In this document: positions 1-64,000 of the stretch, piece by piece
Numbering within the stretch: the stretch's first letter is position 1
Layout of the letters: each line of letters opens with the position of its first letter
Assembly (NCBI GenBank): GCA_907165135.1
Contig: OU015568.1
Location: forward strand, 9,052,001 to 9,116,000
Direction: 5' to 3'
Length of the DNA stretch: 64,000 nucleotides
DNA from: Oikopleura dioica
Taxonomy: Eukaryota > Animalia > Chordata
Notes under the pieces: model-generated
What the model was told of the DNA's origin: nothing
Databases searched by the model: none
What the model saw: the letters and a program-made list of their open reading frames with translations, nothing else
Made by a program: the position numbers and the translations under genes

Positions 1-723
1 TACAGCACGATATCTAACACAAAGCACGGCCGTGACAGGCTCACAAGATCGTACAGTTCGACTTTGGGATTTGACGAAAACCTCGTGCACAAAAACCCTC
101 TGGCCTGGATCAAAGGTAGACCCGCCTGTTTTATTTGATCAATCTTCAATTAATGCTTATCCAGTGCATCGACGTCTGTAACGGTTCGATGGACGGTTCA
201 CTCATCATGTCGGCGCATTACAACAAACAAATTCACGTGACGGACATTCGAGCTTCGGCAAAAGATGAAAAGCAAGTGATCAGTTTGTCTGGTCGACCGA
301 CCGGTATTGCTGTTCCAGCGGATTTTGGTCAGTCGTTACTGGCATTGACGCGAAACAACGACTTGGCGGTCATTGATCTAAGACAGATGCAAGTGCGAAT
401 AACACTCAGCGATCTTCAGAACGACTTCAGAGTTACTGCTGATTACTCAAGATGTTCTCTTTCGGTAATTTTCTAAATTTCTGCGATCAGCGAAAATAAC
501 TTCTTCTTTGAACTAGATCTGACCTCTTTTCTTTTAGCCTTGTGGAGGACTAGCACTGGCAACAGGTCAGGATGGGCGAATCTCCTGCTGGGACGTAAAT
601 ACAGGAAGACTACTCGACGGAGCAAATGCCGAATCCGCCGGAAATCTCATCTCATGCGACTGGAGTTCCCGCCTCGTTGCCACTGGTTCCAAATCAAAAA
701 CTGTCGTACTTTGGTCCGATTAA
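1..723 (+). CDS. ATG16L1: Autophagy protein ATG16L1, C-terminal WD40 repeats (5' partial; 3 exons in window)
   Basis: Spliced reading VTGSQDRTVRLWDLTKTSCTKTLWPGSK/CIDVC..SAHYNKQIHVTDIR..TRNNDLAVIDLR..DYSRCSLS/PCGGLALATGQDGRISCWDV..VVLWSD* follows the ATG16L1 C-terminal WD layout; GT-AG introns; TAA at 721-723. Confidence 0.8.
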
Positions 724-871
724 AGTTCAAAAATTGAAAAAAAGAACATGTTACCCTAACTAAAATTTCACTGAAAAACTATTTTCAAATCAAAAAACTT
801 TCTTCAAAAATTCACATTCATCATTCAAATTTAACCTCCATTTTGTTGATTAACATTGCATCTGATTTAGA

Positions 872-3800
872 ATGGTTATTCAAGCGAATGGAATCGATTA
901 TCACGCTATTGAGATACAACTGGACAATACCATCTTTTCAAGTACAGTGTTTCTCTTGGATTTTTGGCTAAATGATGATTTCTAGAGGAAAAAATAGAGA
1001 ACACTCCATCGCGAGAAGACGGAATCGACGAAGAAACAGAAATTGATTTACGAAAAATCGGAGCGGAGTTGATTCAAAAAGCCGGGATTTACCTCGATTT
1101 ACCGCAAGTAGCAATCGCCTGCGCTCAAGTTATTTTCCAGCGATTCTACTTTACGAAAAGTTTGGTCACGTGTGATGTTTGCGTCGCGGCAAAAGCCTCC
1201 ATATGGCTCGCCTCGAAGATCGAAGAAGACGTCCGGCGGCCACGTGACGTGATAAACGTCTTCCATATGTTGGAGCAGCAGCGGCTTGGAAAACCCTGCA
1301 TCCCGATGGTCTTCGATCAAAAAGGCTTGAAAGTCTATCACGAGATCAAAAAAGACTTGATAAAAATGGAACACAAGATCCTTGCCGAAGACGATTTCAA
1401 ATAACTCGTTCAAAAATTTTTTTTAACACACCCTTTTTTTGTGCTCATTTGAAAGAGCGTGAAAAACTGGTCCAGAAAATGCTGGTCTTATCATCGGTGA
1501 CGTCACGAGTGGCGCGCGGGCGCCCCCTAAAGGTCTAATTAGGTCAATTGCGGGCTACGCGATTTCTCCGGTCATGCATATCGCACATGCATGGTTAGCA
1601 TCTAGAATTGATCGTCGTGAGCAGGGCTACATGCCCCGGCCAAAATCGTCAAAATCGGACCACGTCTTCACCAGCTGGTTGACCGGCAAATATCTCAAAA
1701 TGACAAAATCACTTACTTTTGATAAAGGCAACCTACCGATGGAAGTAGGGGGTGGCCCCGGACTCGAGCCCGAGTTACTGCCGTATTCGGCCACTTAGTG
1801 CCGGAGGACCTCCCGGAGGACTCCTCTGCTGGAAGAAAAGCTGCTGGAAGACTTATATTGAAAAATATAAATACAAATAAAATTTAAAGCCATGATTGGC
1901 TAGTAATTGCCGTATTCAGCCACTAAGTGCCGGAGGACCTCCCGGAGGACCTCTCTGCTGGAAGAAAAGCTGCTGGAAGACCAATTTTTAAAAATAAAAA
2001 TACAAATATAAAGCCTGGATTGGCTAAATATAGTCTAATTTGCCGCATTTGGCCACTTTCTGCCGGATGACCTCCCGGAGGACCCGCCTACTAAAAACCG
2101 ACTGCTGGTAAGCCAATATTAAAAAAAAAGAATAAATAAAAAGCCTTGCCACATCTGGCAAAACTCGATCACTTTAGTTCATACGCCAGTTCATACTTTT
2201 CAATCAGACTCAAAGCGAAGCCGACTCGAAGGGAAGGCCACGCCCGTTCATTCTTTTCAATCAGAGTCAGGGCGAAGCCGACCCGAAGGGGAGGCCACGC
2301 CCGTTCATTTTTTTAAATCAGATTAAGGGCGAAGCCGACCCGAAGGGGAGGCCGATCCCGTTCATTCTTTTCAATCAGAGTAAATACTAAGCCGACCCGA
2401 AGGGGAGGCCGCGCCCGTTCATTCTTTTCAATCAGAGTCAGGGCGAAGCCGACCCGAAGGGGAGGCCACGCCCATTCATTCTTTGCAATCAGAGTAAGGG
2501 CGAAGCCGACCCGAAGGGAAGGCCACGCCCGTTCATTTTATTAAATCAGATTAAGGGCGAAGCCGACCCGAAGGAAGGCCAATCCCGTTCATTCTTTTCA
2601 ATCAGAGTAAATACGAAGCCGACCCGAAGGGGAGGCCGCGCCGTTCATTCTTTTCAATCAGAGTCAGGGCGAAGCCGACCCGAAGGGGAGGCCAAGCCCA
2701 TTCATTCTTTGCAATCAAAGTAAGGGCGAAGCCGACCCGAAGGAAGGCCACGCCCGTTCATTTTATTAAATCAGATTGAGGGCGAAGCCGACCCGAAGGG
2801 AGGCCAAGCCCATTCATTCTTTGCAATCAGATTAAGGGCGAAGCCGACCCGAAGGGGAGGCCAATCCCGTTCATTCTTTTAATCAGAGAAATAACGAAGC
2901 CGACCCGAAGAGGAGGCCGCGCCCGTTCATTCCTTTCAATCAGAGTCTGGGCGAAGCCGACCCGAAGGGATGGCAACGTCTAATCATTTTATTCAATAAG
3001 AGTCAATGCGAATTGGATTGAAGCCCTTAATCGCCCTTAATCTGATTTAAAAGAATAAACGGGCGTCTGGCACTAAGTGGCTGAATACGGCAATAACAAG
3101 CCAATCATGGCTTTAAATTTTATTTTTATTTATATATTTTAATATAAGTCTTTCAGCAGCTTTTTATTCACCAGAAGAGCTTCGGGTCGGCTTCGCCCTT
3201 ACTCTGATTGAAAAGAATGAATGGGCTTGGCCTCCCCTTCGGGTCGGCTTCGCCCTGACTCTGACTGAAAAGAATGAACGGGCGTTGCCTACCCTTCGGG
3301 TCGGCTTCGCCCTGACTCTGATTGAAAAGAATGAACGGGCGCGGCCTCCCTTCGGGTCGGCTTCGTATGTACTCTGATTGAAAAGAATGAACGGGATTGG
3401 CCTCCCTTCGGGTCGGCTACGCCCTTAATCTGATTTAAAAAAATGAACGGGCGTGGCCTTCCCTTCGGGTCGGCTTCGCCCTGACTCTGATTGAAAAGAA
3501 TGACGGGCGCGGCCTCCCCTTCGGGTCGGCTTCGTATTTACTCTGATTGAAAAGAATGAACGGGATTGGCCTCCCCTTCGGGTCGGCTTCGCCCTAAATC
3601 TGATTTAATAAAATGAACGGGCGTGGCCTCCCCTTCGGGTCGGCTTCGCCCTGACTCTGATTGAAAAGAATGAACGGGCGTGGCCTTCCCTTCGAGTCGG
3701 CTTCGCTTTGAGTCTGATTGAAAAGTATGAACTGGCGTATGAACTAAAGTGATCGAGTTATGCCAGATGTCGCAAGGCTTTTTATTTATTCTTTTTTTTT

Positions 3801-6174
3801 AAATATTGGCTTACCAGCAGTCGGTTTTTTAGTAGGCGGGTCCTCCGGGAGGTCATCCGGCAGAAAGTGGCCAAATGCGGCATATTCGACTATATTTAGC
3901 CAATCCAGGCTTTATATTTGTATTTTTATTTTTAAAAATTGGTCTTCCAGCAGCTTTTCTTCCAGCAGAGGGGTCCTCCGGCACTTAGTGGCTGAATACG
4001 GCAATTACTAGCCAATCATGGCTTTAAATTTTATTTGTATTTATATTTTTCAATATTAGTCTTCCAGCAGCTTTTCTTCCAGCAGAGGAGTCCTCCGGGA
4101 GGTCCTCCGGCACTAAGTGGCCGAATACGGCAGTAACTCGGGCTCGAGTCCGGGGCCACCCCTACTTCCATCGGTAGGTTGCCTTTATCAAAAGTAAGTG
4201 ATTTTGTCATTTTGAGATATTTGCCGGTCAACCAGCTGGTGAAGACGTGGTCCGATTTTGACGATTTTGGCCGGGACATGTAGCCCTGCTCACGACGATC
4301 AATTCTAGATGCTAACCATGCATGTGCGATATGCATGACCGGAGAAATCGCGTAGCCCGCAATTGACCTAATTAGACCTTTAGGGGCGCCCGCGCGCCAC
4401 TCGTGACGTCACCGATGATAAGACCAGCATTTTCTGGACCAGTTTTTCACGCTCTTTCAAATGAGCACAAAAAAAGGGGGTGTTAGAAAAAATTTTTGAA
4501 CGAGTTATTTGAAATCGTCGAACTTGGCTTCTGCGTCCACGTGCAGCACCCTCACAAGATCATAATTATGTATCTGAATATGATCTACAAAACCGAGAGG
4601 AACAAAGAAAATCTCGTTCAGGAAAGTGGTTTAAATCATCTTCCTCCTTTGTTTTTGTGAGCTCGTGGGTATCAAAGTATTTTTAAAGAGCTCAAAGGAG
4701 CGTGCAAAAAGTTTTCAGAGTACTAAAGCTTATTTACTTCCGTGAATTTCTGTAGATAAGAGCCTAAGAGTTATTTAAATAAGTTGTCTTAAAAGGAACA
4801 CCAGCCAGTTATCTAAGGGGAAAACCGTGTTACTCGGGTAATTTTCCTTGTTGCCTTCAATTTTTAAAACCGCGATGCTCAGACTGCCTGGAACTACATG
4901 AATGATTCATTTCGAACTACTCTCTTTTGCGAGTATCAACCGGAAGTGATCGCCTGTGCTTGCATCTTTCTGGCCGCTCGGATGCTCAAAATCCCGCTGC
5001 CCGGGTCAGATGAAGAGACCGAGCCCAAACAGTGGTACGAACTGTACGATGCGAAAACGGAAGATGTTGAAGCGATCGCGATAAGGATTTTGCAGCTTTA
5101 TACGAATCCTACTGTAAGTGAGCAAAAAGAGTAAGATTGAGATGTAATTCTAGAGGTCTTTTGATGAGCTGATGGAAAAAGTGAAGCAACTGCAAGAAAT
5201 CAAAAAGAAACAGCTGAAAAAACTCAACGCCAGTTCGCAAGATTTAGACTCGCCCTTGGCCAGTGGTCAAAACAGTCCAGGTAAAAGTTGTCCTCGGAAG
5301 ACAGTCCTGCCATTTTACGTCAGATTAATCCTTTATCTGAGACAAATAGACTCCGTTTTTAATTTGCAAGGGGAAAAAGTAGAGAGGAATTTGATCGATC
5401 ATCTATATTTTATCGTCTCTTGACCGAGCCAGCTGACGATATTTAAATTAAATTTGTATCAAGATCATTTTATCGTATCACGGGCCTCTGTTTTTGTTTT
5501 ATTTCGCATTCCTCGAATACCTTGCTAGAAATTTTTTATGAGGCAGAGTCAGTCTCTAGTCATCCCGCGCTTGAAATTTGGCATGCTCGTTAGTTTTTTC
5601 TCGATTCTCAAGGTCATTTAAAAATGAGCAAATCCACTCATCTAAATCATGTGATCAATTAATGCTTTCATATTTGCCAAGGTCGTTATTTAATTAATTG
5701 ATTTTTATGTTTACGATGAATTTTATAGCTGCTGATTCACCAAATATCGAACAAGCGGTTACCAAGAACTCGTAAGTGCCCAAAGAAACAGTAATGAACT
5801 GTCGAGTAACTGATAAATTTGAAGGCCAAAGCGAAAAAGAACACGAACGAGATCGAGATCACGTGATTCTCGTCATCGCCACGAGAAGAAAGATCGACGA
5901 GATCGGGATAGGAAAAAGAGCCGAGATGCTTCTGATAGGGATCGTGAAAGAAGAAGGGATAGGGATCGACGAAGAAGCAAGGATAGAAAGCGCAGATCGT
6001 AAGTCCAAAAATCAAAGCGATTCCGAACGTTCCCTTATCACTGCTTGCATATCAAGGGGATTATGTAACATGCTGTTGAATTTGAATTTTAGGCGCTCGC
6101 GAACGAGGTCCAAATCCAATTCTCGCGATAAAGAGCGAAGGCGAGAGCGGCGATCGGACCGCGAACGGAAATAG
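872..6174 (+). CDS. CCNL1: Cyclin L (cyclin boxes + RS domain), interrupted by a foldback insertion at 1390-4519
   Basis: [56 protein letters not shown]|[42 protein letters not shown], then Arg/Ser/Asp-rich exons ending TAG 6174. ATG 872 directly follows tttag. Confidence 0.92.
2210..2995 (+). repeat. ~14 tandem 57-bp units in the foldback left arm
   Basis: GCCGAC recurs at 2277, 2334, 2391, 2448, 2505, 2562... (period 57); unit like GGGCGAAGCCGACCCGAAGGGGAGGCCACGCCCGTTCATTCTTTTCAATCAGAGTCA. Confidence 0.95.
3180..3715 (-). repeat. ~10 tandem 57-bp units, reverse orientation, in the foldback right arm
   Basis: Repeated CTTCGGGTCGGCTTCGCCCTGACTCTGATTGAAAAGAATGAACGGGCG, the reverse complement of the left array. 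Confidence 0.95.
4622..4882 (+). other. Non-canonical GA-AG intron in cyclin L
   Basis: CTC GTT CAG|GAAAGT...CTCAG|ACT GCC TGG restores the conserved [11 protein letters not shown] without indel. Confidence 0.8.
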
Positions 6175-7002
6175 AAAATCACCGGAAGAGGAAATAGAAA
6201 TAGCGAAAATCGCGAAATGCGCCTGTGAATACACGATCGACCGCGCGCCACTATCCCTTAATTGACCACTTCTCATCTTACCGAATCTCGTGTGCAAAAG
6301 AGCTTTAATCTCTCCAATCTTTGTCCATTGCGTATTTTGTGTATGTCTTGCGGTTCGGCCATTATCAACCGGGGCGAATTGATATTTCGCAAATGCGGTA
6401 TCTCCCAATTCCAATCAACTTTAGGAGAAAAGAAAAAAAACCACAGCCTCAAGGTCTGCTATCGCGTTATTTTCCGGCCACGAAACAGAGACCCGCACCT
6501 GTGGGAAATCGCAGCGGGGATCATTTGACTCCGCGCCGGGACTTAGCAATTACAAATTTAGATTTTTCATCCCCTGCTTTGTTCGCCCCTGCGGCTTTCC
6601 TGGGAATTTATGACCGCCGTTTTTCCAGGATTATCGGATTAGTCCTTGTTGATTTCCAAATAGTTCAATAGAAAACAGTGCATTTTTTCTGAAATCTTGA
6701 AAATTTTGCTCATTTATTTGGCCTTTTTCCATTATTTCTCCCTCCGTTACTCTCGTAAATTATGTCTGTGATCCGCTTCGCGTATTGGCCGGGAAAAATA
6801 TAAATTTTTCGCCTTCGAACAGCCATAGCTCACGTTATACTTTATGAAACCAAGGGATGAAGGTATCTTTCGAAAGCTCAGAATCTGAGGATTGGGGGAA
6901 CGTAAAAATCATTTCGGAAAATCGACATTTCTGATTGGCCGAAAATTTGAAATAATTATTTTTGCCAGTCAACATCAACTTTTTTCAAATGTTTTTTCGG
7001 GG

Positions 7003-7273
7003 ACGCTCGTCTAAATTACCAAAGATTTTTGGTAATGCATTACCAAAAATTGGTAATCCATTACCAAACTTTTTTCATAAGTTCTGATTTTTTGTCCAAA
7101 AAATGAGTAAATCACTCCCAAACGTTTTCTATCACACAGGCGCGGAGCGCACAAGGGCTCTTTGACTAAACAAAATTGGCACTTTTCGGGAAGTTTGGTA
7201 ATGCATTACAAAAAATTGGTAATGGATTACCAAAATTGGTAATGCATTACCAATTGGTAATTTAGACGAGCGT
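7003..7273. mobile_element. ~270-bp MITE-like inverted-repeat element with palindromic sub-repeats
   Basis: ACGCTCGTCTAAATTACCAA at 7003 and TTGGTAATTTAGACGAGCGT ending 7273; internal TTGGTAATGCATTACCAA-type palindromes in both arms; TSD not resolved. Confidence 0.75.
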
Positions 7274-8141
7274 TTCCCTGTTTTTTCTTTCCTCCAATCC
7301 TCAGAAACTGAGCTTTTTAAAAATGTATCAATCACGTGATTTCATCATCTCTAACGTGAGATATGGCAGTTCGTAGGAAATTCATAAAAATGCTCTCAGA
7401 ATCGCCCCAGGCAATGAAAAGAAGTTTTTTCCAGGTGATTTCTAGGTTTTCGATGATGACTAAAACGATCAACATAATGATTTTCCCCCTAGTTGAAATT
7501 TTTGTCAAAATCGAAAATTTATATTTTTTCCGACCATTCTACTCGTGAGAGTCCATTCTTGGAATTGAATATTATTTTTGAACGTATGCCCAGTAGGCCG
7601 AGCGGCTTTCTTGGCACGTAACTCTAGCTTACAATTACCGTCTTTTTCAGTTTTAATCTCGTGGATAAATAATCGTGTTCCGTCGTTGAAGATCTTTGTG
7701 TATTTATTTTTAGCGCCCTTTCTACCGTTTTCTCACAAAAAGAAAATCACCGATATTCAAGTGGATACGCAGCTGTACGTGCCTATACGCGTATGTCTAA
7801 AAAATAAACCCTGTATCATCCCTTTTTTGAGCTTCAACTTTCATTCACCAGTTTCAGTGAAGCGCCAAGTGCGCGCGCGTGCGCCGCACTACGAGCATGG
7901 CGCTAAACTGAAACCAAAAATTTAAAACTCAAAAAAGATTGAGAAAAATAATGTGAAGACAAGCTTGTCAAAAAGAAGCAAAATAACTTGACAAGTTATA
8001 TCAACAACTCAAAATTTGAACTTCACCTTTTTTAAATAAAAAAACTGCCAGTATATTGAAAAATACGAAAAAAACAAAGAAAGAGATTAAAGAAGAAATC
8101 CGAAAATGGGGTATTTTCAGTGTCGGTCTCCTCCTCGCCAA

Positions 8142-11100
8142 ATGGCGTCGGATGGAGGAGAGAAAATGTTCGATCCGGTGCTGTTCGACGTCACCAGAAT
8201 TCCAGCAGATGATATAGCGACACAGATTACAAAGGAAGATTTTGAAGTGTTTCAGAATATCCGCCCGGACGAGGTAAGAACAAATTATCGTTTTGAATCG
8301 TTTATCGTGCGTTACATCCTTATTTTTTGGCCAATTTGCGCACTTTCTAATGAGCACAAGAAAGGGGGGTGCTAGGATTTCGAATCTCAACTCCTTATTG
8401 AAATTGGCCTTTGCCATTTTTGGTCGACTTAAGGGGGCTGGGTAAAGGCATGCTTGATTTTTGTTTATTTTAGAAGCAATTTTGGATAAGGAAGAGCTGC
8501 TTCCTTTTTCCCTTTCGAAATTAACCTTGAACCGTGTTCTTTTCCTAGAGCGGAAGTATAAACGACTCTAGTAAAACACATAAACCTATCTTGAGCGTGG
8601 CACCTTTTTGGAGCCCCGCATGAGAGCATGAACTTTTTGGCGAAGTCTTAATTTATTATTTTCTGCGCAAACGTTGTCTTGGAGCAAAGAATCGCATTGA
8701 TCCCGTCTCAATGGGGTGTGACGCCTTTCAGTGCGCCGCTTTGTTCTTTATGAATGGCCCTGTTCATCGTCAACCCCTTTTTTTTTACTTTTGACGCGCG
8801 AAGAGTTAATGGAATTAAATCAATACTTCCTTTCACGTCAAAAGCTCTTCTTGTTGTTATTTTTGCTTATTCAGTTAGTCTTTCTTAGCTTAGCTTGCCT
8901 TAGTTAGGTTTTTTTCGACCAATCAAAATGGCCAAAAAAGACTTTCGGCTTATCGGAAACCGGAATAAAGTAAAGATCTTCGGGCCATATTTATAATAAG
9001 ATAAGACCCAGCGTCTTTTTTGGAGAAAGAACAGACTCTAAGACCCGCTTTTACAACTGACTTCATGGCTCAACTTAATTTTATAGCCTATAAATGCAAT
9101 TATGATGTTCTTTAGCCGGTGTTTTCACACGTGAGCGCTCATCATATTAGTGGAAAAGGGACTCGTTGATTCAGAATTTATGATCATCAGTGGCTCGTTA
9201 TCATCAATACACATGTGCATCAATAATGATCCTATTTTGGTCTTTTGAACTTTGGGCGCGTGTCTAATGAACGGGCCGAAATCAAAGTCAGAATCGATCC
9301 CTCCCATCTGCCGGAGTGGTAATAAACTTAGAACAGATCATGTGACCTTTATTTCCACAAATCGATAAATGTCTCGCCACGCGGTCACGGTTCGTTAGTA
9401 CAGTAGTAGCCGTGCTTCCACGAAATTGAAAGGACGCAGCCGACAGACCTTGTTTATGGTTATCTTTTTTATGGCTTTCGCTACTAATAAAAATGAAATT
9501 TGTATTTTTGAGGAATCACCTGTCGATCAGTGAGTGGTTTATTAGAGCGTATCGCGTGTCTGCCAATTTCGCTGATGAGCTAATTATTAGATGCTTTTTT
9601 AGAAAACATATACAGTAAGGGGTTGCTATTTCCAGGCTTATCTTAAAATTTATTCTTTGTTGATATTATAAATATTTTATTACAATAAAAATGATGCCTT
9701 TATGAAGACAAATGACAGTTTTATAAGTCGCGGGATTATTGATCGCATTGTTGCCCTGTTGACGGACTAATGAGGTTACTAACACATTGTTATTTATTTT
9801 TCACCTTCGTGTACCCGCTCGCAAAAATATTTACGCTTTTGGTTTCAGTTGACCTGTGTCGGATGGAGCGGGCGCAACAAACAGGAGCTATCCCCCAACG
9901 TGGTCGAAATGACGCAGCGCTTCAACAGGACTTCTTTCTGGGCCATCTCGGTGATCTTACAGACGCAAAACTTGAAACTACGAGTGGAAGTGCTTACACA
10001 GTTCATTCGCATCGCCAGGCGACTTCACGACTTTTCAAACTACCACGGAATGTTGGCGATCATAAGCGCGCTCAGACACGTTGCAATTGACCGGCTAACC
10101 GATACGTGGTCGAGGATCTCAAGAGCCGACAGGAAACACTTCGAAGTCCTGTCTAAATTTGTTCCAGAAGGTGACGGGCACCAGCTTTTGAGGGAAAAAT
10201 TCGAGGCGATCCAGCTTCCCTGTATACCGCACTTGGGCTTGTTTCTCAAAGAACTGACGTACATCGACGTAGCGAATCCGATCGTCAACGGAATTGAGCC
10301 AGAAAGCAGAGTTATGAAAATGAACAATATTTTACGTCTCATCAGGTAAACTGACTGAAATCAACAACAAATCACTCCAGACTTATTTGAGCTAGCTTTA
10401 TATTTCATTTTCATTTTCAGCGAGTTTCAAATGAGCGACTACTCGGATTTGCCAAGTCTACCTTACATACAATCCTACTTGAAAAGTTTCGACTACATCA
10501 GCGAGCTGCAGCGCTTCTTGGAAGACGACAATTACAAGGTTTGTCTATTGAACGCAGCTGAATTATTAATTGGCCTAATGAGCGGATCTTCCCACAATTG
10601 AGCTGCCCAAAAACTAATAATCATTACCGCCCAACGGTTCTCAGGTTCGCAAATTTATATCTCTTCTTCAGCAAAGTTACGAGCTCCAGCCCAAATTTGA
10701 TAAAAAGTCGAAGAAGTTCGGGACAATGGACGACTTGAACAATCCCGCGCCGCGAAATTCAGTCACTTCTCGCTTCACCCGTGGTCACAGAAGAACAGTC
10801 TCCCTCGGCCGCTCCCCCAGACACAATCACGAGCTTTTGAGTACAGAACACCAGCCTACAGTGAGTTTGCTGGATGATCATCCATTGAGTCAATCTTCCT
10901 CGCCGGGGAGCATCAATGGCGTGCGAAATAGTTTGCCCGGAAATGGAATTAGCTGTATGCGCTTTACGAGAAGGAACGGGATAGAAATATATTTGCGCGG
11001 CAAATTTGACGAATGATGAGGGGGCTTCCCCGATTTTATTTTTCCATAAGGCTCGTTAAATATTTTTGTACCCGGAAACAAAGCCTCCGTCCTCAGCCCA

Positions 11101-11643
11101 ATCAAGGCAGTTTAGGAAGCAACGGATCATCAAATTTCTCAACGCGTTCGGAAAAACTCTCCATTCCAGACGACATTCCTCCCGAAGCAATTATTCAAGA
11201 AGGATGCCTGATGCGAAAGAAAAACGCGAAGAAGGGGCAGAAGATGGCGATCAAGTACTGGAAACGGTACTGGATTGTGCTGACAAACGCCTCAGGAAAT
11301 GGCTATGGCAATGATAACGTGCTACTTTTGTACGAGTCGAGGAGCCCTTTTATCTTCTCCAGGATAGTAGACAGAAGACAGTTTCATAGAGATAGCGCGA
11401 AACAAATGGTTCTTTCTCATTTTGTATTTTCGGAAGAATGTCCAAATGCCGATGAGTTCAGGTAAAACATTTTGCAGAAAAGACCCCAAATAACCCATTT
11501 TTAGTTTGACGGACGAGTACTCAGGCGAGTGCTACCGATTCAAAGCCTTTGGCGCAGTAAATGCTCATATGTGGAAAGCAGCGATCGCCGAAGCAAAACG
11601 TCCCAAAATACCAGACTTGATAGACCTTTCAGAGGACCGTTAA
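8142..11643 (+). CDS. RALGPS: Ral GEF with RasGEF(CDC25) and PH domains
   Basis: [89 protein letters not shown], and PH exon [29 protein letters not shown]; ~1.6-kb first intron. Start could be 8106. Confidence 0.9.
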
Positions 11644-11827
11644 CTCAACTCTTCTCGTTCTACTCAACTCTTTCTTCAAAACACACAGCCAAAGCAACCT
11701 CTCCTATCTACTGCATCGTTAAAAAATGATCATCAAAATCGAGTTTCATCCTTTTTTGCGATTTGTTGTAGCAGCTAAATATTGTATTATCGACTTGCTC
11801 CAGCAGTAGCCGCTAAAAACTACATAA

Positions 11828-14800
11828 CTAACTACTGTGATAATTATTTGTGCCATTTTTGCTTTCCAATAAAGATATTTTTATTTCTACGACGAACCCA
11901 TTCCACACGTATACACACACCTGCTTTAGTATAAAAAAACCATATGCCGAATAAATAATCTGTATATATGAGATCATGCAAACAAGAAGGATCTTTGAAT
12001 GAGAAAAATATTTATTTTGCAAACTAAAATTAATTGATAATATAATGGGAGTCAATATAGTTACAATGCATGGAATGATAATAGCAATAATCAGAATAGA
12101 GATTTTTATATAACTGGATAAAATTTTACCGCATTCGAATCCGCCATCATTGTTAACGCAAGCAGTAGTTATCGCTGGGCAATTGTGTGCTCCTGACGTG
12201 CATTCATCGATGTCTTGGCATGCGTCGTCCGTGCCGATGATTGTTTCGAAGCCATCGTTGCAAGTGCAGACAGCCTCGGTTTCGGAAATTCGAGAGCAGG
12301 TCGTACTTGTTGCGTCACAGGCAAGGGCCACACAGGGATCAACAACACAAGTAGGGTTCTAATTAAAATGGAAAATCAGAAATAACTGTAGTTTACCTTT
12401 GCATCTCCCGAATCACTGCTCGAAAGGATGAAACCCTCATCACAAGTACAGGTCCAGTCTTCGACGACAGCAGGGAAGCTATTAGAATGGAAGACGGTAT
12501 CAGTTGAGTCTAGCTTTTGGTTAGCAATCCGATTACGGTTAGCCTTTTAAAAATGTTTATCAATAACCAGTTCCTATAGGCGACGAATTGGCAGGGCATG
12601 TGGCAGGGGTGCAACCGCCAATTCCATCTCCGTACATTCCAATCGATGCACAATCGCAAATGTATCCTTTAGCGTATCCATCGAGCTCGGAATTGAAGGA
12701 AAGATCTCCAGTGTCGACGCAAGGGGCATCTGTGCACTGGTGGTCGCAGAATGGATCAGTGCAGCCAGTTCCATCGCCGGCTACAGCGCAGTTGTTGTAT
12801 GCTTCAGGAGTGTCGCAGTCAATACCAGTGAATGTCACGCTACCCTCATTCAAGAACATCACCAAGTCAGAGGAAACAAAGCCAGCATCGCAGGCACAGG
12901 TATGAGTGTTGCAAAATGCGTTGATAGGGCAGTTGCTTCCATAAGCTGGGTCAAAGTAGCTCGCGAAATTTGAGCACTGTCCTAAATCTTGGCTCACGTC
13001 ACACTCAGTTGGAACTTGATTGGTACAGGCGGAGTTTCTGACAGCACAAGGCTGGGTGAGGGTGTCGCACTCATTCACGTCAGTGCAGACAAGATCGCCA
13101 GTTTCGTATGAGCCGGTTTTTGAGAAACCGTATGTCTCGAAGTTGATGAAACAATCGCAAGTGAAAGCAACATCGAGGTCGGTGCAGATTTGATTTGCTC
13201 CACAATCGTGCGTTCCAAGATCACATTCGTTGACTTTCTTAATGCAAGAGCCGTTCTCAGTTGCATCACCAGTATGAGTATCGCTCGGACATTCACAAAC
13301 ATGAGTTCCGTCGCCAGTGCCGCGGCAAGTACTGATGGTATTTCCTTCGTTATCCAATGTTGGACACAAGTTTGGATCGTTGAAACAGACATCGCCAGAG
13401 CAACCGGTACCTGAGAGTTTTCCATCGCCAGTCTCTCCTGATGGGCACGTACAAGTGTAGGTTCCGGCAGTGAGCCCCTTGGAATATCGCTCTTCTATTT
13501 TAGTACAAGTAGCGGTTGCGACACAATCATGTCCTTGATCACTCGTATCAGTGCAAACGTCGTCATTTAGTCGACAAGTTGAGTAAAATGGGAATTCGTT
13601 AACATTCGCCCCGATAAGAATATCTTCCCAGGTGCTATTACACCCTCCCTCGTTCTCCTGAAAAGCTCGGTAACTGCAACCTTGTCCGAGATACCCTCGT
13701 CGGCAACTGCAAGTGTATCCAACGTCAGTCGTCCAGGTGCACTCGCCGCCATACGCTTCGGACATGCAATGATGTGTTCCATCTTCGCATCGATTCCTCT
13801 CTACACAAGCACCATTGACGATATTGTATTCTGTGTCAGTATCGGCGCAGCAATCGACTCCGTTGTTTTTCGTGATGTCAGGGACGCAGTTAGCGTCAGT
13901 GATACCGGAACAAGAATTAGTACATTGATCTGGATGGACTTGGTCGCAGTTATTTCCTTCGACAGACAGATCCACGTCCGAGCCCCATTCAGAACCATTT
14001 CCTGCCCACGGAGCACATTCGCATTTGATTCCAGAGCCGTCGTCAACGATTCGATAGCCAAATTTGGAGCACGGATAGCCTACTGTACCGTCTCGATCAG
14101 TACGGACGCCGACTGACATAGCCTTCAACTGATCCAAATTCATCCAGTCCCCAGTCGCTAGAGAGCCGACACCGCCGCCAAGAGTTCCGCCAGTCCCAGT
14201 TTTTTGGACTATGTTGCAGTTTGCCTCATCGGAACAACTCGATGGGCAGTCACAGCTTCCGTCGCATCGCCAGCCAACAGGATAAGCAAGGTCTGGATTT
14301 GTGTCACAATAGAGCATGTATGTTTTGAAATAATGATCGTTTGATCGATCGTTGCAATTGTAAATTTCGTTAATTTGGGCAATGTCGGACATGGCAAATC
14401 GCTTGTCGAGATTGCTCTCGGAAGGAATATAGTCTCCTCCGTGTGTAGTGAATCCGTATCGTTTCCACTGCTTTCCATCGGCAGAGTCAAGCGATCCATC
14501 AACCGTATGACCAGTGCCAGACGCGGAGCAGACCCAAGATTCGTATTCCATGATACTTGTGTAGTCGTACTCTCGACCCCACTGGTTAAGCATGTCTGGC
14601 CATTGGCTACGAGGGACTTTATAACTCAAGGCGCTGAAAAGACTCGCGTTCGGGCAAACATTGTTATCTATCCAAATTCTCGAGTCTCGATCATATCGGG
14701 ACTGTTCGTGGTGGAAACCTAACGCGTGCATCGTTTCGTGGAGGCCAGCTTCGACACTACCGGCGCACCACTCGTCGATGAAGGAAATTGGCTGGTTGTT

Positions 14801-15533
14801 CTGGAAGACGCGGCCAACATATGACCAACAACCGCTAGAATTTAAGGCTTGGAGACGAGACATGTTGTTTCGGGTCGATGGATCAGCGTAGAGAGGATGG
14901 ATGAAGCCGCCGTTGCTAGTGTCGTAATTTGGATCAGTGTCAAGACTGGCGAAAAAGGCAAGAACTGCCGCTTCCTCTTCAAAAACATCGACAGTAAGGC
15001 AAGACGCGCGCTCAAATTCTTGTTGGATTTTCGCAATCATCGCTTTTCCGGACATGACAACATTTGCTTGATCTCCCCAAAAAGGGATATTTCTTGACTT
15101 GTCGACCCAAGCCTGGCCATCACCGTAAAACATTGGCACATGCCATATTCCATTAATATCGCGGATAATTCGCCACGTTCCGCCGAAGGTTCCGTCGATC
15201 GTTTCGCCGTTCATGAATCCCTTGGTACCCCCATTTTTCTCCATCTTCTCTTTACGCCTGTCCAATTCATCGCGAAAGTTAGAACCGAATTGTTTCTCAA
15301 GCTCCTTTGGTGTAAGCTCATCTGATTCGTTTCCGTCTCTGATCAAGATGTCAGGAATTGAGCCCAAACCGTTCAATTCGAAAAGCTCTGCCTAAAATCA
15401 ACCGATAAAAAAGAAGATTTGTTTTATTTTGTACCTGCAAAGGCGTGTAGACGATATCTTCCTGTCCATTTGGGTTCCTATTGAGCGCTGCTTGAGAAGC
15501 TACGGATGAAATAACCGTAGCAGAGAGCTTCAT
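11828..15533 (-). CDS. Secreted astacin-family (M12A) metalloprotease with LDLa module and many EGF/cbEGF repeats
   Basis: Signal peptide MKLSATVISSVASQAA; HETMHALGFHHEQSRYDRD zinc motif; SIMEY Met-turn; WRCDGSCDCPSSCSDEANC (LDLa); repeated DVNEC/DIDEC EGF units. The 3' end is ambiguous (see findings). Confidence 0.88.
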
Positions 15534-17505
15534 TATTTTCTCTAGCTGATGGCTCTACTGAAAGAAATCAGACTTGCTTTTTAGTCCTTCATCCCAGTGC
15601 TCCCCTCCTCAATGTTTATCCTTTGAGCAACAAACAACTTGTTAATTGAATGCTGTTTTAAGCATTTTAATTGATTTCTCTGATAAAAATGAGCTTATTA
15701 TTTAATCTAAAAAACTGCTTTGAACTTTGAAATCAGCGTAAATGTCATTGACTGGCAGCATTCTATGGTCGTATTAGAATGCTCAAAAGAAGTAAAGGAT
15801 AAATACAATGAATGAGTATATAGTTAGTTTAGTTTTTACAAAAGATCTCAATAAGATTCTCATAAAAAAATCGAGAAGCTGTCGAACGAATTTCAATTTT
15901 TTTGATATTTAGCAGAAATTCAAGTTTATTTATCATTTGGGTGCCAAGGGTCTGGCAATTTTTCGAAATTAAAAACATTGTTCGAGAAATGTTTTAATTG
16001 CAATTATAGAGCAAATCGCGTTTAAAAAATCACAAATTCATCATTTTTTCTTGATATTCGGCAAAATACGGAAGACAGAGGTTTATAATTATCCTTTCAA
16101 AAAATGACTTGACCTTTATAATGATAATTGAAAACTGATAATTAAGCCCTTTCATTTTGAAGCTTTTGGGGAGCTTCCTAATCCTATTAGTGAACAAAAC
16201 AACATTCTGCTTGGAAAAGGATGAAATGGCATGCAAAACGAGCATGCTTATCTACCCTGTTATTGTTATTTCATAACATAACTAAATAACCTTGAGGAAT
16301 TCGGAACAGGAATTGGCGGAAGTGCGATCTTATAAATTTTTACGACTATCAGCCCGAGCAGTGTCCTTCCGAAAGTCAACACATAATTTCGTCGCTGACG
16401 CAAAAATGATTTTCAAATTTCCGCCCGTGAAAATTTCTGAAAACTTTGCAAAAAAAATCGCATCAGTGAGGTCAATAATTCATTCATTTGAAACAACAAA
16501 TCATTGTTTACGAAAAAACGTCAGAACTATCGTCAGTAAAATGATTGGAGAAGTCAATACTGTAAGCTGTTGCCAATAACAAACAGTAAATGCTCCCTGG
16601 CAGGTGCCAACCCGTAGCTAATCGAAATTGGAGCGTGTGAATCAAGACGGAAGATCAAACCAAAAATGAACCTTCCAGCACTGTAACACACCCAAAAAAT
16701 CGTTAACGATGATTCAAGAGACCATTTTTGATGCTGCAATTTTTCTGAACGAACTGAAATGTAAGATTTTCGACAAAAAATGCTCCAGTGAAAACGAAAA
16801 AAGTTTATCTACCGTTCGGATTTTGGTGCGACAGACTACCTTAATCCACTGCCAATAGAATAAGCCAGACTAAGCACAGTTATATAAAGCAGAAAAAAAT
16901 TGGTAGAACAATCGGATCTGAAAATGTGCCACTTCTTCATTTCTCCCCTTTGCTATTTCAATTCCATGAAATAGTTTCTCCAAAAAGGTTGTCTTTTCAA
17001 GTAAAAGAATAGAGATGGGAGGCAGTCGAGAAGGTCTCGTTGGGAAGATAAAAGACTGGGTTGGTGATGGTATGTCTTTTTATGAAGCTTTGAAATTGAT
17101 TATTTTAATAAAGAATTAGAATTTTTAACAATTTTTGACTTGTTTATTGTGAATGAAAGCTAGCTCAGTATCTTTGCTCGGTAAAGTTAGTTCTGTTCTT
17201 TTGCAAAAGATATCGAACTTATAAGAATTAACGCGGAGTAATGCCAGTGAAATCGGATATTCAGCGGTTTTAGTTTTTTTTTCGCTCCCTGAGGGACAGG
17301 GGCGAGCAGGAGCTATTTCCACAGGATCGCCTTAATGATAAATAGTTATCAGATTCTGAGAAAGGATCAAGACTGGAAATGGGAAAACCCGCGGAAGTCT
17401 TAATTCTTTTTACACGTGAGCTTAGCGCGATGATTCTAGTGCTGGCATATTAGAGATAGATCAAGCGAAGAAACGCGCCAGAGATAGACTCTGACAGAGA
17501 AACTC

Positions 17506-20500
17506 ATGGGGAATCCTGAGGCTCTGTTGATCATGAGCTCCCTAAAAGGTAATAGCCAGCTGTTCCACCACGGCCCCAGAGAGAGAGAGGAAGCCGAATG
17601 GACAGGTGAAGGCTCCTGTCTTATTCTCCCAGACGAGCATAAATACGTCCCCTTCTTTATCGCCCATTCAATATATGAACGGCCCGCGATGACTGTATTT
17701 ATCCTATGCTCTCTTTATTCATCTCAGATCACAGAATTTTCACTCCTAGAATTTTCACTTCTCACCTTGAAGTTTGGTTTTTGGGAGCAGAGAATCATCT
17801 GACATTTGACTTCAAATATTAGTGAAGCTATCTATCCAAAACTCTCCCACTTTCTCAATTCGTTCCTTTTTATCGGATGATTTAAAAGAATTGCAGAAAG
17901 TGGTAGAATAAAATTCCAAGAGAGATTTACGAGATAGAGTTTTGAAGATTTTGATGAGTGAAGATGGATTTTGAAAATAATCCACTAGGTAACTTTTGGT
18001 TTATTTTTGAATTTGAATATATTTTTTAAACTTTCAATCGGTTCATATTTTGACCAAGTGTCTTTGCCAAAGCAATAAAGACCTAATTACTCCCCCAATC
18101 TCGCCTTTATCCACGACATTTATCCGATTTCTTGTCAGATAGTAAACTGCTTCTGTCGGATCAGCATGTATCGACATTCAGAGAAAAGATTCAATTTCGT
18201 TTTAGATGTCATTACTTTCCCGAACGCAACAAATTACGCCGGTGGCGGAGGTGGCGATTGCTATAAAGAGCTGGAAGAAAATGGGAAGATGGATGTGTTA
18301 CAGTGGAGTACTGCCATGCTCGGTGCAACTGCCTTTGTTTTATTCTCCAAGGTAACAATTCTTACTCCGAAATTCTTACTGAAGCTCTGAACTTCCGTTA
18401 AAACGCGTTAATAAGGTGACACTTCTTCTCAACCCGATAATGGGAAAACCCTGGTACACTGACCTTATGACTTATTTAATTGCGCTGGCTATGGGAACGA
18501 TGCTCTGTGTCACCGTTTTCCAACTTATACCGGAATCACTCGACTTGATGGCCGAAAAGAAGTATCCGATCAAATGCGGGGACTACAAAAATGTCCAGAA
18601 AACGCTCTTCTATGATCACAAATCCGTCATTGTTGATGATTGCGATCAGGTCTGTCCTGGCAGCCCTGGTGGGAGAGCTGGAGGCAACTTGGAAGACAGT
18701 AAGAGGCGCTAGAATAACGCTTATTTGATTTCTTCGTAGAATTCTGCACGCTGACGATTGGTGGGACGCAGCAATTTATACCAGTCGTCTGCGTTCTGTA
18801 TTTATGCACGATTATCTTCTACGATCTCCAAAAGGTCAGTTAGTTGATGATTTTGATTCTCCCAAATCGGAATGTCTTCTTTTACGATGTGTTCAAGGTC
18901 GACCACTGGTTTTCTTGTAGGGCGGTCATTTTTTGTAGGATCGATTGTGAAGTTTATGCCTCTCGTTTTGTTACTCTTTTGACTTAGTGATGAGTAGCAA
19001 TCGACGTCAATGAAACATCGTTAATTTGTAATTAGATAAATAGCATCATCTTTTTCAATGAATTATTGAGAAATATGCGGTGAAATTCTGTCGGAAGAGT
19101 CACTAGATTCATCTTAAAATACCTCTTTAGTTCCTCCAAATCGCATTTTCCAACGAAGATGGCACCCACCTCGCCGAGCTCGACAACCCGGAGGACATGC
19201 TTGAAGATAACGACGAAGACATTCTGATCCAGATGCGCAAGTATGGCAACCGACAGCAGGTACAATCGGCTCGAACACGCCTCTCAAAAGGCCACTTTCA
19301 GACCCTCAAATCACGTGAAGTTTACAGTCAGCAATAAGAATAACCTTGCGCTCAATTTGTGCGCTGTAAGATTTCAATGTCGTAGCAAAAGAAAAAAAAA
19401 CAAGGAAAAATATTTTGCCATATGCGCATAGAAAATATTTGAAGAAAAAGCAACGCTAGAATTCATTATTTTTTATAACCACGGAACTCATACGCGTCTT
19501 ATACAGTAATTTAACTCAACATGCCGCCCTGTCATCTAAAATTAACATCCTTTCCAGTATTAACGATCTCATAAATCAAGCACTATCACATGTCAAATTA
19601 TTAGATATTGGGAAAATTCATAATTTAGTCCATATCCGTCGCCGCGAAAATGGCTAACATCCCAACCGCCTTCTCTGTCGACAAAATCGGTAATTCAGCT
19701 CTTTTCTCAACCTGATCTTCAACTTTTAATTTAGACGGGGGCGGCAGTGATATTCCGACAACAAGAAAGCGCGTTCCTTCCCAAGCAAATATCCTCCTAG
19801 CTCAGCGTCGAGCATCTCAGGCATTCCGTGAGTAAATCGCTTACCAACCCGTCTGATTCTATTAATTGCTACTGATTGCTTTCTTGATTGAACTGAAAAC
19901 TGATTGATTTGCTCACACTAACACAGACGTCGTCATCAACAGACGTTCGAAACTTGGTGTCTCCAATATCTGGCCTTTCCAACACTATAGTTCAAGCCAC
20001 AGGGTCCAAAAAAGATCGAAATCCAAATGTCATCGCCATTCATTTGGTTACGCCCCGTATATGTACCCTTACACAGCATGCACTTATGTTAAAAGAAGGT
20101 CGTCGGCTCATCGGCATTTAATTCCGCGTAATCGCTGGCGCCGCCTAGTTGTCATGAACTCGGCAGCTCGCCATTTGAGCGAAAGAAGTTCTATACGCAA
20201 ATGAACGGCCTCAAAACAATAATATTATTCCGGGATTGAATATTTAGCATGACTAACCAATAATAACAAACTCGAAGGCTCGACTAGAGGCTCTTCCCAA
20301 GACTCAATTTTGGGAAAAGACTCTTGTCTTTGAGCGAATCGATGAAAGTTTGATTGACTTATTTTGCTGTGTTGAGGCTAGAATTCAGCTAGATCCAGAA
20401 TTTCAATGTGCTCAGGTGTATCGACCTCCTCGATGAGTAGGCTCGCATCGATTCACCTGTCCAATACTGATTAGGGTTACGAATTTATGATCGGAAATAG

Positions 20501-22641
20501 AATCCAAGCGGTCTCAAAATTTGCAACCTTTTCTTTGATCACACCCATTCGCATCATAATCTAACGAGCGCGGCCGCTCCGATTGCGCCTCACGGTCGAC
20601 CAACTCCCCCTTCCGTACAAAATCGCTGCTCCACCATGTGCGGCCATCAGCACTTAGCTCCTGTTCAAAACTGCAACAACAGCGGCTTCTTTCCCAAATC
20701 AGAACTATCAAATCACGCCTCCCATAATTCCACGCACACTTTACCTTCTGTTAGCACTCCTCAATTACTGTCATCATCGTCGAGGCAAGAGTCGCCGTCG
20801 ATAAACTCGATTGATTCAATGATTCACTCCACTGATTTGGAGTCAGGAACTTGTTCACTTCCTAAAGGAGTAAAATAACCTTGATTCGGAAACAAAATAA
20901 AAAGCTGATTTAACTCCACCATATCTGCAAATGTCAACGAATCGTGCTCAAATGCACCGAGCTCCGATTTGCTCGCCGGAAAACTGCTCCTTTCCCGTCG
21001 AATCTACTAACTCCTCCTCAGGAAAAGCATCGATTTACCAGGCAAACTTGAAGTATCTGGCAGACCAGTCAAATCTACAGCTGCAGAATCAAAATCAGAA
21101 TGATGGACAGCTTGTAAATGGTAAGAGCTCCAATAAAAGCTATCTATCAGTAGTGCGTTTTGACGAAATAGACAAAAATTTGCACTGAGGTTATGATAGC
21201 CAAAGATATTTCCCTCTGAATAAACATAAAATTCCCTGAACTTTCAATTGAATATTCCGGTGGACTTTGTCCAAGCTCCTGTAGTAACCGCAGATTAACG
21301 AGACATATTCATAGGGACGATCACGGAGGAAAATGTCACGGAAGTCGATGTCGATAAATACGTATCGATTGAAAACGAAAAAACGCCCAAGAAATCGAAA
21401 GTAAAGTTTGGCGCGGTTACGGAAATTGAAAACGAGGGCTTTTCATCTGATGGCGAAACATCTGGTGACGAAAAGAAGAGTGATGCGAAAAGCAAGGACG
21501 AATCGACGAGCGGTGATGGAGATTTCGAAAAGGATGGAGAACAGTAAGTACAATGGAAACATCTGGCCGTAGGTTTGAACTGGAGGTCTTCTTATCCAGA
21601 TAAGACCTCAGTCAGTTTTTTCTTCAAATCTGACAGTTAGAAAATGCCAAGTTTTTTCCTCATTTTTCCTCTTTTCCATATGTTGCTAGAAATCCTTGCC
21701 AAGATCATTAACAATATTTGACCAGAAAGGTTCCTCTAAAACTTTCTGATACGAATCAACCATTAACATTTTATCACTAGCTACGCGAAATTGAAGCAGC
21801 GCCGTAATACTGGAGTTCCTCTTGTCAATTTGCCTGTCGAAGATGACGACGAAAAAACGAGTGGGTCGAGCAAATCGGAGAAAAAATCGTCACATGACTC
21901 GCATCACGGCAAGCAAGAGTGGCACAAGGTCGATATGGTCGCGTGGATTCTACTGCTTTGCATCTCGATCGAGTGTCTTATCGAGGGAATAGGAAAGGGT
22001 CCAATTTCTTTCGGTTTTGAAGGTTGATGATCGGACTATTTGACCCTAGTTAAGCCTTTGCGCTGACATTAACAGATGAGCTGGGCGCGGGAATTGCGAT
22101 TCTGACCGCGATGATTATCAAGCTCATCCCCCAAAAGCTCGGCGACGCGGTGATCCTGAGCAAAGCCGGGCTCAACCACTTCTGGGAAAATCTTTTATCG
22201 CTCGGCGCCGTTTCTTTCGTCTATGTCGGTAAGTTCTAAAATCATCCTTCTTTCTCAATGAAATCTTATTATAGGGGTGATTCTTGGAATGCTGCTCAAA
22301 CCAGCGCTGGAGCATTCGGAAGAATATTTCTTCGGAGCTCTGGCTGGAATTTTCTTGTACATTTCGCTCTCCTCCTTGTTTCCAGTTTTGCACGACATTA
22401 TTGACGATCCAGAAGTGATTGGCAGCTTTGATGATCCAGCAGCACAGGCAAAGGCTTTCAGAAATCAACAGTTCCGACGACTACTACTCGCCAATTTCGG
22501 CTTTTTCACTGCCATGGGATTAATGGTACCTTTGGTAAGAAAGACATTTTTTAAAATCACCCATCTATACATTCATTCAAGATCTGGTTCGAACACGATC
22601 TTCAAGAAGCAATCACGGAGCTGATATGCAATTCATTATGA
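17506..22641 (+). CDS. SLC39/ZIP family (LIV-1/ZIP8-14-like) membrane protein with degenerate metal site; 5' end uncertain
   Basis: LMTYLIALAMGTMLCVTVFQLIPES (TM2), VAWILLLCISIECLIEG (TM4), AILTAMIIKLIPQKLGDAVILSKAGL (TM5), FFGALAGIFLYISLSSLFP (TM7), LANFGFFTAMGLMVPL/IWFEHDL (TM8); TGA 22639-22641. Confidence 0.8.
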
Positions 22642-23046
22642 AAAAATGAAAGAAAAGTTCAATTTAAATTATTCAACGAGATTCTGTTCAATACTTCTGA
22701 AAATGTAAATAAAACCTCAGAGCTTCTAATTGCTTGATGCATAACAACAATAAAATCGAAGACCTTTTTGGCAGCATAAATATATATTAGGCGCAAATAA
22801 AAAGAGAAAGCTCTGCCGACTAAATTCACTTCTTTGATAAAAAAAGTGTTCCAGAACGGCAAAGTGGCAGTTTGAACAGTTCAATGCTGGAATGGAATAA
22901 GTGAGCAAATAAAACATAATTATCATTTGAAATTCAAAAAATGCGGGACAAGGTTAGCAGTTTTAAAAAAGACTCACGCTTGGTTTGATGACCTCAACAG
23001 TCATATAACGTAACCAACGTTGAAAAATAAGGCAGTTGTGAAAAAG

Positions 23047-23412
23047 TCAGCTCAAAAAAATGTGCGAAAAAGAACTCATCGGGAGGAAAGGACCAGTAAG
23101 CAGCTTGGTGAAAAACCCCTTTAGCACCAAGGTTAGCGGTCCAGGTTCGTCCGTGGATGGGTTGGCTGGAATGTCAAAGTGTTGCTTGATGCGTTGGAAT
23201 GTTGCGAAGTCAGCTTCGATTGGGCGAAACTGGAGTTGGAAATTTATTCATCACTAGAAACAAACGCGTTAATTTTACTTCTTCTGGTATCGTTTCTTCC
23301 CTATTGGTTCAAAACAGGTTCAAAATAGGGAAAATATTTCGATAAATTTGGGATTTTCACTGTTTCTTTTTATTTTAAAAACTGTCAGTAGCTTACCTTC
23401 TCTTGCTCTCAT
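23047..23412 (-). CDS. Possible small spliced gene of unknown function downstream of a TATA box
   Basis: TATATAAA on the minus strand at 23478-23485; ATG 23412; two GT-AG introns (GTAAGC, GTAAAA donors). The reading frame is ambiguous. Confidence 0.25.
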
Positions 23413-24228
23413 GGTGAAGTGGAGTTAAAAAGAAGAAAGGAATTTTTCTAACTGAGTTCTTGTCTCTCCGCGTCTTCTTTATATAGGCGATTCAAGGCGA
23501 TTTCAAAAGTGGCAAAGGGCGCCGTGTTTGAAACGGTTGCCCGCGCGGCATTTTGCGCGCAGAGCTCTAAAATCGCCAGTCAGAGGCCGTCCCTGGCGCG
23601 CCATTCCACTGAGTAGCCAATGAACTCGGCACTCGGCGCAACGAAGGAATCAACGTCGTCGACAATCAAGTCAATAAAACTCTGTTTGCCCGGGCGAGCT
23701 GCGTTGTGAACTTGGCGCGCTTTCTGTTTTTTATTGATTTTGGGCGATGCCGACCTTTTGTTTAACAAAAATAGCTCGAAAACAGCTTCAATCATCGAAT
23801 AATTACAGGAAATCCCCTTCAATTGGAACGTTTCTGCTTGAAAAAACACAAAAACATCATCAAAATCAATTTCAAAACATGATTATGAATAGAAAACACT
23901 AGAATAATGTTCGGTTGACTCAAAACTCTAAGCTTGAATAATTTTTCAATGACTAAAGTTTTGCTGACGAGTCAACTAATTTAGATAATTCAGCATTCTT
24001 TTTACCTATTTACTGTAGTTTTCCTTTTTCTACTTCAATTTCTAAAAAATGCTACGTGATCTCCGGTGAACCTGAGCGTAAGAAGAAACGTGTTTTCATG
24101 TTTCATACAGTATAAAAATTAATGTCTTTCAAATTTCAACTCGGAACTCTCGATAAACTGAACATTTGCACATCCTTAAAACATAACTGAAGCGAAATCC
24201 AGTCTGTCAGATTTCGAAAACTGAGATT

Positions 24229-26162
24229 ATGAGAGTTTTACCAAGTCTGAGTCTTCCAGTCCTATTTGCTGCTGGCTCAGACGTCTTTTCCGCCTTCAAC
24301 AGCTCTGAAGAACTTTGCCAGTGCGTAAAATCTACCGAGAGCCTTCTAATATTATTCCAGGGACGAGACAGCAGCTGCTCAATGCAATGATAAATGTGCA
24401 GCTGACTTTGCAGAGTGCTACGGAAGCTGCGCCGACCAGAATTGCCAGTACGAATGCGTCGCTGAATTCGGCCGCTGCGGCCCTGCCTGTCCCTGTGGCG
24501 AAAATTGTCCGGGCGGCTGTGAAGGCTGCCCGAGCCCATTTTGCCAGTGTACTGACATTCTGAACAATGGAGAGCACAATTACTGTATGCACCGAGCTAC
24601 TGCAAAGCAGGACTATTGCGTTACTCATTGCGAGACGGATACTTGCGTGCTTGATTGTAGTCAAGGAATGGTTAAAAATTCAGCGCTAGAAACAGTCAAT
24701 ACGTTTTTAACCGGGATAAGAATTTCTGAACGAAATGAAGCAGTGTCCCTGCCGAAGCGAATGCGTTGGCGGCTGTCCCTGTAAAGACTCAAGTTATGAA
24801 TGCCGAGAGTATGCGATGATTCTCGACAACGAACATCGAATTGAAGGAAAAATGACTAGCGTAGATGGCGAAGTTTTTGAAAGACGCAGATACGGACCAA
24901 GAAATCAAATGGTACTTGATAAAGCGTTCTATTTTGAATTCAAGGAACAAGGAATGTGGTCTTAAAGTTGATGATTTTATTTCGAATTTACTTTTAATAC
25001 CGTCCGGAAGTATTTATGTACGGCGGAGCCTCAACACCAAGGCAGATTGCTTTCTTCACTGGACCACCAGAGGCACCTTGTCACGAGTTTTAACTAATAG
25101 ATCAGGGCAAAATGAGAGAATAAAGTAAAGCTCGAATTCAGTGAGATCGATGTTTCAGACCTCGAACTTGGCTACGACTTCGATCAAGTCAATGGAACCG
25201 CAGTTTTGATTGAGAACGAAATTGGATTCGAAGATGACGGTAAATGGCGAGTGTTCTTTGCCTAGAAATAAAATGCGTTTAGTAATTTACTTCTGCTTCG
25301 GCCACAAGGATACAGCGTGCTTTGAGTTCGACGGGGAAAATAGTGTCGAAATCGTGCTAGAAACCTCGTTTTCTCATCGACGTGGAGGCGTTGGAATTTT
25401 TCAGACTGAGGTTGAAAATTTTAAAATTTCAGAATTTCAGAAATTTCAAATTGCACGATTAAAAGTTCTGATTGAAAATTTCATTCCACCATAATTTTCA
25501 CATGCAATTTTCATCCCTATTTCTAGACACAGGCAAATCACACCTAAATCAACTGCTAGGAACTAATGTGTTCAGGTTTTCGCCGTTGGTGGTGTCAATG
25601 CCGACGGTTCCTTGAACAACAAAGCTGAAATCTTGGGTCGAAATGGATGGACTACCATTGCCGATTTTCCCGAAGTCACTGGAATATCGGACGTGGCCGT
25701 TGTTTCGGATCTGAAGACGGATAAAAGTTTCATTCTTGGTGGTCATAATGGCGATAATGCCGTCCAAGACATTCATGTTTTTGGCCGGAATGATTCGACC
25801 TTTGAATTCACTTGGATTGGCCGTCTTAGTCGGGTAAGATCATGAAAAAGTCATGTTTATTGAAATTTATCGAAAGAGAATGAGTCAAGTTTCCTCACTC
25901 ATGTTTGAAAATCACATCTTGCTCGTCGGCGAAACAATCGAACGAGTTGAAATTGAAGATGATGCTTCATGCAAGTGTTTGATAACTGGAAAAAATCCGT
26001 TTTACTAAAAAAATATTTTTATGAAACAAGTTCAAAGATGGAAAAGGCTACCACATCCGCGAGTTAGATCCGCCTCTTCAGTACCCAGTTCTTTTTGCTA
26101 CAGAACCAGATGTCTGTCTCAACAGCTGCAAAGAATTCTGCTTCGCTGGAGACCTTTGGTGA
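24229..26162 (+). CDS. Secreted Cys-rich protein with C-terminal kelch-like beta-propeller region
   Basis: Signal-like MRVLPSLSLPVLFAA; CNDKCAADFAECYGSC..CPCGENCPGGCEGCPSPFCQC and CPCRSECVGGCPC; later VFAVGGVNADG..GWTTIADFP..FILGGHNG kelch-type GG repeats; last exon YPVLFATEPDVC..W*. Confidence 0.7.
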
Positions 26163-26238
26163 AGCTTTGAAGAAAGTTGATATTCAAAACGTTTTTATTT
26201 TCTTTCAACAGCAGTAAATAAACAAAAGAAATAATAAA

Positions 26239-29037
26239 TTAGGCATTGAGCTGAACGCCTGGCTCAGTTTTCAGTCCTGGGCTCAGTGGCGTAGAAGACA
26301 CAGGCGGCAAAGTTTGCATTGGTGAGTGACCTGAGAATTCGAGCAGGGTTGGGAATTCAGAGAGCGGTTCAGTTTTTGCGACGTTCGTGTTGAACAATGA
26401 ATTCGGGAGTTGTAGAGGATTTGGCATACTCGAGGAGGAATTTGGAATGAGATTCGTTTCGTTGGCGTAGTTTTGGGAGATGAATTGGGAGAGCGAGGCC
26501 GAGTGCATGTCGATATCGTCAGACAAGCGACGTTTTTTGCCTGGCCGTTTTCGATAAAAGAGCTCGTAGTATTTCTGGTGCCATTCGTTTCGGTGTAGTC
26601 GTAAGTGTGCTGATAGTTTTTGCTCCTTAGAATGATTTTTAGCTGAAATAATAGGGAATTGATTTTGACTAACCGTTTCGCAGTCTTTTATACAGAGAAT
26701 GCAGACTGTTTTAAAAGTTAATGGAGTTTCTGTATGACAAGCGACGGTCGGATCTGATAGGTGAGCAAAACGAGCTTCTTCTGATGGAAATTTCTCCTTG
26801 CAGATTAAGCACATGAGTTCGTTGATAGGTTTTGGAACAGGAAGGGTTGAAGCTGAGGAAGGATCAAACAGTGGTGTCATTGAAATTGGGTTGTTTTGCG
26901 GTGGAGAGTTAGAAGTTGAGACTGTTGCGGATTGATTGCCAGAGAAAAAGTCCATCGAGTAATCTGAAAATTGAAATCAACGAGGAGAACGCCCAATAAA
27001 TAAGTTACCAGAAAGATTGGCCGGCAGCTTGCTAATTCGTTTTCCTGGCGTCTTTCGTTCTCGAATTAAGTCAAAGTACTGCTTGTGAATGGATCGGTTT
27101 TGTTGATGGCCGCTGTACAGTGAGTTTCTGTAATGCGTTTCGGCTTGCTTTTCGTGCTCGAAGCTTTTGTCGCAGACGAAACAGTAGAGCTTCCCGATGA
27201 TTTTGTATTGTGCAAGGCAGTTTTCTGTCATCACCAAATGGCCGAGAAGATCACTGTGCGAAGAACAGGTTTGATCACATGCTCGGCATTTTTGGGGAAT
27301 TTGGGGAAGTTGGATTTCCTTCTGAACGTTTTTTGTTATTTTACAAAAATTATAAATTATAAATTAATAAATTTTGATTGTTCGACCAATCAAAACGATA
27401 TATTTCGAATATGTTATATATATTACTTGATAAGCTTGATGGCGGTTCACCTGGCCAAGTGAATCTGGAGTAAGAGGCATTCTAGGGCCGTAATCCTCAA
27501 GGTCTTTGGCACTTGGGAAGCGGATGATATCAGCCAAGATTCGATGAAGAAATCTCGACTTTTCTCGAGGATTGACAGAGCTGTTTCGGTAGTTCGTGTA
27601 GTGTGTTTTGCACTTGCGAATCTAAAGAGGGTATTTGAAAAAATGGATTTCAGAGTCTTATCTTACGTTATCATATGGTTTTCTACAAACAAGGCAAAAT
27701 CGTAAACCAATCATTCTGAGCTTTTCCTGGCACTGGACTTCTTTTTGCACGTGCTCTAGAACTTTTGTCAAAAATCATCTACAAGAGCTTATTTTACCAA
27801 GTAATTGAAGTTCATCATCGAAGCCTTTTCCGCAGTGTGTGCAGACTTTGAGAACAGTCTCGGGAACATTCTGCTCTGGTGCCATTGCTTTGGCGATATT
27901 CAACGAATTCATCGAGTTTTCTCGTAGAATTGAGGATGTTGTCGATACCAGCTCTGGTGAAAAATTAAGGATTCGGGTCGGCATAACCTCTTTTACCTGA
28001 GAGTGACGGTCGGTTTTGACCAGCGAAGAGGGCTTGAATTGGATTCTGTATTTGCCCGTTGAGCGCTTGAACTGTACGAAGTTAGCTACAGATTGACTCT
28101 TTCTACGAACCTGGTAATCCTGGAATGCCATTTGGAAATCCCGCTTTTCCGAAAATCTCCATCAACGAAGCAGCTCCATTGCTGTTCTCGTTTGTATTAT
28201 TTGTATCAATTTCGATCGTATCATCACTTTTGATTTTCTCCTCGTTGTTGTCAGCCGAGCATTCCTGCGCAGAAACGTCGGAAGAGGTCGAATTTGAGTC
28301 TTTCGAAATCGAGTTTGGACTGAGAAGCTCTTCCATAGGATCTGTAGATGAGTCCTTCTTCTTTATTCGCTGCCCGTTTTCGTAGCAATTCCGAAGGGAT
28401 GACCAGTGAAAGCGGAAGTCTTCGAATTTTGAGACCTTCGTCAGTAAGTGTTTCAATCGGTTTAACTGAAGAAATTATATTATATAATATTCAATAACAG
28501 TTGTTTCACGGTTATCAAAAATTGAAAGCAAAGATTGGATATTTTGGACTGACAGAATTGGCTTTTAATATTTATCTTTTTGAAACGAAAACTAATATTG
28601 ACTCCTTTTTCTTGCAATTTTTTGCTGGTAACTATTCAACTTCAATTTTATTCCTTATTTTTTACTTCCATTTATTGTCGACGAAATGACTCTCCAACGA
28701 GTCATAAAATTGAATTCATGTTCTTTGATCGGGCGGCTTTAATCAGATTAATTATTCAATTTAATTAAACGTTAAATAAGAGCAGCGGAAGGCGGTTTTA
28801 ATGCCTCCACGAGCAGCAGTGAAATAATTAAATTGCAATAAATTTAAAATTATTGATTCGTCGCTGGTCGATAGCAAGGAAGTTGTAAAAATGATCCTTT
28901 TTTACCTGAAACGAAACACTTTCTCCTTGACCGTCGATTTCGAGGCATTTTTCTAGCGATTCATCGATGAGCTTCCATTTGTCATGATTCTCCTTTTGAA
29001 AGCGCTGGAAATCATCCTCGACGACCTCTGGCTCCAT
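26239..29037 (-). CDS. C2H2-type zinc-finger protein
   Basis: Multi-exon; CTHCGKGFDDELQLL, CFVCDKSFEHEKQAETHY, CLICKEKFPSEEARFAHL, CILCIKD..LSAHLRLHRNEWH; acidic/Ser-rich linkers. Confidence 0.7.
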
Positions 29038-29449
29038 CTCGATATTCTTTTTATTATTCTAAAAGAAAGTGGCTGGTTATTTTTTGTTTGAAGAAAAGAT
29101 TTTTTTCTCTGCCTTGAATCGCGTAAGTTGAGATTTGCCAGAGTTTGATTAAATAGAACTAACTAAGTCACACAAACTAAAATCAATACTTATGTTAATA
29201 TTTGATTCAATTCAAATACAAAAATCTACAAACAAGAAAGCGGGAATTTTTAATCGCCAACTGGCTCAAATTGGAATTAAGAATTGGCTGCAACTTTTTA
29301 TCTTGATTTCTTTTTAAATATTTTAACTCTTTGTCGTTCGATGAGAAATTAAAATTTAGGCTAAACGGATCATTCATTTATCTCGTAAGAAGTAAATAAG
29401 GGGATCTTTATTTTAACGGGCAAAAATTTCTGAGGGGCCCTCATTTTAA

Positions 29450-30053
29450 GGGTGTCAACATCGATTTGATAAATTGTTGGACTCATAAGAGATACCCTTA
29501 CTAAATCGATGTTGACACCCTATACGGGAGGTGTACAATTTTTGTCGATTTCGGGATATAATCGCCAGCCAAATGGAACCGGTGAATCGAAATGACCTGA
29601 AAACTCTAATGAGTATTTGTGCACTCCTTACACACCTTTCCGCAAAATTTCAACGTGATAACCCACGCGAGCACTGCACAAGTACCGTTTTTCTCACCTC
29701 CACCCTCGCGCTCCGAGGAAAGAAAAAAACTGACAGCATTTTTTGGAGATCCCTAAGGTCTTGTTTAGATATTATTTATAGGTTTTCAAGTATGTAGAAT
29801 TTGAAAATCATACTTTCAGAGTGGTATCATGAATATTTAATAAAAAAATGACATAATGATATTATGAAAAGAGCAAATTCTAGCACTAAATCTTTAGTTT
29901 TCGAAAAATCTAAAAGTGCAGTTTAAAAGAGAATATTCGTTTTAGTATAATCTGAAATTTTCAGAAGATTATCTCAAAAGAAAGGCCAAATCGACAAAAA
30001 TTGTACACCTCCCGTAAGGGGGTTCTTTAGGCGGGCTCCCGTATAGGGGTTAA
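29450..30053. mobile_element. Composite of nested/abutting inverted-repeat (MITE-like) elements
   Basis: 18-bp IR GGGTGTCAACATCGATTT 29450-29467/29503-29520; 29-bp IR TACGGGAGGTGTACAATTTTTGTCGATTT 29523-29551/29988-30016; extra CTCCCGTATAGGGGTTAA at 30036-30053. Confidence 0.7.
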
Positions 30054-31614
30054 TGTATTCAATATCCATCAAAAGAGTCCCCAATTTGAAGAATTTTAAC
30101 CTCTAGAATCCTTTAAAAGGGGGACCATCTTGAATATAGATATTGGATTCGTTTTGAAATATTTTCTATTGGAATACTCTTAAACTTGATTCTGTATGTG
30201 TTATTCTCTTTTTGCTCATTTAAGTATTTTAAAATGTGTTAATGAAGCAGAGTTTACACACGATAGTGCTGACTCAAATCTGTTGACAACTCTTACTAAA
30301 ACTACTAAAACGAATTTCAAATTCAAATATCTCTTTTGCCATTTTAAAAAGTGGTAAAACTAAGTATAAATGGCAACGCGCTGGAGCCATATTTTCTTTA
30401 TTTTGTTTGAGCGCTAAATTAATTTAGCGTTTATTTATCTTTTCTTTTTTTCGAAAAGCTAAATCTTCAAGCTATTCACAAAGAAAAATGTATTAAAAAG
30501 CTCTTTCACTCTCTTTGCTATGGCGCGTTTTTGATGCTTAGGCATCATTTTTATTTTAGCTTTTGTAGTGATAAAATTATTTCTTTAACATTCTTTAGAA
30601 TCACTACATCGCCGTTTTAGTTTTTTATTGATTTTTAAACTACTGCTCAGGACGTAAATTATTCACCAGACAACTAAGAAATCAACGAAGATAATTTCTA
30701 CTTTTTTAACTTCGAAAGTCTTCGAAAAAAACAGATTCCTTATTGAATTTAAAAAGGTAAAAAGTCATAAAATTGTGGCATTTTTAATCTCTTTGAAAAT
30801 CACTTTCTCTTTTTTCAACAGCTCAAAATCAGTTTACCAGGATGGCTTTTAACGGCTTAATTCGGTTTTGTTTTTCGGCTTTTGTCGAAAAATCGCCGCT
30901 CAAAAATCTGTTAAATTTTTTATTCTTTTTCTCTTTTTTTTCCAGTTTTCCAAATCGCGAATTTTAAATTTGAATTTAAAACCAATCTTAATCTCGTTTC
31001 TCTTTTTCTCTCTTTTTGTTCCTCTGCCGGCTTCGTTGGATAAATATTCAATCTTTTAATCAAAAATAAAGTTAATTATTCATTTTTAGTATTATCTTTT
31101 TTGCACCGGGCTTTTGCTTTTGCTTTATTCGTTTTAATATTTTTCGTACCTTTTTCTCTTTTCTTATTCTAGCGAATTCGTAAAGCGTCTTAATTTATTT
31201 TCGTTAGCCAAAATAAACCAATTTTCGTCTCCTTATCAAATAATTAAAAGCGTCAAAAATAGAATCGAAGCTTTCCAATTTAATTTGAATCTTGTTTGAG
31301 TCCTAAACCGCCGCGATGTTTTGGCGAAAGTGTTATTTTTAATATATTACTTATGAAAATAACAACTCTTCTCTGCAACAACTCGTTCCTATCTTCTCCT
31401 TTTTTCTTAATTATATTTGCTAATTAAATATTTACAGCTTAATTTTAACTTCTATTTTCCTCCGCTTTTTAAAGCCAGGACAAACAAAATACAAAACTCA
31501 TCGATACCAAAAGTATCAAAAGTTCAGAATGAAGAAAAAGGAAGCAAAATTAAAATCAATATTTTCTAAGCTGGACAAAAAATTACGATTACCTCAGACT
31601 TTAAACTAAAATTG

Positions 31615-31831
31615 AAGGGTCCCAAGATAGGACTAGGGTCGGCTATCTGTGTAGAAAACCTGAGTCAGGTTAGGGTTAGGGTTAGGTTAGAAAATTAGAA
31701 AAGATTGAAATTATAACAGTTTAAATCAATAAAATTCTTGCGAAGCCGCTTTGATCTTCAGACTCTGACTCAGGTTTTCTACACAGGTTGCCGACCACGG
31801 ACATAAATTTCCTAGCCCTTATCCGACCCTT
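31615..31831. mobile_element. Hairpin MITE-like element containing a (TTAGGG)-like run
   Basis: Arms GGTCGGCTATCTGTGTAGAAAACCTGAGTCAG / CTGACTCAGGTTTTCTACACAGGTTGCCGACC plus outer GGGTC..GATAGGACTAGG / CCTAGCCCTTATCCGACCC; GGTTAGGGTTAGGGTTAGGTTAG inside. Confidence 0.7.
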
Positions 31832-32674
31832 ACATAACCCAAAGCAACTCTAGCGCATTAAAGCTCAATTATGTTTTGTTAATTTCAAAAATAAAGTCTA
31901 TCAAAGTAACCAAACTGGGTTTTATTTCTTACCGGATAGTAAAGCATAAAAATTCTTCAAATCTCTCTTATTTTCTTCCTTTGTTTTTTGCTCTGTCCAA
32001 AAAGGGAATAAAAATATTTTCGCCAGTGTTTACAACTAGACGGGCGATAATTTAATTATTTGACTAAGGGGTGAGAAATCAGGCCAGCCTTAAAAAAATA
32101 GTAACCCACCGCCGCTCCAAAAATGGGCTGATTGCGATTTTACGCAACCTTTTTTCAAACTTTAATTTTACGCTCTCTTTCCTTTTTCTTTCTTATTTCA
32201 CTTTTTGTTTCACTAATTCAAATCAAGTTTCAATTAATTAATTGAGTCGAAAACTAACTCGCTAAAATCTTTGAATTTATGTCCCCTCTAATCAAATACT
32301 CTATTATCATATAAACCAAACATAAATTCAATTAAAACTTACTTTTTTGCGTCTTTTCCCGCTCTCTGTATTTTTACTCCTCTTTATCGAAAAAATAAAT
32401 CTCCGCAATCTTTCCAAATCCTCCCCGCGCGCAAAACACTTCTTTGGCTACTAAAATTTTGTCATCCAGAAAAAAATTTAATCACTCAAGCGAGAAATAA
32501 TTCCAAATTCTAGCGCCCTTTTTAATTTTCTGTTCTCTCGAATAATTCCGCTCATTAGCTTCTTTTTTTTCAATTATTTTCGTTAGCGCTTTTAAGATAA
32601 TAAGGGAGTAGTCATCATTAGAGCTGATTTTCAATTAAAACTTTCTTGAAGAATTTTCATAGATACACCCTTAA

Positions 32675-32838
32675 CTTGGCTCGGCAACCTGTGTCCAAAA
32701 CCTGACTCAGGGCTTGAAATTTCATTCGAGCTCTTTCTGGCCCTGACTCAGGTTTTGGACACAGGTTGCCAAGCCAAGAACTTTTGGAGTCCCTAACTCT
32801 AACTTTAATCCTAACCGGGAAAGGCTAACCCTAACCAA
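32675..32838. mobile_element. Second copy of the same hairpin family, followed by a degenerate (CCCTAA)-like run
   Basis: CTTGGCTCGGCAACCTGTGTCCAAAACCTGACTCAGGGC...GCCCTGACTCAGGTTTTGGACACAGGTTGCCAAGCCAAG (32675-32778), then CCCTAACTCTAACTTTAATCCTAACC..GCTAACCCTAACC. Confidence 0.7.
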
Positions 32839-34344
32839 GACCTCTAGAAAATACAAGAAAATCAAGCTGTTCAAAGTCTTTTTTATCAATTTTTTTTATA
32901 AAAAAATTCTCTTGCCACCTACTTTTTTCTTTCTTTTATTATTTTCTAGCTCTCTCTTTAAACAAGCTTTTGTATAGGCAGTCTTTTTTAATGAAAAAAG
33001 CTAATTCGGAAAGACTGGCGCGTTCTATCCAGCATCGAAATAAAATTATATTTTAACTCTGCCCGAGGTCGCAAAAAGCGTTTTCAAAAATTTAATTAAA
33101 TTCGGTTGGGGGTCGCCCTCTCAACTTGGCCAGCTCGTCTTCAGTCTGTAATTATATTTTATTAAATATTTATTAATCTAATCTCGTGGCCTAGCGCTCG
33201 AGCAGGCTAGTAGCAAATAAAATACCTCCTCTTCTTTTTTTTTATATTACCACACTCGATTCTGCCTCAATTCTAATATTTAAAAAGCAGAAAAGAAAAA
33301 AGTCGATATTCATCTTGAAAATAAAATTCAAACCGAGTTTCGATCGATAGCTTTTTTTATATTTAATATTCTAAGCAGAAATCGAAGCTTCCCATGCATC
33401 TCGTTTTCCGTTTAGATTGAAATCTATTATTAGAAAAATAATTATCCCATGACTAAAAGTAAACTCAGCGAAATTTAGTCGGCTACTAATTAAGATTATT
33501 GACTACAAATTATATTCTCCTTCATATATCATCAAATGACTGTCTTGAATAATAATGAAAAATCTGAAGTTGGGACTTTTTAATATTATTTAAAAAAAAA
33601 TATTAATTAAAAAAAATTTTTCAATTTTTCAATATCAAAAAATTTTTCAATATTAAAAAAATAATAAATATTAAAAAAATATTTTTTTAATATTATAGAT
33701 ATGACAATAAATAAGAAATTTCGTAAAGATAATTGAATTTTAAATTCATAAAAGTAACATACCAAAAAATCTCTAGCTGCATGCAATAGCGCGTTTGTCC
33801 GGCCCCTCTGTCTCTTATTAAAAAAAATAATATCTCAGTGGGGATCTATTTTTATCTTTTAAGAAGCCCTGGTCGTTTTATTCTGCCCCGAGCGCATTTG
33901 AATATATCTGATAATTTATTCTAATAAATTACCAACGGTGCAAGTGTGGTATAACACACCGCACCAATTCTTATTAAAAAAAAATAATTTAAAAAAAAAT
34001 CAAGCTTTTCGAAGTCGACTCAACGTCAGTTTCTAAGCGGAGCGCCTTGAAATGAAGGCTCTTCAAAGAAAGAAAAATAAAGCATCAGTTTTCTTTTAAA
34101 ATAATCGCCGCGCTCAATCGTCATTTTTAAGAGGTTAGATAGTGTTTTCAATATAAATAATAAGAAAGACGCAAATCATCTACTAATGCATACTTTTCTT
34201 GGCAATTAGTTTTCCATTGCTAATAAATCATTAGTAATAATTACTATACGAAGCCGGAAAGAAAAAGGAAAGAATTCGTGATTTAGTTTTTGTACATGAA
34301 AATAGAATAACAGTCAGAAAGTACAGTGAGCCTTGAGAAATGGT

Positions 34345-36610
34345 TCAGTCTGACATGAGGTCCGAGTAGTCTGCTTTGTCTTCGTCTTTTTGCCCCTGAG
34401 GATGCTTGAGTATCTCTCCGGCGGGGCTGATCGGCGCTGTCTGAACCGAAAACATGATCATCACTTTCTTCCTTGATTTCTCGATTTCCTACCTGGTGGT
34501 ATTCGACGAGCGCGGCGAGGTCCTTGTGCGTTTTCTCCGCGCTTCCGTCGAACTTGACCTTTTTCGGCTTCGACGCGTCTATCAGAAAATGCTTGATCCT
34601 TTCTTCATCCTTGAAGCTTATCGTGTAGCCAAAGACCTTGTCTGAGAGACGAACGAGGAACGAACCGACTTCCACATCCTCGCCAAGTAGCTCCTCCGCT
34701 TCTGCCCGCGATATTAACCCTGAAAACAAAGATAGTACACAAAAGAGTGGAATAAAGGTTGAAGCTGCTTATATTTGCTTGGACTATTTACGCGGTACTC
34801 AAGACATCATAAACAAAAAGCCCATAAAAGGGGCGAAAAATTAGAAAGAGCGAGAAAACGATGCGAATTTTATTTTTTGCATCCGTGGTTTTTGCCAACC
34901 CAGAAAATCGAACAAACCATTTGGATTATGAAGCTGAATGGGGATCTCAAACGAGAGCTAGAGAAAGTCAGAGGTAATTCTACACGTACATCTCCTCAGA
35001 AATAATGATTTCGCACTAGAACCCGCGACGAGTGCAACTTCGACCAACTCCTAAACGCGCAAATCAACAAAGAATTCACCGCCTCCTACTTCTACTACTC
35101 TCTCGCTCAAAAATTCAAGTTCCACACAAATCGCCGTCCAAATTTAGCTCACTTCTTTGAAGACAGAGCCACGGAGGAAAGGGGCCACGGAGAAAAACTT
35201 GTCAATTTTCAACTTGAGCGAGGAGTAGTCGCCGAATTTTATGACATAAAATTCCAAACGGCAAAGATTCATGACGATATTAGCATGCTTGAATCCCTGA
35301 AGATTTCACTGGCGATGGAGATAATTCTAACAGATGAGCTCAAAACGGTATTTTTTATAAAGAAAAAAGTATTCTTCAACCTTTTTAGCTGCTAAAAATT
35401 GCTGAAGACGGCTGCGGAACCTGCAAAAATACCGACGACGTGCTGATAAATTCCCACTGCCAGGCACCCCACATCGCTGAAATCATTTCCTCCGAGTATC
35501 TACCCGACCAGATGAAGGATATCAACCACCTGAAGGGTTTAATCAAGACGCTATCGGACATGGTTGAGGACGCGCCAAGATACCTGCAGCTGCAACATGA
35601 AATGTTCTTTGACAAACATATTCTCTCTCAATAAAAAATCGGGCTTACCATGGAACCATGGATAAATGGTATTATCCTTTTGATAAACGACTCTTCTCGG
35701 CTTCTGAGTCTTCTTGAACCAGTCAATAACTTGATCTCTACTCGCAGGTCTCGGAACGGGTTTTTCAGATTCCTTTTGAAAAAGTTTACTCGGGTTCCAG
35801 CATCTTCTCGGATCGACCCCTAGGAACTTCATAATTTGTTTCTCTTTCTCCCAGAGTACTCCCGCGACGAGGCAGTCTCAAACACGCGTAAGTAAAAGTG
35901 AAAATATTGCCAGTAGCGGCAGGTTTTGTGGTTCGAAGTGATGATCAGAGAAATGTCAGCGGCGCGTTTAGAGTGAGTTCGAGCAGCGGGCGAAAAATGG
36001 CGCCACCGCCACCAAAACGCCGACAATCAACGCCAACATTATTGTCAATTTTCTGATAAAAGTTTATTGATAAGCAAATAAACTTTATTTTGAATCACTT
36101 AAAGTTAATCTGCAACAGCGAAATTTCCAAAAGATATCATTCTTTTTGGCTTTCTTGGCTTCCAAATCTTGATGAGGTTCAACTTTGTTCGTTGGTTTGC
36201 TCAGATTCATTACATTTTCTTCGCTTTCACTGGATACATTTGAGAGCGCTGGGTAAATGGAGGTTCTTTTCGCAATGTTGAATGAGTTTTTGGCAGCAAA
36301 CAACTTCTATATTTTTAGAATAGAAGTTGTTTTCGTCTAATAATTTTTATTTTTCACAGAATTATTCTCCCGGAAAGGGAGGGGGTGTTATGGTGAGAAT
36401 AATTCTGTTTTCCACAGAATAGTTCTGTTCACAGAATTATTCTCACGGAGTGCCAGATTAACAAGAAGATGGCGAAAGCAAAAATCTTACTTATGTCATC
36501 GACTTTTCTTTCCAAGAAACTTGAATCAAACATCTCGCACAGATCCGGATCATTTCTGTAATCGCCTAACGAGCTTTCACTCTGGATATCACATAAGGTC
36601 GGATTAGCTT
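34345..36610 (-). CDS. SH2D4: SH2 domain-containing protein 4-like adaptor (5' end probably extends to ~37400)
   Basis: VIDWFKKTQKP..IYPWFHG/LISRAEAEELL..GSFLVRLSDKVFGYTISF..IKHFLIDAS..HKDLAALVEYHQ/TAPISPAGEILKHPQGQ..DYSDLMSD* matches the SH2D4A/B C-terminal SH2. Confidence 0.75.
34861..35634 (+). CDS. Ferritin (H-type ferroxidase residues, N-terminal signal peptide), nested antisense in the SH2D4 intron
   Basis: Exons 34861-34973, 35020-35347, 35389-35634: MRILFFASVVFA..LNAQINKEFTASYFYY..ATEERGHGEKLVNFQLERG..SLAMEII..EYLPDQMKDI..EMFFDKHIL*. Confidence 0.88.
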
Positions 36611-36680
36611 TAATTTAAAAAGTAAGGATCTGTCTACTTACGAATATCAATACCAACGTAATTCTCTGTCATTAAAATCT

Positions 36681-37303
36681 GATGATTTCAAAAAACTTTT
36701 TGTGGGGCCGGAAATCGGAAAAAATCTGTAAGTGCAGTTTTCTTCAGCTCGTCAAGACGAGTTGAATGATGGGTCTTACTCCTGGTAAATCTAAGGATTT
36801 ACCGGTTTACCGGCTGGTTACCGGAAAATACGTTGTCACCCGCCGTTTTTGTTCTAGAAGTGGTAAACAGATGATCGACCCAGGAAATTGTTCCTTATAG
36901 TCAGATCTCCTCTAGGCTCAAAGATGAGGCTCGTATCAATACTCTGAAGAGAGTTATCAGTAAAAACAGTAAATTTTACGTACATTTTGTTGTTGCTGCA
37001 CGTTCCTGATTTTCAGTCCCATTTCTGATAACTCTCTTCAGAGTATTGATACGAGCCTCATCTTTGAGCCTAGAGGAGATCTGACTATAAGGAACGATTT
37101 CCTGGGTCGATCATCTGTTTACCACTTCTAGAACAAAAACGGCGGGTGACAACGTATTTTCCGGTAACCAGCCGGTAAACCGGTAAATCCTTAGATTTAC
37201 CAGAGGTTAGACCCATCATTCAACTCGTCTCGACGAGCTGAAGAAAACTGCACTCACAGATTTTTTACGATTTCCGGCCCCACAAAAGTTTTTTGAAATC
37301 ATC
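36681..37303. mobile_element. 623-bp palindromic MITE/foldback with ~280-bp arms; 3-bp TSD TCT
   Basis: Starts GATGATTTCAAAAAACTT, ends AAGTTTTTTGAAATCATC; arms near-identical across ~36681-36960 / 37025-37303; TCT at 36678-36680 and 37304-37306. Confidence 0.93.
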
Positions 37304-37970
37304 TCTATCAGATATATTTTGAACGAAGAAAATCCCGATTTATCTAAGTAAAAAGGGAAAGTTTGTTACTTCCAGAATCTTTACAATTGTAATTCCATTT
37401 GGAAAGGAAGGAAGTAGCTTTAATCAGTCATTGCTCTCATCAAACAATTCGAACCTGTATTTGAAGATCAAAGAGTGGTTTAGTCTGCGACTCTTAGAAA
37501 TCTGTTTTTATTAAAAATGCCACAAAATCGTCTTGGGTTGAATACACTTAGCTGCATGAAATTGGCTTTTCAATATTTTAAAAATTCTGCGGCTAGCATG
37601 AAGACTCTGAGGTCGTCACAGCAATTATGTGATCAACCATCTTTTGGCATGGAAAGAAATTCATACGACATTGAGATACGTAGCCTCACGGCGGAAGCAT
37701 TACAAGTATGGACCCTGATCGAATAAATTAATTTTAGATGCATTGAACGTCACAAATCCAGGAGAAAGTTGACTGAAGAAGATGAGAATCAAAATGCCCT
37801 GCCTCGTAAAAAAATCTCGAAAAACATTCTGTTCAAAGTTGGTTTCCTTCGAACGTCGTTCATTTCATTTTATTTATTGGCAGTTTGTATTCGTATCCGT
37901 AAATTCCAGTGAAAAATGTGAGGCGATTTCAATGAAGATTGTGAAGCAGTAGTGATGATGACAGATTAGT

Positions 37971-39979
37971 CTATTTTTTCCTATTTTTGCAGCCGTTGCA
38001 ATTACACTCGTATTTGGAATTTTCACCGTAGCCGTAATCGAACTCGAGCTCTTCTCCCGCCTTGACATCCTTGCAAGTGAAGAAGCAGATCTTCGGGAAT
38101 CGCTGGTCTTGCCGATTATCGTAAATCAAGACAATCATGATGTTCTAAAGAAACCTTTAAAAATGCTCTTCTTTCATTTTGACTTCTTGAATCGTAAAAT
38201 TAAGACTTACAGAATAATCCGAGCTGCAGCAGCCATTCATGAACCTAGCTTCGTTTCCATAACCACTCGCATCCATCGAAAATCCTCCGTAATAGGCCTG
38301 ATCGTACGCGTACAATTTCATAAGCTCGGTCGAGTTCTTTCCGTCGATCTTGATACGCTCCTCTTCGTACTTGTCCTCAACATTCCAGGGGCTTTCACCT
38401 TCGTGCTTTGTTGCTAACCAATCGAGAGGACTTTTTTTCTTTTTCTCACGAAACCTCTCGATTATGTCAAGAACTGGGTCCACTGTGAACTCATAATTTC
38501 GTACACTTTTGCCGTTATCTTTCAAAGTGCACCGAGCTATTTCTTTATCGAACTTGTTCAATTCTCCTTTTGAGCCATCGTTGTGTTTTTCCTCCACGAG
38601 GGACAGTGACTCTCTAAAGAAATGATCGAGCATCTCCACCGCGTTGTCTTTGTTCATTTGAATCTTCTTACTTGGATCTTCCGGGTCGAAGTGCGTCGAA
38701 TGTGGTTGAACAACACCGGTGTATTCGGTTATATAAGCTCCAGCGGGAATGTCCTCTGCCGCCCGGTATCCCCAGCCTTTGTCCGTTGTTAGGAAGATTT
38801 CGGTCTTGTATCGGCAATTTACTTTCGAGGTCATGCTGTTGTAACAGTAGACGACTTTCCGATCATGACACTTGCAGGATTTGTTGCATTCGTAGATTGA
38901 AGGCGTAGGCAAGATATTCGTTGTCGAGTTAGGATACAACGTACTTTCTGTCAAAAGACCGGTCTCGGGATCATAGCCGATTACGTTCTGAGCATCCGCA
39001 TTTTTCCAGTACTTCTCGTCAAACTTTCGTGCTTCTTTTTCGAACTGTTTTGAATGACAGTTCGCCTCTTGCATGGACATTTCATCGTCAAGCAGCCATC
39101 TTCGCAGTCGCATCCGCAGAGAAATTCCACTGGAAACGGCGGAATTCCAAAGTGCTCTCGATTCTTGTCTCGCATGTCGTTGAGTGATGACCGGGAGAAT
39201 TTAATCATTCCTTCGTAGCTAAGGTACATCACATCATGTATCTGCTCAAGATAGTAGTGAGCGCTGTATTCGATTCCTTTAGTCCGCAGGACGAGCGTCG
39301 AGACTAATAGAGTTAAAAATGGCACGCTAACAAAATTTTCCAAATACATGTAAGTTGTAAGGTGTATGTAAGTTGCGAAAAGAAAGTGAAAATTTTTAAC
39401 TCATAACTAGACCATCATATTTCCCACCGTGGTTATCGGAATCGGTGAGTCTCATCTTCTCCTTAGATTCGTACCCTAGATCTCGCTTGTAGAAGAACTC
39501 AGCCACGCTTCTGTCAATCACGACTGGGATCGGATGACGCGTTTCGCTTTTGAGATTTCGATTCGGCATGGCCATATTCCTCAGACGAAAGTCACGGATA
39601 AGTACGTTCCTTTGCTCAGCTTTTTTCGCACGGCGCGGCTTCAATTCTTTCTTCGGCGGTGCCCATCGTTGACCAACTTTGTTTCCATCAATGAAGAGAT
39701 CTTTGCTCTCGACAATGTCACTTGAGTTGTATGTGTTAAGGATATTTACGAAATTCAATAATAAAAAAAGTCTTACCTGTCTTCACTTTCGGGGTCTGTT
39801 TCTTCTTCTTCTGAAGACTCGATCGTGATAACATTAGTGTCTATCTTCTCAATCTTTCGTCTCTTGGCGGGCTCATAATCTTCTTCCAGCTCCTCAAGAA
39901 CGCCCTTTGGCATCTCTTCCTCACTATCCGATGAAAGAACGATCGGAGCATTGATTCTTTCATTATCATTCTGATTCAT
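37971..39979 (-). CDS. SETDB1/2-like (pre-SET + bifurcated SET + post-SET) histone methyltransferase homolog
   Basis: VEFLCGCDCEDGC, IYECNKSCKC, EIFLTTDKGWGYRAAEDIPAGAYITEYTG, ~130-aa insert, MDASGYGNEARFMNGCC, DQRFPKICFFTCKDVKAGEELEFDYGY, CNCNGC; no Tudor domains seen. Confidence 0.8.
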
Positions 39980-40108
39980 TTTCGAGTATTTCAGCGCTCT
40001 GAAAGGTTTAGAATGAGGCGATGGGAAATTAGAGAAGTTTCAAGAATAGAGTTTCGTTCGAATAAATTATGTTTGAATTGCGGAAAGCAAGAGAAACAGG
40101 CAGTAGAA

Positions 40109-40856
40109 TTAAAAGAATCCTTCTAGGCCAGAGTCCTGCATCGGATATTTTATAAGCAGTTGCTGGGCAGGTTTGAACTAAGATCGAGGTCAAAGGAGAA
40201 CTTTTCGCTACTCATGTTAAGAAATATTCGATCTTTGACCTTTGCCTTTGGGTGTTTGGCATCAGAAAGAGTCTGCAGGATGACTTGCTCGGAGGTGACT
40301 AAAGTGGCGCCAATGTTTTCCATCTCCCGGAAGGCGGAGAATCTATTGACCTGATGAGAGGCACTCACTGCGTCCATGATCACGTGAGTCTTGATTCCTC
40401 GCTCGATCAGATCTTGAACTGTGCCTTGAATGCAAGCGTGGGCTTCTAGGCCACAGATGAAGATGTCACTGAGGGACCGATGAAATAGAGGCCAAAAACG
40501 CGCTAAACCTGGGCTTGTGCTCTTCCATGAATGCATCAACTTCAGGAGTCATCATAGAAAACTGAGTCTTGTCAGAAAGAACAAAGGGGCGAACATCTGC
40601 GAGTTCCTCAACAGTAGGCCCTAGTCCCCTGGCGAATTGCTCCGTTACTGCGACTGGGTACTCCATGATCTGGGCGAATTTGAACATTGTCGAAGTGCTG
40701 GCGACCATTTGGTCAAAATACTTAACAACTCTGCTCCTGATTGCTCTTTTAGAGTGATTTGCGAACCTTGATGTTAGGCCTGAATTTTTCCTGAACATCG
40801 CAAATAAAAAGTGCTCCCTTTTGGATTTTATTCAGCCTTCGAATTTCTCGAAACAT
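40109..40856 (-). CDS. ISOC2: Isochorismatase domain-containing protein
   Basis: ALFICDVQEKFRPNIK/YFDQMV..VTEQFARGLGPTVEEL..DKTQFSMM..ICGLEAHACIQGTVQDL..DAVSAS..SEQVILQTLSDAKHPK. ISOC1 vs ISOC2 not resolved. Confidence 0.85.
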
Positions 40857-41065
40857 CTTTCTGAAAATTGCTTTCTTTAAAAACTTTCAAAAGGCGTTTT
40901 TTATGAAAGATTTAAATTTATTCTGAACTCGTCCAAACGTGGTACAGATCATTGATAAAACAGGCACTATTAATGAGCTGGACCAGTCACACTATGAATT
41001 GACCTAGAACATTGAATATGAGTATGGTTTGGTAGGTTAGATTTGTGAAACAGGTGAAATTTATC

Positions 41066-43420
41066 TTAGAAAGCGAGAACGATGCCCTTCTTCTTTTTCT
41101 GGGCGCGTTTCGGCTTCTTGTCTTCTTCGGGTTTGGGCGCGGCCTTGGTTGCCGCTGCGGCATTGAGAGCTTTTGCGAATTCGTCGCCGAGAGTTCGAGT
41201 TGGTGGCGGCAAAAAGTCTTGACAAAAATTGAGAATTGAAAACTTGAGTATTTATTACCGTCTTGCTCAAAAGCAGCTGGAGAAGTGGGCGCTTTTTTAG
41301 CCTGTCCCTTTGTATTCTCAGAAGCGGATGTTTTCTTCATTGAATCCCAAAAACTGCCGCTGCTTCCGCCGGGAAGAAGGGGAGAGGATCCACCGCCAAG
41401 AGGAGCGAAATCAGCTTCAAGATCGAAAGTAGCGTTGGATTTCTTCGCCCAAGCGCCGGAAATACTTTTGACTGGAGCGTCAACCGCTCTGATTGGACTG
41501 AGTTCTGGGCTTTCTTCTTGGCTAATCATCAAATCGGGGAAGGTTTCTTCAGAGGAAATTTCGAACTCCGGAGCTCGGTATTTTCCGTAGAGCTCCCGGT
41601 CATAGTATTCCTAATACAGGGATAAAAGGGCAGTGATTGGGAGTTGATTTACCTGAATTTCAGCAGAAGCTTTGTTTTCTTGTCGATCCTTAGTTTTGAT
41701 CTTCTTTTTCTTCGCTGTGATGTGACTCTTGTGCTTTTCGAGAGTTTCCTTGGACAATCCAAGGTCGTTAATATTTACATACGCAAGCGAGAAGCTTTCT
41801 CCGCAAGAAAGATGAGATAGATAGCGGAATCGCTTTCGCAAATCCTTAACAATAGCTAGAAAAAGCAAAAGAGTAAGAAATCTTACCATTTCCATGGTGA
41901 AATCTTCCAATTCAACAAGCGAAGCTGAGAATCGCTCAGGAGCATCTTTGATCGTTCCAAACTCTGTAGTCATGCACTTTGCGTTCAGAGATCCGAGAAA
42001 GATGTTGGTGCATCCGACCGCTTGATAGAAGTAGTAGCTGTTGTCGCTATCGTCGGATTCGATCGAGCTGGTTTCAACATCGTTCAAGCTGATTGGAGGA
42101 GTGAGCTCTTTCTCTTCTCGTTTTTCTGCGAAATTGATTTTTCCGAGAAGATCAGAGATGATTTCAGATGCGATTTGCTGCGGAGTTTGCTCTTTGGGAG
42201 GAAGCTTTTCAGGTTCAGATTTGCCTTCTTCAACCTTCTTGGCTTCCTCGGCAGGAGATTTCTCCTTTTTGGGTTTGATTTCGATTTCTTGCATTTTCGA
42301 GTTTTTGTTCTTCGAGACAATTTTCTCCAGTTCTCCTTTTCGTTGCGCGACTAGCTGCTTTGCTTGTTGGATAAACGGCCGCTCGCTTTCTTCTGTGTCC
42401 ACTTCTTGGACTGCCAGTTCAGCTTCCTCCCGGTCCAGCACATTCGAAATAATCTCGTTCGCCTTCTTTTCCACAATCCGCTCATATCGACCGAAGAAAG
42501 ACCCGTTCTCGGAGATCTTCGTTGATACCATTTTGGCGACGACGGAGGATCGTTCTCGGTTCATTTTGACGAATTCGACTTTGGTCCCCTTTCGTGGGCG
42601 TTTCTCGACCTCAAGGATGGCTGAACGAAGATCTGCTTTTTTGATGTGGCCGAAGCAAACTGGACATTGAGGCTTTTCGCAAATGGTGAGCAGCTTCAAA
42701 ATGCAGGAGTAACAATGAGCATGGCCGCAGCGACCGACTTGCGCAGCGATGGGCGGGTGGAGACAGATCGGACACTCGGTTTGCTCCTGGGAGAAGAATC
42801 GAGCTACTTCAATGAATTTCCAAGGAATGGACAAGTCCGGATCGTACTTGAATGGTTCCATTTCGAGCTCGCAGCCTTCGCGGATGACGAATTGAGAGTT
42901 TGCTTGCACAAAATCCTCCTGAAGGAATTTTTAATTTGGAAGATCATGGAAGACACTCACCTTTGAGCGCATTGGTCGTTTGAAAGAGTTGTATCGAGTT
43001 CGACGATTGTGAGAAGAAGAAGAGGAGTTATTTGAATGAGCTGGAGCTAGAATAATTGATCATTGAAGGGGGAGGAGGGATTTGCTTACCAGAGTAATCT
43101 TGGAAGCTGAGAAGATGATTGAAGTTGTTCTTCTTCCCCGGCTGCATGACCGGTCCATCGTCAAGCGCTTCAGCGATTAAATTCTGCTTTCCAGCGGAGG
43201 GCATCGGGTAGCCTTTGCTCGCCCGGTTCGAACCCCAATTTCGGTTTTGATTGGTCTTTGATTGATTACTCTGACCATGGCCTTTGAAAATGTGTAAGAA
43301 TCACGCTTGAAAGGGGAGTTTTTCACCTTTTTTGGAGCCCTTAGGGCCCGGCCTATGGTTTATCTCTCGTTGACGGGCCTGGTGGCCGGAAGAAACAAGC
43401 GACAGATTCTTGCTCGACAT
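41066..43420 (-). CDS. RNF10: RING finger protein 10
   Basis: QANSQFVI..DPDLSIPW..CPICLHPPIAAQVGRCGHAHCYSCILKLL..CPVCF; YYFYQA..IFLGSLNAKC..RKRFRYLSHL; ends KKKKGIVLAF*. Confidence 0.9.
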
Positions 43421-44343
43421 TGTTGGTAGTAGAAGGGAATGATGAAATTCGTTCTCTGCAAAGTTAGATTGTTACGTAACCACCTTATCATTTCTAGCTC
43501 TCACCTTGATGCTCGTGCGGGGTTCATTTTAGATAGCCATTTTTGTCACTTCCCTTTGAACAAAAAAAAATCTTATAGCGCTGATGTCGTCGTCTGTTGA
43601 TTCGGAGAGAGGGTGAGAAAAAGGTTGAAGACCGGAAAAGGCTAAAGGCGCCTGATTAGCTTGCACTTTTTGAGAGAAACTGGTTGGTTAGTTATTATAA
43701 ATTTACGCTAGAAACATGTTCTAGAAAATGGTTGTTTTACTTTTTTTTACTGAAAACGTACCTTTAGCTGACTAGCTGATCGTACCGCAAGGACACGATC
43801 TAAAATTAATAAAGGTTATTTTTAAGTCTCCTAAAACAAGCGCAGAAAAGAAGAAAATGTGGGATAAAGCAGTTCTCGGACTTCTGAAGAACTGACAGTA
43901 AGTTATTCTCGCTAGTTTTCGACCCGGACGCAGGTTAATTCCTTGCCCTGCCTTTGCGGGGGCCAATCAGACGCCGCCACTGCCTCCGTTTTTTACAACT
44001 GGGGACGTCATAGCATGGGAATGTTTCTAGAACTTTTCCAATGATAACTTATCACAAAAAACTATAAAAAAGTTTAAAATTTAGCACTAAAAATGACCCC
44101 AAAATAACTTCTTTGACCCAAAACGACCTGACCTGACCCCAAAAAGTATTTTTAAAAAAAAGAGTTACTGTTTAAGTTTTCTGAATTTTCATATTTATGG
44201 ATCATTTCGTAAATGCTGAAGGAATAGCAGGGTGTAACATGTCATGAATGAAAAATCGACGGGTAAGGCCTTTTTTAAATAAAAATTGAGATGAAGGTAA
44301 TAATGTGGAATTTCGGTGAGTGTTAACTGAAAAACAAAAAAGT

Positions 44344-47300
44344 CTAAAAAACAGTACTAGCTGCCAGTAGCGCCAGTTTCCAGCTGCTTGAGTTTTTGAT
44401 CATTTCGCCCCAGAGTCGTTTTCGATCCGCGTCGCGATTCTTTTGCTTCAATGCCGAGATCATCCCTCCGCTAGAATTTTCCGTTGCAGAAAAAATATAA
44501 GAATAGAGCTTACCCAGAGCTAGACTGTTCATTTTCCTGGTAGCGGATGATTTTCTCGTAGACTTGTCGCGCTTGATTCGGCTGAATTCGCAAATATGGC
44601 GACTCTGCGCTTCCTTGAATGAAAATTCAGTGAAAACTGACTGTACTCGATTTTTTACCGTAGGAAGAAAGATATTGCGGCCAGTCGCTCTTGATCGTCA
44701 AATCTAACAGCTGATGGATCGCGACAAATGTTTCCGTGGCTTCTGAGAACTCTGGAATCGCGTCACCAGCGAAAAACTCCAGATAATTGACATCAATCAA
44801 CATTTGCCGTAGTCCGTTTATTGATACCATCGAAGGCTCCTCGTCTTCTGTCAGCCATTCCATTAGTACTGTACCAATGTGTTTGCAGACGACGAAGAGG
44901 GTTGTTTCCTGAAGGTGTCTTGTTTGAAACGATGTGGAGTCATTATGGGATTTGATGGTCTTTGATTAGTTTAAACAGACAACACTGATTTCTTATTGGT
45001 CGAAAACAAACCATAGAAGTTCCAAGATAGAAGTCAAGTCTAAGGGAGAAAAATCTTACTTGAACTTGGCGGGAGAGTTTCGACAGCATTTTCAGATTGT
45101 TCTGAAGGAAATCTATGGCTGAACGAATATGATCACTAGGCCCGGTCGGATCCTCTTCGCTCGTAAAGTCGAATTCGTCGAAACCAAGTTCGAGGATTTG
45201 GTCGACTTTTGCCTTGATTCGCGGAGGAATTTGCATTTGAATCTCCGCCCGAATATCTTTACAAAATCAGTAATATGAGAAAACTCCTTGAAGACAAACC
45301 TTTGAAGGATTGAGCTCCAATATTCGACAGGGACTTGACTTGAGCGGGCTCTTCTGTAAACGTCTTCTTCTGAATGTAAACACAAAGCTCTGAACAAGCG
45401 CTCGCCAGACATCCGACGTTTATCGACAGCTAGAAAAAGAATTGAAGGAGGTTTTTTATCCCAGTGCAAGCGTACCTGCATTAGCTCATTTAGTCCGACA
45501 TTGTCCTGATCGAGTTTCGTCTTGATGGTCTGCCGGAGGGCGCGTTTGATGAGGCTAATCACCGCCCTTCTTGCTTGATCATCCCTTTGTATTCGATTCA
45601 GATCGGAGCCAGAGAAATACAAAAAGTACTCGTCGATGAATTCCTTCATCCGGCCGAAAATACGGAGGACCATTCTGGAGAACGGCAACTTCTTAGGATA
45701 TTTGTTTCCAGCGTAGCCAGGCGACTCTAGCGTGCCAAAATTGCCACTGACTTCTTCAGAGTTGAACGGAAAAAGGGTAAAGATCTCGAGCTCTTCTTCT
45801 TGACAAGAAACGATGAGGGGAGCGAAATTGTCTTGCTTCAAGATCAGGTCGAAGAATTCACCGTAGCGGGCTATTTTAATTATTAATTTTTCATTGAAAT
45901 CAAGGAAGAGAACTTACCCAATAAGACCTCAAGATACTGTTCGCGAAGCATAGTTTGAACACTAGATAGGCTGCTAGCTTCCAAGTTAATTCGCCTCAGC
46001 GCGACGCGGAGGCTTTTAATGAGGTTCTTGACTTTTTCATATTCGATAGGATCGTTTATCCGGGATTGATAGGACTTGATGTTGGTGACGATGCGGTCCT
46101 CGAATTTTAGCCACATTTGAGCCACGGTCTCGGATAGGTGCTTGTTTGAACTCTGAATAAGGAAGGGGTTAGGTTAGGGCCTTGTTTTTAATATGCATAC
46201 CTGTATATTTTCTTCTATGTACATAAATCCCACAATACTGTTCAAATACTCTTCTAGCTTTTGAACGCTCGTGAGTGGAGATGAAACAATTTGGGTAAAT
46301 TGCTTGTTTCGTTGAACGATAAAATTGTGATGGAAATCGACTGAAATGCCTCGCATCTCTGAAATCTGGAGGCATTTGAAAATCGGCTTGAAATCGAGCG
46401 CTCTGAGTTCGTCTTCGTCTTCTTCCATCGCGAGTTTTCCGACGATGAGGGAATTGGCGCGCGCTGAATCGAGCCAATTTGTGAGGAGAATCTCACTGTC
46501 TGCGTATATTTTCTTCTGCTTCGCTAGAAGATTATCTCGCAGGTACTTTTTCAGCTTCATTCTTGAGGGGAGTTTTTCGAGGTGCTCTTCGCTAATTTCT
46601 TGAATAGATCTCAACGCGCGATAGAGTTCTTCTTTCTTCATGTGTTGATTGAGTTTGATAAACTTTTGAAAAAGCGGCAGTAGACCTTCCAGTTGCTCGA
46701 TTGACATATAAATATTCTTTCGCTGCACTTGAAGTTTCTGCTTCTCGGCCATTTTGAAGACGACCTCTTCGCAAGTGTCCTTCGTTTGAGAATCGATCTC
46801 GGCCACTTGCGACTGTAGCTTCTTGACGAGATCGGTGACTTCGCGAAGTTCGTAAATTGCATTCGACAGTTTTCCGTAATGATGATTGCAGATTGACTCG
46901 ATTTGCGTGTCGTAGTGTTCTACTCGCGTGGCCAGGCGGATTTCGAAGAGATCGTGAAGCTGAAAATACGAAAATGCATCAAAAATGTTGCTGAAAAATT
47001 TCCAATGAAAGAGGTCAAATAAGAGCCCGTTCCAGCTTCATTGGAATTTCGAAAATGAAAGGATTCATAAAAGCGTTAATATTTAATCTTTTCATGACTC
47101 CAAACGAAATTTTTTAGCCTCAGTCATTTTTAAACCAGACAAAATTATCTTTCAAAAGAATAATGAGCTTTTTAAAATGAGAAATCAAGATATTCAATTC
47201 GACATATCCCTTCGCATTCGATTATTGTAATAAATGAAAACACTTACATTTCTGTTGTAGACTTCTCTCAGCGTCGTTCCCAAATAAAGACTGTCGTTAT

Positions 47301-47370
47301 TTTCCACATCTCTGACGAATCTTTTGAACTCGTCTTCTGGCAGAAAATTATCTTCTTCTTCCAGCTCCAT
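44344..47370 (-). CDS. EXOC6: Exocyst complex component 6 (Sec15)
   Basis: RVEHYDTQIESICNHHYGKL..IEQLEGLLPLFQKF..LYRALRSIQEISEEHL, LDFKPIFKCLQI, FIVQRNKQF, YLNSIVGFMYIEE, GLRQMLIDVNYLEFF, FVAIHQLLDLTIKSDWPQYLSSYGK. Confidence 0.88.
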
Positions 47371-47823
47371 CTTCGTTTTTGATCTTCTTTCAAGGGTCTC
47401 TAATTCCAGGCTCTACTTGCAGGCATGATTAGTTTTTGCTTTTCTTTCAAGTCATTTCATTATTTTTTCTCGAAATCGCGGAAAGTGCGAATTCCTTATT
47501 TCGGAGCTCTCTGAGTGCGCGCGGCGTGGGCGAAACGCGCAAAAAGTGAGCGCCCAACCATTGCGCAACTCTAGAGCCAATTCAATGGGGAATTGAGAGA
47601 AAAAGAAGGGATGAAGAATTCTATCGACATTTTGAGCAGTTTTTTGAAGATTTACTGCCAATTTTTTGCTCTGAAACAAGTTCGAGTTTGAGCTCTAAAG
47701 AGACATAAAGAAATGAACTCGAACTTTCCTCAGCTTTAAGCTCTGTTTGAGCCAGCTTAAATTTTTTTCCAAAAAATCTAATTATTTTCAGAATTTTAGA
47801 CTTTGAAAAGGGAGATCTCTGGG

Positions 47824-50800
47824 ATGTCCGATTCCGAATCGTCCGATGATGACTTGGCAGGAGTATTCGATTCCTGCTTCGATACAGTCGAAACCGAAGA
47901 AATCGCCGATTCCGACATTGTCAAGCAAAATCAAGCGTCGCGGAGAAAAGTTCACGATGCCTACGCTGCCGGTCCAACTCCGGCCGAAAGAGATGCGAAA
48001 AAGATGGAACTGCTCAAGCTGAAGAACAGGCGGAAAAGACCGATGAATGAGCTGATGGAAGACGAATCCGACAACATTTTTTCCTCTCCAGCGAAACGGA
48101 CGAAAAATAATGAAGAGCCAAAGAATATTTTCGAAGAAGAAAACGAAGAAGAAGAAACGAATATTTTCGAGGAAAAGCCATCTTCTCTTTCTGCTTCTCT
48201 CAAACCGCTCAAGAAAAAGAATCTTCCAAAGAATCCGACCAAAGCTCCAGAATCGTCAAAAACCAACTTTGATTTTTCGCCAAAGAAGAAATCGAAGAAA
48301 TCTGCTCCGGCAATGGACATGGGAGTCATGCAGAGTACGAAGAAAACTGCTTCAAGTCTTGCGGGGACGAGTAGTGAGACGAAATTGCAGAAGCTGTCGA
48401 TTTCGGAAGGAGAATCGGCAGTATGCGGCTTGTCAGGAATTGTCCTCAGGAATGATTTTAACTTCGGACATGTAGGAGTCCTACAGTAGGACTGGAAATG
48501 TCTTGATATAAATTGTCCGATCGATTTAGAAATCATTGACAGAAACCGAGAAGTATCCCATCTTGAAGTAGAAGCGCACATCGGCCTGGCCAAGTTCACG
48601 CATTGCCACTTTCTAGCGACTGGGGCGGATGAAAAAGTCGACTTCGCCACGATCGGCATCGTCGTCCAAAAAGTGCAGCCACAAACTCTTGACAAGAAAG
48701 GAAACCCCTTTACGATTTTCAGCTTATCAAATCTTAGAGACATTCCGAGAACGATCAAAATCATGGCTTTTGGCGAGGCAAGGGTTTTCAGAGGAGGCAC
48801 AGGAAGTGCTGAGATATGAATTGTTTATTTTGTATAATGATCAGTTGGCTCGTTGGTCTAGGGGTATGATACTCGCTTAGGGTGCGAGTGGTCCCGGGTT
48901 CAAATCCCGGACGAGCCCTACTTTTTTCCTTTTTATCATAATTCTAGTGAGAGAATTTTCGATTTCTACCCCTGATACTTTTTATTGAATCATCATCAAT
49001 TGATCCCTTCGCGCGCTTTGCCCCTTGTCGTCTTTTTTCGCCTCTGAAAACCTTCGAAAAGAACCACAAAAAATACTGGAAGACTCAAGTCGGAGCTGTT
49101 TGCCTCGTCGTCAATCCGAAGAAAATGCCCGCCCGTGGAGATTCCAAATACGAACAAGTCCCGACTTTCATGCTCCAGGGACCCGATTGCTTCAAAATCA
49201 TGGGCTTCTCCGCAGATCTGGGCACTTGCACATCGAAAACAGCACAGTAAGATCACTTTCCTGTTTATTGTCATAAAAAAATTCTAGAGGGCAGCCTTGC
49301 CGGCAGTTCGTGAATCTCAGCGTCTCCCAACTCTGTCCGAATCATGTGATGAAGCAGTGGAATCGAGCAAGTTCCGCTCGTGGCGAATTGAGCGCAAAAA
49401 CTGGCACGCACGGTCTTTCTGGCGCTGGAAGTGCGTGGCAAAAGACCAAAGGCGACTTTTTCTTCTCTGGTGGAAAGACTTTCCAAGCGCTTCCTCCTTC
49501 GCAGAATCCAGCGTGCAACAAGAACTCGATGCTTGATTCATTGGCCAAAAGTCATGCGAACAAGGGCGTCAGAGATGGATTGAAGGAGATGAAAAAGAAT
49601 CCTGGAATCGTTGTCATGAACGCTCCAGGTACTTACCACTTTTTGAAGAGCGTTTTTAACGATGATTTAAGCTGGAAAAATGCCGGCTGAAAACACGAAT
49701 GTCATGGTAAAAAGCTCGATGCACGGAGGACGAATGCTTGCCGCCGCTTTGGGAAGATCCCACGAAAATGAAAGTCTGATGGCTTCGAAACGAATGAAAG
49801 CTCCAGATCCAAAAGTGTCCAGCATTTCCGCAGCGCAGCTTTTGAAGCAGAAGAACGAGGAATTCGCAGCTAGAAAGAGGGAAGCACTGAAGAGACAAAA
49901 AGAGGAAGCGATTAAAAAAGCGTCGCAGGGTGGAAACGCTCCTACTCTTGGAGGCGGCCTTTCAAAGGGGTTGAATCTAACGGGAGGGCCGAAAATGGGA
50001 AACTCGCTGTTTTCGAAGCTTGGAGTCTCTAATGATAAAAATCTGTCGAAGAGCGGCGAAAATTGAGAGCAGCGGCAGTTCTCAAGAGCAAAAACGCCAA
50101 AAGTCCAGAAGAAAATAAACAATCTAAAATTCTCCAGCGCGTTTCTCAAAGCATAGGAGAGAAGAAAGAAAAAGTTGAACGGACCTTTATGGGACAGAAA
50201 ACTTCCTGCGTCGATATCAAAGCTATACTGGAGAAAAAGTCGAAGTACCATGCGAGCGTGGAGGATTTGATGTCCGCCGAGCAGGATTTCTACTTTTCCG
50301 TGCTGGAGAAGAAGGAGGAAAGACAGACGAAAATGGATGGTGTTATGAAGGCAGATGCTCAAGTTGTGACTTGCAAAGGTACTTTTGTTATGTGTTTCAT
50401 TCAAGAAATAGCATTAAATTTTATGTGACAGAAATATTATAATTCACACATTACAAATTCATGTGAATGAATGTGGCGACTCCGTAATCGTAATTATCGA
50501 TTTGGTTTTCATTTTATAAATAGAAATGTTTAGAAATGTCTGTATAAATCTAGTTTCGTATCTGATTTTACCCACAACTGTAGCCAAAAGAGGGCGCATT
50601 AGGCGTCTCACAGCGTGGGACTAAGCTGATAGGCTATCAGTGATAGCAATCGTACTAAAGGAAATTTTTGGCACTCAAAGTCGATATTTATTGGAGATTG
50701 AATACTAGCTTATTTTTAGATTGCAAATACACCTACTGGAGTCCTCACGAAAATTGCAAGAAGCAAAACCACAACCTCGTCTGGAAAGAAGCAACAAAGC

Positions 50801-50994
50801 GTTGGTTCCAGTGTAAAAACTGCCCAACTCAACGAGCAATTACATTTTCAAAATATCCCAAAACCAGTTGTTCCTCCTGTGGCCAGGGAACGCGCTGGGT
50901 CAGAGTTGCCGCTGGAGATACGAACAGAGTCGCAGCAAAAGAGCGGGACAGTTTGCTCATTCGAGGAGAAGAGAGAAAATGGGTCAATTCCTGA
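47824..50994 (+). CDS. MCM10: DNA replication factor MCM10
   Basis: SGIVLR/NREVS..DFATIGIVVQK..KGNPFTIFSLSNL..AFGE/NHKKYWKTQVGAV..MGFSADLGTC../GQPCRQFVNLSVSQLCPNHV; C-terminal CKYTYW..KRWFQCKNC..SCSSCG..LLIRGEE. Confidence 0.9.
48847..48918 (+). tRNA. tRNA-Pro (anticodon AGG) inside an MCM10 intron
   Basis: GGCTCGTTGGTCTAGGGGTATGATACTCGCTTAGGGTGCGAGTGGTCCCGGGTTCAAATCCCGGACGAGCCC: 72 nt, full cloverleaf, A/B boxes, T6 terminator at 48922-48927. Confidence 0.97.
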
Positions 50995-51255
50995 TTACTG
51001 TAATTTGAGATCAAGGAAGATTATTCTGCTCTGTCTTCGATGCTTTCGTTTATAATTCTAGCTTCCATTTATTTCTATCTAACTCCTGCCTTTATCTTGT
51101 AATAAACTGTAGTCTTATTCAACCTATTTGTTAGGAAAATATATTTATTTGTGAATATAAAATGTATAAATTACAGTGTTTTCAGCGGAATAATGGAAAA
51201 GAAGCGGCAATAGACAATTGTTATTTTTGTGGCGGCTCATGATTTTGCTTTTTTC

Positions 51256-52730
51256 TTACTTTGGGGAAGAGATGAGAGTTCCATGGTTTTCGACATCAGC
51301 AACGTCCGCAATGGCGACTTTCGAACCGTAACCATAGGCAACTCGGCAATTAATTCCATCGCCAGTTTGCTGATATCGCCTAAAAATTTTTCAGCCGTGT
51401 TTTCAAACCTAGATTATCTTACACTTTATCGGAGCAAACAACGCCGCTTGAAATTTCAGAAACGACGGCCAAATCGGTGCTGATTTTTTGGTCTTTGACT
51501 TTGAAGACGTTTTTGTTGCTTCCGCCAACGAGGAAGGAATCGGTACCGACGAATTGGGCCGTGTAGTAGGAACTTCTTTCGTCTGGGTGCTCTAGAATTA
51601 GTGTTGGGAGGAGTAGAGAGAATGAATTTCGTTACCGAGAATAGTTTTGCGAAGGGTTCCTTCTCGATAGTCCCAGACTTGGATTCCATCATGTCTTCGC
51701 CAAGAAGCGGTCTAAAAAGCTATTAAAAGAGGTCTTAGTTATTATTTTTACCAAAATCGTCTGGTCGTTGGGGTCAATGTCAATACTCTCGCCGCAGATG
51801 TGAGGACCGAAGATGCGTTTCGTGGCGCGTTCCTGTCTTCGGTCCCAGAACTGAACGGTATCGTCCCATCCGCCCGAGACAAAGTTCCAAGTTTCATTTG
51901 GATGATGCTTTAGGGCGTAGACTGCGGTTCGGTGTCCGTCCATGCGCTCCAATGATGGAGAAGCTTGGAATGAATTAAGAAGGGAAAATGGGATAAAGGG
52001 TACCTTTGCAAGTATTAATTTTCTGCAGAGAAGCGAGGTCATAAACATGGATGTCAGAATCTTTTCCAGCTGTGATGAGAGCATCTTGCGTTGGGGTGAC
52101 CATAGTTTGGTAAACTGTTCGATCTTCTTCGATTGTTTGCAAGCACTGGCTGTTACTGACATTCCAGACCTGAAAATAATCATTTTCAATTGTACGATAA
52201 GCTTCTTTAACGATTGCCCATTTACAGCCTCTAATCTGCTATTTTTTGTTTGGCCAATCTGCAACCGGATAAGAATATTCGTTTTTATAAGAATAAGCTG
52301 TAGAATCGAAATAGACTCACCTTGATTTTTCCATCACAATATCCAGCGACAAGTTTATCTTCATTTATCCAGTGGCAAGTAACTGCTGGTAGATTTTTCT
52401 GTCTTGTGTCTGTATCAACTAGATTGTGGAGTTTTCGTCCGTCCGAAATGCGGTAAATGATGACCAAGCCCTTGTTGGTGCAGATCGCAATGAGTTTTTG
52501 GGAAGGACTCACTTTGCAGCAGAAAACGTCGTCATTACAGTCACTACAAATTTGATTAATTATTTTATACTTTTGATACTATTAGCTTACATAATGTGTG
52601 AAATTTGAATTCTTCCTTCGATAATCTGTTTTCCCTCTTGAATCAGTTCTTCTTTCTGTCCCTCGCCAGTTGCATTAGGCATTGGCGACTTGATCTTTGG
52701 TATCTCTGGCAGCGGCTTGATTGCGTTCAT
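51256..52730 (-). CDS. WD40-repeat protein, family not assigned
   Basis: GHRTAVYALKHHPNETWNFVSGGWDDTVQFWDRR..IFGPHICGESIDID; VTCHWINEDKLVAGYCDGKIK; multi-exon. Confidence 0.8.
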
Positions 52731-53107
52731 TTTCTGATTTCGAAAAACTCAAACTGAAATCAGGTTTTAAAAAATGGCCAAAAACACTTTGGCCGACAAG
52801 TGTTCTAGAGATTGTGAAACACTCATTCAACTCAAGTTGTTTATAAAAGGGAGAAAGTATACTAAAGGATACTTGACGATTGAGATTATTCAGAGCATGG
52901 GAGAATAGATTTTTTGCGTCAATGACGATGAGTTCACTTATTTCAATCTATGCAACAGTGCTTTTGACACTAACGCTTCTCTCTTTTTAGACTGGTCGCA
53001 TTTTTACGCCCTCACGTCGTTCCATTACTCACTGAACGTCGTTTTTGTGACGTCACGAGACTTCTCTGGATTCCACACTCGCCGCGGGGGAAGACAGAAA
53101 AGAAACA

Positions 53108-55527
53108 ATGTATCGAGCAACTGTGGGAACGGGCAAGACGTTACTCGGTACTTTGCCTTTTACAGCTCAAATGGTGAACTTGCGGAAAAATCGTGATTTT
53201 ACGAAAATTGAAGATTTACGATGGTTATCTCCAAAAGTACAAATGTGAGAAGAACAGTAAATTGACGGAAGTGGAGAACTTCATGCGCTGTGAGAATTTT
53301 CTCCATGGAGGTAGAAAAAACCCCAACGAATAGTTTCCCCAAATCTTTGTTTTAGTAGTTGAAATTCCAGAAATTGCAAAAAGCGAGCGAATCTACCGTC
53401 ACGAAGCTGGTCATCTTCTCATTATACTCCTTCATTTTGAGTCTCTTTCCGTCTTTCCAGCCCTCGTCTCTTTCCAAAAACGCGCAGATCTAAAGCTCAA
53501 CGCTTACATAAAAGTCGTCGATCTCCCAGAAACGGGCAAGAAGACCTCGACTTCTGACGAAGAAAAGTTCAAGAGCTGGATTTTATATTCCGTCGCTGGG
53601 AAAGCCGCGGAAGCAGTATTCAATGGAACTGAAGGAACAACAGTTTATTCCTTATTGAAAAGGCTCCAGGAAAAAACGAATTCACGTGACCTGCAAATTG
53701 CTCGAATGTACGCATCAAAGGTAGATAAAGTTTTATTAAATAGGTTTAAGGCCGGCATAGTATCTTAATTGTTCCCAGCAGCAAAATTGAATCAGAGCAT
53801 ACGGTCCAAGTCGCGCCCATTGAGCAGAAAATCCACGGAAGAATCCCAGCGGCCCATTCGTTTTCAGAATGTAGCTTAGAGCTGGAAACAAACCGTTAAA
53901 CTTCCCAGGGTTGGTCATTATCACAGTTCTGGCATTCGTAAATGGCGAGCTTAAAATGTTCTTTTCATATTTGTTGAAAAAATGTCGCTGAACCTAGAAC
54001 AAGTGATAGCAAAGCCAGTAATAATCGCTGTGCAGAAAATCAGTCCCAATCGCTCAGCCTCGCTTGGTGCAGAATTATGACCGTAATTGTCGTAATCGCT
54101 ATCTTTCCACGAATGTAAAAATGGAAGAAAATTCTGGAGGGAGGACGACTTCATCGAGTTTTGATGATGATCGGGTGTTTTCTTGAGGAAATCTTTGACT
54201 TCGTTGTAGACGGCTACGTAGGTGATTCCAATGCTTTCGTGGGTTAAGTTTTTCCAAATATTGGCGTTGAAACCATTCAAATGTCAACCCTTTTTCCTCA
54301 TTGCTCTAGTAACACTTGTTCCAACACCTTCATAATAATTCGCCCATCTCAATGACACCGTTTGTTTTATATTATCCACCCGTTTTTTGAACCCCTCTAG
54401 AAAAGGGATGAGGACATCCTGAGATTATTTTAACCCCCCTACGCCACAGAATAGACCTTTACCTCTTATTTTAGCTGCATTGAGGCACTGTATGATGTCT
54501 GTACTCCGAGTCCATAGACTCCCCAAAAGGGGTCAAAATGAGCGAAATCGGGTTTTTCCGGCTTAATGACGTCATAAGTCAAAGAACATGTGACAATAAC
54601 TTTTTCTAAGTACCCCTACGCCACAGATCAGACCCTAAGCTACATTCTGGTAGTTTAGGGAACCCTCTGTGATAACTGTGGTCGGAGAGCATAGACTCCC
54701 CAGCTTGGGTTAATATAAAACAAACGGTGTCAATGGACTTCCCCCGACTTCCCTCGCCAGTTTATAAAGCGGTGGTGGTTTTCCTTGATAACCCTGCGCT
54801 CTCACTTTGAAAAGGTCGGTCGGATGCGCTATTGTCGCGGCCAGTCCAGCGGCGGTGGCACCTGCTGCCATTCTCGAAGCAATTCGCTGAATATCGGATT
54901 CCTTGTTGATCCCACGCTCAAATTGCTCCCGGAAGGGTTCATACAAGCCGAGTCGAAGAGATGAGTAGATGAGTTCTCGAGCCAGGGAAGCAGTAATTCC
55001 TCGATACCAGCCAGAAAACCCCTCTTGAACTATGATGTCTTTCATGACAACGGGAAATGGTCGCACTTGCCCGCGATTAGAGATTTGTTGAAAAACCATC
55101 GCAGTTTCAAAGGGCTACAGTCGTTATAGAATTTACTGACAAAATGGGAGATTTACATGGACGCATAATCCAGCAGTTGCGCAGGATACACCCGCTAAGC
55201 CGATGTTCAGGACTTGCTCTTGATTCATCCTTGCGCTACGTCATAACTAGAGAACATTCATTTTCCAAACATCTCTGAAAACTTCGCTGATCTAAATTCT
55301 AGAGAGTCCTCTTAAAAAAAGATTAATTTTAAATTATTCATTTAAAATCTTTATTCTAGCTCTCCGACGACGAAACGAAGCAAGAAGAAATCATCGCTGC
55401 CAGTTTTTATCAAGCAATAAAAGAAATCAAGGCGAACGAAAGAAAATACGAAGTCATCTTGGAAGCTATAAAGAAAAACAGCTTCATCACAGCATCTGAA
55501 ATTTTCAAATTATTCGAAGAGCTTTAA
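53108..55527 (+). CDS. Stand-alone FtsH/M41-type metallopeptidase domain protein (no AAA domain)
   Basis: YRHEAGHL (53400-53414), SVAGKAAEAVFNG, NSRDLQIARMYA|intron 53721-55359|LSDDETKQEEIIAASFYQAIKEIKANERKYEVILEAIKKNSFITASEIFKLFEEL*; exon phases are consistent. Not in the ORF track. Confidence 0.72.
53736..55228 (-). CDS. Mitochondrial carrier (SLC25, UCP/dicarboxylate-like), nested antisense in the M41 gene intron
   Basis: GWYRGITASLARELIYSSLRLGLYEP, IAHPTDLFKVRAQ, GPLGFFRGFSAQWARLGPYALIQFCCWEQLR. Confidence 0.88.
54434..54702. repeat. Two diverged ~90-bp direct repeats in the SLC25 intron
   Basis: ACCCCTACGCCACAGA...CATAGACTCCCC at ~54434-54530 and ~54612-54702. Confidence 0.55.
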
Positions 55528-55564
55528 TTCTAGTGTAGCGAAATTTAAAGTTCTTTTTTTAAGA

Positions 55565-56594
55565 ATGAGTAAAAGAAGAATCGAAAAGTTCTTGTTGAAT
55601 TATTTCGAAAGCAACAACTATTCAGAAACGCTAAAAACCTTTCAAGATGAAATCAAAGAAGAAAACACTGAGACTCGAATTTTGAGCTTCAAAATCATTA
55701 AAGCTCCGAAAATAATCGTCGATATCGAGGAGAAGAGAAAGAAATCAAGAAAGAAAGAGGAAGTGAAAATTCCAAAAGAATTCAAAAGAATAGCGAAAAG
55801 AGCTGGAATTCCAAAAGATCAATTCGAGTTTTTCTACGAGCATCGGGAGAGCTTTAACTGGGAGCTTTTCAAACCTACAGGTAAAGAGAGGATCCATGCA
55901 AGGCCAAATTGTAATTTTAAGTCTACTGTACTGTCTGCAAAGAAACATCAGAGCACTACAACTTCTGCTTCACCCAGCACATGAAAGAAAAGCACAATTA
56001 CAGTGACACTCCTTGCAACTTCGCTGACTGCAAATTTGTCGCCAACTCGGAAAGCTCGTTGCTCAGACACCAGGCGAGCTTCCATGGAATGGGAAAACGA
56101 AAACCCTCTGCTCGGGCTTGTCTCAAGTGCAAATATCCATCTTGTAATTATCAGGCCTCGATTGATTATGCGCTGCAGAGGCATTACAGTATTCATGAAA
56201 ATAGGAGCGCGGAATGCTATCTTTGACACGGGTTCTCAATCAAATTATCTGACTCAGCTAAAATCACTGAAATCAACAACGAATATTAGATTATTCCCAG
56301 TCGTGTTCAGTTAGCACTTTTTATCTCAAAAATTGGTAACCCAAATTTACCTCAACGCGAATGTGCAACGCGCTCAAGTTTAAAGATCACGTGGCGGCGC
56401 ATTTCAACATCACCGACTTTGATTGCAACTTCTGTACGAAAAAATTCACCAGCAATGTAAAGCGCAACGCTCACGAGCGCGCCTCTCACGGGACTTTTAT
56501 TTGCACCGATTGCGGTCTCGATTTGAAGACGTCTTCGAAATTCAACAAGCATCGGACAAATTGTGAAGAAAGAAAAAAGGCCTTTATGCAATGA
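55565..56594 (+). CDS. LisH-like N-terminus + multiple C2H2 zinc fingers
   Basis: IEKFLLNYFESNNYSETLKTFQDE (LisH pattern); CNFADCKF..LLRHQASFH, CKYPSCNY..LQRHYSIH, CNFCTKKF..NAHERASH, CTDCGLDL..KH. Confidence 0.72.
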
Positions 56595-59405
56595 CTGTTT
56601 TAACTGAATTGAATTCTAGTTGTTGCCAAAGATGAACTTATAAATCAACCCTTTTTATAGCTATTCCGATTGGGAGGAGTGATGCTCCCCGTTGAGTGAA
56701 TCGCTCGACTGACCTTAATTTCAGAGCGCTGTGACATTTCCGCAAAATAAATCGAGTTTTGAACAAAAACAAGGGCCCATTGAAAAATTGTAAAAGTAAA
56801 AAAGTCAACCAGGGCCAAAAAAATTTCTTCTCACCAAAATTCACACAATGAATGAAAAAAGACTCGTACCACAACTAATTGTTCTTCTTTCCCCTTTGAT
56901 ATTCGGTATTAGTTCATCTACAGATTTCGCGAATAATCAGAGGAAACGAAAAATAGTGTACCAATTAGACAGAAATGGCTAGCGATCCGTCCCAAAGGAT
57001 TCATAGCGCTGATTTATAGCGGCTTGCTCAGAGTGTTTGATTCATTAGAGATTTCAGATTCAGATTCTGAGTTTTTAGGACCTTTTCAGGACATAGGGTC
57101 AGTTTTATAAGCCATCTTCAGAGTATCAATCAGTCAAATGATTTCTAGGTTTACTCATTTCTAGGGAAAAATAATCAGACAAAATGACATTTTCCTGAAG
57201 CGCTGCCAAGTCTTTTCTGTCCCCATCTGTCAAAAAATCAGAAGCACGTGTGAGGAAGACGAAGCTTTCTCCCTCTTCCCCTGTCAGATGACAGTCCTCA
57301 GATAGACTTGGCGGCTAAATCGATGTATAATGAGCTTTAGGGGGGCCTTTGCAATTAGCTATCAAACGATTCGCGGATAAATTTGCATCTGTTGCTTCGC
57401 CGAAAAAAAAATCGAACAAATCCCTTCCTAAGTACGGCTTTATTGAACCCTTTAGTTTCACGCCTCAAGATGGCACAACTGTAATAAAATGTTATCCCCT
57501 TTTTCCTCAGCCCTTCAGTTAAAAAACAGTCTTCTGAAACTAAAAGTAAATATTAAAATATTATAATTGAAGCTATTGATTAGTATCATCTTCAATTTAA
57601 TCATTCTCGACTCCGAATCATCCATCAGCGATTAATTAGTTTGAACAAGTATACAACTAACTATCAAACAGAATATACACCAACTCATTAATAATTCCCA
57701 CTAGAGTTCGTTTCAAACTATCTTTCTCTTTTTCTACTTTCGATATTTACTTTCGCTCATGGTTTTTTATTAATGACGGGTCTCAGGGGACCGACTTGGT
57801 ATTCTGGTATCTAGCTACCTCGTGAACAACCGGCTGTACAGTGGTAGGACGGGAACTAAGGGTGGTCGAATTATTCATCACTTTTTTTTGCTACTACGCG
57901 AGATGGATTTTTCAAGTGCACTTTATCAGATACACAACTCACTCCAACTCGCGCCAAGAGCAAAAATGTATAGACTGCCAAGATCAAATTTCGATTACCT
58001 TTTCTACGACTTAGAAATATGCTTTTCACAGCATCTAATACAGATGATACAGTATTAAGAGGCTGCCAGAGAATCAATTTCTACAGCCGCTTATGTTATC
58101 TACAGACACTTAATAATCCCCGCTTCGAGAAACATATTTATATAAACTCTTATTTCTTCCAACCTCAGAAAGGTTTTTAGAGAAAGAGATATTCAGTTTG
58201 GATTTTTCAAAATATTTTTACACTCAGATTTTTCTGACTCTTTCCGTGGACTGGTTTTCTAAACAACCGTGATGCATAATTGATCCCAGGCGGGTGAAAT
58301 AGACACACCTGCTATCTTATTTTAGACCGTGTTGGCCCCAACTCATCAACCTAACAAACCGGAACCGGGCTCTCTTTTTCTCCACGCTTATAAAAATTGT
58401 TAATTTGCCTCTCGATGTTTTTTCACCCTCCCGCTTTCACCGCAAGGCTGATTTCCCCCACTCGCCCGTCTAAATCTAATTTCATAAATTTTTCAACTAA
58501 TCCCCTGTTTTGAAAAACGAAAAGGAAAGATAAAGAAGCCAGCAGAGAAGAGCTCTACTCTCACTCTCTTCTACTTGCGCCCTCGAGCCCACCGGCGCTG
58601 GCGCAATTGGCGCGTTCCACACTGAGCGTAGCTTTTTTGCATTTTTTCGCGTTTTTCACCCCTGCTGGTGTCAAAATTGTTCATTTTTCGGTAATCGAGA
58701 GAATTTCTGAAAGAGACCCCGAAGATTTTTAAGAATGATTTATGCTAAGAAACCGTCGTATTTCCTGAGGTAAAATTAAAATTTTACGATAAATTTCGTC
58801 GCACAATTTATCATGAAATATTACTCAAATTTAAAGCAAACGCAGTTTTATCAAAGGCTTTTTTCGTCTTGCTTTTGCAATATAAAACCCCTTATAGTTC
58901 GTATAAAATAGGCGGCGCAGACTGATGATTTTCTTTAAAAGTCTGTTGTTTGTCAAAAATGCCCTTATTAACGAAACGCCCTCGTTCTTATTAAACAAAA
59001 ACACGACCTTGCTTGTCCGCTAATTCACAATTTCATCACATCGTTCCATAATCCAATGAATTGACAAGTTCACGTCGCTCTTTTGAAAGGCAGGCTGTTT
59101 GGATAGTTTACTGTTGATTCTTTCGCAGCTTAGGGCAAATACTCTTTCAAAAACTTTCCGACCGTGAAGTTTTTTTTATCAAAAGTAACTTTTTTCTTTG
59201 CTCCAAGAAAGTTTATTTATTCTCAAGCTTATTTTTCCTGAATCGATATTTAAACCTTGACGGGTTCTCGATCATCTAATGACGCGCTATTTATTGCGCA
59301 TTCCTTATTTGAATTAGAAATATATTTGAGTTACCAAAATCATTTTTGTATAGAATGTGAACGATAGAAAAAGAGATCGAAACCTCCCCCAAATCAATCA
59401 GAAGA

Positions 59406-62400
59406 ATGACCGAGGATTTGGTGGAGCCGACGCCTCCGCCGCGGAGCAAAAGCGAAAAAAGAAAGAAAGGATCCAAGGAGATTTTAACGAGCCCAACCGA
59501 TGCACAGCAATTTATCGAAAACCTCGTCAACCAGGTAATTTCTTGATTTTGTAGCACTTTTTATTGCGCCGGTGTGAAATTTTTTAAAACTCTAATTGCC
59601 CAGTTATTGATCTGTTAAAATTTAGGGTGGGTTCATTTACAAACTTTTACTCGGGATATTATGTTTTTACGTCCCCATTTCGCTGTACTAGAGGCTACAG
59701 AAATAAGGTGGGAAAACTCCGAGAGCCCCCTATTGAGACCTTTATTTACCAGTTCATTGAGGATCCATCAACCAGAACAGGATCTCCTTCTGATGCTCCT
59801 ACTTATCTGTAATGAGCAAAAACATGTGTATCACCCATTCGCTGGCGCGCTGCCCGCATTTGTCCATATTGTAATTAAACTCGTACAAGCGCTAAACTAT
59901 ATCTGGATTGGCAGCGGGAGCTTCTGATTATGAATATTCAATGCATTTTTATATTAAAATTTTAATTTTTAAACCAGCACCCCCGTAATGGGGGCATTTC
60001 TGGCTCAATGTCAAGAGGGAGAGGATTCTTTAGGGATTAATTCATGCAAGAGGTACTTGGATTCAATCGATCTCTTACAGGACTTCTCCGATTTCTAAGA
60101 AATGGCTCTTGAAATCATGAGTTCCGTTGTATACCCAGATTGAGCGTAAACCAAACAGAACTCGCGTAATTCTAACTTTCACTTCAACTAGAAAGCATTC
60201 TAGCTTTTTTGGCACGATTTCAAGCACCACTTAGTCAAGGCCCGTGTTTACGCAAGCCCCTTCGCTGCCATCCCTTTTCCTGAAAATCTGACCCAAGTAC
60301 TTTCGCGCGTGACCTCAAATTCCAACTTAATCCGGAATGATCTGAAGTGCGCTGAATGTAGCTTCTACAGTAGTGGTGTTGCATATTGCGCTGACATTTC
60401 CCACCACGGTGGCACCTCGTGCACTCTGGGTCTTTTCTTGGACAGCTGCCAAGCAAGCGGAAAGAATTAATTCTCATTTTTAGCTACCGCAGACTATGAA
60501 TACATTTAGAAGGGGTAACCTTTTTGATTTTGACCTTTTTGGAACAAATGGGAACATCTTAATTAACCATCAAATCTCTCAATTCTCCTCCGTGTCCTCG
60601 GTTAATAAATCTTTCTTAGTCATTCCCCTCTGTTCTTCTCGACGATGTAGAAACCGATGACGACGACGATTGCTGCTCTTCAAATACTTCTTCGACGAAG
60701 AAAGCTCCTTCTAGCATTGATCGATCTTCAAAGCCAGATCTCGTCCCTGAAAATGAAACGATGCCTAATCTTGCTCCCAGTCCACTTAGAAATTCGCCTG
60801 CGCCAATGTCAGTTTCTTCATCTTCAGTTTCGCCGCAAAAGGCCGTAAAGCCCAAGATCAAATCGTTGCTAGAAGCGATTCGAAAGCCCAAAGGTTTGTA
60901 GAACAAAAATGAGCGTGAAAATTAGCGGACAGTGTGAATAGTTGATGACTAAAATATCTTGTTGAACAGGCTGCTATTTTAAGTCTTGCACGTGCGGTCG
61001 TTGTATAGAATTTAACTCCTACTATTCACTTCTGATTCACGGGCGGTTAATCCTTCTGCTCCTTCTTCAAGATTCTGGTTTAGAATTACAATTATCGGAT
61101 CACTACCGCGACACGATATGCATCCGCTCACCCCGCCGCGCTCCCAATCTCTCCGCTACCGCCCCAAAGGTCAACAACGTTCTCTCCGGCGAGGCGCTAT
61201 CTTCGCAAGCGAGCAGCCAACTGATAGAGTCTATCCTTATCGGTGGCGGGAAGATCACCACTTGGCGCGCCGGTGGGAAAATTCGATGCTGGTCTAGAAT
61301 GAAATTCTTCAATCGCATCAAGGCGGTGGCGAGACAGATCCAAGAATCGCTCCAGATTGCTGCGGGAAAAACTGTGGCACTCTCCTTTCCTCACGTCGAT
61401 CTCGACTTTGTCACGGCTTTCTTTGGTTGCCTGATGGCTGGTGTGAACGTAATCAGTGTCGCCCAGCCCGATCACTGTACAAAAGGCGAGATGCTTCAAT
61501 TTAAAAGTCTCGATGTTCAATGTGTCTTTACCACGCCCCTTCTTGCCAAGAATTCCGGGAAGAAAGACGAAGGGAAACGCTTCAGTCTTTGGAATTCGAT
61601 CAAAGTAACGGTTCCTTCCAAAACGCTACCTCCAGCAAAATGGCGGGTCGAGCCCTCCCGCGTTTCCAGCGGCAAATTATTGATGTTCCGGAGTTCTGGT
61701 GGTCAAATAACAACAATTACAACCACTCAAGAGTCCTTATCGATTCAACTTGGCCTTATGGCTCAAGCAACTGGATTGAGTTCTAGCTCGCGTATCTTGT
61801 CGCTAGAATCGCACTCGAATCAATTCCTCATCTCCGGTGTTTTACTACCTCTGTTCGTTGGAAGTGAACTGTTCATACTTCCACCCGAGCTGGCCAAGCA
61901 AAGTCCAGAAGTATGGTGCCGCATCGCGGATCGCCACGGCATCAGTGACATTTTCTGCCGCGCGCGTGAGTTCTCCTGGGCGAGTGCAACAGACTTGGCA
62001 TTCACATGCGATCTGGCGAATTTGAAGGCTATCAATTTGATCGATGGCCGCCACCCGACGTGTCTTAATTACGCCGTCAGCGCGTGTTATAAAATCAGAC
62101 GCAGAATAGCGATTGAGCCGGAAGCGCTCTTTGGAATCGTTTGGTCCGATACAGCTGGATTTCTAGGAAGGATTAAGTCTGCTAATCCGACCAATAGCGG
62201 CTTTAGTTCAACAGCTTTGTTGGTGGATCGCCTCATGCTGCAATCAGGACTTATTGAGCTACATCTTGAACCGAGCCCGAAATGCATTCTCTTCCCTGGC
62301 TATTTAGACATCTCTCCTGAGCTACAACTGATCTGCGCAAAGATGGAGAAAAAAGACGACGAAAAGAAAGTCGTCCCTTGCTTCGATCGAGACACTGGAA

Positions 62401-64000
62401 AAATCTGGGTTCGTTCAGATGCGCTGAAGGAAAAGCATTTAGCTAACTTGCCAACTTTGTCGGATAACGTTTTCAATATGAGCATAACTGGTGTGCCAGG
62501 AACTTGGGTAGATACAGGCCTGATTGGAGCGCAACTTGATGACAAGGTTTTCATCATTTCGAGCGCGGAAGAGCACTTTCCGGTGGCAGCAGCAGATATT
62601 GATGCAAACTCAAACATTTCCATTTTGCCAATTCAGTGGGATCTACTTGCTACAATCATCACAGCTGATAAGAGCGCCATGATCTTCCGTCAGCGCTGTC
62701 ACGTTTACACGGTTAGAATCGCTAGCTCTTACAAACTTGTTGTTTCCGCCGAGTTGAGTTCTGACTCATTCAGCGACGAGCAAATCTCTGGTCTTGTCGA
62801 TTCAGTTGTTGATGGATTGGTGCAGTTACATGGTATCAGTCCTTATTCCATTTCTCTTCACGCTCCTTTCTCTCTTCCTCAAAATCCAGATGGCACACTT
62901 GACTATTCGTTGATTGAGTCGAAATATTCATCTGGCGATTTGGAGAGTATTTATTGCCTTTCTTTGCCTTGGCGAACGCTAGAAACATCTTTACCAAGCT
63001 CGATCGCGCCTGGATGCGTTGTTGGTGCTGCTGGTATGGTCTGTGGTGCGGTCATTTCAGGAACTGAACTCAGCTACGCTTCTGGACGCATTCTTCAGGA
63101 AAAGACTGGCCAGATGGAGACACTTGCTCAACGATTGGCGTCCAGAGTGAAGCAGAACTCCGACATGCCTGACGAACATCCATTGATAGACGTTTTTGGA
63201 TCGAAGGAGTTCTCGAAGCCCTTTGAAAAAGGAACACGACCGAAGGGACTGCGATTGACAGCTCCAGAACTCCACAAGATGTCAACAAGAATATCTATCA
63301 TTTTGGGAAAGCATGAAGTAGCACATGGTGACCTGGTTCTTGTCGCTTACAATTGTCCGATAAGACTTCTCTGTGCGATATACGGCTGTTGGTATCGTGG
63401 AGCTGTACCTGTTCCAGTCCGCGCAGGTTCTGATCATTTGGGAACTTTCAAAGTTATTGCCGAAGAATCCAAAGCAAGCTTTGCTATGGTTGCTTCTAAG
63501 AAGCTCTACGCACAAGTAACTGAAGCCATTCCGCATCTTCATGTTGTTGAAATCGAAAATCCAAGTAAAATGGACTCCATGACGAATACATCTCTGGCGA
63601 GAATACCGTACTGTCCACCAACACTGGAGCTTCAGTGCTTGCTTGACTTTACAGTGACTCCAGTTGGCTCTCTTGTCGGGCGGCAGTTCACTTGGAAGAA
63701 TTTGCTTAGATTATCGCAAAGTTTGAAAGATCAGACAGAAGTGTACCCAGGCCGCGAGTTGGATTTAGCCGTAGATCCTATGCAAGGATTCGGTTTGTTC
63801 ACTCTCATCTCTCTTCCAGTTCATTCCGGGTGCAGTCTGGTCTGGCACAAGGTTGCGGAAATAGAGAAGAATCTCCCCGAATGGATCAAAAATACCATTC
63901 CTCATGCAAGAGATGTTTTCATTGGCGCCGCTTTTGCTAAGAAGATTCAGTGGGTTCAGCAGAAGAGCATCGCCACCGCAAAACTGACGAATGTCAGAAG
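59406..64000 (+). CDS. DIP2: Disco-interacting protein 2-like (tandem AMP-binding/FAAL-like domains), 3' partial, 5' end uncertain
   Basis: VKPKIKSLLEAIRKPK; GKTVALSFPHVDLDFVTAFFGCLMAG; WVDTGLIG; second domain HGDLVLVAYNCPIRLLCAIYGCWYRGAVPVPVR; the frame from ~61072 appears open to the window end. Confidence 0.75.

Follow-up and report, generated by a model that had tools for sequence, protein, structure and literature searches.

How a 3.1-kb palindrome came to lie inside a coding exon of cyclin L in the chordate Oikopleura dioica, and what it does to the gene that it splits, is the question raised by the locus described here. The locus belongs to the pseudo-autosomal region of the OKI2018_I69 assembly and was analysed within a window of 64,000 nucleotides (contig OU015568.1). 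Together with CDK11, cyclin L drives spliceosome activation (PMC13324802), and the reference genome of this model chordate holds a broken copy of this conserved splicing regulator. Very probably, the interruption is a young non-autonomous foldback transposon making a loss-of-function cyclin L allele that is most likely heterozygous.

The insertion within cyclin L

Cyclin L was compared as separate exon pieces with reference and database proteins (P0001 and P0153, the latter being the Bergen cyclin L). The gene and the element are laid out as follows:

872-941, + strand: cyclin L exon 1, with its ATG at 872 (tblastn with Bergen P0153)
942-985, + strand: GT-AG intron after exon 1
986-1389, + strand: exon 2, pre-element part, N-terminal cyclin box up to KILAE
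1387-1389, + strand: left copy of the target site GAA
ending at 1402-1404, + strand: annotated g10956, a 162-aa product that reads through into the element as far as an in-frame TAA
1390-4519, unstranded: entire foldback element (non-autonomous; 3,130 bp)
4520-4522, + strand: right copy of the target site GAA
4523-4621, + strand: exon 2, post-element part (LGFCVHV...ENLVQ; tblastn with Bergen P0153)
4568-6174, + strand: annotated separate 236-aa model, with its ATG at 4568
4622-4882, + strand: GA-AG intron directly 3′ of exon 2
4883-6174, + strand: other exons and introns, encoding the C-terminal cyclin box and the RS-rich tail

An initial annotation of this DNA had placed an element at 1390-4519, splitting KILAE|ELGF with an exact 3-bp duplication of GAA, a read-through stop at 1404 and intact downstream exons, and re-analysis returned exactly these coordinates. 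The insertion point lies just after KILAE; reading on into the element gives DDFK and then a stop (TAA 1402-1404), and the exons 3′ of the element align to the Bergen cyclin L with no stop codon in the exons compared. It is because the reference copy is broken by the element that the existing annotation of the locus, which matches OU015568.1 without a difference over 6,404 nt, splits cyclin L into two gene models.

An empty site, which the initial annotation had suggested seeking across assemblies of Oikopleura, the host it correctly presumed, occurs in nine other contigs, four of which (L007-L010) show 92-97% DNA identity to the window; the nine include the Bergen-type contigs L001-L005. The target duplication is 3 bp, since L007-L010 carry a single GAA where the window carries two. 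A 4-bp duplication, CGAA, was rejected, the preceding C being a chance match. Compared with the closest allele (L009), the 283 codons of cyclin L show 20 synonymous differences and a single replacement; given this lack of decay in the host exons, the insertion is by this measure young, and the earlier view of a very recent event holds for the same reason and for the empty sites in relatives. The divergence between the arms was left unused for dating because inverted repeats may differ already at insertion.

Architecture and relatives of the element

The ends of the element are GACGATTTCAAA; its 5′ end reads GACGATTTCAAATAACTCG, the reverse complement of which closes the 3′ end. The ~800-bp outer arms, 57-bp arrays and rearranged centre reported initially were all found; to these are added a ~129-bp sub-repeat, present in three copies in each arm, and the lack of mirror symmetry between the arrays. 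All parts are delimited below together with a second family member:

1390-1772, + strand: left terminal domain, the first 17 nt of which are the family end GAYGATTTCAAAWAACT
1773-2150, + strand: three ~129-bp sub-repeat copies of the left arm, with AATAAA at 1876, 1993 and 2131
2183-2969, + strand: left 57-bp array, 13.9 copies, mostly in a four-unit higher-order pattern
about 3013-3179, unstranded: centre, made of a short spacer, a 57-mer fragment (3031-3066) and a diverged copy of the 129-bp module (3066-3179)
3180-3738, - strand: right 57-bp array, 9.9 copies, in a three-unit higher-order pattern
3739-4519, - strand: right outer arm, with 129-bp sub-repeats at about 3772-4138, then the terminal domain
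36681-37303, unstranded: 623-bp hairpin element with a TCT duplication and the same 17-nt end

The degenerate final unit of the left array extends to about 3012, and in the centre both the 57-mer fragment and the 129-bp-module copy (114 nt, 88% identity) lie in right-arm orientation. The outer arms, compared over about 800 nt, show 789 matches, 8 substitutions and 17 gap columns, and their mirror symmetry reaches into the first four 57-bp units, so that each arm measures about 1 kb. The 57-bp unit folds modestly better than shuffled sequences (z of about -2.1 to -2.3; 7-9 of 200 shuffles equal), an advantage too modest for an RNA function to be inferred, and an Rfam search of the element gave no match. 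As for coding capacity, the longest ORF in the element is 101 aa and the three ORFs tested have no Pfam match, in agreement with the absence of a coding spacer noted at the outset.

The assembly is Nanopore-based, and five of the differences between the arms are 1-nt indels, mainly in homopolymers, which are points in favour of a Nanopore fold-back chimera or a mis-joined repeat. Such an artefact is nonetheless extremely unlikely. The flanks are unmirrored, and beyond the element the sequence picks up in register, its duplicated 3 bp agreeing with the empty alleles; the arms, when 1390-2418 is set against 3503-4519, carry 12 substitutions and one 11-nt indel besides the five 1-nt indels, over 1003 matches; the duplication and the arm mismatches had already been invoked against a chimera, and this argument gains from the GAA of the empty alleles. 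Moreover, the two 57-bp arrays are non-mirrored and differ in unit order and higher-order pattern, which a mirror chimera would not produce, and a similar end with a 3-bp duplication occurs in marine metagenome contigs from unrelated samples.

Among these metagenomic relatives is a 256-bp element (L014, 3626-3881) with a GAYGATTTCAAAWAACT-type end and an AAT duplication, to which the first 76 nt of the cyclin L element are 78% identical. The first 11 nt are common to the family members bar one mismatch, as the Repbase rule for a shared superfamily asks. At a polymorphic site in another O. dioica, TAA in sequence, L086 carries a single family end and L108 lacks it. The complete duplications of the family (GAA, TCT and AAT) are all 3 bp long and variable in sequence. 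What is new here is a mobile family defined by its GAYGATTTCAAAWAACT ends; it occurs in at least two lineages of O. dioica, and its members range from miniature elements of 256 bp and 623 bp to a 3.1-kb foldback.

Searches with the ends delimit the family further. The exact 22-nt end had zero matches in JGI metagenomes, and a degenerate 21-nt end had 87, mostly seeming chance; three (L059, L082 and L087, with a human-gut label or bare ERZ ids) were left out of the end-match analysis. Two candidates (L015 and L065) were rejected, as the match lies inside a bacterial-type asparagine-synthetase-like gene, and so were five matches from viral collections in which the resemblance stops at the pattern itself; L051 has a family-like end and neither a partner end nor a long ORF. 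All four contigs covering the L014 site carry the element, so that no empty site was obtained there, and no contig reaching the 36681-37303 site was found through its SET-domain neighbour. The 36681-37303 element sits on an apparent minus-strand 3′ splice site. No transposase bearing the family ends was seen; one, if found, would add a new branch to the classification of DNA transposons and identify an active mutagen of O. dioica.

Class and superfamily

Judged from its sequence, the element belongs to the non-autonomous cut-and-paste DNA transposons and is built as a foldback. It has terminal inverted repeats, a duplication confirmed by empty sites and relatives that share its ends and duplication length, and it contains no transposase gene. 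Its long arms, modular and with tandem repeats inside them, flank a middle that is non-coding, which corresponds to the structural definition of foldbacks (PMC4079207). With Drosophila FB and Tetris and the sea-urchin foldbacks, which belong mostly to the Mutator superfamily, it shares inverted arms that are long and modular, with a unique domain on the outside and tandem repeats of variable number further in, as well as a non-coding middle and the lack of a transposase (PMC4079207). Unlike these foldbacks, it has a 3-bp rather than an 8-10-bp duplication, nested sub-repeats of two families, one of 129 bp and one of 57 bp, and a centre that consists of arm modules.

The family fits none of the superfamily rules tested. 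The target of PIF/Harbinger elements is a 3-bp TAA or TTA (TWA), and the complete duplications here are GAA, TCT and AAT, TAA being encountered only at the one-ended L086 site. EnSpm/CACTA, Academ and Zator, for which a 3-bp duplication fits, have ends in CAC, TAG or GG, but the ends here are GAC/GAT. The target duplication of hAT elements is 8 bp, and the 7-8-bp rule for P/Galileo and hAT is equally at odds with 3 bp. Sola ends start with GRG/GAG, and the purine-led G-A end of the element is a likeness to Sola2. The duplication of Sola2, however, is 4 bp (PMC3627910). Mutator-type foldbacks duplicate 8-10 bp (PMC4079207) and are excluded because the duplication is 3 bp; of the FB/TU-type foldback proposed initially, the architecture stands and the Mutator kinship does not.

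Galileo, of the P superfamily, offers a further comparison. Its two-TIR and extended-TIR copies also have unequal numbers of tandem repeats in the arms of one copy, arms that grow by taking in internal sequence, and repeats proposed as secondary transposase binding sites (PMC3573991). In contrast, the element has no THAP transposase, and its duplication is 3 bp rather than 7-8 bp. A plausible origin would involve a DDE transposase encoded elsewhere, which would bind the GAYGATTTCAAA ends and cut GAA with a stagger of 3 nt. The arms would have lengthened by tandem duplication of the sub-terminal 129- and 57-bp modules, which perhaps serve as extra transposase binding sites, and by inter-arm copying, with the unit number of the two 57-bp arrays changing independently later on. 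As canonical end-joining is missing in O. dioica and its genome is heavily rearranged (PMC11067885), kilobase hairpins such as this one may be candidate break sites.

Fate of the insertion allele

The allele could be rescued if the element were removed from the mRNA, as the initial annotation had envisaged. On the one hand, splicing might run from one of the GA or GC donors between 1384 and 1393 to an AG within the right arm, at 4503-4504 or 4485-4486, adding 4-13 residues; on the other hand, the hairpin might juxtapose the ends for exact removal, as in transposon-derived Fritillaria introns. The cyclin L mRNA would then lose a hairpin intron of 3.1 kb, spliced at weak GA donor and AG acceptor sites in the element's own ends or non-canonically with the assistance of pairing. 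The 3-bp-duplication family would be a giant introner seen in action, in an animal with ~49-nt introns, and would give a direct view of a large transposon giving birth to an intron. Several donor/acceptor pairs are in frame and stop-free on paper (e.g., 1390 with 4504), non-canonical introns make up about 11% of introns in the O. dioica genome (PMC8008620), and GA donors do occur in this species, cyclin L itself included. Introners, such as those of Micromonas and Fritillaria borealis, typically show inverted ends and 3-bp duplications, and share with the element an exonic position and a tunicate host (PMC11282704).

Splicing rescue is unlikely all the same, and the sequence evidence opposes it. 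There is no GT donor in 1345-1404, so none precedes the stop, and GA donors of O. dioica have an upstream AG and a downstream A (PMC7072748), a context that cyclin L's own donor (CAG|GAAAGT) has and that no candidate has in full. Acceptor 4504 reads GAG and acceptor 4486 is preceded by a purine run. Exact removal would require the ends CG-GT, GA-TC, AA-CG, AG-GA or GA-AA, whereas AG ends about 90% of O. dioica introns (bioRxiv 10.1101/2025.08.15.670264); neither the ends nor the duplication of the element supply the splice sites of an introner. The added residues would also be unprecedented among 120 cyclin L homologues, all 120 of which are free of indels over the 31 residues of this segment. 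Median lengths of the introner families described are 30-654 nt (PMC9860276), about one-fifth of the element at most, the median O. dioica intron is 49 nt, and the RNA-hinted annotation placed no intron across the element.

The best reading of the insertion allele is loss of function. Its transcripts would enter the element, reach the TAA at 1402-1404 and, probably between 1876 and 2131, a poly(A) signal. Either they would be degraded or they would yield a 162-aa protein, truncated after E158, shortly before the N-terminal cyclin box ends, and devoid of the second cyclin box and the RS tail. That such a null allele is tolerated in the homozygous state or fixed in the laboratory line, with a second cyclin L or the expressed halves compensating, is quite improbable. 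The strain had been in laboratory culture for about 30 generations by the time its RNA was sampled, and the annotation does predict the 236-aa downstream model from the ATG at 4568, but this piece would be without the N-terminal box, no second O. dioica cyclin L appears among the top matches (the best 120 of 640 listed), and the role of cyclin L with CDK11 in spliceosome activation (PMC13324802) speaks against tolerance. The haplotype-specific insertion proposed initially is plausible, and the loss-of-function allele is probably heterozygous: it most likely survives in this state, given the pseudo-autosomal position of the locus and an assembly that displays one of two haplotypes. The I69 assembly comes from one male, whose heterozygosity is about 3.6%, and its haplotypes were merged (PMC8008620).

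Structure and insertion of the cyclin L element

A young foldback transposon insertion probably inactivates one cyclin L allele of Oikopleura dioica. The element, its relatives and the neighbouring intron are as follows.

Features of the cyclin L element family and host gene (window positions unless a contig is named)
1390-4519: cyclin L element, beginning with GACGATTTCAAATAACTCG and ending with its reverse complement, GAA flanking both sides
4622-4882: intron of cyclin L, required for frame; its donor is the non-canonical GA, its acceptor AG
36681-37303: second element, a 623-bp hairpin with the shared 17-nt end GATGATTTCAAAAAACT and a TCT duplication
3626-3881 of metagenome contig L014: L014 element of 256 bp, whose inverted ends are short and flanked by an AAT duplication; it appears to lie within an intron

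Arm-to-arm alignment follows the mirror of the cyclin L element inward for ~1,030 nt (1003 matches, 12 substitutions, one 11-nt and five 1-nt indels). Each arm comprises a unique terminal domain of ~380 nt, three ~129-bp units and a 57-bp array, with 13.9 copies on the left and 9.9 on the right; sorted by type, the 57-bp units follow a higher-order pattern of mostly four units on the left and three on the right. The centre combines a short spacer with a 57-mer fragment and a copy of the 129-bp module (88% identical). The longest ORF found by scanning the element is at most 101 aa, and searches of Pfam with three ORFs and of Rfam returned zero matches. The alignment, repeat counts and ORF scan thus uphold the initial annotation, which described a near-complete, non-coding palindrome with modular arms and 57-bp tandem arrays. 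The motif TTTCAA, which many 57-bp units carry and which also occurs at the terminus and, inverted, at ~position 60, could be a candidate secondary transposase site. By analogy with Galileo (PMC3573991), sub-terminal modules may have been duplicated in tandem, the arms lengthened and held alike through copying between them, and the 57-bp arrays left to gain or lose units independently.

Four marine-metagenome contigs, 92-97% identical to the window cyclin L locus, carry GCC or GCG followed by GAA CTT GGC with one GAA, and five Bergen-type cyclin L loci also lack the element, so that the empty-site comparison foreseen at the outset found the empty site in nine cases. Since the four metagenome empty sites hold a single GAA, the target site duplication is 3 bp, exactly as first proposed. 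A fold-back chimera would be expected to show a mirrored flank and identical arms, whereas the exon resumes in register and array unit order differs between the arms; the element reads as a genuine insertion and no artefact. In an exon-wise comparison over 283 codons, 20 synonymous changes, 1 replacement change and 0 stops separate the window from its closest allele, contig L009; for L008 the counts are 42 synonymous and 2 replacement differences. The broken copy shows no onset of decay and the insertion is young; the comparison with L009 bears out both the very recent insertion and the intact downstream exons claimed earlier.

Consequences for cyclin L

A search with the exon sequence preceding the element reached a cluster of O. 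dioica cyclin L proteins, one of which is the 162-aa model Oidioi.mRNA.OKI2018_I69.PAR.g10956.t1 (C-terminal KILAEDDFK). The locus of this model on OU015568.1 matches the window at 100% identity across 6,404 nt, and its annotation divides the gene between the 162-aa model and a second one of 236 aa, which begins downstream at window 4568. Within window 1-941 (and contig L006 2737-5533), an ATG16-like gene ends ~150 nt upstream of the cyclin L start, and a T-rich stretch and AG lie directly 5' of the cyclin L ATG; this arrangement suggests an operon with trans-splicing.

The insertion point follows E158; the Cyclin_N match (29-163, Bergen protein) ends 5 residues further on, and read-through into the element meets a stop codon at 1402-1404, where the initial annotation had placed it. 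That annotation also allowed for removal of the element from the mRNA. Cyclin L does use a GA donor, at 4622 (CAG/GAAAGT), which fits the context of O. dioica GA donors, namely AG upstream and A downstream (PMC7072748). The candidates at the insertion (GCC/GAAGAC, GAA/GACGAT, GAC/GATTTC) are off that context, and the nearest acceptor is GAG. Exact excision (3,133 nt) requires the ends CG-GT, GA-TC, AA-CG, AG-GA or GA-AA, and ~90% of O. dioica introns have an AG 3' end (bioRxiv 10.1101/2025.08.15.670264). When every GT, GC, GA or GG donor in 1345-1409 was paired with every AG acceptor in 4380-4599, no GT donor lay upstream of the stop; in-frame pairs whose donor lies at 1384-1393 either insert 4-13 residues or remove at least 7, and those with donors further upstream replace conserved cyclin L residues. 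Exactly 31 residues span the insertion site in 120/120 aligned cyclin L sequences, with L, G, C, V, H, H, P, H and K invariant, and the median lengths of introner families described so far run from 30 to 654 nt (PMC9860276). These donors, acceptor, indel-free segment, non-AG ends and introner lengths make splicing rescue unlikely; removal from the mRNA finds no support, and a giant 3.1-kb intron is improbable.

The insertion allele would instead be inactive: AATAAA signals inside the element (1876, 1993 and 2131) could terminate its transcript early, the likely product being either a transcript that is degraded or a fragment of 162 aa without the second cyclin box and RS tail. Together with CDK11, cyclin L drives activation of the spliceosome (PMC13324802). 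Because no second O. dioica cyclin L occurs among the best 120 of 640 matches, the simplest account would be a recessive null allele whose counterpart on the other haplotype is intact. The Okinawa reference genome, whose pseudo-autosomal scaffold contains the window, is a haplotype-merged assembly of one male with heterozygosity of ~3.6% (PMC8008620).

Relatives and classification

Further copies of the family were encountered in the window and in a metagenome scan queried with the shared 21-nt end (records L059, L082 and L087 left out). From the reading frames, the 623-bp element appears to sit on the 3' splice site of a minus-strand gene with the AG acceptor duplicated, so it would remain intronic. 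The first 76 nt of the L014 element are 76-78% identical to the cyclin L element ends, and four further ends show 76-83% identity to the 623-bp element over 60-88 nt. The L014 element is identical across contigs of four samples (also L104-L106), as far as these extend; its host is inferred to be O. dioica solely from samples in which the same filled site accompanies Bergen-type cyclin L. One of these four ends belongs to record L086, a spliced O. dioica TBC1D31 transcript, which enters a family terminus in its 3' untranslated end (2313-2408); the site is empty in genomic contig L108 (12456), 98-99% identical, and the family is thus polymorphic in that lineage too. A degenerate terminal-domain relative in a RasGEF intron (8318-8410, minus strand; 77-79% over ~57 nt) is an older family remnant. 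Contig L051 holds a possible end (1283-1303) with the internal CTCATTTGAAA motif in common; neither a partner end nor a long ORF occurs in its 1.3 kb.

Under the Repbase rule, elements of one superfamily share duplication length and have at most 1 mismatch in the first 11 nt (PMC4455052), which places the cyclin L, 623-bp and L014 elements together. Typical Sola2 elements have 4-bp duplications (PMC3627910) and Mutator-type foldbacks 8-10-bp ones (PMC4079207), versus 3 bp here; the initial comparison with FB/TU-type foldbacks therefore stands for modular arms with tandem sub-repeats and fails for duplication length. The 3-bp duplication also rules out P/Galileo and hAT, and Harbinger targets TWA rather than GAA, TCT and AAT. 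The ends of CACTA, Academ and Zator differ from those of this family. The lasting new point is a GAYGATTTCAAAWAACT family with 3-bp duplications, ranging from miniature to kilobase foldback forms, which extends across at least two O. dioica lineages and fits no superfamily among those compared.

Further inverted-repeat pairs in the window (6812-7377, 29518-30021, 31633-31796, 32675-32778 and 54350-54735), with no clear duplications at first inspection, resemble other miniature transposons.

What the first reader, a model, noticed from the sequence alone, without database searches (positions are those of the whole stretch)
36678..37306. Two unrelated-looking palindromic elements share a 17-bp terminus and a 3-bp TSD: candidate unclassified DNA-transposon family
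Seen: the termini GACGATTTCAAATAACT (1390 element) and GATGATTTCAAAAAACT (36681 element) match at 15/17 positions. Both elements have 3-bp TSDs (GAA, TCT), while their internal sequences share nothing obvious. Known: 3-bp-TSD superfamilies usually start CAC (CACTA), GG with TWA targets (PIF/Harbinger), GG (Zator) or TAG (Academ); GA(C/T)GATTTC ends with non-TWA targets fit none cleanly. Inference: one transposase in trans mobilises a heterogeneous set of long-arm foldbacks.
Basis: partly seen in the sequence, partly recalled or inferred. Interest (0 to 1): 0.85.

Follow-up and report, generated by a model that had tools for sequence, protein, structure and literature searches.

The report
Foldback transposons with three-base duplications
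Two young, hairpin-shaped pieces of jumping DNA in the plankton tunicate Oikopleura share the same ends and a three-base insertion scar, so they are passengers of one kind of cut-and-paste enzyme, most likely a Sola2-like transposase that duplicates three bases instead of the usual four.

Summary
The genome is Oikopleura dioica OKI2018 (PAR). Element B (36681-37303, TSD TCT) and element A (1390-4519, TSD GAA) are young long-arm foldbacks whose 17-bp ends match at 15/17. The Norway cyclin L ortholog shows A's empty site, so exactly 3 bases were duplicated. A metagenome scan gave a third, independent element C (256 bp, TSD AAT, same end) in a larvacean-like contig. C links A and B, and all three share a subterminal GCTC-N8-GA(G/A) motif, so the interiors are not wholly unrelated. 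None has a transposase ORF: these are non-autonomous cut-and-paste elements of one superfamily by the Repbase end rule. 'Unclassified' is probably wrong: this scan already noted, on other DNA of this genome, several Sola2-like transposase elements with 3-bp TSDs, two with GAC termini. I could not fetch those loci, so the link is inferred (about 65%). A fourth element here (54354-54731, GACACC ends, TSD AAT) shows that 'GAC' alone does not identify the family. PIF, CACTA, Academ and canonical 4-bp Sola2 fail tested features. Verdict: a new variant of a known kind, modest interest.

The parts
36681..37303 (.). Element B: 623-bp palindromic non-autonomous DNA transposon
36678..36680 (+). Left TSD of B (TCT)
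37304..37306 (+). Right TSD of B (TCT)
36681..36963 (+). B left arm; starts with the 17-bp end GATGATTTCAAAAAACT
37022..37303 (-). B right arm, 96.8% complementary to the left arm
36964..37021 (.). B 58-bp non-palindromic spacer
36738..36761 (+). Subterminal TTTT-N-GCTC-N8-GAG motif in B (mirror copy 37224-37247)
1390..4519 (.). Element A: 3130-bp modular foldback inserted in a cyclin L coding exon
1387..1389 (+). Left TSD of A (GAA, one Glu codon of cyclin L)
4520..4522 (+). Right TSD of A (GAA)
1390..1406 (+). A left end GACGATTTCAAATAACT (mirror copy 4503-4519)
1434..1457 (+). Subterminal TTTT-N-GCTC-N8-GAG motif in A (mirror copy 4452-4475)
2183..2969 (+). 57-bp tandem array inside A, 13.9 copies (inverted array of 9.9 copies at 3180-3738)
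54354..54731 (.). Element D (related class, different family): 378 bp, 24-bp TIR starting GACACCG, TSD AAT, in a coding exon of a mitochondrial-carrier-like gene

Best explanation
A and B are non-autonomous cut-and-paste DNA transposons of a larvacean lineage with GA(C/T)GATTTCAAA ends. A transposase made elsewhere in the genome binds the ends and probably the subterminal GCTC-N8-GAG motif, excises the element and inserts it with a 3-nt stagger into AT-leaning targets without a fixed consensus (GAA, TCT, AAT). The foldback shape most simply comes from internal deletion of long-TIR parents that leaves TIR joined to TIR. The enzyme is most likely one of the Sola2-like DDD transposases with 3-bp TSDs noted elsewhere in this genome. 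Shown: ends, TSD, empty site of A, third element, no coding capacity. Inferred: trans-mobilisation, role of the motif, origin by deletion, Sola2-like identity. The first part (one superfamily, non-autonomous) is about 0.95 sure; the stated confidence is for the whole, with the Sola2-like partner.
For: Shared ends beyond chance. 3-bp TSD in three of three elements. Empty site in two Norway cyclin L haplotypes with a single Glu codon. Element C has a perfect 21-bp TIR, 21/22 identical to B's end and 77% like A's over 76 nt; its left end is seen in four assemblies and the whole element in two. No long ORF. Repbase end rule met. Sola: DDD transposase, very variable ends, TIRs of 11-1124 bp (PMC10741241); Dictyostelium Sola2 ends read GAA...TTC and GAG...CTC (PMC3627910 suppl. 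11). Unchecked scan notes of Sola2-like elements with 3-bp TSDs, two with GAC termini.
Against: I never saw an autonomous element with these ends, so the Sola2 link rests on unchecked notes that give only the first three bases. Element D starts GAC and has a 3-bp TSD but differs from base 4 on, so the noted GAC elements could be D-type. Published Sola TSDs are 4 bp. L033 holds an A-like arm (87% over 333 nt from position 9) without the first 8 bases of the end: arm modules can occur with a lost or different terminus.
Confidence: 0.65

Rival explanations
1. The elements depend on a transposase of an undescribed superfamily; the Sola2-like elements of this genome are a separate group that happens to share a GAC start and a 3-bp TSD.
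For: No described superfamily that I could check has both a GAY start and a non-TWA 3-bp TSD; 44% of OKI2018 repeats were unclassified (PMC8008620); D shows several GAC-started families exist.
Against: Five or more noted Sola-like elements in the same genome share the unusual 3-bp TSD (unchecked); Sola2 ends can start GA. A second, unknown enzyme is an extra assumption.
Confidence: 0.2
2. They are derivatives of a known 3-bp-TSD superfamily with drifted ends (Zator, IS3EU, Academ, PIF/Harbinger-Pangu, or EnSpm/Chapaev3).
For: TSD length fits these groups (Academ 3 bp; Harbinger TNA/ANT; Zator, IS3EU from my own knowledge). C and D both have AAT, which fits the Pangu ANT pattern.
Against: GAA and TCT fit neither TNA/TWA nor ANT; ends are not CAC, TAG, TAY or GG.
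Confidence: 0.12
3. A and B are unrelated palindromes whose ends match by chance.
For: The motif is also a common codon string (DDFKKL): 114 unpaired hits in viral contigs.
Against: 0 of 2.0 million random pairs reach 15/17; the match sits exactly at the outer ends; C repeats it as a paired TIR with its own 3-bp TSD; only 1 loose pair without TSD among about 1.1 Mb of control loci.
Confidence: 0.02

Closest known systems
Sola2 DNA transposons (Sola superfamily; Bao et al. 2009, read here only through PMC10741241 and PMC3627910)
   Same: GA-started ends (DFa-1/-2: GAA, GAG), long and variable TIRs, AT-leaning targets, non-autonomous derivatives by internal deletion.
   Different: TSD is 3 bp, not 4; third base is C/T, not A/G; the transposase was not seen here.
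Foldback / long-TIR MITE-like elements (Drosophila FB, nematode Tm1, clam DTC84 with internal tandem repeats)
   Same: Long modular inverted arms, internal tandem arrays (A), no coding capacity.
   Different: A shape class, not a lineage; FB and Tm1 are Mutator-like with long (about 9-bp) TSDs (own knowledge; Tm1 title).
PIF/Harbinger (Tourist MITEs, Pangu)
   Same: 3-bp TSD, MITE derivatives.
   Different: Targets are TNA/TWA or ANT; GAA and TCT fit neither.
Zator
   Same: 3-bp TSD (own knowledge).
   Different: GG ends and short TIRs (own knowledge); here GA(C/T) ends and arms of 283 to about 1350 bp.

Membership tests
Non-autonomous TIR DNA transposon | Terminal inverted repeats | tested here: met
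   A, B, C
Non-autonomous TIR DNA transposon | TSD confirmed by an empty site | tested here: met
   A: Norway ortholog has one codon at the site. B and C: flanks only, no empty site available.
Non-autonomous TIR DNA transposon | No transposase ORF | tested here: met
   longest ORF inside A 101 aa, no Pfam hit; inside B 44 aa
A, B, C in one superfamily (Repbase rule) | Same TSD length and bases 1-11 aligned with at most 1 mismatch | tested here: met
   GACGATTTCAA vs GATGATTTCAA; rule from PMC4455052
Sola2 | Sola2-type DDD transposase enclosed by these ends | not testable with these tools
   No autonomous copy could be fetched; only unchecked notes
Sola2 | 4-bp TSD | tested here: not met
   3 bp in A, B, C; 4 bp in the literature. 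A alone allows an asymmetric CGAA reading, B does not.
Sola2 | Ends starting G-R-G / GA(A/G) | tested here: inconclusive
   GA matches DFa ends; third base C/T departs from GRG (GRG from my own knowledge)
Sola | TIR length within 11-1124 bp | tested here: inconclusive
   B 283 bp and C 21 bp fit; A arms pair over 1353 bp including tandem arrays
PIF/Harbinger | TNA/TWA (or Pangu ANT) target | tested here: not met
   GAA and TCT fit neither; only AAT fits ANT
CACTA/CMC | CAC(T) ends | tested here: not met
   ends are GA(C/T)GA
Zator | GG ends with 3-bp TSD | tested here: not met
   TSD length fits, ends do not (GG from own knowledge)
Academ / IS3EU | TAG / TAY ends | tested here: not met
   end motifs from own knowledge
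Introner (seamlessly spliced element) | Donor and AG acceptor that remove the element plus one TSD exactly | tested here: not met
   none of the five exact-removal windows of A ends in AG
Described Repbase/Dfam family | Match to a library consensus | not testable with these tools
   no TE library among the tools

The most novel reading that the evidence does not exclude
A larvacean-wide transposon lineage, distinct enough from Sola2 to need its own group, cuts with a 3-nt stagger and leaves GA-started, stem-closed insertions that keep the reading frame and can be spliced as GA-AG introns (A: +6 residues LFEIVE via the AG at 4503-04; D: one codon lost via an AG 3 nt past the TSD), making it a source of Oikopleura's non-GT introns.
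Probability: 0.1. Interest if true: 0.7.

Novelty: new variant of a known kind. Interest (0 to 1): 0.35.

Why it matters
It gives a diagnostic end-plus-TSD signature for part of the 44% of OKI2018 repeats that were left unclassified, and extends it to a second, larvacean-like species. If the partner is Sola2-like, TSD length is not fixed within Sola, which matters for rule-based MITE classification. A young insertion in the cyclin L exon points to recent activity, so an intact copy could serve as a native transposon tool in a model chordate without many. It is a classification and mobilome result, not a new mechanism.

Tried and rejected
A published Sola2 protein (PMC3627910 suppl. Pattern scans: viral contigs gave only unpaired coding matches or nothing; prokaryote genomes 8 unpaired hits; metagenomes 7 unpaired hits plus C. 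About 90 kb of other larvacean loci (L001, L022, L023, L144, L146) held no paired GAY element. Searching with the spurious 101-aa ORF of A's arm found arm relatives (L033-L036) but no transposase. Rfam: nothing near a gathering score. Bao 2009 and Yuan and Wessler 2011 were not held. No paper found on Sola in Oikopleura. The host of C could not be named. A 4-bp TSD reading was rejected because it fits A only.

Full report
Source. A SET-domain ORF next to element B is 100% identical to Oidioi.mRNA.OKI2018_I69.PAR.g10964, so the window is from the pseudo-autosomal region of the Okinawa Oikopleura dioica assembly.

Observation. Element B spans 36681-37303. Its arms (36681-36963 and 37022-37303) are 96.8% complementary around a 58-bp spacer, and TCT flanks both sides. 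Element A spans 1390-4519; its arms pair over 1353 bp at 95.4%, the first 400 bp at 98.75%, and contain 129-bp-scale modules and two inverted 57-bp tandem arrays. GAA flanks both sides. The two ends match at 15 of 17 bases. The consensus with up to two mismatches is found only at these four ends (0.24 expected), and none of 2.0 million random 17-mer pairs from the window reaches 15/17. Of TSD lengths 2-10 only 3 works.

The TSD is real. A lies inside a cyclin L coding exon. Removing A and one GAA restores [19 protein letters not shown]. Both Norway haplotypes have this peptide with a single Glu codon and no insertion, so exactly three bases were duplicated. The OKI annotation calls a 236-aa C-terminal model that starts at 4568, after A; this is weak evidence of disruption, because one Norway haplotype without the insertion is also annotated in two pieces. 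No empty site for B was available; synteny with Norway breaks beside the SET gene.

A third member. One scan of metagenome contigs with a pattern merged from the ends of A and B gave eight hits; seven are unpaired coding matches, one is a paired element. Element C (L015:3626-3881, 256 bp) has a perfect 21-bp TIR GATGATTTCAAATAACTTTTT and an AAT duplication, in an intron of a compact, larvacean-like gene. Its end is 21/22 identical to B's, and its left 76 nt are 77% identical to A's. The left junction is the same in four assemblies, the whole element is in two, and one contig breaks 15 nt inside it, as expected for a repeat. The host species is not identified. As a control, about 1.1 Mb of fetched loci gave only one other loose pair, without a TSD.

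The interiors are not wholly unrelated. A motif TTTT-N(2-5)-GCTC-N8-GAG lies 45-80 nt inside all four arms and nowhere else in the window (the pattern was drawn after the fact); C's left end has a GAA variant. A weaker ACC(A/G)GCTGGTT(G)ACCGG motif is shared by A, B and C (6/300 and 11/300 shuffles). Relatives of A's arm modules and 57-bp repeat occur in other marine contigs (L033-L036). In L033 the match starts at base 9 and the first eight bases differ, so arm modules can be found with a lost or different end.

What it is. No element has a transposase-sized ORF. By the Repbase rule for non-autonomous elements (same TSD length, bases 1-11 with at most one mismatch; PMC4455052) A, B and C belong to one superfamily. 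The mechanism that follows from established knowledge of DDE/D transposons is excision and reinsertion by a transposase supplied in trans, with a 3-nt stagger at the target. The three targets (GAA, TCT, AAT) share no consensus. The foldback shape is what internal deletion of a long-TIR parent leaves (inference). Since A and B have different arm bodies, they may come from different autonomous families; one single enzyme is not shown.

Which enzyme. Tested features exclude PIF/Harbinger (TNA or ANT targets), CACTA, Academ, IS3EU and typical Zator ends (end motifs from my own knowledge). Sola elements encode DDD transposases, have very variable ends and TIRs of 11-1124 bp, and 4-bp TSDs (PMC10741241; PMC3627910). 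Dictyostelium Sola2 ends read GAA...TTC and GAG...CTC. Earlier notes of this scan describe, on other DNA of this genome, Sola2-like or Sola-like transposase elements with 3-bp TSDs: s1-330352 and s1-409306 with GAC termini, s1-365277, s1-406171 and s1-400294. These are AI notes that I could not check, because no referenced query led to those loci. They changed my reading from 'unclassified' to 'probably Sola2-like', at about 0.65. A caution comes from this window: element D (54354-54731) has a 24-bp TIR starting GACACCG and an AAT duplication; removing it and three bases restores the frame of a mitochondrial-carrier-like exon. D shares only GAC and the TSD length with A, so the noted GAC elements could be D-type. 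Membership in canonical Sola2 fails on TSD length; 'works like Sola2' is the leading reading.

Splicing. None of the five windows that would remove A exactly ends in AG, so A is not a seamless intron. In-frame GA-AG options exist on paper: A would leave LFEIVE and D would lose one codon.

Verdict. A real pair of young non-autonomous DNA transposons with a shared, distinctive end and 3-bp TSD, present beyond this genome. New variant of a known kind; the autonomous side was already noted by this scan on other DNA. Interest 0.35.

Noticed in passing
window 54354-54731: 378-bp element with a 24-bp TIR (GACACCG...) and AAT TSD inside a coding exon of a mitochondrial-carrier-like gene (minus strand). 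Removal plus 3 nt restores the frame; a GA-AG splice ending 3 nt past the TSD would also be in frame.
   Followed up: partly
window 8295-8480: Insertion in a RasGEF intron, absent in Norway, with a 77% match to A's subterminal bases 35-91 in the same register from a degenerate end (GGCCAATTTC...); probably a decayed relative, next to a TTAAGGGGG end.
   Followed up: partly
window 1389/4505: GA donor at A's first base and an AG 15 nt inside its right end would give an in-frame cyclin L with six extra residues (LFEIVE).
   Followed up: partly
L033:395-735: A-like arm (87% over 333 nt) in a marine metagenome contig whose first 8 terminal bases differ (AGCGGAGA instead of GACGATTT).
   Followed up: partly
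L035:2920-3889: Older A-like arm (81-85%) split by an insertion with TTAAGGGG ends in another marine contig.
   Followed up: no
window 6786-7536: Nested inverted repeats with 20-21-bp TTGGTAATGCATTACCAA palindromic tandem units; likely another MITE.
   Followed up: no
window 29518-30021, 31633-31796, 32675-32778: Three further small TIR or hairpin elements in the AT-rich intergenic stretch; two share a CTGACTCAGGTTTT motif.
   Followed up: no
L015:1405-3380: Several introns of the host gene of C hold copies of one palindromic GCGAAGCTTCGC-type repeat.
   Followed up: no

Follow-up and report, generated by a model that had tools for sequence, protein, structure and literature searches.

The window analysed here, a 64-kb stretch of Oikopleura dioica DNA, carries a four-exon gene at 53108-55527 on the forward strand. 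Its spliced ORF encodes a protein identical to the O. dioica model OKI2018_I69 PAR g10970 of the public database, where it is entered as an unnamed hypothetical protein. Two forms of g10970 are annotated, t2 (P0003, 230 aa) and t1 (P0008, 231 aa), and the only difference between them is the choice of a tandem acceptor at intron 2, with P0008 reading VV where P0003 has V. The spliced ORF of about 230 aa put forward in the original prediction is the same as these two forms, and all our full-length analyses used P0003/P0008 as annotated in the database. The OKI2018_I69 annotation drew on RNA-seq hints (PMC8008620).

Exon 1 (53108..53173, +) supplies the start codon and a 22-aa basic leader (MYRATVGTGKTLLGTLPFTAQM) that matches P0003; its frame of 22 codons and its LPFTAQM end are kept in the relatives L008 and L011, with synonymous changes. 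In being short and basic and in having no acidic residue, the leader resembles a mitochondrial presequence. Intron 1 (53174..53213, +; 40 nt, GTGAAC...TTGAAG) is demanded by P0003 (M|IYDG) and has a counterpart of 47 nt in L008. Exon 2 (53214..53310, +; IYDGYLQKYKCEKNSKLTEVENFMRCENFLHG), whose end appears to be a relic of an AAA-lid/hinge helix with its hinge glycine, is also conserved in L008 and L011 (pN 0.16 versus pS 0.77-0.96), and is followed by intron 2 (53311..53355, +), which measures 45 nt, or 48 nt via the alternative acceptor at 53357-53358. A splice model leading from 53245 to exon 3 was discarded because the reading frames are incompatible, the comparison with L008 giving the 40-nt and 45-nt introns instead. 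Exon 3 (53356 or 53359..53720, +), which is 100% identical to P0003 residues 55-175, codes for the M41 core, comprising the HEAGH helix, a beta hairpin, the GKAAEA helix and the SRDLQIA helix. Exon 4 (55360..55527, +) matches P0003 residues 176-230 and provides the C-terminal M41 helices and the stop codon. Between the two lies intron 3 (53721..55359, +; 1639 nt), with its GT at 53721 and its AG at 55358-55359. Three observations support the junction of 53720 to 55360: the L012/L095 homolog reads AAK-LSS... at this point without an intron, exon 4 is conserved in L008, and exon 4 forms confident C-terminal helices of the modelled M41 fold.

Intron 3 hosts a gene on the opposite strand, a mitochondrial-carrier (SLC25) gene at 53736..55228 (-) that is separate from the protease gene (Pfam Mito_carr, E 3.8e-15 for 54710-55099); in L008 a Mito_carr gene is nested at the same place. 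The upstream neighbour is a divergent WD40 gene, whose start at 52730 lies some 380 bp from that of the protease gene. This synteny (Mcm10, WD40, the nested carrier gene and a LisH gene) is conserved across lineages. The protease gene is single copy, all four of its exons are open in several lineages, and dN/dS for exon 3 is ~0.13-0.15. Judged from its sequence, the locus is a genuine gene under purifying selection.

Assignment to the M41 family

Standard family searches did not recognize the protein. Pfam and NCBIfam gave no M41 match for the O. dioica protein or its single exons (the exon scans returned noise only), neither P0003 nor any of its exons reached the PF01434 gathering threshold of 29.9 bits, and a genome scan with PF01434 found only the three canonical loci and missed the protease locus. 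Absence of an M41 profile hit had been named at the outset as evidence against the assignment, and for Pfam on the O. dioica protein that is formally the result. It is nevertheless overruled by sub-threshold Pfam matches in relatives, by profile searches and by the fold match, and the M41 assignment therefore rests on profile and structure comparisons. For instance, M41 is the only family matched by the relatives P0004 (18.0 bits, E 0.0028) and P0005 (23.6 bits, E 5e-5), in both cases below threshold, and P0012 has a weak precomputed M41 match. Exon 3 alone has a single match in the PDB, an in-register one to the FtsH protease domain 2di4, and the family profile finds 2di4, 6gcn and 4ww0, all FtsH, at E 8e-4 to 2e-3. 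Against an FtsH HMM confined to Bacteroidota the family scored only weakly, which made profile-profile comparison necessary. With hhalign, the family aligned to an FtsH alignment with a probability of 95.6% (E 1e-8), the lid/hinge helix being covered, and the full-length run gave 91% (E 1e-6, 214 columns). Identity to FtsH-type protease domains is ~16-24%, under Pfam's threshold. PDB searches by phmmer with full-length P0003 or exon 4 brought up nothing but designed helical repeats, a product of compositional noise, and a three-sequence profile found nothing useful in the PDB. One candidate relative, P0006 (1714 aa, E 2.6e-4), was set aside as spurious: it lacks any Pfam domain, and its match spans just 38 residues.

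The AlphaFold (AF2) model of the full-length database protein, built on a 10-row alignment, has pLDDT 80-94 over residues 60-230 and 82-94 over exon 4; it was used in place of a model of exon 3 alone, which with three sequences reached a pLDDT of 46.5 and was unusable. The best 50 Foldseek matches to the model in the PDB are all FtsH, YME1, AFG3L2 or FtsHi. Structure comparison of the predicted model by VIA gave Z 16.6 with 3kds_E (rmsd 3.1 Å, 150 residues aligned) and 22 FtsH-family entries at Z of at least 12.5 (12.5-16.6; FtsH, YME1 and AFG3L2 protease domains), the first unrelated fold following at Z 5.2. The structural alignment with FtsH extends to residue 230, and the typical terminal helices foreseen for this protein are found in the model in exon 4. 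This profile and predicted-structure evidence identifies residues ~58-230 as an M41 domain of FtsH type. The modelled fold is that of the protease domain of FtsH, YME1L, AFG3L2 and SPG7 (MEROPS M41, PF01434), with the HEAGH helix, the G-x-AAE helix, the bundle of C-terminal helices and, probably, a D-L-x-x-A helix in common. Relative to FtsH, the Oikopleura protein has an insertion of ~11 residues before D165 and is missing the loop of ~30 residues by which FtsH connects its Asp helix to the following one.

The HEAGH zinc-binding/catalytic motif (53400..53414, +; residues 69-73, with H69, E70 and H73) was read from the sequence, falls in the domain's first helix, aligns with the HEAGH of FtsH, and is present in 4/4 relatives reaching this region (L008, L011, L012/L095 and L013). 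Similarly, GKAAEA (53598..53615, +, within AGKAAEA at 53595-53615) is invariant across the family and aligns to FtsH GGRAAE, which makes E139 the equivalent of the conserved Glu in FtsH GGRAAEE. The original prediction had called both motifs correctly; its third-ligand DL motif fared less simply. The candidate, D165 (53688..53690, +, in SRDLQIARMYA), is invariant in every family member, and its context fits the FtsH pattern D-phi-x-x-A-x-x-phi-A, but hhalign and MAFFT both place the third-ligand Asp of FtsH opposite L153. The length variation of the family falls immediately before D165. We regard D165 as a plausible third zinc ligand, with the reservation that zinc binding may be impaired, because the automatic alignments set the FtsH Asp against a Leu. 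Wherever the sequence is known, in three clades of relatives, HEAGH, the GKAAEA glutamate and D165 do not vary.

A protease domain without motor or anchor

To our knowledge, every M41 protease characterised in eukaryotes comes fused to an AAA+ unfoldase plus a membrane anchor. Neither Walker A nor Walker B nor SRH motifs turned up when the full 64-kb window was scanned in all frames, Pfam AAA and AAA_lid have no match in the protein, and only 54 residues precede the M41 domain. Nor is there an N-terminal transmembrane anchor, residues 1-60 containing no hydrophobic segment; the sole hydrophobic 19-mer, residues 74-92 (Kyte-Doolittle 1.94), belongs to the core helix/strand after H73. A GTGKT in exon 1 was considered as a Walker A remnant and rejected as chance, because neither L008 nor L011 conserves it. 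The canonical AAA-M41 genes of O. dioica lie on other contigs, the paralogs being AFG3L2-like on C2, YME1L-like on C4 and HEXXH-less on C5. The distant homolog on L095 also has a short basic leader and adjoins a divergent SSRP1 gene. With the WD40 gene beginning at 52730, the claim of a short basic N-terminus with no space for AAA exons is borne out, and the profile matches, fold matches and motif scans agree with an M41 domain that lacks both AAA module and membrane anchor.

The predicted product is a soluble protein of ~26 kDa, consisting of a short basic leader, a relic of ~30 residues closing with the helix and hinge glycine that in FtsH connect AAA module and protease, and a complete but compacted M41 domain in which HEAGH, GKAAEA with its structural Glu and, probably, the Asp third ligand are retained. 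In this identity and architecture we have high confidence. Unlike FtsH and the mitochondrial AAA proteases, the family has so far been found only on Oikopleura-like (appendicularian) DNA, all relatives coming from intron-bearing, appendicularian-looking marine contigs. An M41 gene with neither AAA module nor anchor is an arrangement not otherwise described in animals.

Function and origin

What could such a protein do? We know of no precedent for an unaided role of an M41 domain, which is normally fed by an AAA ring. The function we propose is that of a soluble, ATP-independent zinc peptidase, probably mitochondrial. The leader would import the protein into mitochondria, where it would act on peptides or unfolded chains; without a motor, it would neither unfold nor extract substrates. 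It may also form a ring through M41-M41 contacts, as isolated FtsH protease domains are reported to do; M41 domains oligomerise via their own surfaces (PMC9020784). We offer this mechanism tentatively; the statement as a whole, with identity, architecture, origin and mechanism together, we consider somewhat probable.

Could the protein instead be a non-catalytic, regulatory M41-like subunit, one that docks on, caps or co-assembles with an m-AAA/i-AAA protease ring and modulates it without cutting? The same capacity of M41 domains to oligomerise would serve such a role, as would the uncertainty of D165 as third ligand in this stand-alone protein, and plant FtsHi are examples of M41 domains maintained in non-proteolytic roles. 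There is also a possible link to an O. dioica paralog on contig C5, which is AFG3L2-like, has its AAA module intact and carries LEAGK in place of HEAGH, so that both zinc-binding histidines are lost. However, a dead SPG7-like subunit can pair with active AFG3L2-like ones with no need of an extra partner, and the strict retention of HEAGH, E139 and D165 in three divergent clades is difficult to account for unless the protein is catalytic or binds metal. We think a regulatory role of this kind rather unlikely.

Where did this gene come from? The original prediction had offered both truncation-duplication and horizontal transfer. The alignment to FtsH obtained with hhalign begins in the AAA-lid/hinge helix (ENFMRCENFLHG versus DFNDAIDRVIGG), residues 42-54 lying opposite FtsH DFNDAIDRVIGG, and the Oikopleura protein keeps the linker helix and the hinge glycine found just ahead of the domain in FtsH and the mitochondrial AAA proteases, although not the AAA+ module or the transmembrane segments. 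Because the alignment takes in this AAA-M41 linker, we favour, from the sequence comparisons, duplication and 5' truncation over gene transfer: in an appendicularian ancestor, the duplicate of a mitochondrial AAA-protease gene would have lost its 5' part. Nothing ahead of the hinge helix qualifies as a lid relic, since the N-terminal 58 residues alone matched the FtsH lid region at E 0.62 and in a different register.

The competing origin is that a stand-alone M41-like gene of a bacterium or phage was transferred and gained introns later, with no animal AAA-protease ancestry. Small AAA-less M41-like domains of this kind do exist (ESM Atlas clusters of ~159-300 aa and a Vibrio cholerae protein, 5iqj), none of them with a function known to us. 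The best ESM Atlas fold match of the Oikopleura protein is a bacterial cluster of 159 aa (TM 0.80 by target, PF01434 in 38% of members) and the next a phage cluster of 300 aa; a feature search also yields bacterial clusters of ~210 aa, 5iqj (125 aa) matches at Z 12.2, and the best PDB sequence matches are bacterial FtsH rather than YME1 or AFG3L2. Against this, an exhaustive HMMER search of 1.84 billion representatives found no bacterial relative at E<=0.001, identity to 5iqj is 11%, and structural Z scores are tied between bacterial and eukaryotic M41 domains. Moreover, the AAA-lid/hinge helix with its hinge Gly points to an AAA-fused ancestor, and this relic, the introns (three of them) and a eukaryotic leader set the Oikopleura gene apart from the bacterial and phage proteins; the synteny conserved across lineages also counts against transfer. 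We consider transfer, which found no support in the HMMER search, unlikely.

That the locus is an annotation artefact, its M41 exons belonging to a longer AAA transcript via distant 5' exons or to a decaying pseudogene, is hardly credible: Oikopleura does use trans-splicing and operons, but spliced-leader trans-splicing adds no coding sequence, AAA motifs are absent across the window, L008 and L011 share the ATG and leader, the L095 homolog has a short leader of its own, and a single-copy gene whose four exons stay open in several lineages has a dN/dS well below 1.

A possible motor-free M41 chamber

In the textbook view a protease chamber is useless without its motor. Here, selection appears to have long preserved the catalytic motifs although no motor is attached, which makes the gene a natural experiment on what a lone M41 chamber might do, be it peptide clearance, a trans-acting partnership or regulation. 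A more specific reading of the appendicularian protein as a motor-free FtsH-type protease is that it is either an ATP-independent, self-assembling mitochondrial M41 ring or one half, the catalytic one, of a "split" AAA protease, acting in trans together with an AAA partner. We give this reading only a low chance; if true, either form would represent a way of working for which no eukaryotic M41 protease has been described. The C5 m-AAA paralog, which has no zinc site of its own, is a possible partner in trans. Because the same genome holds this zinc-dead paralog, the rapid genome evolution of Oikopleura may have remodelled mitochondrial quality control. Annotating the gene is useful in itself, as its product has so far stood as a hypothetical protein with no name and no Pfam classification.

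The coupling between ATPase and protease usual in the FtsH lineage is broken in its plant and algal FtsHi members, which are pseudo-proteases (Ycf2-FtsHi motor), and in the C5 paralog as well, and FtsHi entries (8xks, 8xqw and 8xku) are among the best fold matches of the Oikopleura protein. FtsHi are, however, the opposite case, having kept the AAA motor and lost the zinc site, whereas the Oikopleura protein has lost the motor and, probably, kept the zinc site.

Gene structure, conservation and distribution

The gene lies in G000:C1:9052001-9116000 of the Okinawa assembly OKI2018_I69 (64.3 Mb, 19 contigs), and its structure was derived by reading 52990-53760 and 55330-55540 in all three forward frames and by comparison with a homologous locus on metagenome contig L008. 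It has four forward-strand exons: exon 1 at 53108-53173, exon 2 at 53214-53310, exon 3 at 53356 (or 53359)-53720 and exon 4 at 55360-55527, separated by introns of 40 nt, 45 nt (or 48 nt) and 1639 nt. An exhaustive protein search recovered its exact product as P0003 (230 aa, CAG5085701.1, g10970.t2) and P0008 (231 aa, g10970.t1), which differ solely by a tandem TAG|TAG acceptor (53354-53355 vs 53357-53358), that is, by one valine. The spliced ORF originally predicted at 53108-55527 is therefore real and already annotated, though unnamed. Since that annotation was made with AUGUSTUS guided by RNA-seq intron and exon hints (PMC8008620), transcription of g10970 is indirectly evidenced. All full-length analyses were run on P0003.

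Does exon 4 belong to this gene? Intron 3 houses a complete antisense gene, a minus-strand mitochondrial carrier (SLC25) at 53736-55228 (Pfam Mito_carr, E 3.8e-15), and in L008 a carrier gene is nested likewise. We assign exon 4 to the M41 gene because the distant homologs L012 and L095 read YAAK-LSSNPAEQQ uninterrupted, with no intron at the exon 3/4 point, because the exon is kept in L008, and because it encodes confidently predicted C-terminal helices, with the structural alignment reaching the end of FtsH. In these clade-b homologs (L095:4151-6040 and L012) intron positions are unlike those of O. dioica, with none at K|L and one after EQQNIM; the donor of L095 exon 1 may be non-canonical. 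Within the nested carrier gene sits a MITE-like element (54350-54735) whose inverted arms at the two ends, each 28 nt long (54350-54377 and 54708-54735, 93% complementary), enclose a direct duplication at 177 nt spacing. The next same-strand gene begins 38 nt past the M41-gene stop (55527-55565) and also follows in L008, an operon-like arrangement typical of Oikopleura; it has a weak N-terminal LisH match, sub-threshold in Pfam, and Cys/His-rich ORFs lie downstream.

The gene is single copy. When the window was compared with L008 or with L011, another metagenome locus, exon 3 gave dN/dS of 0.13-0.15 (Nei-Gojobori; synonymous sites saturated); L008 against L011 gave 0.29 by the same method. The leader evolves faster. 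HMMER against 1.84 billion representatives returned no sequences outside the family of g10970, and when the family profile was used in a word search, 17 members falling into three clades were recovered, all of them on small-intron contigs from marine metagenomes. On two such contigs the neighbouring TM9SF and SSRP1 genes are 91% and 68% identical to those of O. dioica, and most likely these contigs derive from other oikopleurids.

Assignment to the M41 family

Neither Pfam nor NCBIfam matched the exons or P0003, and a PF01434 scan of the O. dioica genome found three canonical loci and missed this one; the HMMER check proposed for the original prediction thus gave no match for the O. dioica protein itself. 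For two relatives, P0004 at E 0.0028 and P0005 at E 5e-5, M41 was the sole Pfam family match, sub-threshold in both. Exon 3 searched with phmmer against all PDB sequences had a single match, the Aquifex FtsH protease domain 2di4 (E 0.52), with HEAGH and G-x-AAE in register. A 10-row family profile matched FtsH entries 2di4, 6gcn and 4ww0 (E 8e-4 to 2e-3), with further FtsH entries near E 1. When a 14-row family alignment was compared by hhalign with an alignment of 12 bacterial FtsH and two O. dioica paralog exons, residues 42-150 aligned at 95.6% probability (E 1.1e-8); a second family versus FtsH run gave 91% (E 1e-6, 214 columns).

The AlphaFold2 model of P0003, built with the 10-row alignment, has pLDDT ~80-94 over residues 60-230 and low confidence over the first 59. 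The best 50 Foldseek matches in the PDB were all FtsH, YME1, AFG3L2 or FtsHi chains (top E 4.8e-5). Similarly, VIA-align superposed model residues 59-229 on T. maritima FtsH 413-603 at Z 16.6 (rmsd 3.1 A, 150 residues aligned) and found 22 FtsH-family entries at Z of at least 12.5, then 5iqj, a small Vibrio protein of unknown function (Z 12.2), before falling to Z 5.2. On these results the M41 fold is firm, as a predicted model.

HEAGH, at residues 69-73, recurs in all relatives that cover the region (L008, L011, L012/L095 and L013), and G-K-A-A-E-A is invariant in the family, E139 being the counterpart of the conserved Glu in FtsH GGRAAEE. These two predicted motifs held; the proposed third-ligand DL motif has evidence on both sides. 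D165 is invariant, including in the newly found many-member clade; because it heads a helix of the FtsH pattern D-phi-x-x-A-x-x-phi-A and family length variation falls directly before it, as expected of the loop preceding the ligand helix, we consider it a reasonably likely candidate for the third zinc ligand. The contrary evidence is that hhalign and MAFFT both favour a near-gapless register, with the FtsH Asp opposite L153. In either register the domain lacks the ~30-residue loop that follows the Asp helix in FtsH.

Absence of the motor and origin of the gene

The protein has 54 residues upstream of the M41 domain, the upstream neighbour is an opposite-strand WD40 gene starting at 52730, and a search of every frame of the 64-kb window found neither Walker A nor Walker B nor a second-region-of-homology motif. 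The sole hydrophobic 19-mer is the core segment directly following H73. The claim that both AAA module and transmembrane anchor are missing is borne out by these observations. L011 keeps the order Mcm10, minus-strand ORF, M41 gene, and the distant L095 homolog opens with a separate leader, likewise short and basic (MVAIVYRNSYKLKIGVTALKVRAK...), its divergent neighbour SSRP1 lying ~600 bp away; it follows that the family was ancestrally AAA-less. L095 exon 1 also contains CPGLSLEDY, recalling the AAA-lid motif TPGFSGADL, a likeness without statistical support. In each of the three O. dioica-type sequences the leader carries 2-3 Lys/Arg, lacks Asp/Glu and is rich in Ser/Thr/Ala/Leu, a composition that seems typical of mitochondrial presequences.

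What was the source of such a gene? The significant hhalign alignment starts at residue 42, where ENFMRCENFLHG (EFIDSMEDIISG in clade b) pairs with FtsH DFNDAIDRVIGG, the last AAA-lid helix and hinge glycine ahead of the protease domain; upstream of this helix, before residue 42, no similarity to FtsH was demonstrable. Such a relic is the expected remnant of a 5' truncated AAA-protease gene and so favours truncation after duplication, the first of two origins originally proposed. Three canonical genes remain on other contigs (AFG3L2-like on C2, YME1L-like on C4, a third on C5), which makes the stand-alone gene an additional copy. The second proposed origin, horizontal transfer, is conceivable insofar as small M41-like proteins occur in bacteria and phages, but it is the less probable because no donor-like sequence was found by HMMER among the 1.84 billion representatives.

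Proposed activity and a canonical paralog

Profile, fold and motif-free window support the original interpretation in identity and architecture: an animal-lineage M41 domain apparently freed from its AAA motor, invisible to Pfam and at present carried in the annotation as hypothetical. Within the FtsH complex, rigidity lies in the protease disc. FtsH protease domains in isolation still form rings (PMC9020784). The reading with most support is a zinc peptidase, soluble and probably mitochondrial, that would act independently of ATP, and possibly as a ring, on peptides or unfolded chains. Its main rival is that the protein may be a regulatory or partner subunit of canonical AAA proteases.

On contig C5 (G000:C5:~7881300-7883100, minus strand) lies a canonical AAA-M41 gene in which LEAGK replaces HEAGH ('AILAALEAGKCVVSW'). 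It retains intact Walker A/B and SRH motifs, and its closest PDB match is AFG3L2 (E 2e-31); it is possibly an SPG7 ortholog. That this paralog and the stand-alone protein act as partners in trans is speculative. Since the C5 paralog reads AALEAGKCV where AFG3L2 has AYHxAGHAV, both zinc histidines are lost, and it appears to be the equivalent, in an animal, of the FtsHi pseudo-proteases of plants.
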